Positions 1 to 64,000 of a DNA stretch of 64,000 nt are shown piece after piece (the stretch's first letter is position 1; each line of letters begins with the position of its first letter). A program made the position numbers and the translations under genes. The notes below the pieces were generated by a model. It was given only the letters and a program-made list of their open reading frames with translations. It had not been told where the DNA came from and made no database searches. The stretch covers positions 3,658,001 to 3,722,000 of the forward strand of contig CM075988.1 of assembly GCA_038087875.1 (NCBI GenBank), read 5' to 3'. The DNA is from Malacoraja senta. Its lineage: Eukaryota.

Positions 1-429
1 GGGGAGGGGTTGGGTGAGTGAGGGGGGGTTGGGTGAGTGAGGGGGGTTGGGTGATTTATGGAGCAGTTGGGAGAATGGTCACAATGAATAGTTGGGGCAT
101 TTGAAGAGCCTCTGATGGTCCGTGACTGAGAGTAACTGGCCATTGGAAAGGTAGACCGGACTGGGAGCTGTGACAAGGGACAATATCACAGTGATCACGG
201 AGTTAGAGAGCACTCCTGCAAAGCAGGTCCAGCTCACCGTAGCCGACTCTGGTCTCGGCCCCGAGGCACCGGTGTCGAAGGGACCCATGCCGCTCAGAGT
301 GAGGAGGGACCCAAGAGCGAGGTGGAGCATCGAGAGCAATGGCAAGGGGCCGTTGGGAACAATCGGGGGAACGCGGTGGGGGAGATCTGAGAGTGATGGG
401 GGACGCGGTGGGGGAGATCTGAGAGTGAT

Positions 430-975
430 GGGGGATGCAGTGTATAGATACATGATAAGGGAATAACGTTTAGTGCAAGATAAAGCCAGCAAAGTCTTAT
501 CAAGGATAGTCCGAGGGTCACCATTGAGGTAGATAGTAGTTCAGCACTGCTCTCTGGTTGTGGTAGGATGATTCAGTTGCCTGATAACAGCTGGGAAGAA
601 ACTGTCCCTGAATCTGGAGGTGTGCGTTTTCACACTTCTATACCTTTTGCCTGATGGGAGAGGGGAGAAGGGAGTGGCCAGGGTGCGACTGGTCCTTGAT
701 TATGCTGCTGCCCTTGCCGAGGCAGCGTGAGGTATAAATGGAGACAATGGAAGGGAGGTTGGTTTGTGTTATGGTCTGGGCTGTGTCCACAATTTGCTGC
801 AATTTCTTGCAGTCTTGGATGGAGCTGTTCCCAAACCAATCTGTGATGCATCCTGATAAAATGCTTTCTGTGGTGCATCTGTAGTAGTTGGTGAGAGTTG
901 TCGGGGACGTGCCGAACGTTGGTGTGCTTTCTTGGTCGTTGCTTCAATATGGGTGGTCCAGGTGAAGTTGTTGGT
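430..975 (-). mobile_element. Rex1/Babar-like LINE 3' fragment
   Basis: Reverse complement of the LINE 3' end also seen at ~11610-11790, ~41995-42275 and ~61635-61850. Confidence 0.7.
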
Positions 976-1158
976 GATTGTTGGGAGAGCTGGGATTAAT
1001 GGGCAGCCGGGACGAATACCAAGTGCGGGAGATTATGTGGGAAAATGAGAGGAACGGGGAGCTGGGAACGGGGTGGTGAGGGTCTGGGTCTGAGGAACGG
1101 GGAGCTGGGGTGTGGTGAGGGTCTGGGTCTGAGGAACGGGGAGGTAGGATGTTCTTAC

Positions 1159-1307
1159 AGTAGACGTCGGCGGTCCTGCTGATGTTGGTGCTTCCCAGCG
1201 GGTTGGACACAGCGCACGACACGGGCTCTGTGAAGAAGGTGTAGTCCACCACCGTCTCATAGGTGTCACCCTGCACTCCCCGCAGCACCTGGCCGCCCTT
1301 CGCCCAC
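1159..1307 (-). CDS. KIRREL3: KIRREL3-like coding exon (equivalent to exon 8; second half of Ig3)
   Basis: Minus strand: gctccAG|G TGG GCG AAG...GTC TAC T|GTaag, 149 bp, phase 2 to 1. Encodes [49 protein letters not shown] with the KIRREL-type WAK..VDY.FF.EPVSC.V.N..GSTN pattern. Confidence 0.9.
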
Positions 1308-1387
1308 CTGGAGCAACACAGAACCAATTAAACACCATGATCTATGTATCTATGTATCTATGACCAACATTGTCTCACTCTGATACC

Positions 1388-1924
1388 CTGATTTAAGGGC
1401 GACACAAAATGCTGGAGTAACTCAGCGGGACATGCAGCATCTCTAGAGAGAAGGAATGGGCAACGTTGCGGGTTGAGATCCTTCCTCAGACTGATGTCAG
1501 GGGAGGGGGCGGGACAGAGATAGAATGTAGTCGGAGACAGTAAGACTAGTGGGAGAACTGGGAAGGAGAAGGGGATGGAGAGAGAAAGCAAGGGCTATCT
1601 GAAATTAGAGAAGTCAATGTTCATACAGCTGGGGTGTAAACTACCCAAGCAAAATACGAGGTGCTGTTTCTCCAATTTGCACTGGGCCTCACTTTGACTA
1701 TGGAGGAGGCCCAGGACAGAAAGGTCGGATTGGGAATGGGAGGGGGAGTTGAAGTGCTGGGCCACCGGGAGATCAGGTAGGTTAAGACAGACTGAGCGGA
1801 GGTGTTCAGTGAAACGATCGCCGAGCCAGCGCTTAGTCTCGCCGATGCAGAGAAGTTGACACCTGGAACGGCAGATACAGTAGATGAGGTTGGAGGAGGT
1901 GCAAGTGAACCTCTGCCTCGCCTG
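1388..1924 (-). mobile_element. Penelope-like element 3' fragment (GIY-YIG endonuclease plus terminal repeat)
   Basis: Minus strand reads FTCTSSNLIYCICRSRCQLLCIGETKRWLGDRFTEHLRSV...VAQHFN...MNIDFSNFR*, followed by the abundant terminal repeat. Confidence 0.88.
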
Positions 1925-2117
1925 ATGTCAAGATAGTCAAGACAGCTATGGGAGTCAGTAGGTTTGTAGTAGCTATCTTGACTACACTTGACTACACTTC
2001 TTAACACCCTGCTTCCTGAGATGCTGCCCGACCCGCTGAGTTACTCCACCACTTTGTGTCTACCTTTGATTTAAACCAGCATCTGCAGTTCTTCCCTACA
2101 CATTTTGTCAACTTTGA

Positions 2118-2444
2118 TTTAGTTTAGTTTAGTTTAGAGATACAGCATGGAAACTGTAGCCCACCATCAGCCCACCGAGTCCTCGCCGACCAGCGATCCC
2201 TGCACATTAACACTATCCTACACACACTGGGGACAATTTACATTTATACCAAGCCAATTAACCTACAAACCTGTATGTCTTTGGAGTATGGGAGGAAACC
2301 GCATATCTCGGGGAAAACCCACGCGGTCACAGGGAGAACGTACAAACTCCGTACAGACAGCACCCGTAGTTGGGATCGAACCCGGGTCTCTGGCGCTGTA
2401 AGCGCTGTACGGCAGCAACTCTACTGCTGCACCACCGTGCCGCC
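2118..2444 (-). mobile_element. tRNA-derived V-SINE (HE1-like)
   Basis: Pol III A/B boxes, V-domain ggtttcctccc...ccaaagac, CR1-like tail and (CTAAA)n. Confidence 0.85.
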
Positions 2445-2999
2445 CTAGGTCACCGGTCTAGGTCACTGAAGCACTCCACGATTCTGTCTGTAACTCCCTC
2501 ATGTAGATCACATCCCTCACTGGCATCCTATGATATAATCCATACCTTCACTGTCTTAAGGCACCTGTAACAGAGCACACTTCCACAAGGTGCATTAGCA
2601 AGCAAACAATTGACATTGGCCTACAAAAGGAGATATGAGGCCAATTGACCAAATACTTAGTCTAAGCAGACAAACAACAGATATGCTGGAAGAAATTAGC
2701 CAGTCGGTCAGCAGCTGTGGATAGAGAAATCAGTCAAAGTTTTGGGGAATTTATTCCAATTGATGAATCTTCTTTCAGATTTCCTTCCCCCCCCTCTCTC
2801 ACAACCCCCCCCCCCTGCTTGTATAAAACCTGGACAAACCTTCTTTAGGAGAAACTCAATAATCATCAACATAATGCACAACTTGTGGCTCTCGGACTCT
2901 AGGACTATGCTTGTCTTTATTAACTGGGTTGCAGAATGTAAGACTAACTGACCATTCCAGATCTCTACCTGTATCTGTATCTGAAATGTTAGTCTCTCG

Positions 3000-3306
3000 C
3001 GCGGCACGATGGCGCAACAGTAGAGCTACTGCCTCACAGCGCCAGAGACCCGGGTTCAATCCTGACTACGGGTGCTTGACTGTACAGATTTTGGACGTTC
3101 TCCCTGTGACCGCGTGGGTTTTCTCCAGGGTCTCCAGTTTCCTCCCACACTCCAAAGACGTACAGGTTTGCAGATTAATTGGCTTGGTGTAAATGTAAAA
3201 TTGTCCCCAGTTGTGTGTAGGATAGTGTTAGTGTGCGGGGATCACTGGTCAGTCCGGACTCGGTGGGCCAAAGGGCCTGTTTCCGGGCTGTATCTCTAAA
3301 CTAAAC
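3000..3306 (+). mobile_element. V-SINE (HE1-like), full length
   Basis: gcggcacgatggcgca...gggttcaatcctg...ccagtttcctcccacactccaaagac...gggcctgtttcc...ctaaactaaac. About 25 further copies or fragments occur, e.g. near 3865, 4755, 5058, 22878, 27615, 37487, 43720, 50432, 60490 and 61280. Confidence 0.88.
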
Positions 3307-5713
3307 ATGTCCAAGTCAACAAAACCCTGGACTCTACACAAGTGGGTGTTACAGAGAGCCTGCTTCTCACTTTGCTTTTGTCCAGAGCCTAATCTCACTC
3401 CAGCCTTGGTCAAATCCTGGAGCAATGTGTGGGATTCCAGAGAAGGGGATGGAGTGTCCAACCTTGACAACGTGGAAGCATGGACTCAGGCTTGACGCTC
3501 AGGGATAAATGAGAAAATCTCCCACATGCAGGAGTTATATCTGGCACAAAGAAAGAGAGTTAATCAGCATAGGTTTGGAAAATCCCAGCAGGATTTTCAA
3601 AAGTCCAACCACCTGCATTTGGTTCATCATAAACCTTCCTTGCATTGTGGGGTAGGAATGGTCATGTTTCTGTATGTCTGTGGTGTGCACCTTTACGCAC
3701 AGTTAATGAACCATCTTTACTTTATGGGTAGGAAGGAAGTGAGGATGCTGGTTTAAATCGAATATGGACACAAAATGCTGGAGTAACTCAGCGGGACAGG
3801 CAGCATCTCTGGAGAGAAGGAATGGGTGACGTTTCAGGTCAAGACTGGAACCGGAGCTGGAATTACTTTACTTTAGTTAAGATTAGTTTGGAGTTACAGC
3901 ATGGAAACAGCCCCTCCAGCCCACCGAGTCCAAGCCGACCACCCACCACCCTGTACACTAGTTACACATGTCCCACTTTTGCATCCAACAAACCAGAGGC
4001 CACTTACAGAAGCCAATTAACGTACAAACCCGCACGTCTTTGGAATGTGGGAGGAAACTGGAGCACCTGGAGAAAGCCCACGTGGTCACAGGGAGAATGT
4101 TCAAACTCCGTACAGACAGTACCCTTAGTCAGGATCAAACCCGGGTCTCAGGCAGCAACTCCACCACTGTGCCACTGTGCCATCCTATTGCCCCTTCTAA
4201 GATCACAAGTGATAGGAGCAGAATGAGGCCATTCGGCCCATCAAGTCTACCCTGCCATTCAATCATGGCTGATCTATCTCTCCCTGCTAACCCCATTCTC
4301 CTGCCTTCTCCCCATAACCTCTGACACCTGTACTAATCAAGAATCTACATATCTCCATCTTAAATACATCCATTGACCTGGTCTCCACAGCCTTCTGACT
4401 AAAGAAATTCTCCACAAAACTGAGCACGTCATTTTCATTTCCATTTTCATCATAGTTTTGTCGTGAATCTTTGTGTGTATCCTTTTTGGCATTGTCTCAT
4501 CCTTGGCTTAATGTGTTGAAAAAGAACTGTATACCTCATCGCAGTAGTGTTGAAACAGATCTGGAATGGTCACCTTGTCTTACAGTCTGCATCCCAGTTA
4601 ATAAATACAAGCATAGAACCAGAACTGCCTGCTCTGGCACCTTCAGAAGCTGTGGATCTGCATCCTGTATTTGATGTTTTCTGTGAATGTATTTGTCTCC
4701 ATGCAAGTCACAGGTTAGACATTTGGTGGAACACATTCGACTTGTCTGTATAAATGAGGTGCACAACGGTAGAGTTGCTGCCTTACAGCGGTAGAGACTC
4801 AGGTTCGATCCTGCCTCTAGGCGCTGTCTGTACGGAATTTCTACGTTCTCCCCATGACCTGCATAGGCTTTTTCCGGGATCTCGGGTTTCTTCCCACACT
4901 CCAAAGATGTACAGGTTTGTAGGTTAATTGGTTTGGTATAATTGTAAATTATCCCTTGGTGGGCCGAAGGGCCTGTTTCCACACTGTATCTCCAAACTAA
5001 AACTAAATCATATACATTCCCTGTTATACTTTAGACAAAATGGTGCCAGTATGCATATAGTTTAGTTTAGTTTAGAGATTCAGCATGGAAGCAGGCCCTT
5101 TGGCCCACCGAGTCCACACCATCCGTTTACAGTAGTTCTATGTTATCCCACTTTCTCATTCATTCCCAACACACTGGTGGCAATTGTACAAAGGACCAAT
5201 TAAACTACAAACCCGCACGTCTTTGGGATGTGGGAGAAAACCCACATGGTCACACAGAGAACATGCACACTCCACACAAACAGCACCTGAGGACAGGATC
5301 GAACCGGGATCTCTGGCACTGTGAGACTGTAGCTCTATCAACTACACCATTAATGTTCCTTGCTTTCGGTGTCTATAGCGATCAGATGTTATCAGTTTTA
5401 TCAGAAAAACATGATTAAAGTTTAAAGAATAATAATTGTTAATTTAATTGGATGGTTGGACCCTTAGGTTAAGCAGTCCATCACGCCCAGTGCATCAGGG
5501 GCATTGACCTCCCCACCATCGAAGCGATCTACAGGAGTCACAGCCTCAAAAATGCAGCCAGCATCACCAGAGCCCCGCACCACCCTGGCCATGCTCTCTT
5601 TTCACTCCTGCCATCGGGAAGAAGGTACAGGAGCCTGAAAACTGTAACGTTCAGGTTCAGGAACAGCTTCTTCCCTACAGCCATCCTCCAAATAAGCTCT
5701 GAACTACATAGAC

Positions 5714-6755
5714 TAGGTATGTTACAAAACTTACCTTCAGTCGCACTGTAATTCTGCCACTGGCCGTGTGCGCGATTTTGGCGTCTTTAAGGGAGGGCGG
5801 GGTCACAACGCGGGTTTCTCCTCCCTTGTCCTGGTTGATATTTTGTTGGAGTACAAGCCTTGGCTGACAAAATCGTTCCTACCGGCGTTTTGTGAATTTT
5901 TTATTTTTATTAAATCGTCAATGTCAGCGCTACAGTAATTTTAAAAGCAGCTCCTGAAGCGTCAACGCCGATAACGGGGACGGATTTCACACACGGGACA
6001 GGTAAACGAAAGTGCTTTCTTTAAATGTATAAAAGTGCTTCTTAAGAAGCCTTTAATTAACATGTTTTCATGCGACACGGTGATTTTATTCCCCGAATTA
6101 ACGGCAGTATTTTTCATACCAATACGGGGTTAAATTCACCGCAAATGAACGTTCCAAAAGATCGCGTTCCAGAAATGCGCACACACAATATTAATTAAAT
6201 CCCCATTAATTTACAGGTATTAAACATCCAATTCCTTCCATTTGGCCTGTAAATTCATGAAAATTAGATTTAAAAATTATGTTATATTGTGAATTATTGT
6301 GTGAATGTTATTTGGACACTCAGGCTATTTAAAAATGTTAATCTATTCTTAAGAAATTGATAGATGTTTAGATCTAGTAATTGAATTTTGTAATTAGCTA
6401 CAATTAGGTAACTAACTAATTATATGCTTTACTTTCATGTCTTCGAAGTAAGATTGTTTCATATTTGTTTCAGAATGCTTCAATCTATAATAACTGAAAA
6501 TTTCTTTCAGTTATCATAATTTTAAAGAAAATTATGGGCTTTTAACTGTCCTCGATCACAGCTTTTGTGTTAAGTCAATGGAAAAGCAATAGGGAACTAG
6601 ATGCTAATTTCTGAGTATGATAATGGCCATAACTTTTTTAATACTGAAGATATGAAAGTGAATTAAGTGTCAAATTAAACTTCTTTTTATGCTTTATCTG
6701 ATGGGATAAATTGCAGACTTTATTTTTAAAATCTCAAAATCTTATAACATTGCTA
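5714..6755. mobile_element. Non-autonomous DNA transposon with TAG...CTA ends and 7-bp TSD (copy 1)
   Basis: Imperfect TIRs taggtatgttacaa / ttataacattgcta; catagac duplicated at 5707-5713 and 6756-6762; homologous over ~1 kb to 32844-34417. Confidence 0.8.
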
Positions 6756-7067
6756 CATAGACTTGGGGGCATTGGTTTTGTCTTTTTGGACTATTATTGT
6801 TTGACAATAGACAATAGACAATAGGTGCAGGAGTAGGCCATTCAGCCCTTCGACCCAACACCGCCATTCAATGTGATCATGGCTGATCATCCACAATCAG
6901 TACCCCGTTCCTGCCTTCTACCCATATCCCCTGACTCCGCTATCTTTAAGAGCCCTATCTAGCTCTTTCTAGAAAGTATCCAGAGAACCGGCCTCCACCG
7001 CCCTCTGAGGCAGAGAATTCCACAGATTCACAACTCTGTTTGGTTGTTTGTTTTTATATGGAAAAAA

Positions 7068-7228
7068 TGTGTGTGTGTATGTATATATATATATATATAC
7101 ACACACAGTATATATGCTGTATGTGTATGTAAGTATGCATGTATATATATGTGTGTGTGTATGCTTGTGTGTATATATGTATGTATACAGCATTTATACA
7201 CGTGTGTATGTATGTTTGTATACATATG
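7068..7228. repeat. TA/TG compound microsatellite
   Basis: Direct reading. Confidence 0.95.
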
Positions 7229-8934
7229 ATAGACACAAAATGCTGGAGTAACTTAGTGGGACAGGCAGCATCTCAGGGCAGAAGGAATGGATGAAGTTTC
7301 GGGTCGAGACCCTTCTTCAGACTGCGAGTTGGGGGAAAGGGAAAAGAGAGATATACACATATGAGTGTGAGTGAGTGTGAGTCTGCACTGAACTTTTTTT
7401 TCCCTTTATTGTATTATTTACAGGGTAGGATGTTTGCATATTCTGTTGTGCTACTACAAGTAAGCTCATTTTTCTGAGACATATGACAAGAACACTCTCT
7501 TGACTCTGGAATTATAAGTTGGTGGATGTGGAACTAATAATGTAGCCCAGAGCATTGTGAAGCATCTCGCAGAATGTTCTGGGCAGCAATCAGCTGCATG
7601 GTTGTTGACCTTTGTGGGGTTTGGGATAGAAGAATTGCTCCAGTTGTGGTCATGGATCAATAGACTTTGGGAAAGAGTTCAAACACTGTCAGGCTGATGT
7701 GTCAGAACAACGTGTGTACGAAGGAACTGCAGATGCTGGTATAAATAGACACAAAAAGCTGGAGTAACTCAGCGGGACAGGCAGCACCTCTGGAGAGAAG
7801 GAATGGGTGACGTTTCGGGTGGAGACCCTTCTTCCTGATCAGTCTGAAGAAGGGTCTCCACCCGAAAGGTCACCCATGCCTTCTTCCCAGAGGTGCTGTC
7901 TGTCCCGCTGAGTTGCTCCAGCATTTTGTGTCTATCTTGTGACAGAACAATCCTGGCCTCGGTTTTTCACCTGATCGAACTTCTGGGGCTGGAAGGCATC
8001 TCTTCATTGCCCACACAACACCATCACACCACTGATTATGTCAACACCCCCACAGCTGGGCTACGGCCGGAGCCAGCTCTGCGGGGCCTAGGTAAATTCC
8101 ACGACTTTGTCTCAGGCAACCAGTAAAAGAATTCAAGGAATTGAAACATTCAAAGAATTCTTCAGCAAAATGTCAACCAGCATGGGCCTTCTTTGTTTCT
8201 ACTGCTGCATAAAAAGACGCAAAGTGCTGGAGTAACTCAGCGGACCAGGGAACATCTCTGGAGAACATGGATAGGCGACGTTTCTGCTCGGGACCCTTCT
8301 TCAGGCTAATTGTGGTGGGGGCGAGGTAAGAAAGCTGCCAGGAAAAATGTAGAAGCAAGGAACTGCAGATGCTGGTGATTACAAGGACACAAAGTGCTGG
8401 AGTAACTCAGCGGACCAGGGAGCATCTCAGGAGAACATGGATAGGTGACATTTTGAGTCGGGGTCCTTCTTCGAACTGATTGTAGGGAGTAGTGGGGGGT
8501 GGGGGGGGGGGGGAGTGAGGGAAGAAGGCTGGAAAAGAGAAGTGGGGGCAAGACAAATACTTCCAATTGCAGGATGAAGGTCCAGAGGAGTTTCTAACAT
8601 GGGGTGCATTTTCTGCGTGCGGAGCCTCCTCGGGAACTTTGGCCCTAGTATCTCGGGGACTAAATCAGTCTGCTCCCAACACAAGCACCAGATGGTCCTT
8701 CACCGCATGTAGCTGCATCAGGCCTTGCTCATCCATCAGCTCCCATGTTCCAGGCCCACTCTGACTCCCCACAGGGCAACAATTCGATTGTTAAATAATT
8801 ATGTTCTACATTTCATTGATCCACATCTGCTTTGATCTGTGGTTTCACACCTTATCCTTTCATATCTGTAGTTTCCCTCCCCCCTAATTCTCGGTCTGAA
8901 GGCCTTGACCCGAAACGTCACCCGTTCATAGAAA

Positions 8935-9312
8935 TATTGAAACATAAAAACATAGACAATAGTTGCAGGAGTAGGCCTTTCCACCCTTCGAGCCAGCACC
9001 GCCATTCAATATGATCATGGCTGATCATCCAAAATCAGTACCTCGTTCCTGCTTTCTCCCCATATCCCTTGATTCCTTTAGCCCTAACTCTCTCTTGAAA
9101 ACATCCAGTGAATTGGCCTCCAGTGCCTTCTGTGACAGAGAATTCCACAGATTCACAACTCTCTGGGTACAAAAATGTTTCCTCATCTCAGTCCTAAATG
9201 GCCGACCCCTTATTCTTAAACTGTGACCCCTTGTTCTGGACTCACCCAACATCGGGATCATTTTGTTCTGCATCAAGCCTGTCCAATCCCTTAAGAATTT
9301 TACATGTTTCAA
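8935..9312 (-). mobile_element. CR1 3' fragment
   Basis: ESRTRGHSLRIRG...QRVVNLWNSL plus 3' UTR. Confidence 0.85.
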
Positions 9313-10202
9313 TATGTTTTCCTCTCTCCAGAGATGCTGCCTGACCCGCTGAGTTACTCCAGCATTTTGTGTCTATCTTCGGGGTAAAACCGGCATCTGC
9401 AGTTCCTTCCTACACATCCTGGTTTTCAAACAGTGGTCATTAGTCATTAACAGTTCAGTAATTAGTCATTAAAGGATCACTGATCCCATATCAAGTCACT
9501 TCACACCATTTGCTATTCTCACACACCAAGTATCTGAACCCGCAGATCCTCGCCATCCGAATGACAATGTTACAGTCAGCCCTGGTTTCAGCAGGTCATG
9601 TCACGATATTGCTGTAGGCACAAGGAACTGCAAGTGCAGGTTTATTTAAAAAAAAAACATACAAAGTGCTGGAGTATCTCAGCAGCTCAGGCAGCATTTC
9701 CGGAGAACATGGATAAGTGACGTTTTGGGTCGGGACCCTTCTTCAGACTGATTGTAGTATGGGGGAGAAAGCAGGAAAAGAGATGGGGGGGGGGTGGGGT
9801 GAAAGAAAGCCTGATAAGTGTCAGGTTGAATGCGGAGGAAGGAACTGCGGACGCTGGTTTACACCAAAGATAGACACAAAATGCTGGAGTAACTCTTTTC
9901 TCGTTGCCTCCCCCTCTCCCCCCACAATTAAAGGGAGGGTCGCAAACTGAAACATCAACTGTCTATTTCCTCCACAGATGCTGCCTGACCCAATGAGTCT
10001 TGTCTTTTTGTCCTTCTGTCTGGGGTTAGGAGGAGTGTGGTCCGCCACCTTTAACTGAGGTGAGATCAGCAAACAGAGATCAGAGAGGACTTGTAGTGCT
10101 GTGTAGGAAAGAACTGCAGGTGCTGGTTTCAATCGAAGATAGACACACAAAGCTGGAGTAACTCAGCGGGTCAGGCAGCATCTCTGGAGAGAAGGAATGG
10201 GT

Positions 10203-10230
10203 GACGTTTCGGGTCGAGACCCTTCTTCAG
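10203..10230 (-). other. Minimal hammerhead-ribozyme-like core in Penelope terminal repeat
   Basis: Minus strand reads CTGAAGA-A-GGGTC-TC-GACCC-GAAAC-GTC (CUGANGA, stem II, GAAA, NUH). Stem I pairing is weak. Confidence 0.55.
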
Positions 10231-10696
10231 ACTGCCGGCTGAATGGAGAGAGGGAAAGGAGCGTTAAACTGTAGGAGTGCTGGAATCATTAAAGCCCCAC
10301 CAGACACCCACGCTGTGTCTCCACATCATGAGCAAGGGAGTCAGCAGTAAGTGAAGTTTCTTTCATATTGTCAGCAGTATTATGGATCATCAGGACAATA
10401 ATTCACCGTAATATTTGCTTGGATAAAAAGGGCTGAATTATGGATGAAAGTGAAAACCTCATAATTTTTCTAGGCAGATATTATTTGCCTGAATTTTAAT
10501 AACTGCTTTCATTAAAATAATCAGAGGATGGCTATAGAGTATCGCCCACTGAATCTGAGGAATATATTCAGACTTATTCTGGCAGATGGATATAAATTCA
10601 AATTATGCTGAAATATGCGAGCTTCTGTTTACAATATATTTAATGTCAGTCTGAGAATGGATGAATGCGATTCATTTTCAAGGAGGAAGATTATTT

Positions 10697-11016
10697 TTAG
10701 TTTAGTTTAGTTTAGTTTAGAGATGCAGCGCTGAAACAGGCCCTTCTGCCCACCGAGTCCGCAACGACCTGCGACCCCCACACATTAACTCTACCCTACA
10801 CACACTAGGGACAAGTTGACATTTACACCAAGCCAAATTCACCTACAAATGTGTATGCCTTTGGAGTGTGGGAGGAAAGCAAAGATCTTGGAGAAAACCC
10901 ACGCTGGTCACGGGGGGAACGTACAAATTCCATACAGACACGCACCCGTAGTCGGGGTCGAACCTGGGTCTCTGGCACGGTGAGGCAGCAGCTCTACCGC
11001 TGTGCCACCGTGCCGC
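10697..11016 (-). mobile_element. V-SINE (HE1-like)
   Basis: Full-length copy with (TTTAG)n on the + strand. Confidence 0.85.
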
Positions 11017-11667
11017 CTCATTCCGTTCAAAACACACTATTCGAGGTTGTTGTTCAACAAGGATTGGGTGCAAAGATAGAGCTACAACCTGTAACCGCTC
11101 CTTTCATCCATCAGAAGGCTGGCCAGAAATGCCACACTTCAAGAATCGAGAACCAGAGGACGTAGGTGAGGGGGGGGGGGGGGGGGAGAAGATTTAATGG
11201 GAACCCAAGGGGTAACTCTTTCACACAAGGGGTGGTGGGTGTTTGGAATGCACTGCCGGAGGAGGTTGTTGGGGCGGGTACTATCACAACCTTTGAGAAA
11301 CATTTTGACAGGTACATGGATAGGACAGGTTTAGAAGGATATGGGCCAAAAGCATGAAGGTTGGACTAGAATAGATGGGGCACTTTGGTCGCAAGGGCAA
11401 ATTAGGCTGAAGGGCCTCTATCCACACGGTATGACTCCATGACTATTTCCCTTCGTCGACAGTGACAGACTCAGTAGTGCTTGCGCCTCTCCTTGAACAA
11501 AACACCCTCAACACTCACCTGGCCCCTGTGGTGATGGGTCTTTCCTTGCTTAGGGGGTCCCTGCACTGAACTCTGCCCCTCAGTGTTCATCAGCAGAAGC
11601 ACCAAGGAAGTGTGAAAACGCACACCTCCAGATTCAGGGACAGTTTCTTCCCAGCTGTTATCAGGCA

Positions 11668-11762
11668 ATTGGACCATCCTACCACAATTGGACCATCCTA
11701 CCACAATTGGACCATCCTACCACAATTGGACCATCCTACCACAATTGGACCATCCTACCACA
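11668..11762 (+). repeat. 19-bp tandem repeat, 5 copies, within a LINE 3' end
   Basis: (aattggaccatcctaccac)5. Confidence 0.95.
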
Positions 11763-12049
11763 ACCAGAGAGCAGTGCTGAGCTACTATCTACCATGCAGA
11801 GTTGACAAATGGGCGGCACGGAGGCACAGCAGATAGAGCTGCTGCCTCAGAGCCTGGAACCTGGGTTTGATCCTGACCCCGGGTGCAGTGTAAGTGGAGT
11901 TTGTACAGGAACGCGACGATTTCCACCGGTGCACCCACTTCTTCCCACGTCCCCAAAACGGCACCAATCTGGTGACTCTGTATACTGCCTCAGTGCACTA
12001 CTACTACAAACTCGTACTGTCTCTGGATGCTTATCTAACATCATTCTAA

Positions 12050-12473
12050 AGGGCCTGTCCCACTTGCTGATTTTTTCAGTGACTGCCGGCATCATTGACT
12101 AATGTGTCAGGTCACCGAAAAATTTGCGGCATGATGCGGCGGTGACCCGGCGCCATGCGGCATGACGTGGCGGTGACGCGGCGGCATGATGTGGTGGTGA
12201 CGCGGCGCCATGCGGCATGATGTGGCGTGATGCGGCGTGACGTGGTGGTGACGCGGTGCCATGCGGCGTGACGTGGTGGTGACGCGGTGCCATGCGGCGT
12301 GACGTGGTGGTGACGCGGCGCCATGCCGCATGATGACGTATTGACGTGCGGTGTTTTTTCAAGTGTCGCAACTTTTTTTTTGCGCCGCTGGATTTTGAAA
12401 TGTTCAAAATCTTTTGGCGGCACTGATATGATGCCGCTAGTCGCTGAATATATCGCCAAGTGGGATAGGCCCT
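12050..12473. mobile_element. Harbinger-type MITE with GC-rich internal tandem repeats
   Basis: TIRs agggcctgtcccacttg / caagtgggataggccct; TAA and TTA flanks. Confidence 0.85.
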
Positions 12474-13386
12474 TTAGCGTTTATTGATAGTGATACTTGT
12501 ACTGAACTGTATACACAAATAATTTCCACTGTACCTCGGTACATGTGAGGAATAGATCGGGTACATGCCCAGTATCTTGCCCAAAATAGGTGAATCGAGG
12601 ACCAGAGGACATGGGTTTAAGGGGGAAAGATTTAATAGGACTCTGAGCGGTAACTTTCACACAAAGAGTGGTGGGTGTCTGGAACAAGCTGCCAGAGGAG
12701 GTAGTTGAGGCTGGGACTATCCCAAAATTCAAGAAACAGTTAGACAGGTACATGGATAAGACAGGTTTGGAGGGATATGGACCAAACACGGGCAGGTGGG
12801 ACGTGTGTAGCTGGGACATTTTTGGCTGATGTGGGCAAGTTGGGCTGAAGGGCCTGTTTCCATGCTGTATCAGTCTATGACTATGACCTTGGTACATGTG
12901 ACAATAAAATGCCATTGAAGCATTAAGCCATTGAAACATGCTGTTTAGTAGGTTAATTGGACTCTGTAAATTGTCCCTCATCTGCAGGGAGTGGATAAGA
13001 AAGTGGGATAACATGGGACTTGTGTGAACAGGTGATCGATGATCTGCGTGGACTCTGATAAACTATCTGATAAACAAATAAAGATGGGACTATTGTTGCA
13101 GTTGGTTAGTTCCTGCACAGGATAGGCATTGATCTCAGTGTTGACATCTCCATAGGTACAACCACTTCCACTGATGTGATGAACAACACCTCAACAACTG
13201 CACATGTTACAAAGAGAAAAACAGTGTGAAAAAATAATGAAAATTCAAACAGTATCTGCAAATTTATTTATATTCGATGCACTCATTCAGGAGCATATTT
13301 ATGTACCTGATGTACTCCAACTGAAAGCCAAATGTTATAACAAGGAACTACATAAACTGGTTTACTAAAGAAAGACACAACATGCT

Positions 13387-14711
13387 GTTGCCCTAACTCC
13401 AATCCCAATGAAGTGCTTCGAAAGGCTGGTCCTCTCCCATATCAAATCCAGCATCCCTGCCTCACTGGACTCCCATCAATTTGCATACAGGGCAAATAGA
13501 TCAACAGAGGATGCCATCTCTCTGGCTCTTCACACAGTCCTGACTCACCTGGACAGACAGGGCACGTATGTGAGGATGCTCTTCATTGACTATAGCTCTG
13601 CATTCAATACGGTCATCCCCACCAAGCTCACCACCAAACTCCACCAGCTAGGCCTCAGCTCGCCAATATGCGATTGGATCCTGAACTTTCTGACAGAGCG
13701 ACCACAGGCAGTGAGACTGGGCCCGCACCTGTCCTCCACTATCACCCTGAGCACCGGCACACCACAGGGCTGTGTACTAAGCCCCATGCTCTACTCCCTC
13801 TTCACTCACGACTGTGTCCCTGCTTTCGACACCAACACCATCGTGAAGTTTGCAGACGACACAACAGTGATTGGGCTGATCACCAACGGTGATGAAACAA
13901 AATACAGAGCGGAGGTGCAGAACCTGGCGGACTGGTGCGCTCATAACAACTTGTCACTAAACACATCCAAGACCAAGGAGCTGATTATTGACTTCAGGAG
14001 GTCCCATAATGGAGAATACGCCCCAATCTCCATTTACGGGGAAAGTGTGGAGAGAGTGTCCAGCTTTAAGTTTCTGGGCACTCACATTTCAGAGGACCTC
14101 ACATGGTCCACCAACACCACTGCGCTGGTCAAGAAGGCACAGCAACGACTGTTCTTCCTGAGGACATTAAAAAAGACTGGTCTGCCCCAACAGCTGCTGA
14201 CAACGTTCTACCGCTGCACCACAGAGAGCATATTAACGTATGGCATCTCTGTGTGGTATCTCAGCTGCACGGAGGCGGAGAGGAGAGCTCTTCAGCGCAT
14301 CGTCCACAGAGCGCAGAGGATCATTGGGACAGAGCTACCAGCCTTGGAGGGCATCTACCACACACGGTGCCTCAGGAAGGCCGTCAGCATCCATAAGGAC
14401 TCATCACACCCTTGTAACGGACTGTTTGAACTACTTCCCTCCGGCAGACGTTACAAGGCCTTCTACGCCCGAACCTCCAGACTCAGAAACAGCTTTATTC
14501 CAAGAGCTATAGCGGCTCTGAACCGGCCCTGCTGAGTGCTCCCCCACCCACCCCCCCTGGACAGTCTCCCTCGGATGGTCACGTCACTCAGCTTGCTTGC
14601 TTATTTATTTATCTTACTTTTCTTGTACATCGGTGGAGCTGCATACTAAATCTCGTTGCACTGACGTGCAATGACAATAAAAGATATTATTATTATTATT
14701 ATAATTATTAT
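13387..14711 (+). mobile_element. Rex1/Babar-clade LINE, 5'-truncated, uninterrupted RT reading frame
   Basis: ORF 13408-14535 with [42 protein letters not shown] and KFADD; (ATT)n tail at ~14686-14711. Confidence 0.9.
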
Positions 14712-14912
14712 GTTGATGGCATCTTTGGAGAACATGGATAGATGAGGTTTTGAGTTGGGAACCTTACCTATCCATCTACTCCAGAGATGTTGCTTGGGTT
14801 ATCCAGAGATAACCCTTTGAGTTATTATATTTTTGTGTTTTTCTTTAAAAGAAAACTGCCCTGTCTGTTTCGAGGGATCTGGAGCGTTAGCTTTGCCGTA
14901 TGCCAGCCAATT

Positions 14913-15193
14913 TGTTTAGTTTAGTTTAGAGATACGGTGCGGGAAAAGCCCTTCGGCCCACCGAGTCCGCACCGACCAGCAATCCCCGCATATTAACACT
15001 ATCCTACACACATGAGGAACAATTTACATTTATACCAAGCCAATTAACCTACAAACCTGTACGTCTTTGGACTGTGGGAGGAAACCAAAGTTCTCGGAGA
15101 AAACCACATGGTCAAGGGGAGAATGTAAACTCCGTACAGACAGCACCCGGAGTCGGGATCGAACCCGGGTCTCTGGCTCTGTAAGCGCTGTAA
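14913..15193 (-). mobile_element. V-SINE split by the Harbinger block; remainder at 18459-18484
   Basis: The consensus gctg-taa-ggcagcaactctaccgctgcgccacc is broken after taa (15193) and resumes at 18459. Confidence 0.85.
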
Positions 15194-16097
15194 AGCCCCT
15201 GTCCCACTTAGGAAACCTGAACGGAAACCTCTGATGACCTAGTTTCCGTGAGGTTCCCGGAGGTTTTGGTCACTCTCCCTAATTGTCGAAAGTGGTTTCC
15301 GCGTAGTCGAGGCTTCTTCTATGTTCCTGCGATTATTTCAACAAAATCAAAACTGGCCTCGACTAAAAATAGTTTGCCGTTTGGTCGAAGCCAGTGGAGT
15401 GGGGTCGCTATTTACTTACAGGCAGTCGAAGGCAATCTCCTTCGCTGACCAGCCATTTTGATTGGCTCATTGGAGTTTTCAGCAAAGATCCTGTAGGAGC
15501 TTTGGTTTTCAGGACCTAGAAGAGCCGCCGGAAGGTAAAATGCCCGCTAACTTTGTTAAACTTCTTTAAAATGTCTCCTTCACTGCCTCCACTCCTTCTC
15601 TCCCCCTTCTCTCTCCTCTTCTCTCCCCTTCTCTCCCCTTCTCCCCCCTTCTCTCTCCTCTTCTCTCCTCTTCTCTCTCCTCTTCTCACTCCCCTTCTCT
15701 CTCCCCTTCTCTCTCCCCTTCTCTCCCCTTCTCTCCCCTTCTCTCCCCTTCTCTTCCCCTTCTCTTCCCCTTCTCTGTCCTTCTCTCCCCTCCTTTCCCC
15801 TTCTGTCCCTCCCTCCCGCGCTCTCTAAAGGCCTTACCGTGCTCTGTGGCAGCCGTTTACCTTCCTCTTCATTGCACAGACAGCGCTGCTCCGCTGTCCC
15901 TGGCCCCCACCTTCGCGATGTGTTTGTGTGTGTGTGTGTGTGCAGTCGGTAGCAAAGATCCTGTCGGATCTTTGGTCAGTAGATGCAGCTCACGCTTCGG
16001 TGGAGGCTTTCCAGGCGGGTGACCAAAACCTGTGGCGACTCATGGAAACCTTGGGTGGGTCGCAAGGTCACCAGAGGTTTCCGTTCAGGTTTCCTAA
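15194..16097. mobile_element. Harbinger-type MITE with internal CT-rich microsatellite
   Basis: Begins taa|agcccctgtcccacttaggaaacctgaacggaaacc. The inverted copy ggtttccgttcaggtttcctaa ends at 16097 with the outer TIR lost at the junction with element A. Internal blocks are shared with 41306-41893. Confidence 0.8.
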
Positions 16098-16099
16098 TG

Positions 16100-18455
16100 G
16101 CCCTGTCTCACGGTGCGAGTCCACCCACGAGTGATCCCGAGTGAAAGAAAATATCAAACTCGTGGTTGTCGACGAGATTCCAAGTTTATGTTCACGAGTT
16201 TAAACCAGTTCCCACGTGTATGTCTAAGTTTGCCGTTTACTTCTCATTTCTGCGATGTACCAAGTTCCTCTCCCGAGTTACTCTTGAGCCAACAACGACT
16301 ACCGACGTGTGGAAAAATCATCACATGGTAAAAATGATGTCATGCAGTTTTTTTTACACTATAAAAAGACCCAGCCTGAAGAACGATCTCGACAACCTAT
16401 TTCTTTTCTCCAGAGATGCTGCCTGACCAGCTGAGTTAGTCCATCATTTTGTGTCTATCTTTGGTTTAAACTAGTATCTACAATTCCTTCCTTCAAACTT
16501 TTAGAGCAGTTTGTTTCAAGAAACAATCCTTCCAAAATTGCATTCAAAAGTCAATTTGAACTGCATTTGTTCAAGGTCTGGCATCAATCATTGAAAGGCA
16601 TAGGCTGTTTTGTGTCGGGAGGAACTGCAGATGCTGGTTTACACCGAAGATAGACACAAAATGCTGGAGTAACTCAGCGGGACATGCAGCATTTCTGGAG
16701 AGAAGGAATGGGTGACGTTTCTGGGTGAGTCCTTCTTCAGACTGAAAAAACGTTTCGACCCTTCTCTCCAGAGATGCTGCCGGCTTGGCTGAGTTACTCC
16801 AGCTTTTTGTGTCTAGTAAGATTGTTTTATTCCCTTAATTTATCTCTCATCAAAACGTTGGTAAACTTCTAACAAAAAGATTACGTAAATTGGACATTAA
16901 CGTTATTTTTCCCCCCGACAGCAAGGTCCGTAGACCAGAGGGATAGCAGTGTGTGTGTCTCTACTCACCCAGTATGTCCGTCAGAGCAGCCGTCCCACCG
17001 TCGCGACTTAAACTGTATAAAGGTAGCGGCTCAAAACAGTGCTGATTGGGCAGATCTGCCCAGGAACCACCTCTTTCACACTCACCCCAGCCCTGGGAAA
17101 CAAGTTTTCAGAGCCCTACAGTCGCCCCAGCCCGCCCGCAACCTTTGAATGAAAGACAAAGCTCAAACTCTGCACCGAGGTCAGGATCGAACCCGGGTCT
17201 CTGGTGCTGCCAGGATGATAAAAAAAATCAATTAAAAGAATTGATAGGAAAAGCTACTGATGATACATTTATATCAGTTAATAAACAGCAAAAGCAACTT
17301 GAGAATGTTTAATTGATAAAAGATTTCCTGTCTGAATTGGTTTAAATCTGGTATTTTTACGCATCTTTGGTATTTGCATAATGAGGTGTGGAAGGGACAG
17401 CTCTGACCTTCAGTCGCTCTTGTTATGCACTCAACATGCAGGACTATTTGGTTATGTTTTAATCTTTATCCTGAGATAGGAGAAATAAACAAAAAGATCG
17501 CTATTGACATGCTCTGAGTCATCATCTATCCATGCAGAGATTTCCACACGGTTAATATAATTGTAAGTGGCCGCTTTTTAAATCCTTCTTCCCCATTATG
17601 TCACAATAACCATTTTAATTTTGCACACTGTTATTCTTGTTACGTTGGATAAAAGATTGTTATCCCATAAATAAGAACCAATAATAGTGAGGTGCTTGCT
17701 TCAGATTCTTCTGTTCCTATGATTCTCTCTCTGTTTCTCTGTCTTGTCTCCTCCTCTCTCTCTCCCTTCTCCCCCTCCCTCTCTCCCCACCCTCTCTCCC
17801 CATGGGCAATCACTACCAAACTGTCTGCCCACACAGTCAGTACACCTATCCTACACTTATCTCCCATACTAAGTCACCCCAACCCCCCCCACTCCCCTCC
17901 CCTCCCCCCCGACCCCCACCTTTCCCTCCCAACTCCAGCCCGTCCCGACTCCCTGAGAAACTGAAGGGAGCGACAATCAACTGCCGCGGATACAAATAAT
18001 GTCATACACAAGAAAGGGCAGATGCTGGTTGACAAAAAGTGAACACACAGTGTTGGAGTAACACAAAGACACAGCAGAATTTTGGAAACGTCATCCCGTC
18101 ACCCATTCCTTCTCTCCAGAGATGCTGCCTGCCCCGCTGAGTTGAAGAGTTCCCCACGGTAGACTCACGAGTCACTAAGGTAAACTCACGGGCCACTACG
18201 TTCTTACAACGAGTTTAAAAGTTTAAAATGTTTACTTCAAGAGCAAATTTGACTCGTGGAAATCTTTCATCATGTTGAAAGATTTTCACGAGTTAACAAG
18301 TTTCCCGAGTACCTGCCGTTAGCGTTACGAGTCGCTAAGTTACTTCCACGAGTTCCGACGTTCCCGCTTCGTTAATTCTACGTGATTACCACGAGTTTGA
18401 TTTGCTTTAAACTCGGGATCACTCGTGGGTGGACTCGCACCGTGAGACAGGGGTT
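16100..18455. mobile_element. Non-autonomous PIF/Harbinger-type DNA transposon with internal cargo (element A; same family as B, opposite orientation)
   Basis: TIR ccctgtctcacggtgcgagtccacccacgagtgatcccgagt at 16101 matches the reverse complement of ~18411-18453. The arms are homologous to those of element B. Together with the adjacent MITE it splits a V-SINE (14913-15193 and 18459-18484). Confidence 0.8.
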
Positions 18456-19924
18456 TCAGGCAGCAACTCTACCGCTGCGCCACCAAAATTAATTTCAAAT
18501 AACCGACCAGTGTGGGACATGAGAAAGGTGTAGGTCAGATCAGGCAAGCATAATCGAGTCAGTGGGGGTGTTTTTTTCACCAGTCGCTTGTTGCTTGGAC
18601 ATCCCTATGTCTGTCCACAGCAAATTTAGTGTAGGAAGGATGCTGGTTTACATTGAAGATAGACACAACATGCTGGAGTAACTCAGCGGGACAGTCAACA
18701 ACGCTGGAGTGAAGGAATGGGTGATGTTTCGGGTCGAGACCCTTCTTCAGACTGAGAGTCAGGGACAGAGAGTCTAGAGCTATAGAAGGGTAAGGTGTAA
18801 AAGTGATAGATCAAAGCGGATGATGATAAGGAAATGTAAAATGGTTCATCGTTAGCTGAGCGGATTTAGTGACTGGATGTAGTGGAAACAAGAGAGTAGC
18901 TGCTGATCATCACGGCCTGAATCTCACTGAAGATAGACACAAAATGCTGGAGTAACTCAACGGGACAGGCAGCATCTCTGGAAAAAAGGAATAAGTGACT
19001 TTTCGGGTCGAGACCCTTGTTCAGACCCAATGTGTTACTTCAGCATCTTTGGTGTAAACCAGCATCTGCAGTCCCTTGCTACACCTGGATCTCAATGGAT
19101 GTAATAGAGAGGGTAAGACCAACATGGTGCCTAGGGTTGGCACCGACATATTCCTGTCATGCCCTTAACATGGACGAAGGTAACACATTGATGTACAGCA
19201 GTATCATGGAATCCAAGTCTTGCTCCCTGAAAGTGGCAATACAAGTAGTGCTAGTTCAGAGATACAGCGTGGAAACATGCCCTTTGCCCACTGAGTCCGC
19301 ATCGACCATCGATCACCTGTACACTAGCTCTATCCTCCACACTAGGGACAATTTACAGAAGCCAATTAACCTACATCTGTAGTCAGGATTGAACCCGGGT
19401 CTCTGGCGTAGCAAGGCAGTAACTCTACCTCTGTGCCACTGTGCCACTCAAGAAGATAGAGTAGTAAGGAAGGCATACAGTTAAGTGGCATTGAGTGTAC
19501 AAATCAGGAAATCATATGGCAGCTTCGTAGAACACATTTGGGGTATTGTTTGCAGTTCTGATGTGGACGTTTTGGAGAGGGTGCTGGAGAGGTTTACCGG
19601 AGTGCTGCCTGGATTATAGGGTATTAGGTGTAAGGAAAGGTTGCATCGATGTAGAAACAAGGAACTGCAGATGCTGGTTTACAAAAGAATAGTGTGCTGG
19701 AGTAGCTCGGCAGGTCAGGCAGCATCTCGGGAACGCATAGCTAGGTGACGTTTCAGGTTGGGACCTTTCTTCACTTCTCTTCAGATAAACTTGGATTGTT
19801 GTCTCTGGAATGCTGAAAGTTGAGGGGAGACTTGATACATAAAATGATGAGAGGCATAAATAGGGTAGACAGTCGGAACCTTTTTCCAAGGTGGAAATTT
19901 TAAAGACTGGCGGGCAGAGCATTA

Positions 19925-20537
19925 AGCCCTTGTCCCTCTTTGGTGATTTTTTTCGGCAACTACAGGTGACTAGGCTGTCGCCACATGGTCGCGGGGGTGA
20001 CGCCTGTATGGTCGTGAGTCGTCTCCTCAAGTCGCCTAAAGAGTCGTAACGTTTTTCTGGTCGCCGCTGGATTTTCAAATGTTCAAAACTTTTCGGGGAC
20101 TGTGGGCTTGACGTAGCTTGTCTGCTCCTGTTGTAGGTTGTCGCCAGGATGACACAGGTTGTTGCCAGGTGACGTTGGTTGTCGCCGGGTGCTGACTTCG
20201 GTGAATTCCATTGGCGACTACCTACGTCAACAGGCGACAGGTAACGGCGACTGAATTGCCTTCAGTTGTCTTCAGTTGCCACCGACAGGGTCGTTGCTTG
20301 TCGTAGCTTGTCGCGGGTGGATGTAAGTTGACTTTGGTTGTTGTAGGTTGTCATAGGTGTGGTCATAGGTGGACGTCCTAATGGGTCACCGGTTGTCGGT
20401 AGCTTGCCGTAGCTGGTTGTCGTAGCATGTTGTAGACATTGTTGTGGGGGGGAGGGGGGGGTCCACTCGCCGCTTTTTTGGCGACCTGCTACGATTGTGG
20501 CAGTCGCCGAAAAAATTGCCTAAGTGGGACAGGCCCT
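19925..20537. mobile_element. Harbinger-type MITE inserted in a CR1 remnant
   Basis: tta|agcccttgtccc ... gtgggacaggccct|tta; TTA TSD. Confidence 0.85.
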
Positions 20538-20739
20538 TTAAGGTGAGATTGGTAAAGATGAAAGGAGATGTGCAGGGCAAGGTGGCTGCTGCTGATGGTG
20601 GTGGTGGAGGCAGATATGATCTTGACATATACAACAGTTGTGTTTAAGAGGCCTTTGGATTTACAGGGAATGGAGGTATTATGAATCACGTGCATGCAGA
20701 GATTAGTTTAATTTGGCATCATATACAGCAGGGACATAA

Positions 20740-22780
20740 AACCCTTGCCTCACGGTGCGAGCTGACCCACGAGGTACCCCGAGCTTAAAACAAATTTAAC
20801 TCGTGGTAATCACGTACGATTAACGTAGCAGGAACGTCGGAACTCGTGGACGCAACTTAGCGACTCGTGGCGCTAATGGCAGGTACCCGTGAAACTTGTT
20901 AACTCTTGGAAAAATTCAAACATGTTTAAAGTTTTCCACGAGTAAAATGTACTCTTGAGGTTAAAAATTGAAACATTTAAACACGTTGTAAGAACGCAGT
21001 GGCCCGTGCGTTTACCTTAGTGACTCGTGAGTCTACCGTGGGAAGTCTTTAACTCACCGGGCAGGCAGCATCTCTGGAGATAAGGAATGGGTGATGGGAT
21101 GACATTTCCAAATTTGGGGGGGGGGGGTGAGGAGGGAGGGGGGGGGTGGAGGAGAGAGGGTGGAAAGTGGAGGGAGAGGAGGGGGAGACAGATGGGGGTG
21201 TCTTCATTCACTGGTGGCGGGTGCCGGTCACTGAAACAGGCAGGTGAGATTTCACATCCACCTTGTGTGTGTGTGTGTGTGTCTCTCTCCCTCCCTGCCT
21301 CTCACACAGGCTGAGAGACTCTGCCTCTGTGAGTGTACGTCTCTTTCTCCCCCTCCCACACACAGTAAGACTGAGGTAAGTCCATCTGTGTCTCCCACAT
21401 ACACAGTAAACTCTGCTTTGTGTGTGTATATACGTCTCCCCCCATTTCTCTTTATCCCCCCCTCCACCTCTCTCTTTCTCCCCCCCCCCACCTCTCTCTT
21501 TCTCCCCCCACACACAATAAGACCGATGTATTGTGCTTAGTCTCTCTTCCCTCCCACACACACAGATAGACCGAGGTCCAGTGCGCTCTTTCTCTCTCCC
21601 CCACAGTCACGCCGAAGTACACCACACTGCCTCTGTGCCTCTCTCTCTCTCTCTCTCTCTCCCCCTCTCTCCTTCATACACAGTCAGAGGTCCACAGTGT
21701 CTCTGTGTCTCTCTCTCCCCACTACACACACACACAGACTGAGGTACACACTGCCCGTTGTGTGTGTGTGTGTGTCTGCCTCTGTCTCTCTCTCCCCACA
21801 CACACAGTTAAAGGTACTCCACGCTGCCTGTGTGTGTGTGTGTGTGTGTCTCTCTCTCTCTCTCTGCCCCACCCCCCACACCCACACACAGTCAGTCAGT
21901 CAGAGGAACTCCACACTGTGTGTGTGTGTGTGCGCCTCTGTCTCTCCCTATCACAGTCAGAGTGAGGTACTCCCCCCGCAGTCTCTCCGCGGGCTCTCCC
22001 CGGGCAGGGTGCATCTGCCTCCCTCAGGCTGCCCAGGCAGTCAGACACGACTCTGGTGGCGGGCTCCATGCACAGCTCCTGCCGGCCGGCTGGGAGCGGC
22101 GACGGAGGACAGGGGGAAGTTGGCCACCAGCGGGGCAGTCTCGGCTCTCCATGCACTCCGAGTCTCGCTGGATCCTCGTAATCCTCTGCCTCTGTCAAAT
22201 GGGTGAGTTTAACCTGACCCCCCCCCCCACCCCAACCTCCCTCCACCTCAACTCACGCCTGGGCACCAAAGCAGCTCAGGAGGCGAACCCTGAGGTCCTT
22301 CTCCCAACAATCTGATGTGCACATCCGTGCACATTCAAAGATTTCATCTCCAGTCTCCCCGCAGTGTGTAGACCTGGCAGTAAATTCAATTAAAATATAG
22401 CAAACCTCCGCCTGCTGGTCTTCTAACTACGTGATGTGTGTTTCAAACAAATCATCAGTATAACTGCTCTGGCACTGGACGGTGCGCATTTTCCCTTTGT
22501 AGGTCACATCAATCGATGCAGCCTTCAAAGCTGCAGGATGGAGATGTTGCTTATTAAAACAGACTTTCATTGAGGGTTGGCTCAAGAGTACTTTGGAAAG
22601 GAACTTGTTAACTCGGGAGACGAACTTGGAACATCGCAGAAATGACAGTAAACGGCAAACTTGAGTCATACCCGTGGGAACTCGGTTAAACTATTGATCA
22701 TACACTTGGAATCTCGTGCACAACACGAGTCTTTCGCTCGGGGTACCTCGTGGGTCAACTCGCACTGTGAGACAGGGCTT
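20740..22780. mobile_element. Non-autonomous PIF/Harbinger-type DNA transposon with internal cargo (element B)
   Basis: TIRs of ~45 bp: aacccttgcctcacggtgcgagctgacccacgaggtaccccgagc versus right-end reverse complement aagccctgtctcacagtgcgagttgacccacgaggtaccccgagc. TAA TSD at 20737-20739 and 22781-22783. The flanks rejoin into a CR1-like 3' end (gggaca-taa-tggactgaagg). Confidence 0.85.
22151..22202 (+). other. Candidate signal-peptide first exon (MHSESRWILVILCLCQM-G) inside element B
   Basis: ATG at 22151 after a GC-rich leader, 17 codons with hydrophobic core WILVILCLC, then TGG|GTGAGT phase-1 donor. No downstream + strand exon identified. Confidence 0.5.
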
Positions 22781-23404
22781 TAATGGACTGAAGGTAGACA
22801 CAACATTCTGGAATTACTCAGCTGGTCAGGCAGCTTCTGTGGAGAAAAAAGATGGATGGGTGATGTTTCGGGTCCCACTAATTAACCTACTAACCTATAT
22901 ATCTTTGGAATGTGGGAGGAAATCAGAGCACCTGGAGGAAACCCGTGTGGACAAAGGGAGAACATGCAAACTCAACATAGATAGCACCCGAGGTCAGGAT
23001 CGAACCTGTGTCTCTGTGCACTGTCAGGCAACAGCTCTACTGTGCCTCTGTGATGCCCAGGTAGATAGGGAAGGCATAAGGTATATTTGCCTTCATCGAC
23101 AGAGGCAGCACTCGAGGTCAGGATCGAACCTGGGACTCTGGGCACCGTGAGGCAGCAGCTCTACCAGCTGTGCCACCGTGCCACTGCTAGATATTAAGCA
23201 GCGGGTTCAGCAGAACTTGATGATATCTGCTCGTGTGGTAGAGGAGGGGACCATTGTTTCACTGAGGGAGCTCCGTGAACCCAGGTCCTGTGACACACAC
23301 GAGTGACGAGGATGTCCAAATTGTCTGAAACCCAGAAGCACCAGAAGTCGATCAGATAAACGTAGAGGACACGAGTCTCACATCTGGTTAACAGGCTCTG
23401 ATCA

Positions 23405-24035
23405 TGAGGTCATAAATGGTAGGAGCAGAATTAGGCCAATTGGCGCATCAAGTCTACTCCACCATTCAATCATGGCTGGTCTATCTCTCTCTCCCAACCT
23501 CATTCTTCTGCCTTAGAATCTAGCCATCTCTGCCTTAAAAATATTCATTGGCCTCCACAGCCTTCTGTGGCAAGAATTCCACAGGTTCAGCACCCTCTGA
23601 CTAAAGAAATTCCTCCTCATCTCCTTCCTAAAGGAACGTCCTTTAATTCTGAGGCTATGACCTCTAGTACAAGACCCCCACTAGTGGAAACATCCTCTCC
23701 ACATCCACTCTCTCCAAGCCTTTCAATATTCGGTAAGTTTCAATGATGTCTCATCCTTCTAAACTCCAGCGAGTACAGGCCCAGTGCCGTCAAACGCTCA
23801 TCATATGTTAACGCATTCATTCCTGGGAACATTCTTGTAAACCTCCTCTGGACCCTCCCCAGAGACAGCAGATCCTTCCTCAGACATGGTGGCCAAAATT
23901 GCTCACAATATTCCAAATCCGGCCTGACCAGTGCCTTGTAGAGCCTCAGCATCACATCCCTGTTTTTGTATTCCAGCCCTCTTTAAATAAATGCTAGCAT
24001 TGTTTTTGCCTTCCTTACTAACGATTCGACTGATT
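23405..24035 (-). mobile_element. CR1 3' fragment
   Basis: LYKALVRPDLEYCEQFW...RVQRRFTRM plus 3' UTR. Confidence 0.85.
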
Positions 24036-24594
24036 CCTTACTACTGCTAGTCTCCGAACTGAACCCAGATCACTGTTGAGAACATCCCTCCTATTCATTT
24101 GCTAGTTTACCAGCACATCAGCCACCAGCAGTAGGGATCTCTCTCTGCCAGGCTACAGCTGAAGAACAAAGTTGCTTGGATTCCCCACAGCAGATGATCG
24201 CACTGCTTGATATTTAACAAGTAATTGTTGAATGTTGGCATGACTGGGGGAGCCAGGATTTATCCGCCAATCTCAGTTACTCTTGAGAAAGCGGTGGTGA
24301 GTTGTATTTTTCAAGCTGCTGTAGTCTATGTGGTAAGAGCACAATAAACCCTCATATTTTGCTTGGGCAGCTTGCAACCCAGCAGTATGAAAATTGATCT
24401 CTCTAACTTCAAGTAACCCTTGCATCCCCGCTCTCTCCATCCCTCCCCCAGCCAAGTCATACCAGCTTCAAAATCAACGAAGGGTCTCGACCCGAAACGT
24501 CACTTCTCTCCATAGATGTTGCCTCAGGCACTGAGTTACTCCAGCATTTTGCGTCTACCTTCCAAATCAACTTGTTGAGTCTGATTGTCTGCAG

Positions 24595-24752
24595 AATGCC
24601 AGTCCCACTTACGTGATTGTTTCGGCGACTGCCGGCACCCGTCATAGTCACGGCAGGTGGCTGAACATTTTCAACATGTTGAAAATCCAGCGGCGACCAG
24701 AAAAAGGTACGACTCTTTGGGCGACGACTCACGGCCATACAGACGTCACGTG
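24595..24752. mobile_element. Harbinger-type MITE fragment
   Basis: gtcccactt TIR remnant and the ttttcaacatgttgaaaatccagcggcgaccag block shared with 19925-20537; second end not found. Confidence 0.6.
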
Positions 24753-25058
24753 TCGAATGGTGATCCGACACCTTCTTTAATCTGGACAAAATTACAAGAG
24801 TGCATTTAAAATCCCCCTCGGAAGTCCCCCCAAAATTGTGGGTCGGCTGCCGATCACCAGCTCATCGGGACATCTGCGGCTCATCAGCAGATCGGATTTG
24901 CCCCCTGTGGCCGAGGCTCTGGATGATCCGGCAAATCCGTTCCCAGAGCCGACTTCCGCGGCCAACTTTGCAGGTCGATATCTTGGCTCTTTGGCGGACT
25001 AGGTGGACTGTTCCAGTACCGTTGGACTCCTCTCAAAGCCTGAGACTTCTGTTGGTTC

Positions 25059-25258
25059 NNNNNNNNNNNNNNNNNNNNNNNNNNNNNNNNNNNNNNNNNN
25101 NNNNNNNNNNNNNNNNNNNNNNNNNNNNNNNNNNNNNNNNNNNNNNNNNNNNNNNNNNNNNNNNNNNNNNNNNNNNNNNNNNNNNNNNNNNNNNNNNNNN
25201 NNNNNNNNNNNNNNNNNNNNNNNNNNNNNNNNNNNNNNNNNNNNNNNNNNNNNNNNNN
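25059..25258. other. Assembly gap (200 N)
   Basis: Run of exactly 200 n, probably a scaffolding placeholder of unknown true size. Confidence 0.99.
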
Positions 25259-25679
25259 GCTCCTATCACTTTTGAACATGAACAATCTTAACCAGGGACA
25301 CAATTAATAGTGGGCACCAGGTTTAATCCTGATTTCAGATGCTGTCTGTGTGGAATTTGCACGTTCTCCCCTTATGATAATGTGAGTTTCCCCCAAGAGC
25401 TCCGGTTTCCTCCCACGTACCAAAGACGTGCGGGAGGCCTCTGTAGATTGATGGTGGGCGCAAAATGCTGGAGTAAATCAGCGGGACAGGCAGCATCTCT
25501 GGAGAGAAGGAATGGGGGAGAAAGAAGGAATCTGTAAACTGTTGCCTCTGTAGATGGGTGGTTCAACTGATGAGAATGTGACAGACTTGTTGTGTGACTC
25601 CGTGTTGCAGAGAGAGTGGGGAAAGGGATAGGGCAAGAGAAATAGCTGTCATAAGGCGGAGGGATACTTCCTCTGCCAC

Positions 25680-26056
25680 TCTGCACACTACCCACATGTA
25701 AACAACTTGCACACGCATTGCACACCCTACCTGCAAGCTCATCACATATACGCACCCTACAAAGATTCGATGTCCACACTGTCGGCACACACTTACTGCA
25801 CACAACCTGCACATTCTTGCCACACACATTCACAGCATATACACAGAACACACTTCCCACACACTCATTGCTCCCACTCTGTACATTAATTGCATACTCT
25901 GCACATGCATTGCACCAACATTGCACACTAGTTGCACACCTCTGCACACTCATTGCACATTTGTTACTCTGTGCCTCTGTACACTCATTGCACGTACTCC
26001 ATATACTGTACACCTGCTGTCCACATCCCCTGAACACACACATTCACTGTTACACA
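25680..26056. repeat. CA-rich low-complexity repeat
   Basis: Recurrent tgcacac / cacactcattgc motifs; continues at ~26458-26525 after the retroelement insertion. Confidence 0.85.
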
Positions 26057-26061
26057 GAATC

Positions 26062-26455
26062 GGTTGGTGGGGGCACTGCGAGACGGCTGGGATCCCTCGT
26101 TGGGGACCCCAGAGGAAAAGAGCTCCGACTGCCGGCCTGCGGCCTACAACATCTTGAAGCCGGGGTCTCTGGTAGGGAAGCACCAATTCGGGACTTACCT
26201 TCCAGACGAGAGGGCTTGTACATCTGGCCGCCCGCAGCGGCGATTGCGGAGGTTTGTGGTCCTGACCACGGGGAAAAATAGAGGAGGACTGACTGAACTT
26301 TGTGCCTTCCACCACAGTGGATGAATGCTGTGGTGATTGTTTTTATGTTAAATTTTTATTGTGTATTGTGTGTTCTTTTTTATGGTACTGCTGCTGGCAA
26401 ATTCATTTCACTGCACTTCATTGTGTATGTGACGAATAAATCTGACTATTGACTA
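26062..26455 (+). mobile_element. Same GC-rich retroelement family with Rex1-like tail
   Basis: Shared core actttgtgccttcc.ccacagtgg; tail atttcactgcac...gtgacgaataaa. Confidence 0.6.
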
Positions 26456-28279
26456 TCCATACACCCTCGTGCACACACTAAATTCACACACTCACTGCAC
26501 ACACCTGCTACACACACTCCCTCACGAGGCCTGATCTGCAATCACACTTTAAACTGTAATGACCAGGAAATTTGGAACAATCCGGGACAGGGAGCAGAGT
26601 GCAGATTTATTAGATGCAAAAACACTTACTAAAAATATGTAAAGCCAAAGAATTATGACTTATACCTTGATGATATGAAGCAAAGAGGTTGTGATGGTGG
26701 GCCGAGAGATCGTTGAATAACCCACACTCAAAGAGAGCACTTCAGGAATTATAAATGATGTTGCCAGCCTCCTGGCAGAGAAGGATGAAAAAAGCAATCA
26801 GCGTTTAACAAGGAAACGCTGTGAGAAAGGCAGACATTCGGAAACAGAATAATGAGAGGGCATTGTGTGGCTCTGTTTGGGGACCAGACTCAATGATGGA
26901 AGAGATTTGGAACATTACAAGGTGCCTAAGCAGAGAATTTGATTCTGTATTGTGCTCTTGACAAAGAACATCATACTCCCTCTTGAGTAGCAAATGGCAA
27001 CAAAATGTAGAGGTTGTTTAAAGTCAAAATGGGTCGAGTCTAAAAAGTGCTCGGTTTGTTCTGGATGTTGACAGCGCTGCCCAGGGTTTTCCAGGGTATT
27101 GCAGTGGATGTTAGAATGGTCAGAGGAAGGGTCCCGACCCAAACCATCACCTTTCTTCCAAAGATGCTGCCTGACTCTTTGAATTACTCCAGCACTTTGC
27201 GCTATAGAGTCGTAGAGTCACACTGCATGGAAACAGGACCCATCTCATTACTGCCGACCAAGATGCTCCATCTAAGCTTGTCCCATGTGAATGAATGAAT
27301 GAATGAATACTTTATTGTCACCATGTGCCCGCATTTGGCCCATATCCTTCTAAACTTTTCCCTATCCATCCTCCTGTCCTAGTGCCTAATCGGTCCTGTT
27401 ATGGTACCTGCCTCAACCACCTGCACTGGCAGCTTGTTCCGCATATCCACGTCCTGGAGCGTTCTGCAGCGGGGGAGGGAGACGGCTTCAGGCGGGGGCT
27501 GTTGGGGGCCGGTGGGGAGGGGGGAGAGCGTCCTGCAGCCGGGAGAGGGGGACGTTGCTCCATCAGGTTCCTGTTAAATCTTCCCCCTCTCACCTTAAAC
27601 CTATGTTTTCTTACTTTTAGTTTTAGAGAGTGTGCGAAAATAGGCCATTCCGCCCACTGAGTCCACACCAACCAGCGATCCCCTGCACATTAACACTATT
27701 CTGCATGCACCAGGGACAATTTACACATACCAAGCCTTTTAACCTACAAACCCGTATGTCTTTGGAGTGTGGGAGGAAACCGAAGATCTTGGAGAAAACA
27801 CATGTGGTCATGGGGAGAATGTACAGACAGAACCCGTAGCCAGGATTGAACCCGGGTCTCAGGCTCTGTAAGCACTGTAAGCAACTCTACCGTTTTGTCA
27901 CCGTGCCGCCCAATGTCCCATGCAAGATTGCAGCATCTGTAGTTCCTTATGCCTACAGTGGATGGTTTCAAGTAGCTTACTGAGGGCTGAGATAGTCCAA
28001 GACCATAGGGGAGAGCCACCTGTATATAGTCAAATCCAGGGATCGGCAGCATACTGGTGTAAGATGACGGGAGATATCGGTGGCACGAGGAAAAACCTTT
28101 GTACACTGTCAGTGGTTAGCATCTGGAATGCATTGGCCTTACAGGCTGCTAGAGACAGATTCAATTCTGGATGATCGATGTGGATTCAATGGGCTGAAGG
28201 ATTTGTTCCATACTGTATCTTGTCATGACTTCTGTGACATTGTGATGGAAAGATTCAACCTAATCTCAGGAAATAGTGA

Positions 28280-28790
28280 GAAAGGATGTGCTGGCTCTGG
28301 AGAGGGTCCAGAGGAGGTTACGAGAATGATCCCAGGAATGATCGGGTTAACATATGATGAGTGTTTGACGGCACTGGGCCTGTACTCACTGGAGTTCAGA
28401 AGAATGAGGGGGACCTCATTGAAAATTACCGAGTAGTGAAAGGTCTGGATAGAGTGAATGTGGAGAGGATGTTTCCACTAGTGATGAGTTTGGGACCAGA
28501 GGCCATAGCCTCAGAATAAAAGGATGTCCCTTTAGAAAGGAGATGAGGAGGAATTTCTTTAGTCACAGGGTGGTGAATCTGTGGAATTATTTGCCACAAA
28601 TGGCTGTGGAGGCCAAGTCAATGGATATTTTGAAGGCAAAGATTGACAGGTTCTTGATTAGTACAAGTGTCAGGGGTTATGCGGAGAAGGCAGGAGAATG
28701 GGGTTGAGAGGGGAAAGATCAGCCATGATTGAATGGTGGAGTAGTCTTGATGGACTGAATGGCCTAATTCTGCTCCTGGAACTTATGAAC
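28280..28790 (+). mobile_element. CR1 3' fragment
   Basis: TRMIPGMIGLTYDE...LYSLEFRRMRG plus CR1 3' UTR. Confidence 0.85.
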
Positions 28791-29109
28791 GTATGAAGTG
28801 TACTAGGCACTCCTGATCGGGCTGTAGACCACAAATGTACGACACGTCTACACAAGCTGTCTACTCGCACCAGGGAATGGGCAGCTTCTTCCTGAGAGAG
28901 GGAGCGAGGCTGAAGAATGATGGAGGAGATCAGGGACCATGTGCAGAAATGTAGGACTTGTTGATCTACAGAAAGGAACCGACGAGAGGAAATGCTTCAC
29001 TCGCTTCATGTCCCAGAGAGTTGGGCTGGTTCTGTTGAACCTCCAGGGGAACATGCGTCTGGTGACCTGGGACTACTCTTAAAGTATTCATGAGGTAGCC
29101 GTGAGGTGC

Positions 29110-30110
29110 CACTGACTAGTGGCACTAATGGCCTTGGTGATGAAAAGCTTTGAGAGATTTGCTTATGGTGCATAACAACTCCTACCTCAACAAGATTCTC
29201 GACGCATTACAATTTGCTACCACCACAACTTTTCAACGGAGGATACGCTCTCACTGGCTCTCCACTCTGCACTGGACCACTTGGACAATAAAAACACATA
29301 CATCAGGCTGTTGTTGATAGACTACAGCTCGGCGATCAATACCATCATCCCCTCAAAGCTGGTTACCAAGCTCATGGAACTGGATCTCTGCGCATCCCTC
29401 TGTAACTGGATCCTTTGACTTCCTCATCAACAGACCATAATCTGTACGAATCGGCAGCGACACATTACTCCTCGATAACAATCAGCACAGGGGCACCTCA
29501 AGACCGTGTGCTCAGCCCCGTGCTCTACTCACTCTATACTCACTACTGTGTAGCCGGGCACAGTTCCAGCTCCATCTTCAAATTTGCTGACGACACCGCC
29601 GTTGTTGGACGAATTGACAATGAGCTAGAGTGTCGGAGGGAGATAGATCGACTGACTAAATGGTGCCAGAACAACAGAACGATAAAACACCAACAGAACA
29701 ACGTCGGTAAAACCAAGGAACTGATTGTTGACTTTGGAAGAAGAAGGTCGAGGATCCACAAACATGTCTTCATCAACAGGACAGTTGTGGAGGGAGTCAA
29801 AAACTTCTAAATGGTGGGCGTGCATATCTATGAAGATCTTCCCTGGACCCAGTGCACTGATGTAATCACAAGGAAAGCCCGTCAACACCTCTACTTCATC
29901 AGCAGATTGAGGAGATTTGGTATGTGAATGAATACTCTCTTGAACCCCTCCAGCTGTAGAGTAGAGAGCGTACTGACTGGTCGCATCACCGCCTGGTTAA
30001 GCAATTCAAATGCCCAGGAATGCAAAAAAGTGGTGAACACTGCCCAGTCCATCATGGGTACTGACCTCCACACCATCGAAGGGATCTACAAGAATCACTG
30101 CCTCAATAAT
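29110..30110 (+). mobile_element. Degraded Rex1/Babar LINE
   Basis: Frameshifted RT motifs STGAPQDRVLSP and FKFADD. Confidence 0.85.
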
Positions 30111-30471
30111 ATAGACAATAGACAATAGACAATAGGTGCAGGAGTAGGACATTCGGCCCTTCGAGCCAGCACCGCCATTCCATGTGATCACGGCTGATCA
30201 TCCCCAATCAGTACCCCGTTCCTGCCTTCTCCCCATATCCCCTGACTCCGCTATCTTTTAATATATATTATCTGTTGTGCTGCCGTCAGTAAAATTCATT
30301 GTTCTGTTTCAGAACCAGTGACAATAAAAGACTCTTGACTCTTGACTCAGAAGTTGCGCACACATTGACGGTCATTCACAAGTTCAAAGGACAGATTCCC
30401 ACATGGACCATTCGTGAGGTGTTGACCCCAAATAACCAACAGTGGTTCACAGTGGACAACTTTGTGATGTT

Positions 30472-32800
30472 ATAGAGTCATAGAGTGATACAGTGTGGAA
30501 ACAGGCCCTTCGGCCCAACATGCCAACACCAGCCAACTTATCCTAGCTTCACTTGTCCCACCTGCCTACGTTTGGTCCATATCCCTCCAAACTTGTCCAA
30601 TCCATGTTTCTGTCTAACTGTTTCTTAAACGTTGGGACAGTCCCAACCTCAACTACCTCCTCTGGCAGCTTGTTCCATACACCCACCACCCTTTGTGTGA
30701 AAAGGTTACCCCTCAGATTCCCATTAAATCCTTTCCCCTTCACCTTGAACCTATGTCCTCGTGTCATCGATTCCCCTACTCCGGGCAAAAGATTCTGTGC
30801 AACACCTTTCATGATCTTATACAACTCTATACGATCACCCCTCATCCTCCTGGCGCTCCAAGGAATAGAGATCCAACCTACTCAACCTCTCCTTATAGCT
30901 CACACCCTCTAGTCCTGGCAACATCCTCGTAAATCTTTTCGGAACCTTTTCAAGCTTGACAATTTCTTTCTTATAACATGGTGCCCAGTAATTAAAACGT
31001 TTGGAGATATGTATGATAATGGACGTTTTTTTTAACATTTCACCAACTACAACTTAAATACAACTTGAGTAATAATCAATATTTTAAATACTTTCAAATA
31101 CGTGACTATTTGAAAAAATATACACGAGAATATCAAAATATGTCTCCTGACCTATTAGATGAGATAATGAATATTGAATTGAATTAAACTTTATTAATCC
31201 ACTTATTCAGGGGAAATTCAGATGTCCTTGCAGCACACTAATAAAATACAACATAGTATTAAAAAGAAGTTCACCACCAAAATACAAAAACATCCCCCCA
31301 CAGTGGTTCCCACCGTGGGGGAAGGCACAAAGTCCAGTCCCCATCCTCTTGTCCACCCAGAGTCGGGCCCACTGAGGCCTCCACAGTCGCCGCCACGGCG
31401 CCCGATGTTCTCGCCGGGTGATGGTGCTCTGGCATCGGGAGAACCCCCAGCGGCTTGGGGTACCAGGAACGAAAGCCAGCGGAATCAGCTAATTTAATAT
31501 CATACCTGTATAATTCCATTTTATACATAGAAATTCCATCATCTGACGGGATTAGAAGAGAATGGGAACAGGAACTAGCTATAAAAATCTCGAAAGAGAG
31601 TTGGGATAAACACCTGTTATATGTGCATAAATGCTCGATTAACGTAAGACATTAATTCAATTTTAAAATTTTACATAGATTATACTATTCGAAAGCTAAA
31701 TTAAGTAAATTTTACCCAAATACCTCTTCTATCTGTGATAAATGCCTAACCCAAGAAGCAACTATAGCACATTCTTTTGTTTTTTGTATAAAGATCCAAA
31801 AGTTTTGGAATGAAATTTTTGAAATTTTCACTAAATTATTTAAAATAAAACTGAAACCGAATGCAGAACTGATTATTTTTGGAACAATAGAAGCAAGTTT
31901 GGAGCTGACCGTTTCAAAGGAGCTTTCTTAATTATGGCTTAATAACGGCAAAAAAACATATACTGAAAGTTTGGAAAAACGCTCCCACGCCAACGATCAA
32001 AATGTGGACTTCTAATATGTCAGAATTGTTACACCTAGAAGATATGAGATTCCTCTTAGCAGGTAAACCAGACCAATTCCAAAAGATTTGGTCTCCATTT
32101 ATTGACTTATTACAAACATAGGGTGCAACAAAATGTTGATAATAAATAGTTTCAGGACCTGGCGAGGGGTGAGTAAAGATATGAAGTAGGCACATCCCTT
32201 TCATATTGTCCTATCTTATCTTATTTTTTCTTTTTTTCTTTTTCCTCTTTTTGGTTTTTCTCTTTTTTTTTCTTTTTTTTAAACTATTTCTTGTGGTTTA
32301 GGTCCATATGGGTGTTCCTGGACCACTCTTTCAATCACTCACTTACTATCTTTACTAACTCTTTCTATCCTTTTCTCTTATTAAAGTTTAAAATAAGAAG
32401 TGGTACAAAAAAAGTATAAACTTACGTTATTGCAGATTACTGTAATGTACAATATTTCTAATAAAATTAAAAATTAAAAAACAAACAAAAAACAAACAAA
32501 AAATAAAACATGGTGCCCAGAACTGAACATAATATTCTAAATGCGGTCTCACCAACATCATAAAGAACTGCAACATGACCTCCAAACTTCTATACTCAAT
32601 ACTCTGAATGATGAAGGCCAATGTGCCAAAAGCCTTTTTGACCATCTTATCTACCTGCGACTCGACCTTCAAGGAACCATGCACCTGTACTCCAAGATCC
32701 CTCTGCTCTACAACACTACCCAGCGGCCTACCATTTACTGTGCAGGTCCTGCCCTTGTTAGACGTCCCAAAATGCAACATCTCACACTTCCTCCAATCAA
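30472..32800 (-). mobile_element. CR1 fragment split by an L1 insertion
   Basis: CR1 ORF2 pieces at 30549-30988 and 32507-32790 rejoin across the L1 TSD. The same CR1 3' end recurs at ~11150-11445, 12545-12885, 39088-39440 and 49147-49470. Confidence 0.85.
30989..32506 (+). mobile_element. L1-clade LINE 3' fragment with 14-bp TSD
   Basis: Encodes YFKYFQIRDYL, WEQEL, QFKILHRLYY and C..C..H..C (L1 ORF2 C-terminus); AATAAA and A-rich tail; aacatggtgcccag duplicated at 30975-30988 and 32507-32520. Confidence 0.88.
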
Positions 32801-32843
32801 GGATTGCAGTCTGTTTCCTTGACGGCACATATGACAATTAAAC

Positions 32844-34417
32844 TAGCGATGTTACAATACTTACCTTCAGCGGCGCTGCAGTTCTGCCACTGGCTGTGTG
32901 CGCGACTTTGGCGCCTTTGAGGGGGGGGGGGTGGGATTAAAAGGCTGTTTTCTCCTGCCTGTCCGAGATGAATTTCCTCGGCCTGTCAGCTGATGCAGAA
33001 AAATCGTTCCAACTTCCGTTCTCGGAAGTTAAAAAAAAAAATCGCGGGACAATTTAATCGCTGGAGTAAAATTAAAAAAGCGACTTCTAAAGCCCTCAAC
33101 GCCTACAATGGGACGGATCTCACATAGGGGACAAAACACGGGGTAAGTCGTCTATTTTACATATAAACTTGCTTCTTAGGATGACTTTAATCAAAATGTC
33201 CTTGGCGAAAATGTGATTTTGGCCCCATACGAACCGGCAGTGTTTTTCCTGCCGATATGGGGTTCAAATTCACTGCAACCGCAACGTTCCAAACGATCGC
33301 GTTCCACAAAAACCCACTCGCAAGATGATTTAAAAGACCATTAATTTACAGGAATTAAACATTAAATTCCTTCCATTTGGCCTATAAATTCATGACAATG
33401 AGATTTAAAAATCATGTTATCTTGTGAATTCTTGTGTGAATGTTATTTGGACACTTAGGCTATTTAAACATGTTAACCTTTTCTTAAGAAATGGATAGAT
33501 GTTTAGATCTAGTAATTGAATTTTGTAAATAGCTACAATTAGGTAACTAATGGCTCTGTCCCACGGGTTTGCGGTCGTTGGCGGTGAAGCGTGGCGTCGC
33601 CGGAAGAGGGGACCGCACGGCAACCACGAGAGCGCCGCACGGATGCTGCGCGGGGGGCCAAGTACAGCCGGTTCCACGAGCTTACGGTTTCGGCTGATGA
33701 CGTCTTTCGGATCGCGGGGCTGTGGCGGCGGCCGTGCCGCACACGTACCTCACTGGCGGCGGCTGTGGCGGCGGCCGTGCCGCACACGTGCCTCGCTGGC
33801 GGAGGCTGTGGCGGTGCAGGTTCGACTCACGGTGCTCGTGCTGCACTGGCGGCGGCTGTGGCGGTGACCGTGCCGCACTTGTGCCTCACTGGCGGCGGCT
33901 GTGCGGTAGGAACATATTTTTGGACAGTGTTGTTTTTTTTTTAGCAACGTGCGGTGTTGGGAACAACGCCGCACGGACCCGGCACTGTGCGTTTGACCGA
34001 GCCCGCGGTCTCTGGCGACCCAGGAGCGGTAGATAGTTCCTGTTTCGCCGCCAATGACCGCAGACTCGTGAGACATGCCTTTAACTAATTATATGCTTTA
34101 ATTTCAGGTCATCCAAGTAAGATTGTTTCATATTTGTTTCAGAATGCTTCAATCTATAATAACTGAACATTTCTTTTAGTTCTCTTAATTTTTAAGAAAG
34201 TTATGGGCTTTTGACTGTCCTCGATCACAGCTTTTGTGTTAAGTCAATGGAAAAGTAATTGGGAACAAGATGCTAATTTCCGAGTATTAAAATGGCCATA
34301 ACTTTTTTAATACTGAAGATATCAAAGTGAATTAGGTGTCAAATTAAACTTCTTTTTATCTGATGGGATAAATTGCAGACTTGATTTTTTAAATCTCAAA
34401 ATTTTGTGACATTTGTA
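32844..34417. mobile_element. Non-autonomous DNA transposon with 7-bp TSD (copy 2, with nested MITE)
   Basis: tagcgatgttacaa ... ttgtgacatttgta; attaaac duplicated at 32837-32843 and 34418-34424. Confidence 0.8.
33551..34081. mobile_element. Harbinger-type MITE nested in the 7-bp-TSD element
   Basis: TAA TSD at 33548-33550 and 34082-34084. Removing it restores aggtaactaactaatt as in the empty copy near 6407-6421. Internal GC-rich ~45-bp repeats. Confidence 0.85.
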
Positions 34418-34876
34418 ATTAAACACTCTTGACTCTTGATGTCGACCAGTGATTAATGATCAGAGACCAGCTACAATTCCCATTAATGTGACACGTAGGA
34501 ATCTCCACCTCCCATCCATTTAAAGCTGTCAATTCTGTATTGGTATTACAGCGATGACATGGGGGAGGGCGGCCATCTCAAATGTCTTCCAAATCAAGAA
34601 TGTTTCTTTCCCCTCAAACGATTAGACAACAGATGCTGTTTCCGGCCTCATTTAATCTGATTTTCCAAATTTTCATGGAAGTGTGTGAGAGTTTCAAGGA
34701 AAAGTTTGAATAAAAATGATATATTCCCTAGATAGACATAAAAAAATATTGGAGTAACTCAGAAGGTCAGGCAGCATCTTTGGAGATAAGGAATAGGTGA
34801 CGTTTTGGGGCGGAACCTGAGGAAGGCAGGAAGTAACTTGATCTGCTGAGTTACTCCAGCATATTGCGTCTATCTA

Positions 34877-36870
34877 CAAATTAGCCAGAAAAAGCAGCAT
34901 ACCAGAGGACTGGGAGAAATTCAGAGACCAGCAGAGGAGGACAAAGGGCTTAATTAGGAAAGGGTAAATAGATTATGAAAGAAAACTGGCAGGGAACATA
35001 AAAACTGACTGCAAAAGTTTTTATAGATATGTGAAGAGAAAGAGATTAGTTAAAACAAATGTAGGTCCCTTGCAGTCAGAAACAGGTGAATTGATCATGG
35101 GGAACAAGGATATGGCGGACCAATTGAATAACTACTTTGGTTCCGTCTTCACTAAGGAAGACATAAATAATCTGCCGGAAATAGCAGGGGGCCGCGGGTC
35201 AAAGGAGATGGAGGAACTGAGTGAAATCCAGGTTAGTCGGGAAGTGGTGTTGGGTAAATTGAATGGATTAAAGGCCGATAAATCACCAGGGCCAGATAGG
35301 CTGCATCCCAGAGTACTTAAGGAAGTAGCTCCAGAAATAGTGGATGCATTAGTGATAATTTTTCAAAACTCTTTAGATTCTGGAGTAGTTCCTGAGGATT
35401 GGAGGGTAGCAAACGTAACCCCACTTTTTAAGAAGGGAGGGAGAGAGAAAACGGGGAATTACAGACCAGTTAGTCTAACATCGGTAGTGGGGAAACTGCT
35501 AGAGTCAGTTATTAAAGATGGGATAGCAGAACATTTGGAAAGTGGTGAAATCATTGGACAAAGTCAGCATGGATTTACGAAAGGTAAATCGTGTCTGACG
35601 AATCTTATAGAATATTTCGAGGATGTAACTAGTAGAGTGGATAGGGGAGAACCAGTGGATGTGTTGTATCTGGACTTTCAGAAGGCTTTCGACAAGGTAC
35701 CACATAAGAGATTAGGATACAAACTTAAATCACACGGTATTGGGGGTTCAGTATTGATGTGGATAGAGAACTGGCTGGCAAACAGGAAGCAAAGAGTAGG
35801 GGTAAACGGGTCCTTTTCACAATGGCAGGCAGTGACTAGTGGGGTACCGCAAGGCTCAGTGCTGGGACCCCAGCTATTTACAATTTATATTAATGATCTG
35901 GACGAGGGAATTGAAAGCAACATCTCCAAGTTTGCGGATGACACTAAGCTGGGGGGCAGTGTTAGCTGTGAGGAGGATGCTAGGAGACTGCAAGGTGACT
36001 TGGATAGGCTGGGTGAGTGGGCAAATGTTTGGCAGATGCAGTATAATGTGGATAAATGTGAGGTTATCCACTTTGGTGGCAAAAACGGGAAGGCAGACTA
36101 TTATCTAAATGGTGGCCGATTAGGAAATGGGGAGATGCAGCGAGACCTGGGTGTCATGGTACACCAGTCATTGAAAGTAGGCATGCAGGTGCAGCAGGCA
36201 GTGAAGAAAGCGAATGGTATGTTGGCCTTCATTGCAAGAGGATTTGAGTATAGGAGCAGGGAGGTTCTACTGCAGTTGTACAGGGTCTTGGTGAGACCAC
36301 ACCTGGAGTATTGCGTACAGTTTTGGACTCCAAATCTGAGGAAGGACATTATAGCCATAGAGGGAGTGCAGAGAAGGTTCACCAGACTGATTCCTGGGAT
36401 GTCAGGACTTTCATATGAAGAAAGACTGGATAGACTTGGCTTATACTCGCTAGAATTTAGGAGATTGAGAGGGGATCTTATAGAAACGTACAAAATTCTT
36501 ATGGGGTTGGACAGGCTAGATGCAGGAAGATTGTTCCCGATGTTGGGGAAGTCCAGGACAAGGGGTCACAGCTTAAGGATAAGGGGGAAATCCTTTAAGA
36601 CCGAGATGAGGAAAAACTTTTTCACACAGAGAGTGGTGAATCTCTGGAACTCTCTGCCACAGAGGGTAGTTGAGGCCAGTTCATTGGCTATATTTAAGAG
36701 GGAGTTAGATGTGGCCCTTGTGGCTAAAGGGATCAGGGGGTATGGAGAGAAGGCAGGTACGGGATACTGAGTTGGATGATCAGCCATGATCATATTGAAT
36801 GGCGGTGCAGGCTCGAAGGGCCGAATGGCCTACTCCTGCACCTATTTTCTATGTATCTATGTATCTATGT
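34877..36870 (+). mobile_element. CR1-clade LINE, 5'-truncated, 579-codon uninterrupted ORF2 segment
   Basis: KSPGPD, NYRPVSLTS, LDFQKAFDKVPH, GVPQGSVLGP and KFADD motifs; CR1 3' UTR and (TATGTATC)n tail. Confidence 0.93.
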
Positions 36871-37267
36871 AAAGCATCATCTGCAGTTTCTTCCTTCACA
36901 AAATATTCCCTCGTTGTTTAACTCTGACAACTGCTTGTGTATACGGTATGTTGGCAAAGTCAAAATAGAATTATGTTTGAATTAAAAGATGATAGCATGT
37001 TGTGAATTAAAAGCCTTTTATTCTAATTAAAAGCTCCAATTATCGATCAGGCTTGTAAACATCTGAGCTCTGAGGAAAAAAACCTTGCTTTGATTCAGTC
37101 ACGGCTAAGAACTGCGTTTATGAGAACGCCAATCAAACTGAATGGCCCTACGTAGCACCAGCTGGAACAGTTACTAACACTCATTTGGTTACTGAGTTCT
37201 GCTCAGTCAGAGTAATGACCACGGTAGACTGGTTTGTGAGCAAATGTTGCTGACTAAATCAAGTAAT

Positions 37268-37490
37268 TTCACTGGCTCTCCACTCTGCATTGGACCACTT
37301 GGACAATAAAAACACCTACGTCAGGCTGTTGTTTATAGACTACAGCTTGGTGTTTAATACCATCATCCCTTCCAAGCTGGTTACCAAGCTCATGGAACTC
37401 GGCCTCTGCGCATCCGTCTGCAATTGGATCCTCGACATCCTCATCCACAGACCACAGTCTGTTTGAATTGGAGGAACCACTTCATCCTCC
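37268..37490 (+). mobile_element. Rex1/Babar RT fragment
   Basis: Homologous to ~29250-29470 (encodes [20 protein letters not shown]). Confidence 0.75.
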
Positions 37491-38153
37491 CACACTCCAA
37501 AGACAAACAGGTTTGAAGGTTAATTGGCTTGGTATAAAATGTAAGTGAATGTCGGATAGTGTTAATGTGCGGGGATCGCTGGTCGGTGTGGACTCGGTGG
37601 GCTGAAGGGCCTGTTTCCACGCTGTAGCTCTAAACTAAACTAAACTAAACTAAACTAAACTAAACTAAACTAATATGTCCCATAACAAGCATCTGTTGGC
37701 CTTGTGGCAGCACAACAGATACTGTATGTAAATGTAGTATTCAGTAAACACCAGAATAAACACCAACAACTTCAGTATATATATGCCCCTGAACCTGGAC
37801 TGCAGTTTTCAGGCTCCTGTACATTCTTCCCAATGGCAGGAGTGAAATGAGAGTTGAGGCTGAGACTATCACAACATTTAGGAAGCATTTAGACAGGTAC
37901 ATGGATAGGACAGGTTTAGAGAGATATGGACCAAATGCAGGCAGTTGGGACTAGTATAAATGGGACATGTTGGTCGGTGTTGGGCCAAAGGACTTGTTTC
38001 CATGCTGTATGATTATACATTTTGTACACTCTGGTGCTGGGCTGAAGTCCAGCTGGTGGAGTGACCATGGTCAGAATCATCAATGCACACTGAAAATGGG
38101 ACAAAACACAAGAAAGTTGGAATGAAAGGCTTTGAGTGGAAGAGGCAACTTAC

Positions 38154-38304
38154 GTTGGATATCGATGGTGACCTCGGCCTCTCTCCCCTCTGGGACTGCC
38201 GCATTCTTCGCTCTACAAATGATACGCTGGCCGTTTTCAATTTCGGATGGTGGGATATGGAGGCTGCTGCTGATGCTCTCTCGTTTGCCATCCTTCAGGA
38301 GCCT
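38154..38304 (-). CDS. KIRREL3: KIRREL3-like coding exon (equivalent to exon 6; second half of Ig2)
   Basis: Not in the ORF track in this frame. Minus strand: ctcccacAG|AGG CTC CTG AAG GAT GGC...GAT ATC CAA C|GTaagt, 151 bp, phase 0 to 1. Encodes [50 protein letters not shown] and is in frame with the upstream exon. Confidence 0.9.
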
Positions 38305-40136
38305 CTGTGGGAGCAGGCAATATCATGGTTAGTTGTGGCTGAGGAAGTAAGAAGTTCATACGTTTACAAATGTTACACCTGAGCTACAAGTTCATAAATT
38401 TATACGTCGTGGGAGCAAACTTCTGCCATTAGGCCCATCATGTCTGCTCCTCCATTCAATCATGGCTGATCTAGTTTGAGTTTAAGTTTGAGTTGAGTTT
38501 ATTGTCATGTGTACTGAGGTGCAGTGAAAAGCTTTTGTTGCTTGCGAACCAGACTATCATTCCCACTCAACCCCATTCTCCTGCCTTCTCCCTATGACCT
38601 TTGACACCATACTAATGAAGAACCTGTCAATCTCCTCTTTCAAAATACCTACTGACTTGGCCTCCACAGCCGTCTGTGGCAATGAATTCCATAGATTCAC
38701 CATCCTCTGGCTAAAGAAATTCCTATGCATCTCCTTTCAAAAGGTACGTCCATTTATTTTGAGTTCACGGGTTCTAAATCCAAGATGTGGGTGCATTATC
38801 TCAATGGCAGTGGTTGATCGGTGAAAGAGGAAGGAAAAGTCGATGTTTAGGTTTCGATTTATTATTGTCACGTGTAACAAGGTACAGTGAAAAGCTTTGT
38901 TTTGCACGCTATCCCAACAAGTCAGATATACCTACCATATACATGTACCTTCAGGTCAAACTCAAGTACAGTAGATAGCGCCAAAGGGAAGATGCAGAAT
39001 ATAGTTCATAGCTTTGTGGCGCATTAGTTCCACACACACGTCCAATGTCCGCAAAGGGGTAGAGGTGAATTGGACTGTACCCTAGCTTAGAGTCATAGAG
39101 TGATACATCATGGAAACAGGCCCTTTGGCCCAACTTGCCCACACCGGCCAACATGTCCCAGCTACACTTGTCCCACCTGCCTGCATTTGGCCCATATCCC
39201 TCCAAACCTGTCCTATCCATATACCTGTCTAACTATTTCTTTAACGTTGGGATAGTCCCAGCCTCAACTACCTCCTCTGGCAGCTCGTTCCATACACCCA
39301 CCACCCTTTGTGTGAAAAAGTTACCCCTCAGATTCCTATAAAATCTCTCCCCCTTCACCTTAAACCTATGTCCTCTTGTCCTCGATTCACCTACTCTGGG
39401 CAAGGGACTGTGCATCCACCCGATCTATTCCTCACTTATGGAAGGACTGTTCAGAAACCTGATAACAGGGGGGAGGGAGTAAGCTGCTCTTGAGTCTAGT
39501 GGTGTGAGAGGGAGTTCATGGCTAGCAAAAAAACCTTGAATAAAAACAATACCAAAATGCAATCTAATGTAAGAGAAAAAAATAGTGTCTTGTGTTTCCA
39601 GTGTTTACATATGCATCATGTATGAGGAAGACCCTAAATATAGTGGAGTTATACCTTGCCTGCATAAGTAAATTAACAGAACAGCAGCTTACAGAAGATG
39701 CATTATTGCATGCAATGACTCCCAACTAATTTGCAGTTTTTGGATAGTAAAATGCATCGTGTCATATATAATACAAACTGGATTAAAAGAATATCCTGCA
39801 AATGTACACATGCCAAACACGATGCAACATACCAAATGTCCCAAATCAAAGCAAAAGGCACAGAGCAGCATAATGGTGTCTCATAAGATCATAGGTGATA
39901 GGAGCAGAATTGGGCCATTCGGCCCAAGCCTACTCCGCCATTCAATTATGGCTGATCTTTCTCTCCTTCCTAACCCCATTCTCTTGCCGTCTCCCCATAA
40001 CCCCTGACACCCGTACTAATCAAGAATCTGTCTATTCTACTTCTACAGATGCTGCCTGGTCTGCTGAGTATTTCCAACAGTTTTTATATTCGAGTTCCAG
40101 CAACTATAGTTCTTTGACTTTTGTAAAAGATCCCAT

Positions 40137-40775
40137 GGGTGGCACAGTGGTGCAGCTGGTACAGCTGCTGCCTCATAGCGCCAGAGCCTTGGGTTCAATC
40201 CAGAACCTGCTTAGAGGTTGTCTCTCTGCATGGAGTTTGCACGTTCTCCCTTTACTGTAGTTCAGTTTAGTTTAGAGAAACAGCACAGAAACAGGCCCTT
40301 CGGCCCCACCGAGTCTACACCGACCAGCAATCCCCGCACATTAACACAATCCTACACACTAGGGATAATTTACAATTTACACATACCAGTCAATTAACCT
40401 GCAAACTTTGGAGTGTGGGAGGAAACCGAAGATCTCGGAGAAAACCGACGCGATCACGGGGAGAACATACAAGCTCCGTACAGACAGCACCCGTGGTTGG
40501 GATCGAACCCGGGTCTCGGGCACTGCGAGCGCTGTAAGGCAGCAACTCTACCGCTGCGCCACCGTGCTGCCCATGTTTGACCATGTGGGTTTCCTCAAGG
40601 GGTCACGTGTAACAAGGTTTCCTCCCACATCCCAAAACTGCGTGAGAGTGGAGGTTTATGGGCCCCTCGTGTGTAAGGAGAGGATGCAACTATGGGATTA
40701 GTGATCAGGTGATCGATGGTCAGTGTGAAATCGGCGGGCTGAAGGGCCTGTTTCCATGCTGTATTGTTCAATCAA
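40137..40775. mobile_element. Nested V-SINEs (minus copy inside a plus copy)
   Basis: Plus-strand head 40137-40250, minus copy ~40255-40570, plus-strand body resumes ~40575. Confidence 0.75.
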
Positions 40776-41305
40776 TCACATGTAATATTGGTTGAGAATA
40801 ATAATTGTTACTTTGAGATTCCCACCACTTTAAGGATTTTGTCATATCGAAGTTTGAAAACGCATACCTCTAGATTCAGAGATAGTAATTAAGCAACTGA
40901 GTTGTCCTCTCACCAACTAGAGAGCGGTCCTGACCTCCCATCCACCTATGGAAGACCTTTGAATGATCTTTAATTGGATTTTACTGGACTTTATCTTGCA
41001 CTAAATGTTATTCCCTTTATCCTCTATCTGTACACTGTGGACTGTGGATTGTAATCATGTACGGTCTTTTTGCTGATTGGACACAAAAGATTTAGTTTAA
41101 TAATAATAAATGACAATAATAAACTAAACTAAACTGAACTGAACCAAACAACTTCCTTGGCAATGTTTATATAAGTCCTACAGACCATTTGTAAAGAGTA
41201 TTTTTGTTTGAGCTATTTCGTTCTCCTGTATATTAGTCTGTGTACTTTGCTGTGGCCTTTGTTAGAGGTTGCAGACCCACTGAACACACATACACTGCAG
41301 CATTA

Positions 41306-41893
41306 TGGGCCTGTCCCACTTAGGCGACTTTTTTGGTCGACTGCAAGAGACTCTGTGGTCGTCACATGTTCGTGGGTAGTTGCCGGGGAGTCGCCTTCAT
41401 GGTCGTGAGGAGTTCCCGCATTCTGGGAACTGGTCGCGGCCTCATTATGGTCGCTGTGAATGTTTCAACATGTTGAAAAATTACCGCCGACTAGAATGAA
41501 GCTGCCATGGAGAGTAGCGAGAATTCTCGTGCCGTAGGTGAGTCGCCAGGAGGTCCTAGTGGGTTGCCAGGAGGTCGAAGGTTCTCGTGAGTTGTAGCCG
41601 GTGCTGACCGGTGAATTTCATTGGCTCATTGGGAAAAAAAGACGTAAGCGGTAGTTTTCAGAACCAAGGATAACCGACCGGTAATGTTAAATGTCCACCG
41701 AGCTTCACAGCCGTGTATCTCCAGCTTCTTAAAAATTGTCTCCACTCCTTCTCCCCCCATCTATCACATTGGCTTTGCACCGTGTGAATTTCACTCAGAC
41801 AGCGCTCCCCCCACTTGCCCTGTCCCCCGCCTGCATATTGGAAGCGATGTGTGTGTGTGTGTGTTCCACTCTGACAGTCGCCTGAAAGGCCCA
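41306..41893. mobile_element. Harbinger-type MITE
   Basis: tta|tgggcctgtcccacttaggcgac ... gtcgcctgaaaggccca|tta. Confidence 0.8.
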
Positions 41894-42409
41894 TTAGTTT
41901 GCAGGCAAGCAGGGAAATATCCATGGCAATATTAATCCCCCGACCGACGTCATTGGAACAGATTATTTCTTTGCTGTCTATGGAAATGCTGATGTTAAAC
42001 TCACACCTCCAGATTCAGGAACAGTTTTTTCCCAGCTGTTATCAGGCAACTGAATCATCCCACCACAACCAGAGAGTAGTGCTGAACTACTATCTACCTC
42101 ATCGGACTATCCTTTGCTGGCTTTACCTTGCACTAAACATTATTCCCTTATCATGTTGCTACTGTATACACTGTAAATGGCTTGATTGTAATCATGTTTT
42201 GTATTACTGCTGACTGAACAGCATTGTACAACAGCTTTGCACTGTACCTCGGTACACGTGACAATAAACTCAACTGAGAAACTGCTTGTTTTATTACGGG
42301 GAGGGGCATTTTGTTGGCTGTAATGTGCTTTGGGATATCCCAGAGTTATGAAAGTCACGGTACAATGCTGGTCTTTTGTTCGTCATGATGCCTGCAGGTA
42401 GCATGATAG

Positions 42410-43222
42410 AAGAGAGATCGAGCAACTGTCCATATGGTGCCAGCACAATAACCTGGCCCTCAACACGAGCAAAACCAAGGAACTGATTGTGGACTTTGGA
42501 AGGAGTAGGATGGGGACCCACAGTCCCGTTTATATTAACGGGTCGATGGTTGAAAGGGTCAAGAGCTTCAAATTCCTGGGCGTGCACATCTCTGAAGATC
42601 TTTCCTGGTCCGTGAACACTGATGCCATTATTAAGAAAGCACATCAGCGCCTCTACTTCCTGAGAAGATTACGGAGAGTCGGTTTGTCAAGGAGGACTCT
42701 CTCTAACTTCTACAGGTGCACAGTAGAGAGCATGCTGACCGGTTGCATCATGGCTTGGTTCGGCAACTTGAGCGCCCTGGAGAGGAAAAGACTACAAAAA
42801 GTAGTAAACACTGCCCAGTCCATCATCGGCTTTGACCTCCCATCCATCGAGGGGATCTATCGCAGTCGCTGCCTCAAAAAGGCTGGCAGTATCATCAAGG
42901 ACCCACACCATCCTGGCCACACACTCATCTCCCTACTACCTTCAGGTAGAAGGTACAGGAGCCTGAAGACTGCAACGACCAGGTTCAGGAATAGCTACTT
43001 CCCCACAGCCATCTGACTATTAAACCTGGCTCGGACATAACACTGAACATTATTAGCCAATACTGTTATTTGCACTTTATCAGTATATTGATTCATGTGT
43101 GTATATATTTATAGAATGCCTTATAGTCAATGCCTACTATGTTCTGTTGTGCTGAAGCAAAGCAAGAATTTCATTGTCCTATCAGGGACACATGACAATA
43201 AACTCACTTGACACTTGACTTG
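42410..43222 (+). mobile_element. Rex1/Babar LINE 3' fragment
   Basis: VERVKSFKFLGVHISEDLSW...KKAHQRLYFLRRL...[10 protein letters not shown]; tail gacaataaactcacttgac. Confidence 0.88.
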
Positions 43223-44103
43223 AGGTATATCACGCACACACTGGAACAGTGGGCAGAATAGGAGAGCAATGGTCACAGATTCATAGAGGCACAGAGTGAT
43301 ACAGTGTGGAAACAGGAGAGGTTGACTTCCACCAGAGGCATGTCCATCACCATTTCACTCAGTCTCACGTGACCTGATTTTTATTTTATATTTCCAGATT
43401 CTGCAGTATTTTGCTTTTGCATGTATTTAAGTTTTAGTCATCGAGTGATACAGCGTGGAAACAGGCCCTTCGGCCCAACTAGCCCACACTGGCCAACATG
43501 TCCCAGCTCCACTAGTCCTACCTGTCTGCGTTTGGCTCATATCCCTCCAAACCTGTCCAATCCATTTAGCATACTATCCATGTAGCAATGGTGATTAGGT
43601 GATGCTGTTCAGAGACAAGAGACATGAGAGAAGAGTGCTGAAAAATATACGGAGGTGGAATCCTGGAAAATCTTCCACCGGATCCGGATTGTTACACGCT
43701 CTAGGATGAAGTTAATCTATTTTAGTTTAGTTTAGAGATACAGCACGGAAACAGGCCTTTCAGCTCACCGAGTCCGCACCGACCAACGATCCCCGCACAC
43801 TAACACTATCCTACACACCAGAAACAATTTACAATTCTACCAAGCCAATTAGCCTACAAACCTGTGCGTCCTTGGAGTGTGAGAGGAAACTGGAGCACCC
43901 GGGGAAAACCCATGCGGTCACAGGGAGAACGTACAAACACTGTACAAACAGCAACTCTACCACTGCACCACCACAAATTAAGTGATTGTCCAAAGAGGAA
44001 AGAAACACTGTTATAAGAACAGAACAAAATGCTGAAATACCCAGCTGATCAGGCAGCATTTATGGAGAAAGAACAAAAATGGAGTTAACGTGTTTACTGG
44101 TAC

Positions 44104-44872
44104 TTCTTCTTGCGTTTGAGGCAGCAGAGGTTATGTAACAGCCTCCAGGCTCTGTAGCCAGTTCAATGTACTGTTGTCGAGGGCCGTGAGGTCTACCCCT
44201 CCACCGGGGGGCGGAGGACAGTGCAGTCGAAAATGACGTGCTGCGCTGTTTGCTGGTCTGCTCCGCACACGCAGGCTGCTGACGAACGCAGCCCCCAGCG
44301 ATGCATGTTGGCGTTGAACCGGCCGACCCCTCTACGGAGCTGGTTCAGGGCGACCCACTCTTTGCGGGGCAGGTCCTAGCCAGGTGGGGCTGTGGTGTTC
44401 GGTGCAACTGTGAATTGCGGAGGTCGCGAAGTCTGTTCCCAGCTGGTTCTCCATGCTCCTAGTGTGTTGAAACCGGGGCCACAGAGGGTCGCTGCGTGAC
44501 GGGAGAAGGGGCGACGAGATGACAGACGTTGGGGTCCCAGTTGCTGTGAGTCCTGGGCGAGGTGGTGCAAAGGATGTTTGGCATCCGATGGGGCCTTGCA
44601 CACCAGCCTGTGGGTAAAATACTCTCTGCGAAGCTTGTCGGGTGCGATACCTGCGGGCACGGGCAGAAGATCCGTCGGAGTAGGGCGTAGGCAGCCGGTG
44701 ATGATCTGTATGGTATCGTTGAGGATGGCGTCTAGGTTGCTAGTATGAGCGCTGTGGCACCATGCTGGGCCGGCGTACTCAGCGGTGCTGTACACGAGTG
44801 CAAGAGCACTGGTTCGGAGAGTAGATGCCCTGGTGCCCCATGACGATCCAGCCAAGCAACGCAGGAGGTTAC
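44104..44872 (-). mobile_element. Vingi/Ingi-like LINE 3' fragment
   Basis: LAGSSWGTRASTLRTSALALVYSTAEYAGPAW...ITGCLRPTP...AGIAP motif typical of Vingi; (AAG)n tail. Confidence 0.8.
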
Positions 44873-44989
44873 AGGTTGATAACCTATCATCAGAACTGGC
44901 CGGGTTCTCATACAAACTGGACAGGTTGGGTATCTGACATTATTGAATACAGCGATGTGAGCTCCGATCTCTCTCATGCACTCAGATGT

Positions 44990-46140
44990 AAAATAGGGCT
45001 GCTCGAATTTATCCAAGGCTTCTTGTTGGAAGGGTGCAAGAGTCCAAGGTGGTGGGATTGTGGAGCTCTGAGAGGGAGGTATGAGGGTGGGAATGGATGG
45101 AGATTGAAATGACCAACTGGAAGCCCATGAATCATGTATGTGGACTGAACAGCGGGATTCAGCAATGCAGTTACAACTGTATGTTTGGTTTCTCTACTGT
45201 AGAAGAGGCCACATTGTGAGCATTGAATGCATTTCATTAGATTGGATGTGGTGTGAGTGGATCACTGCTTCAGGACTGCTTGAGACCCTGAGGAGTTGGA
45301 AGGGAGAAAGTAAAAGGGGAAGTGTTGTATCGCTTGCAGGTACATAGGAAGGTGCCACAACGACGTGACTGGGTGCTGCTGAAGATGGAGCAACAAACCA
45401 GTGAATGCTAAAGGGGGAGAGGAAATGGTGGTGAAGGTGATGGACATTATGGAGGAGATCTATTGAATGTGGAGGCTTGTGGGGTAGTGAGGACCAGGGG
45501 AACCCACTCCATGTTCCAAGTGGAAGTAGGGAGGGTGAGAACAGTAGTGAGGGGATGGAACCGACATGGGGAAGATGTCCATTGGTGGGGTCATGGAGCA
45601 GATGGTACGCGAAGCTCTCAGAGAAATGGCATTCAGCATCTGCAAAGCCGAGATCAAGCCACCAAATCACAATGGCACCACCCTTATCAGCAGGGCTAGT
45701 GACAATGCTGACGTTGGTCCTTGGTGAGCTGAGTGTGGTAGGTAGAGAGAGAAGTCGTTTAGAGCAAGGGCTGTGGAAAATGGATGCTGGTGTTACATCG
45801 GTAATTTGTGTGAACGGATCAATAGGGAGTAAGGAGTGAAGTGAAGACACCAAGAGTGTAATTGACCATGGAGAAAGGTCCCCTCTCTGGCTGGAGATGT
45901 AGACACAGATGTGAGGGAGCATCACATGGTCATCATGTATTGAGATGAGGACCGGGGCAATAAATCTGTGGAAGACTAATCACCTGGGATCAGGGTGGAG
46001 AAGATCGGGAGAGTAAGGCAAGACATGGCAAGAAGTGGGACTGGGAGTAGAGAGATGTGATTGGGGAAACTGAAGGAGGAGGATTGCAGGGCGCAAACCT
46101 TGATTTGTGAATGGAAGAGAAGATGTTCCATTTCATGGAG
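44990..46140 (-). mobile_element. Old degraded Penelope-like element
   Basis: PADKGGAIVIW motif of Penelope-like RT N-terminal region and degenerate endonuclease-like sequence near 45000-45300. Confidence 0.65.
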
Positions 46141-46867
46141 AGGGAACAAAAAGCCATATGGACCAAATGTGGGCAAATTAGGCCAGCTTAGACTAGGTGG
46201 CATGGATGAGTAGGGCCAACTGGCTTCTTTCCTGCTGTAATTATTGAGACAGGGTGGATCAGTATTGTGTGCAGAGAGGGTGCGCAAGAAGACACATCTG
46301 GTGATGAATGGCATTCAGCGTGGGTCTCAGATCCCATCATGATTATCCCAAAGGTGAAGTGTGGAAATTCGATTGGGATCATTCTCAGCCACACACATTC
46401 GCTAATAAGAGAAGCAAGTGTGAGTCAACATCTTATTAAAGAACAAGTGGGTGTTGGAGGCAGGTGCTCTCTCACCATCTAACAAGTACCTACATCATAA
46501 AGGCACAGAAGATTGACATAAACGATGACTATGGATGAGTGCGTGATGGTTAGCATGGACATAGTGGGACAAAGGGCCCATTTACAAACTGTATCACACT
46601 GTGACGGTAAGAAGGGAAACAGAAGCCATTGAGGGTGTGTGCAGGAAGGACCTGCAGATGCTGGTTTACACCAAAGATAGACAGAAAATGCTGGAGTAAG
46701 TCAGCGGGACAGGCAGCATCTCTGGGTAGAAGGAATGGACAACATTTTGGGTTGAGACCCTTCTTCAGACTGAGCGTCAGGGGAGAGGGAAACACAGAGA
46801 TATGAAAGGGTGAGGTGTGAAAACGAGAGATGAAAGGGGACTCTCTCTGTCCCTGCCCCTCTCATTG

Positions 46868-47312
46868 AAACATAGAAAATAGGTGCAGGAGTAGGCCATT
46901 CGGCCCTTCGAGATATGATCATGGCTGATCATCCAACAGTATCCCATCCCTGCCTTCTCTCCATACCCCCTGATCCCTTTAGGGCCACATCTAACTCCCT
47001 CTTAAATATAGCCAATGAACTGGCCTCAACTACCTTCTGTGGCAGAGAATTCCACAGATTCACCACTCTCTGTGTAAAAAATGATTTTCTCATCTCGGTC
47101 CTAAAAGACTTCCCTCTTATCCTTAAACTGTGACCCCTAGTTCTGGACTTCCCCAACATCGGTAATAATCTTCCTGCATCTAGCCTGTCCAACCCCTTAA
47201 GAATTTTGTAAGCTTCTATAAGATCCCCCCTCAATCTTCTAAAATCTAGCGAGTACAAGCCGAGTCTATCCAGTCTTTCTTCATATGAAAGTCCTGCCAT
47301 CCCAGGAATCAG
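46868..47312 (-). mobile_element. CR1 3' fragment
   Basis: LSYEERLDRLGLYSL...FFTQRVVNLWNSLP; highly similar to the 3' part of 34877-36870. Confidence 0.88.
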
Positions 47313-47693
47313 TCTCTCTCTCTCTCTCTGCCCCACTCTATGCCCCTCTCTCTCTGTCTCTGCCCCTCTCTCTCTCTCTCTCTGCCCCTCTCTCTCTGTA
47401 TCTGCCCTCTCGCTCCCTGTCTCTGCTGCACTCTCTCTCTCTGCCCTCTCTCTCTACCCCCCCTCCGTCTCCCTCTCTAGATGCGCCTACGAGTTGGGGG
47501 CTATGAGTGGTGCATAGGGCAGGGATGGGGGTAAAAGGAGCGAATGAATAATATTAGTATAATTTCAAGGGGGGTGGTTAGTGTGTGTGTGTGTGGGGGG
47601 GATGGTTAGTGTGTGTGTGATGCCGCAGGCCGCCACCCTCCCCCGCAACCACGCGTTGAGGGGACGGGACCCAACGGGTCCCACTTGGTCTCG
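47313..47693 (+). mobile_element. Helitron 3' fragment
   Basis: Same hairpin (gggacccaacgggtccc) followed by a degenerate CTAG (ctcg|t). Confidence 0.65.
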
Positions 47694-48214
47694 TATAATA
47701 TTAAAATTTAATCAGGACAGTCAGACTAGTCAGAGAACAAGGATGGGGAGGGATGGAGAGAGAGGGAAAGCAAAGGTTACTGAATGAGGGTAAGAAGGGT
47801 AGTTGAAGTAAAAAATAAATGTTAATCTCTTTGGAGAGAAGAACAAAGCAGCTTCAAGGTGGGTTGTGCTGAATGAGATCTTGGTGAATTAAAAAGCAAT
47901 TGGAAAACAAAAAGCTGCTGATGCTGGAAATCTGAAACAAGAACAAACAATTCTGGAAATACAGTTTCACTTTTCACAAAGGATAGCTGAATATTTCCTG
48001 CGTTTTCTGTTCTGATTTCACATTTTCGGTGTTTACGGTTTTCTAATTTTCAATTGCTGTTCTATGAATCCATCATGAAATCAGGTGGATAAAATGCTGA
48101 ACAGCTGATGAAGTACTTTGTACCAACTTGGTCTCTTGGCCAAAGTTGTCTTGATTTTCCCCACAGCCATATCCCATGAATAATGCACAAAAAATCACCT
48201 GAAATAGTTGTCAT

Positions 48215-48865
48215 TTTAGTTTTAGAGAGGCAGCATGGAAACAGGGCCTTCGGCCCGCCGAATCCACGCCTGACCATCGATCACACATTCACACAAATCC
48301 CCTGTTTCTCTGTTATCCCACCTGCTCATCCATTCAATATACATCAGGGATAATTTTACAGAGGCCAGTTCACCTACAAACCCGCACGTCTTTGGGATGT
48401 GGGAAGAAACTGGAGCATCTGGAGGAAACTCACATGGTTTAGTTTAGAGATACAGTGCGGGAGCAGGCCCTTTCGGCCCACCGGGTCCGCGCTGACCAGC
48501 GATCCCTGCACATTAACACTATCCTATACCCACTATGGACAATTTAAAAAAATACATTTACCAAGCCAATTAACCTGCAAACCTGTATGTCTTTGCAGTG
48601 TGGGAGGAAACTGAAGATCTTGGAGAAAACCCACAAAGGTCACGGGGAGAACGTACAAACTCTGTACAGACAGCACCCGTAGTCAGGATCGAGCCCGGGT
48701 CTCCGGCGCTGCATTCGCTGTAAGGCGGCAACTCTACCGCCGCGCCACCGTGTCGACCTTAGGGACAATGTGCAAACTCCACGCAGACAGCACCCGAGGT
48801 CAGGATCGAACCCGGATCTCTGGTGCTGTGAGGCAGCAGCTCTACCTGCTGCACTACTGTGCCGC
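48215..48865 (-). mobile_element. Nested V-SINEs
   Basis: Copy at ~48437-48752 interrupts an older same-strand copy. Confidence 0.75.
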
Positions 48866-49782
48866 ACCAGTGGTGAGAAATGAAACTTGGCTCAAGCATC
48901 GATTATCCTTACTCTTTAAATAATCTTTAATGTTCATAAAATAGGTAGAGAGGGAGTCGGTCTATCGCCACATCCAAGGGGTGGCAGCTCCACAGGGTAG
49001 AAATATCATGTCCTGCACTAGAGTATTAGCCTTCATTACAGCCACTCGCACCATATAAACCCACAATGTTTCAGGGTTAAAATCAATTCACACCATCCAA
49101 GTTAGACCCAGCACTTAAGAAGGGTCCCAACCGAAACATCACACATAGTCATAGAGTGAATCAGTGTGGAAACAGGCCCTTCGGCCCAACTTGCCCACAC
49201 CGGCCAACATGTCCCAGCTACACTAGTCCCACCTGCCTGCGTTTGGTCCATATCCCTCCAAACCTGTCCTATCCACGTACCTGTCTAACTGTTTCATAAA
49301 CATTGGGATAGTCCCAGCCTCAACTACCTCCTCTGGCAGCTTGTTCCATACACCCACCATCGTTTGTGTGAAAAGGTTATGCCTCAGATTCCTATTAAAT
49401 CTTTTCCCCTTCACCTTGAACCTTGATTCCCCAACTCTGGCCAAGTGCATCTACCTGATCTATTCCTCCCATCTTTTTTCTTGAGAGATGCTGCCTGACC
49501 CGTTGAGTTACTCCAGCACTTTGTGACTGCCTTCGGTATCTACCAGCATCTGCAGTTCCTTTCTAGACAAAGAGGCAGAAGGAAATACCCACTGGGAAAG
49601 TTCTCAAAGGCAATGTTAACAAGAGGAAAGGTGCATTCATTCCATTTGAGACAGAAGGGTGTAGGAAGTCTAGAATGTAAGCATGAGCAAAGCAAAGAGG
49701 TGCTCGGTGTTGGGTAGGTTTGCAAGGGACAAGGGTGGTATTGAGCGTATAACGATATAGTAACAAAGGTATTGTATTGAGA

Positions 49783-49925
49783 GGGGGGTGGGAGATTGCA
49801 ACCTTCATGTGGTCCGCCCTGTTTCGACAAATGCAATCAACCCGGTGTGCCCAATCAAATAAGATCAAATAGAACAAGTTGTCCGACAACTTTAGGCTAT
49901 GCACGCCATACACAAGAAGAAGAAG
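49783..49925 (+). mobile_element. Short non-autonomous Vingi-like retroelement
   Basis: G-rich start, (AAG)n tail, tattgaga TSD at 49775-49782 and 49926-49933; second copy at 63316-63456. Confidence 0.7.
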
Positions 49926-51689
49926 TATTGAGATGGGAGCACACAGGTCAAAGAAGGTCAAAAAGTCAGCCGATAATTGGATAGCCTCAATGGAGAGTAG
50001 ACGATGTGAACAATATTAAAGGGGTTAGAACAGATTAAGACAGAGCACCGGTTCTGAAGAAGGGTCCCGACCCAAAACATCACTTGTCCATTTCCTCCAG
50101 AGTTACTGCCTGACCCGTTGAGTTACTCCAGCATTTTGTATCTATCTTTGGTATAAACCAGCTTCTGTGGTTCCTTGTTATTACATTAGAATAGAAAAGC
50201 ATTGGGGGGTGAAGGGAAAGTGGCCGCCACTAAACGCAGTGAAGCAGGTATTTGGAGGGGTGAGTGTTGAAAGAAGTGATAATCTCTGGCAGATAACAAA
50301 TCTAATTACAGCCAAGTATCGAGAATGGAAAGAAAAGCAAATCTCTTGGATATTGTTTGCCTTCTGTGTTCCTTTGCTCAGTCTGACTTGTGGGATGACC
50401 AAGTTAATAGCAGAGAGATGAAGGATCACAAATGGGCGGCACGATGGCGCAGCGGTAGAGTTGCTGCCTTGCAGCGCCAGAGATCCTGACTACAGGTCAT
50501 GTCTGTACGTTCTCCCTGTGACCACGTGAGTTTTCTCCGGCTGCTCCGGTTTCCTCCCACAGTCGGTTAATTTGCTTTGGTAAAGATTGTAAATTGCCCC
50601 CAGTGTGTGTAGGATAGTGCTAGTGTATGGTGTGATCGCTGGTCATTGCCGACTCGGTGGGTTGAAGGGCCAGTTTCCACGCTGTACCTCGAAACTAAAC
50701 TGGAAACTAACATTTTCCCTTTTCTGAGTTAGCCAAATAATCTTGCTCTGTGTAGGAAGGAACTGCAGATGGTGGTGTAAACGGAAGATAGACACAGAAA
50801 TCAGGAGTAATTCAGCCGGACAGGCAGAAGCTCGAGAGAGAAGGAATGGGTGACATTTCTGGTCAAGACCCTTCTTCAGACTCAAATAGATGACATTTCT
50901 GAAGAAGGATCTCGACCCGAAAGGTTACCTATTGCTTCTGTCCAGAGATGCTGCCTGACCCGCTGAGTTAATCTTGCTCTGTTGGTGATTGACATTATCA
51001 CAGAGGGGAGATCCACTCCTCCTGTTCCCTACTCCCTACTCCCTCACTCCTACACTCACTACAGCCAGCAGCGACCATGGCTTTCTGGAAGAAGACCACC
51101 TCCCATTAGGAATAGTGCAAGGGGTCGTAGTTTCCACAAGTAATGCCTCACAATCTGTGACAATGCAGTTTGTCTGGTGTCCCTGACTCTTGAAAGGTGG
51201 GTTCCCAAAGTAGCAACAGCTTAGTTAAGAAGCTGCCAATTCTGTGAAAGAGAATTTTAGCGGCTTGCCCAGCTCCAGGCAACTGTCTGGTTGCACGGAC
51301 AAAACCAGCAACGTTTTGAACCATCATTGTGCTCGAGTTACTTTAGAAAGCACCGTAAATAACCACACTAAGCTGCATTAGCTCCCACATCAGAATAAAA
51401 GAACGTTGAAAACTCAGCCTTTACCTCTCAGCCTCTTAAGCTGCAGATCAAGGGCACAGGCAGGAATTCAAAACGTCACAAAGTTTAAATAGAGGGAAAC
51501 ATTTTAGGATTAACGTTAGATTGGTGTTAATGGGTGGGTGCTGGTCATGTGTAGTTCCGTCCTGTATCTCTCTAAAGGGACACACAGTGGTGCAGCTGGT
51601 AGAGCCATTGTCTCACAGCACCGGAGACCAGGGGTTCAACCCTGACCTCCAGTGCTGTCCGTGTGGAGTCTGCACGTTCTCCCTGAGAC

Positions 51690-54650
51690 ATAGAAACAGG
51701 CAGAAACGTACAAAATATGTGCAGAAGGTGGCCATTTGGCCCTTCGAGCCAGCACCACCATTCATTGTGATCATGGCTGATCATCCACAATCAGTACCCC
51801 GTGCCTGCCTTCTCCCCATACCCCTTGATTCCGCTAGCCCCTCGAGCTCTATCTAACTCTCTTTTAAATTCACCCAGTGAATTGACCTCCACTTCCTTCT
51901 GTGGCAGGGAATTCCACAAATGGGTGAAAACGTTTTTTCTCATCTCAGTTTTAAATGGCCTCCCCTTTATTCTTAGACTGTGGCCCCTGATTCTAGACTC
52001 CCCCAACATTGGGACCATGTTTCCTACATCTAGCTTCTCCAGTCCTTTTATAATTTTATATGTTTCTATAAGATGCCCTCTCATCCTTCTAAATTCCAGT
52101 GAATACAAGCCCAGTCTTTCCAATCTTTCCTCATATGACAGTCCCGCCCTCCTAGGGATTAACCTCGTGAACCTAGGCTGCACTACCTCAATAGCAAAAA
52201 TGTCCTTCCTCAAATTAGGAGACCACAACTGCACAGAATACTCCTGATGTGGTCTCACCAGGTCCCTGCAGAAGAACCTATACTCAAATCCTCTCATTAT
52301 GAAGGCCAACATGCCATTAGCTTTCTTCACTGCCTGCTGTACCTGCATGTTTACTTTCAGTGACTGGTGTACAAGGACACCCAGGTCTCGTTGCACTTCC
52401 CTTTTTCCTAATTCGACACCATTGAGGTAATAATCTGCCTCCTTGTTCTTGCGCCAAAGTGGATAACCTCACATTTATCTACATTATACTGTATCTGCCA
52501 TGAATCTGCCCACTCACTCAACCTGTCCAAGTCACCCTGCAACCTCCTAGCATCCTCTTCGCAAGTTCACACTGCCACCCAGCTTTGTGTCTTCTGCAAA
52601 TTTGCAAGTGTTACTTTTAATTCCATCATCTAAATCATTAATATATATTGTAAATAGTTGCGGCCCCAGCACCGAGCCTTGCGGCACTCCACTCGCCAAT
52701 GCCTGCCATTCTGACAGGGACCCGTTTATTCCTACTCTTTGTTTCCTGTCTGCCGACCAATTCTCTATCCATGTCAATACCCTATCCACAATACCATGTG
52801 CTCTACTTTTGCCCAATAATCTCTTGTGAGACCTTATCAAAGGCTTTTTGAAAGTCCAGATACACTACCTCTACTGGCTCTCCTTCATCCAGTTTACTTG
52901 TCACCTCCTCAAAAAATTCCAGAAGATTAGTTAAGCAGGATTTCCCCTTCATAAATCCATGCTGACTTGGACCAATCCTGTTACTGCTGTCCAAATGCCC
53001 CATTATTACTTCTTTAATAATTGACTCGAGCATCTTCCCCACCACCGATGTCAGGCTAACTGGTCTGTAATTCCCCGTTTTCTCTCTTGCTCCTTTCTTG
53101 AAAAGTGGGATAACATTAGCTACCTTCCATTCCACAGGAATTGACCCTGAATCTATAGAACATTGGAAAATGATCACCAATGCATCCACTATTTCTAGAG
53201 CCACCTCCTTGAGTAACCTGGGATGCAGACCATCAGGCCCAGGGGATTTATCAGCCTTCAGTCCCATCAGTCTACCCAATACTATTTCTCGCCTAATGCA
53301 AATTTATTTCAGTTCCACTGTCTCCCTAGATCCGCTGTCCTCTAGTACATCTGGGAGATTGTTTGTGTCTTCCTTAGTGAAGACAAAACCAAAGTACCTG
53401 TTCAACTCTTCCTCCATTTCCTTGTTCCCCATAACTCTTCTGCCTTCAAGGGACCCACATTTGTCTTTACTAATCTTATTCTCTTAGCATACCTAAAGAA
53501 GCTTTTACTCTCCTTCTTTATAATCTTGGCCAGCTTACCATAGTACTTTATCACCACCTATTGCCCTTTTTGTTACCTTCTGTTGTTCTTTGAAAGTTTC
53601 CCAATCCTCTAGCTTCCTGCTACTCTTTGCTATGTAATATACCTTGTATTTTAGTTTTATTCCATCCCTAACATCCCTTGTCGGGCACAGTTGCCTCTTA
53701 CTCCCCTTAGAATCTTTCTTCCTCTTTGGAATGAAATGATCCTGCATCTTCTGCATTATATGCCCAGAAATTCCTGCCATTGCTGTTCCACCATCATTCC
53801 TGCTAGGAATCGTTTCCAGTCGAATTTGGCCAGCTCCTCTTGTGCCTTCATAGTCCCCTTTGTTCAACTGCAACACTGACACTTCTGATTTAACCTTTTC
53901 CCTCTCAAATTGAAGATTAAAATGTATCATATAATAGTCACTTCCTTTACTTCGAGTTCCCTTATTAAATCTGGTTCATTAGACAACACTAAATCCAGAA
54001 GTCCCTTGTCTCTGGTGGGCTCCAGTACAAGCTGCTCTAAGAATCCATCTCGGAGGCACTCTACAAACTCCCTTTCTTGGGGTCCAGAACCAACCTGATT
54101 TTCCAAGTCTACCCGCATATTGAAATCTCCCATAACCACAGTGGCCTTACCTTTGTTACATGCCAATTTTAACTCTTGCTGCAACTTGCACCCTATATCC
54201 AGGCTACTGTTTGGGGGCCTGTAGATGACGCTCATTAGTGTCTTCTTACCTTTACAATTCCTCAATTCTATCCACAGTGACTCTACCTCGTCAGTCCCTA
54301 TGTCACCCCTCGCAAGGGACTGAATTGCATCCCTCACCAGCAGAGCTACCCCACCTCCTCTGCCCACCTGCCTGTCTTTTCTATAAGACGTATAACCCTG
54401 AAGATTCAGTTCCCAGGACCGATCCTCCTGCAGCCACGTCTCAGTAATCCTCACAATGTCATATCTACCAATCTTTAACTGAGCCTCAAGCTCATCCAAT
54501 TTACTTCTTATACTTTGCGCATTCATATATAATACTTTTAATCCATTACTCACCTCACCTTTCACATCGATTCCTAATTCACTTGGCTATCCTATCCCTT
54601 CGTGAGCTTTCTGTCCCATTAATTCTGGTGTCTTTCTTAACTTTTCCTAT
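51690..54650 (-). mobile_element. Degraded CR1 LINE with APE endonuclease and RT
   Basis: 53927-54565 encodes ITETWL, GGGVAL, YRPP and MGDFN (APE); frameshifted RT pieces at 51791-53279. Confidence 0.92.
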
Positions 54651-54779
54651 ACTCGGTTACTATGTGACCGCGCGGGTGCTCCGAGTTCCTCCCACATCCC
54701 ACAGACGTGCAGGTTTGTAGGTTAATTAGCCACTGTAAATTACCTTTCAGGTGTGCAGCATGATCTGATGTATCAAAAG

Positions 54780-55440
54780 TTTAATTTGCAAGTTGAATCG
54801 GTAGTGAGGAAGGCAAATGCGATGCTAGCATTTATTTTGAGAGGACTAGAATATATAAACATGGTTGTAATGCTGAGGCTTTATAAGGCTCCGGTCAGAC
54901 CACATTTGCAGTGTTGTGAGCAGTTTTGAGCCCCATATCTGAGGAAGGATGTGCTGACTTTGGAGAGGGTCCAGTGGAGGTTCATGAGAATAATCCCAGG
55001 AATGAGTGGGTTAACATATGATGCGTGTAGGACGGCACTGGGCCTGTACTCACTGGTTTAGGATGAGGGGACACCTCATTGAAACTTACTAAATAGTGAA
55101 ATGCCTGGATGGAGTGGATATGGAGAGAATGTGTTCACTAGTGGGAGAGTCTAGGACCAGAGGCCATAGCCTCAGAATAAAAGGACGTACCTTTAAAAAG
55201 GAGATGAGCAGGAATTTATTTTAATCAAAGAGTGGTGAATCTGTAGAATTCATTGCCACAGATGGCTGTGCAGGCCAAGTCATTGAATACTTTTAAGGTT
55301 GACAGATACTTGATTAGTACGGGTGTCAGGGGTTATGGGGAGAAGGCAGGAGATTCGGATTGAGAGGGAAAGATAGATCAGCCATGATTCAATGGCAAAG
55401 TAGACTCAATGGGCTAATTCTGCTGCAATGACTTATGAAT
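54780..55440 (+). mobile_element. CR1 3' fragment
   Basis: Homologous to 23405-24035 and 28280-28790. Confidence 0.8.
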
Positions 55441-56394
55441 GTATAATTTGAGGAGTTTGATGAGAATGTGAGAAGAATATAAAATGGCATATTTTGCAAA
55501 ATTAGTGTAAATGAGTGCTCCGCAATGACAACAAATATTTCTAGAATTCTTTTCATGATGCATAGCTTCCCAAGGCAAATGTCACAAGCATTATGAAAAG
55601 AAACTGATGCAGAGCTGTGCAGGGAGATATTGCGACTGATGACTGAAATCTAGTTTGGAAGGGAGAGAAGCAGTGAGCAGGTCAGGCAGCATCTGTGGGA
55701 AGAAAAAGAGAGACCACCAGGGGCGCCGGGGAGATGGCTGCCCAGCCGGCAGCCTGTTCGTTTTTTCTTTCTTTTTGTTATTTTTTAGTGCGTTAAAAGT
55801 TTGTTTTAATGTTCTTCGGTATGTTTTATGTGGGGGATGGGGGAGGGGGGTGGGAGGGGGGAGGGGATTGGGGGAAACATTTTTTCAAGTTCCTACCTTT
55901 CCGGAGATGTGATCAATTTTCGGATCACATTCTCCGGGCTCTGCGGCCTACCATCACTGGAGCTGGAGGCCTCCTCGGACTGTTGTGAGCCCCACATCAG
56001 GACTTAACATCGGAGCAGATCCCTTGTCTGGGGCCTGTTTTGCGCTGTAGCTCTTAACTAAAACTAAACAGCAGGCTGCAGATTGAATGTAGGTGGCCTG
56101 CACAGGCGGCATCTATCATCAAAGATGCTCTCCATCCACGCTATGCCCTTTACTCGCTGCTGCTGTTGAACAGGAACTACAGAAGCCTGAGCTCCCACAC
56201 AACCAGCTGCAGGAACTGTTACATCCATCAGCTTCTTGAACTGACCCACACAACCCAAATCCAACCTCATCAACAGAACATTTGCACAGCCATGGACTCG
56301 TTTTTTAAAAATTGGTTTTCAAACCAAAATCTTGCAATCCTTTTCTTTTCACTGTCTTGAAGAATTTGGGTGGTAATTATGCATAATTTATTTA

Positions 56395-58088
56395 TCTATA
56401 TTACTAAAAGTCTGATCTTGACCGCTTTTGGCTCACTGTGCTGTGATTTCCAAAAGAACGCCGCCACCTACGGCCGTCATTTTTGGCCACCTCGCTCAGA
56501 GCCCCCCTCCGCCTTCCTGGACCAGAGGATTTTTCCCGTCGATGAAAAATCAGAGAGATATTAATGTTTTTTTTTTAAATTGTCATTCTATCTCCTGCCA
56601 CTGCTGGAGGGAGGGGGAGGGACTATAAAACCAGTAAGTGGTGTGCCTCATTCAGTCTCTGCAAGATGGAGGAAGCCAGAGGGTCACGTCTCTCTGAGCT
56701 CTGAATAACACTGAACACATGTCTACTCAACTGTGAGTGCCCTTAATGTGGTTTGAAAATTAAAATATGGTTGGTTTGAAGTAAAAAGGCACAGCCTGCA
56801 AATGGTTGTTTGGGGGGTTTGGGTTGAAGTAAAAAGGCACTGCCTGCAAATGGTTGTTTGGGGGGTTTGGGTTGTAGTGAAAAGGCACTGCCTGCAAATG
56901 GTTGTTTGGGGGGTTTGGGTTGAAGTGAAAAGGTACTGCCTGCAAATGGTTGTTTGTCTAAACTTAACAACTTCCTGTTTGCACTATATTGATTTTAGAT
57001 AAAACGCTACCACTTACGGCTGTGATTATTGGCCATCTTACTCAGTTCCCCTCCGCTCATCAGGTGCAGAGGATTCTTCCCATCAATGAAAAACAAAAGT
57101 GTTATTAGTGTTTAAAAAATGTTGAGAATCTCTTTCCTGTTAATCATGCCATGAAGGCCACACCTTTTCCGGTGGGAGGGGGCGAGATTATAAAACCCGG
57201 AAGTGTGGGTGTGGCTCAGTCTCTGCATAATGGGGGAGGGAGAGGTCATGACTCTGTCTGAGCTGTGAATCAACTGAACACACTGAATGTCTACTGAAAT
57301 GTGAGTGTGGTGTTTTGTGTGGTTTTATGGTGGTTTTTATGGTGGTTTCACCCTGCTTGAAATAGTATGAAACTGCATTTGAATTTGGTGGCCTTGCACC
57401 CTGCATGAAATGGTATGAAACTGCATTTGAATGTGGTGTCGTTGCACCCTGCATTAAATGGTATGAAACTGCATTTGAATTTGGTGGCCTTGCATTCTCC
57501 TTGAAATTGTATGAAACTGCACTTGAATTTGGTGGCCTTGCACCCTGCTTGAAGTGGTTGGAAACTGCACTTGAATTCGGTGGCCTTGCACCCTGCTTGA
57601 AGTGGTAGGAAACTGAACCTGAATTTGGTGGCCTTGCACCCTGCTTGAAGTGGTATGAAACTGCACTTGAATTTTGTGGCCTTGCACCCTGCTCGAAGAG
57701 GTAAGAAACTGCACTTGAATTTGGTGGCCTTGCACCCTGCTTGGTAGGAAAATGGATTTGAATTTGGTGGCCTGTCACTCTGCTTGAAATGGAATTTCAA
57801 GGAATAGCCGTGAGTCAACTGCTCGCCCACCAGCCATGAGTGAGCTGCCAGCACATCAGGCGTGAGGGACTGAGCAACCACCCCAAGAATCTATTTGGCC
57901 CACAATGTCCATACTCACCCTCTGGAGACCAGTAGTCCCTGCAGCCAACAACACCCATACCAGCGCTCCAGAAAGCCCCCCACTGGCCACCAATATTGGA
58001 ATTGGTGGAGAGGTGGAATATTGCGTCGGGGGACCAGCCCTACCGTGTGAACTTGGGATCCAACGGGTCCCATGTTCACTTAGTCTAG
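56395..58088 (+). mobile_element. Non-autonomous Helitron with two internal 48-bp tandem arrays
   Basis: a|TCtatattactaaaa 5' end; 3' hairpin gggatccaacgggtccc followed by CTAG|t; no TSD; arrays at ~56770-56955 and ~57349-57790. Confidence 0.85.
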
Positions 58089-58294
58089 TAATTTATGTTT
58101 TTGTGCGTTGTCCATGTGACCATGGTGCTGCTACAAGCAAGGTTTTCGTTGTATCTGTACCTCACTGTGCTTGCATAAATGACAATAAACTTGACTAGGC
58201 TTGATTTGAAGTGGTTGTCCAATCTGCGTTTGGTTTCTCCATTGTGGAGGAGGTCACATTGTGAACATCAAATGCAATGGAGGTTATTCTGCTG

Positions 58295-59155
58295 TAAAGT
58301 AAAGTAAAGTAAATGTATTTATATAGCTCTTTTCAGTCGATTTCAATCCAAAGCCAAAGTGCTTTACAGGGAAGACTATCCATACAAATAATAAAAAGAG
58401 GTAGAAAAAAATGACACAACACACTATAAGAAATTCAACACGAACATCCCCCCACAGTAGAATCTACACTCTCCACTGCGAGGGAAGGCACCAAAATGTC
58501 CCGTCCTCCTCCTCCTCCTAGTCCACCCGAGGTCGGGGCCAGTTTGAGGCCACTGCAGCCAGTCGCCGCAACGGCAGCCCGATGATTATAGGCCCCACCC
58601 GCATCGGGTGGAAAAGTCCTCAGCAGCTTAGAAATGTCTGGAGCGGCCGCTCCTTCCCCGGAGACTGCGACGCCCGTGGACTTTAGGCCGTGCCGGTTGG
58701 AGCTTCGACTCCGCGGTGCTTCCGATCCAGCGCCGCCCGCCCGCGGCGGGATGCCCTCAAACCGTAGACCGCAGACCGCAGACCACAGACCACAGACCGC
58801 AGACCGCGGCTGCTCGATGTTGGTGGTCGGCGGTCACAGCACTCCGGAGCGGCGACCCGGCAAGGCTTCGCCCGCTCCTTGTTGGTGTCCCAGCGCTGTG
58901 CCGCCGAAGCTGTGGTCCCCCGGCTGGAAACGCCGCTCCAGCCCAATGGAAGGCCGCATGGGGAGACCGGAGATGCGATTTGGAGGAAAACCGCATCTCC
59001 GACCAAGGTAGGACTGGGGTTAAAACAGTCCCCCCCCCACCCACATAGAAAGAATAGACTCCAAAAAAATGTTTTAGACAATAAAAAAGTTAGAGGACGG
59101 ACTGCAGGCAGGCAGCCATACAAACGGCGCCCACTCCTGCACATCCGCCATCTTG
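58295..59155 (-). mobile_element. GC-rich non-autonomous retroelement with L2-like tail
   Basis: 5' aagatggcgg; body shared with 26062-26455, 31176-31470 and 55712-56030; 3' tgtaaagcactttg...ctatataaatac(TTTAC)n. Confidence 0.65.
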
Positions 59156-59359
59156 AAGGTAAGCAATAGTCCTGTTCCTGAGAAGCCTCATGTCAAAGAA
59201 AATCACATTATAATGGCAATGGTCATGAGACAAAGGGGGTTGGGAGCTGGAGAGTTTCAGAGTCAGAATAACAAAGTGGTTTTCTCACAGGGATTGAAAA
59301 AATAAAGGCCTTGTCAATAACAATAGGTTTACTTTTGTTACTGCAAATTAAAAATATGA

Positions 59360-59920
59360 AATAGACACAAAATGCTGGAGTAACTCAGCGGGACAGGCAG
59401 CATCTCTGGAGAGAAGGAATGGGTGATGTTTCGGGTTGAGACCCTTCTTCAGATTGAAAGTCAGGGGAGAGGGTGGCACAGAGATAAGGAAGTGTTAGAG
59501 ATATCAAAGGGGATGAGAATCAAGGAAAATGTAGAATAGATCATTGTTAGCTTGGGGGAGGTGACAATGAAGAGATAACATTTAATCAGGGGGAGAGTCA
59601 GACTGGTGGGAGAACTGGGAAGGGGGAGGGATAAAAATAGGGAGAAAGCAAGGGTTACTTGAAATTAGAGAATTCAACGTTCATACCGCTGGGGTGTAAG
59701 CTGTCCAAGCGAAATATGAGGTGCTGTTCCTCCAATTTGTGCTTGGCCTCACTCTGACAATGGAGGAGGCCCAGGACAGAAAGGTCAGTGTGGGAATGGG
59801 ATGGGAATTAAAGTGTTTAACAACTGGGAGATCAGATAGGTTTTGGCAGACAGAGTGGAGGTGTTCAGCGAAACGACCTCCGAGCCTGTGCTTGGTCTAG
59901 CCGATATATAAAAGTCCACA
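59360..59920 (-). mobile_element. Penelope-like element 3' fragment
   Basis: Homologous to 1388-1860, including the endonuclease end and terminal repeat. Confidence 0.85.
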
Positions 59921-62900
59921 ACTTAAATCATGTTTATTACATTGTTTAATAGTATCAGTACACATGTGTCAATTGAAGTGATCGCTTGTCAATTTCAATG
60001 ACCACCCACTGTTAAAATAGCAGCAGTGTTCTTAAGAGATAATGGAGTCTGATTACTGCAAGGAGATTACATAGAAACAGTTTTTCCCCCCACTATAAAT
60101 CCAAGACAGCTTTTTTTCCCCCATCTGACAATTCCAAACTAACTTTGAAGCGGTTCTCTAGTTCTCAATTTAAATTATAATGAATTCAGCCTGAAGAATA
60201 CAAATAACGTTCCCTAACTCATAACTCGCCTTTTATTCAATTTAATTCATGGAAACATGCATTAACGCAAAACTACCTGTACTCTAGTTCGGAAGAAATA
60301 TGAGTGAATCACTGGAAGGATTGTTTGGGTCCTGGGATGGTGGGAAGGGTAGAGATGAAAGAGCAGCTTCTGTAGTTGTAGGTTTGCCTTCAAATCACGT
60401 CAATGTCTATAACCCACTCACTATTATTCTTATGTTTCTATGGAGCCACGATTTCCTGGAACCACATCAATAAACCACATCACCCACATCTCAGTTTTCT
60501 CCGAGATCTTTGGTTTCCTCCCACACTCCAAAGACGTAGAGATTTGAGGGTAAATTGGCTTGGTATAAATGTAAAATTGTCCCTAGTGTGTGTAGTGTAG
60601 TGTTAATGTGCGGGGATCGCTGGTTGGCGCTGAGATTCGGTGGGCGGGCCTGTTTCCACTCTGTATCTCCAATCTAAACTAAAAACTAAACTAAATATAG
60701 TCAGAGCCCTCTCCAGCTGCTGACTGTAAGAATCTAACGTCAAATAAACTTGGAGGTCACAACCCCGTCCCGAGCTGAAATAAGTCAAGAGCAGAACGCT
60801 GTCCCTAGTGTGACAATCTGAAGTAGCTGGGAATGTGACTGGCATGAGATTGGATAAGAATCATCTCGCTTGATCAACACTAAACCCATGAAGAAGTTGG
60901 ACAACACAATGGCACAGCTGGTAGAGCTGCTCCCTCACAAGGCCAGTTCAATCCTCACCCAGGATCCTTGCTTTGTTTGCATGTTCTCCCCGTGACCGTG
61001 TGGGTTTCTCCCCGGTGCTCCGGTTTCCTCCCACATGCAGATTGTTACGTTAACTGGCCTCTGTAAGTTACCCCTTGCATGTAGTGAGTGGTAGAAGTTG
61101 GAGGGTTTGGTGATGATGTGAGAAGATTAAACCCAGGACTAAAGTAGTATTAGCATAAAAGGGTGTTCAAAGGTCAGCAGGAACTTGTCGGACTGAAGGG
61201 CCTGTTCCCATGCCATATCTTTCTAACACCCTAAGAAAACCCGAAGAAAATAGAAAGATAAATTAATTTTAAAATGAGACGCAGAGGTGCAGTGGGAGTT
61301 GCTGCCTTACAGCGCCAGTGACCCGGGTTCGATCCTGAGTATGGGTGCTGTCTCTACAGACTTTCCACATTTTCCCTGTGACCGCGCGGGTTTTCTCCGG
61401 GTGTTCCGGTTTCCTCCCACACTCCAAAGACGTACAGGTTTGTCGATTAAATGGCTTCGGTAAAAAAATTGTAAATTGTCCCGAGTGTGCAGGTTAGTGG
61501 TGGTGTATGGGGTGATCGCTTTATGGTGTTGGACTTGGTGGGCCAAAGGGCCTGTTTCTGGGCTGTATCTTTAAAGTCTAAAGACTAATATTGAGTTGGA
61601 GTATGAGCTTGCATCAGCATTCCTGTGTTACAGATCTACCAGAGAGCAGTGCTGAACTACTATCTACCTCTTTGGTGACCCTCGGACTATTCTTGATTGG
61701 ACATTGTTGGCTTTACCTTGCACTAAACTTTATTCCCTTATCATGTATCTGTACACTGTAAATGGCTGGATTGTAATCATGTATTGTCTATCTGCTGGCT
61801 GGTTAGCACGCAACAAAAGCTTTTCACTGTACCTCGATACACGTGACAGTAAAGGAACAGACTTGGTAAATAGAATGATAATAGAAGACAATGTACTGTG
61901 ATGTTGGTAGACAAAAATTCTGGAGAAACTCAGCGAGTGAGGCAGCATCTATGGAGCGAAGGAAATACGCAACGTTGCCTATTTCCTTCGCTCCATAGAT
62001 GCAGCCTCACCCGCTGAGTTTCTCCAGCATTTTTGTCTACCTTCGATTTTCCAGCATCTGCAGTTCCTTCTTAAACATACTGTGATGTTGGTTCACTGGT
62101 TAGACTGTGAAAACATGTGAGGAGTTCTGTACTCTGATTGTTGCAGGATAAATACTGTGAGCAAGGAGATCAGAAAGCTCTGCTCTTCGAGATGAGTTAT
62201 ATTGTTAGACTCAACTGGCCCTTGACGTCTCCAATCCAATTTCAACTCCTTTAGCCTCCCTAAAGATTATAAGCACTTAAGCAATGTTCAGCTAATTAAC
62301 TTGCAAACATGCATCACAGGACAGCTGCAGATAAAACTTCCACCCTATTCACCCCAAATCAGACTGAAGAAGGGTCCCGACCCGAAATGCCACCTATCCA
62401 TGTTCTCTAGTGGTGCTGCCTGACACCATTGAGTTACACCAGGATTTTGTCACTCCAAACCAACACTTCGACCTTCCCAAACCCCGTAACCTCATCCCCA
62501 ACCGTAACCCCAACCGTAATCACCAATCCCGTCTTGTCCTCGGCATGCCACTTCACTCCCGTGGAAGACCAGAGAAGGTAGTTGAGGCAGGGACGATTGC
62601 AACATTTAGGAAACATTTAGACGGGTACATGGATAGGGTCTCGATCCGAAACGTCAGAGTCTGAAGGAGGGTCTCGACCCGAAATGTCAGAGTCTGAAGA
62701 AGAGTCTCGACCAGAAATGTCAGTCTGAAGAAGGGTCTTGACCCGAAACATCACCCATTCCTTCTCTCGAGAGATGCCTGACCTGCTGAATTACTCCAGC
62801 ATTTTGTGTCTATCATCGATTAAACCAGCATCTGCAGTTCCTTCCTACACATGGATAGGAACAGTTTAGAGGGATATGGGCCAAACACATGTTGGTCAGT

Positions 62901-62997
62901 ATGGGCAGGTTGGGTGGAAGGGCCTGTTTCCACACTCTATGAGTATGACGGCAGTGTGTGACCATTGAGGGTGTTTGCGACAGGCTGCTCCTCTCAC

Positions 62998-63155
62998 CTT
63001 GATATAGGTGGCCCCACCCAGGGGCTCTCCGTCTCGGATCCAGGTGATGACCGCCGCTGGCTTGGCATTGTCCGCACGGCACGTCAGGTTCAGGGAGTCT
63101 CCGACCTTCAGGCTGACCACTGGCCCGCTGCTGATGACCGGATTGTCCGGAGGGA
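62998..63155 (-). CDS. KIRREL3: KIRREL3-like coding exon (equivalent to human KIRREL3 exon 5; first half of Ig2)
   Basis: Minus strand: tttgttgcAG|TC CCT CCG...ATC AAG|GTgag, 158 bp, phase 1 to 0. Encodes (V)[52 protein letters not shown], close to KIRREL3 as I recall it ([39 protein letters not shown]). Family is secure; exact paralog is less so. Confidence 0.9.
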
Positions 63156-63315
63156 CTGCAACAAAGGAACACACGTTCAAGCAGGAAACCAAACGCCGCT
63201 GGACAATGCCTCCATCTCTGCAGTGGCAATAATCAACATAAATATCAGCCCCAAACACAGTCACATCCGTCAAACGATGAGGAGGAGGAATGTCTTTAGT
63301 CAGAGGGGGGTGAAC

Positions 63316-63456
63316 GGGGTTGGAGATTGCAACCTTCACGTGGTCCACCCTGTTTCGACTAATGCAATCAACCCGGCGTGCACAAGCAAGATCAAATAGA
63401 ACAAGTTGACCAACAACTTTTAGCTGTGCACGCCATACGCTAGAAGAAGAAGAAGA
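63316..63456 (+). mobile_element. Short non-autonomous Vingi-like retroelement (copy 2) inserted in a CR1 3' fragment
   Basis: Highly similar to 49783-49925; 14-bp flanking duplication with one mismatch at 63302-63315 and 63457-63470. Confidence 0.7.
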
Positions 63457-63708
63457 AGAGGGTGGTGAACCTGTGGAATTTTTAAGGCAGAGATAGATAG
63501 ATTCATGATTAGTACGGATGTCAGGGGTTATGGGGAGAAGGCAGGAGAATGGGGTTGAGAGGGAAAGATAGATCAGCCATGATTGAATGGCAGAGTACAC
63601 CTGATGGGCTGAAAGGCCTATTTCTGCTCCTATTACTAATGAACCTATGAAAGTGGGAACTAATCTGAAGTCCATCCTTCCATTACATTCATTGTCACGC
63701 TATGCAAA

Positions 63709-64000
63709 GGGCGGCACGGTGGCGCAGCGGTAGAACGGCTATCTCACAGGGCCTGAGATCCAGGTTCAATCCTGACTACGGGTGCTGTCTGTGCCGAGTT
63801 TGTACATTCTCCCTGTGACCACGTGCGTTTTCTCCGGGTGCTCTGGTTTCCGCCCTCATTCCAAAGATGTGCAGGTTTGTAAGTTAATTGGCTGCTGTAA
63901 ATTGCCCCTTGTGCGTTGCATGAGAAACTGGGATCACTTACAACTAGTGTATGGATCATTGTGGATCGGCATTGATCTGATGGGACAAAGGGCCTGTTTC
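63709..64000 (+). mobile_element. V-SINE (HE1-like)
   Basis: gggcggcacggtggcgcagcggtaga head, V-domain, tail runs off the window. Confidence 0.85.

Follow-up and report, generated by a model that had tools for sequence, protein, structure and literature searches.

Two TIR elements within one 64,000-nt window of the Malacoraja senta genome (contig CM075988.1 of GCA_038087875.1, positions 3,658,001 to 3,722,000) are copies of two subfamilies of a single non-autonomous family with TWA target duplications. The two, termed A and B, share their arms and have hundreds of dispersed relatives; the cargo of B is identifiable as part of a gene, ptprz1, and one module of A has an arm-free source. It is highly probable that A and B represent a large non-autonomous TIR family, likely of PIF/Harbinger type, with host DNA captured by its subfamilies.

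The long arms (18078-18456 in A versus 20739-21115 in B; 86% over 379 nt, E 9e-124) and the short arms (16100-16280 versus 22609-22778; 82%, E 2e-44) align in inverted orientation, upholding the arrangement claimed in an earlier note on this DNA. That note had also given each unit its own matched TIR pair with private variants. The pairs exist (42 nt and perfect in A, 57 nt at 84% in B), but the variants are subfamily traits, with B-type ends recurring in B copies and A-type ends in both A and C copies. At least 3,766 TIR ends were found genome-wide with up to one mismatch allowed (control, 2). Of 93 distinct TIR-to-TIR copies, 78 have TWA on both sides; the 3-bp flanks are identical in 62 of them (4 for the next triplet out) and are identical TWA flanks in 58 (control, 4). 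Copies of A and B lie on many contigs, each with its own differing flanks, that is, with distinct TSDs at unlinked sites. Across 186 ends, the outermost three bases differ by subfamily (AAC 84, AAG 34, TGG 27, TAG 18 and AGC 10), and the first G of the TIR stands after them. Harbinger TIRs start with G. Membership in PIF/Harbinger is likely, as judged solely by the type of TSD and TIR. The genome also has related elements of 325-370 bp that bear no cargo, at 67-81% identity, and DNA runs of two other organisms also contain arm and interior pieces, so the family predates this species.

Element A occupies 16098..18455 (+), flanked by TAA (16095-16097) and TCA (18456-18458), and is matched elsewhere at 88-93% by full-length copies that have TSDs of their own. 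Its true start lies two bases further out than the 16100 first given. A neighbouring TIR element of another family (about 15194..16097, +), of which an intact copy occurs elsewhere, has a right TIR that ends at the TAA where A begins. The V-SINE said to enclose A is indeed split, not by A alone but by a composite of this neighbour and A, and when the outer flanks of the composite are joined, 240 of 373 matches to uninterrupted repeat copies run through the junction (best 93% over 89 nt). A search of the window for a host gene gave no Pfam match among 76 unique-sequence frames.

Sequence comparison resolves A as a mosaic, one part of which was copied from an arm-free locus on C6. The short (left) arm (16098..16366, +) is common to subfamilies C, D, E, F and H. 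Module 1 (16367..17165, +), common to subfamilies E, F and G, consists of SINE pairs and a promoter-like stretch with a GC box, a CCAAT, a TATA-like word and a donor-like site on the minus strand. Module 2 (17165..17801, +) is the left part of a 3.2-kb segment from the C6 locus, and the long (right) arm with its extension (17798..18455, +) is of a type found twice over in palindromic subfamily copies. The TGG/GTGAGT word reported for each element is present in both (A 16971-16963, -; B 22200-22208, +); a third, at about 16722-16730 (+), lies within a SINE copy and is missing from L413, the one other copy read there.

The source of module 2 lies at approximately G000:C6:67,910,100-67,914,100. 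All 31 candidates were scored, and only two places are without arms, 99.8% identical to each other. Across 70 kb at the C6 source, the sole exception to the absence of family arms is a related element of 331 bp at a distance of 29 kb. About 0.5 kb beyond the segment there is a small TIR element that belongs to another family. The left junction of module 2 cuts a V-SINE that is longer at the C6 donor. In a longer form of A, the C6 segment stands in place of about 1.16 kb of subfamily E and is bordered on either side by E sequence, with overlaps of 1-2 nt at the junctions and no internal TIR left. The module 2 tree is star-like: the C6 locus is not placed as a supported outgroup, and one armed copy is more diverged than it. 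For module 1, no clear arm-free source was found among 85 fetched loci with the module or its E continuation (30+20+10+25, from 251 candidates plus 139 and 128 pattern hits). Two candidate donors were rejected, C3:74.24 Mb as a longer armed element and L413 for its right arm; L417, L418, L420 and L423 seem to be copies that insertions have interrupted. The search for TIR-free donors proposed earlier therefore succeeded for module 2 but gave none for module 1, and for B only the flank of an assembly gap is visible.

We infer that capture begins with a break in the interior of an element, which is then mended with unrelated genomic DNA as template, by template switch or gap filling. Such repair would exchange a stretch of the interior and leave the two arms untouched, and transposase supplied in trans would then amplify the cargo-bearing copy; the nested set of interiors would arise through subsequent deletions and through recombination between subfamilies, frequently in C/T-rich tracts. 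A rather unlikely alternative, proposed as a capture route for plant Pack-TYPE elements (PMC8903248), is that two elements lying close together, or one new insertion and a solo arm, jump as a unit with the intervening DNA. The family offers it some footing, given that nested and adjacent copies are common, palindromic copies with two long arms exist and the composite adjoining A behaves like a compound unit. However, module 2 was swapped in between E sequences with the short overlaps given above and no internal TIR, and the C6 source retains its segment with the nearest related element 29 kb off, both of which count against joint jumping. Because nested subfamilies preserve many junctions, the capture mechanism (template switch versus composite jumping) is directly testable.

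Element B (20740..22780, -) carries the TAA/TAA duplication ascribed to it (20737-20739 and 22781-22783); the further claim that its flanks rejoin found no support, none of 10 matches spanning the joined junction. Between a long arm (20740..21115, -) and a short arm (22576..22780, -), both delimited by arm alignment, the interior corresponds by sequence identity to the 5′ end of ptprz1, comprising upstream DNA, exon 1 and its splice donor. Captured CT/GT-rich DNA, likely a promoter (21116..21939, +), precedes the RNA-matched exon 1 (21940..22202, +; 5′ UTR and 52 coding nt, from contig matches). A splice donor follows at 22203, with what is likely the first 370 nt of ptprz1 intron 1 (22203..22575, +), as judged from contiguity in longer B copies. 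The ATG at 22151 opens a 17-codon signal-peptide-like stretch, and about 45 nt of the 5′ UTR are deleted near 22150 in the window's copy.

The exon boundary comes from contig 18 of run X17, which matches 22149-22202 and departs directly after 22202 at TGG/GT, so that the first exon and splice donor predicted for B are correct to the base; this splice evidence is one contig at depth 14, from another organism, and the RNA nature of its run is a guess. Run X15 supplies a 6,006-nt contig that contains 21940-22151 near one end. The letters after the departure have one exact match, at C3:83,662,201, a single-copy 66-nt AG..GT exon in frame with the ATG of B. Downstream of it on the same strand are carbonic-anhydrase exons, which among solved structures match PTPRZ1 best (E 2e-24 and 6e-22); a motif scan found nothing in the 50 kb after exon 2, the exons lying just beyond. 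The donor site has 396 copies genome-wide. An arm is present in all 30 top B matches and all 12 longer B copies, and in a sample of 42 fetched copies that favours well-preserved ones, 34 keep ATG, open frame and GT donor together.

Native ptprz1 exon 1 most likely sits in an assembly gap (G000:C3:83,700,092-83,700,291), 38 kb upstream of the 66-nt exon; the 390 kb at C3:83.61-84.00 Mb hold no match to it except the short, partly low-complexity gap flank, which lacks an arm. The far end of B (21120-21209) matches this flank at 79% over 95 nt, the first 18 nt exactly and in part through low complexity. The flank continues as non-arm sequence where B becomes arm, with no TIR in that 10-kb stretch, which argues against the reverse direction, namely that the exon-like module is transposon-native and ptprz1 took over a B copy as its first exon. 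That reading, which draws on the native exon being unread within the gap and on the age of the family, is very improbable, since a conserved receptor obtains from this exon a hydrophobic leader that is in phase with its exon 2, and the RNA contigs retain a piece that most B copies have lost. The dispersed first-exon copies may help explain why the native exon is missing from the assembly.

Host coding DNA also occurs in the sister subfamily C, which carries TLR7 residues 661-771 (E 6e-38), with an arm at 30 of 30 fetched loci of the fragment. No intact TLR7 donor emerged among 12 TIR-domain matches, where long-frame TLRs are 40-45% identical, or when DNA was searched with C in its longer form (40 scored of 260). 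Since this is a coding fragment, cargo is not restricted to promoters. The earlier proposal of a family that captures and moves promoters and first exons holds for the capture and movement of host DNA (ptprz1 in B, C6 in A); a preference for those parts is not established, because coding DNA from the middle of a gene (TLR7) and repeat-rich DNA without an identified gene were picked up as well.

The interiors of A and B are dissimilar, as first noticed; a masked comparison returned only 12-24-nt chance matches (best E 0.026). Among 88 interior frames none matches a transposase family and one matches TIR domains; element ends are intact and interiors lack transposase, features of non-autonomous Pack-TIR/Pack-TYPE elements. 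An autonomous partner, with a DDE_Tnp_4 transposase and a Myb/SANT gene between the same TIRs, was sought among 534 PF13359 candidates in the genome. Of these, 150 were scored, and long open frames are frequent among them; the arms are absent within 1.5 kb of all 30 Harbinger-type transposase loci inspected, and the stretches read stop short of the element ends. That every interior derives by deletion from a single long autonomous progenitor, with later SINE/LINE insertions and no capture, the refutation named at the outset, would suit the many subfamilies that are clear deletion derivatives of longer forms and the SINE-rich interiors, but it has next to no probability: the interiors do not map to one such element, the longer forms contain ptprz1, TLR7 and C6 host sequence and no transposase or Myb/SANT traces, the SINE cut at the A junction is longer at C6, and the gene identities already contradict it.

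The roughly 400 B copies are putative portable cassettes of promoter, signal peptide and phase-1 splice donor; it is possible, though doubtful, that some drive transcription and splice into downstream host exons. If so, they would give genes new first exons or a secretion signal and would constitute an exon-shuffling engine of Pack-MULE scale in a vertebrate lineage. Gene shuffling on the scale of this family is rarely seen in animals, and its repeated captures, kilobase cargo, hundreds of copies and named donor genes are plant-like behaviour in a vertebrate. The copies are also an annotation hazard: false first exons of ptprz1, in their hundreds, and roughly a hundred TLR7 fragments can distort gene counts and read mapping.

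We found no paper on this family or on cartilaginous-fish Pack elements in the open literature; Repbase, Dfam and subscription journals lie outside that scope, so the family may already carry a library name. Non-autonomous Harbinger/Tourist-type MITEs have 3-bp TWA TSDs, short TIRs and subterminal repeats. The present family shares these traits and differs in its kilobase host-derived interiors and in outermost three bases that vary by subfamily. Rice Pack-MULEs are multicopy, with several donors per element and GC-rich 5′ cargo (in part from PMC8277862). In these respects A and B resemble them, whereas here the duplications are 3-bp TWA rather than 9 bp, the TIRs are short and no 5′ bias is established.

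In animals, according to the Pack-TIR survey of Tan et al. 2021 (PMC8277862), TIR elements capture gene fragments rarely and nearly always as single copies, with only four multicopy cases, a worked example of three copies, a median cargo of 224 bp and none in elephant shark. PIF-Harbinger accounts for 21 of its 370 rows (frogs, alligator), and a frog hAT-CAPSL case captured a GC-rich 5′ UTR. As in those Pack-TIRs, our elements hold internal host DNA with an element-free parental copy and junctions internal to the element; unlike them, single cargoes of 1.4-3.2 kb occur here at about 30 to about 400 sites, with serial captures and subfamily recombination within one family. Parallels also appear in the plant Pack-PIF/Pack-TYPE elements (PMC8903248), which likewise have TTA/TAA duplications, conserved ends, variable interiors and nested subgroups that add gene fragments, with tens of copies per cluster. 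The differences are the vertebrate host and the one resolved junction pair, which looks like internal replacement and not like the fusion of neighbouring insertions proposed for Pack-TYPE.

Placed at C12:3,658,001-3,722,000 within the 1.94-Gb assembly, the window holds two TIR elements whose ends were fixed by copies elsewhere: A (16098-18455, flanks TAA/TCA) and B (20740-22780, flanks TAA/TAA). As the earlier note had claimed, they are inverted and have arms in common, the long one at 86% identity across 379 nt and the short one at 82% across 182 nt, and their masked interiors show no relation. A starts at a TAA within the right TIR of an element of another TWA family (about 15194-16097), which is truncated there. 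The V-SINE said to be split by A (the name is that note's) is indeed interrupted, but by the composite of the 15194-16097 element plus A rather than by A alone. Between A and B, at about 19925-20538, sits a third TIR element, which resembles them at its ends and is flanked by TTA.

Neither A nor B is an isolated event. Genome-wide arm searches returned 3,026 and 2,655 candidates (40 scored each), and the TIR core at ≤1 mismatch occurs 3,766 times, compared with 2 for the control. Among fetched loci, 78 of 93 distinct complete copies carry TWA on both sides; flanking triplets are identical in 62 of the 93, and the next triplet out in 4. The B interior retrieved 940 candidates, with a B-type element in 30/30 top hits, and the two consecutive interior modules of A retrieved 251 (module 1) and 31 (module 2). 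Arms are kept and the interior changed in subfamilies C, D, E, F, G, H and I and in palindromic copies with two long arms. Many subfamilies arose from longer forms by deletion or recombination; in one lineage, for instance, the left part of C is fused to the right part of B. Of 88 interior frames, taken from A, from B and from representatives of ten subfamilies, none matched a transposase family.

Several features of individual copies were recorded alongside. Across all complete copies the outermost three TIR bases vary by end and subfamily (AAC, AAG, TGG, TAG, AGC), yet the TWA duplication is exact, a pattern that would fit a transposase cutting at a constant distance from a motif further in. 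Two inverted long arms of up to about 650 nt each occur at L015/L030, L006, L007, L009, L010, L012, L014 and L028; both A and B seem to have received their right ends from such foldback-like copies. Dozens of unplaced contigs (e.g., C3289, C1335, C3152) carry a large repeated unit within which one E copy has been amplified, and on two contigs a Harbinger-type transposase frame is found 19.5 kb from that copy. At C3:74,231,631-74,308,900 a long E-type element is doubled by a tandem duplication (at least 29.5 kb, 99.8% identity) that may be an assembly artefact. Nested insertions, among them what is presumably a hAT-like transposase remnant, split a B copy at L207:2700-4985.

The TIR-free donor locus expected under the earlier note exists for A module 2 (17165-17801). 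All 31 candidates were scored, and only two places lack the arm: C6:67.91 Mb and, at 99.8% identity to it, an unplaced contig. Both are collinear at 86-94% with about 3.2 kb of the fuller-length A copies found elsewhere, with additional LINE pieces present. In 70 kb around the C6 site the only trace of A/B-family arms is a related element of 331 bp at a distance of 29 kb; about 0.5 kb beyond the C6 segment lies a small element that belongs to another family. At the left junction of module 2 the element retains just the terminal part of a V-SINE of which C6 has more, and at the right junction the segment ends in a LINE tail, after which E sequence resumes; longer A is thus E in which 3.2 kb of C6 DNA has taken the place of 1.16 kb. 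The module 2 tree gives no direction of copying; the junctions argue firmly for C6 to element, and A itself is a mosaic. Some 30 kb from this donor (L201:2776-4572, C6:67.880-67.882 Mb) lies an apparently intronless, frameshifted reading frame, possibly a retrocopy, which we take to be Rh/ammonium-transporter-like.

For B, four sequencing runs from three other organisms, two of them tentatively taken as RNA, were compared with window 21940-22800. A 1,552-nt contig matches 22149-22202 and departs exactly at the predicted donor, bearing out the proposed first-exon module ending at TGG|GTGAGT; another of these organisms contributes a 6,006-nt contig with 21940-22151 near one end. The letters past the departure have one exact match in the M. 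senta genome (C3:83,662,201, minus strand), a 66-nt exon flanked by AG and GT and in frame with the B ATG at 22151. Further along that strand, 58-66 kb downstream, come carbonic-anhydrase exons, their best solved match being PTPRZ1 (E 2e-24 and 6e-22; PTPRG about 1e-7 and 6e-12). These alignments point firmly to B carrying the 5′ end of ptprz1. The other-organism contigs include a stretch of 5′ UTR, about 45 nt long, that is missing from the window copy and kept by 12 longer B copies, with the arm in 12/12. Native exon 1 is missing from the assembly: C3:83.61-84.00 Mb had no match except at the flank of a gap situated 38 kb upstream of the 66-nt exon, which is exon 2. This flank aligns with the far end of B (window 21120-21209) at 79% identity along 95 nt, of which the first 18 are exact and some are of low complexity, and continues without the arm; we infer that the gap is the donor site. 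The donor motif of B occurs 396 times in the genome, and ATG, open frame and GT are kept in 34 of 42 fetched B copies, an upper estimate because copies were picked by similarity. DNA runs of two other organisms contain arm and interior pieces, with none bridging the two among the pieces listed, a weak hint that B is older than recent species splits.

The broader claim that promoters and first exons are captured holds for the ptprz1 5′ end in B but not for subfamily C, whose TLR7-like coding piece (PDB 7cyn residues 661-771, E 6e-38; locus L152:1510-2120) means that cargo is not confined to 5′ ends. A search at the protein level yielded 253 candidates, with 150 rows scored and many places entered twice owing to frameshifts, and the arm was present at 30/30 fetched loci. 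Two longer copies, L333 (C1:343.03 Mb) and L334, begin in the LRRs, span the membrane helix and cover the greater part of the receptor's TIR domain, then switch to a coding-like stretch. No intact TLR7 gene turned up in the assembly among 12 TIR-domain matches or among the 40 of 260 DNA candidates that were scored. Three near-identical long TLR frames on unplaced contigs (L323-L325; C5499, C3204) are unrelated to this cargo. The 5′-gene-like module claimed for A stands in part: module 1 (16367-17165) holds a promoter-like stretch and on the minus strand reads like a promoter plus short exon, but a TATA-like word also occurs in the opposite orientation and 85 loci yielded no donor, and the first exon is putative.

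Arms are intact, interiors host-derived, one source arm-free, and amplification accompanied by fresh TSDs. Capture would proceed by repair of an internal break in the element from an ectopic template, since the junctions lie inside the element, the partners overlap there by 1-2 nt or within C/T-rich tracts common to both, and the source stays. Composite jumping may have caused some other junctions. After capture by ectopic repair, the loaded element would be mobilised in trans; Harbinger-type transposase frames are many in the genome, none linked to A/B family ends among the loci inspected. Gene-fragment capture by the family is real and well supported; any role of the dispersed exon is putative.

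The A/B family, likely PIF/Harbinger, behaves as a Pack-TIR in each respect examined. One survey counts 370 Pack-TIRs in animals, of which 21 belong to PIF-Harbinger and only four are multicopy, and reports none in elephant shark (PMC8277862); Pack-PIF clusters are described in maize and rice in another study (PMC8903248). This kind of element is already known; the literature searched contained no description of its scale and the serial modularity of its captured cargo in a vertebrate.
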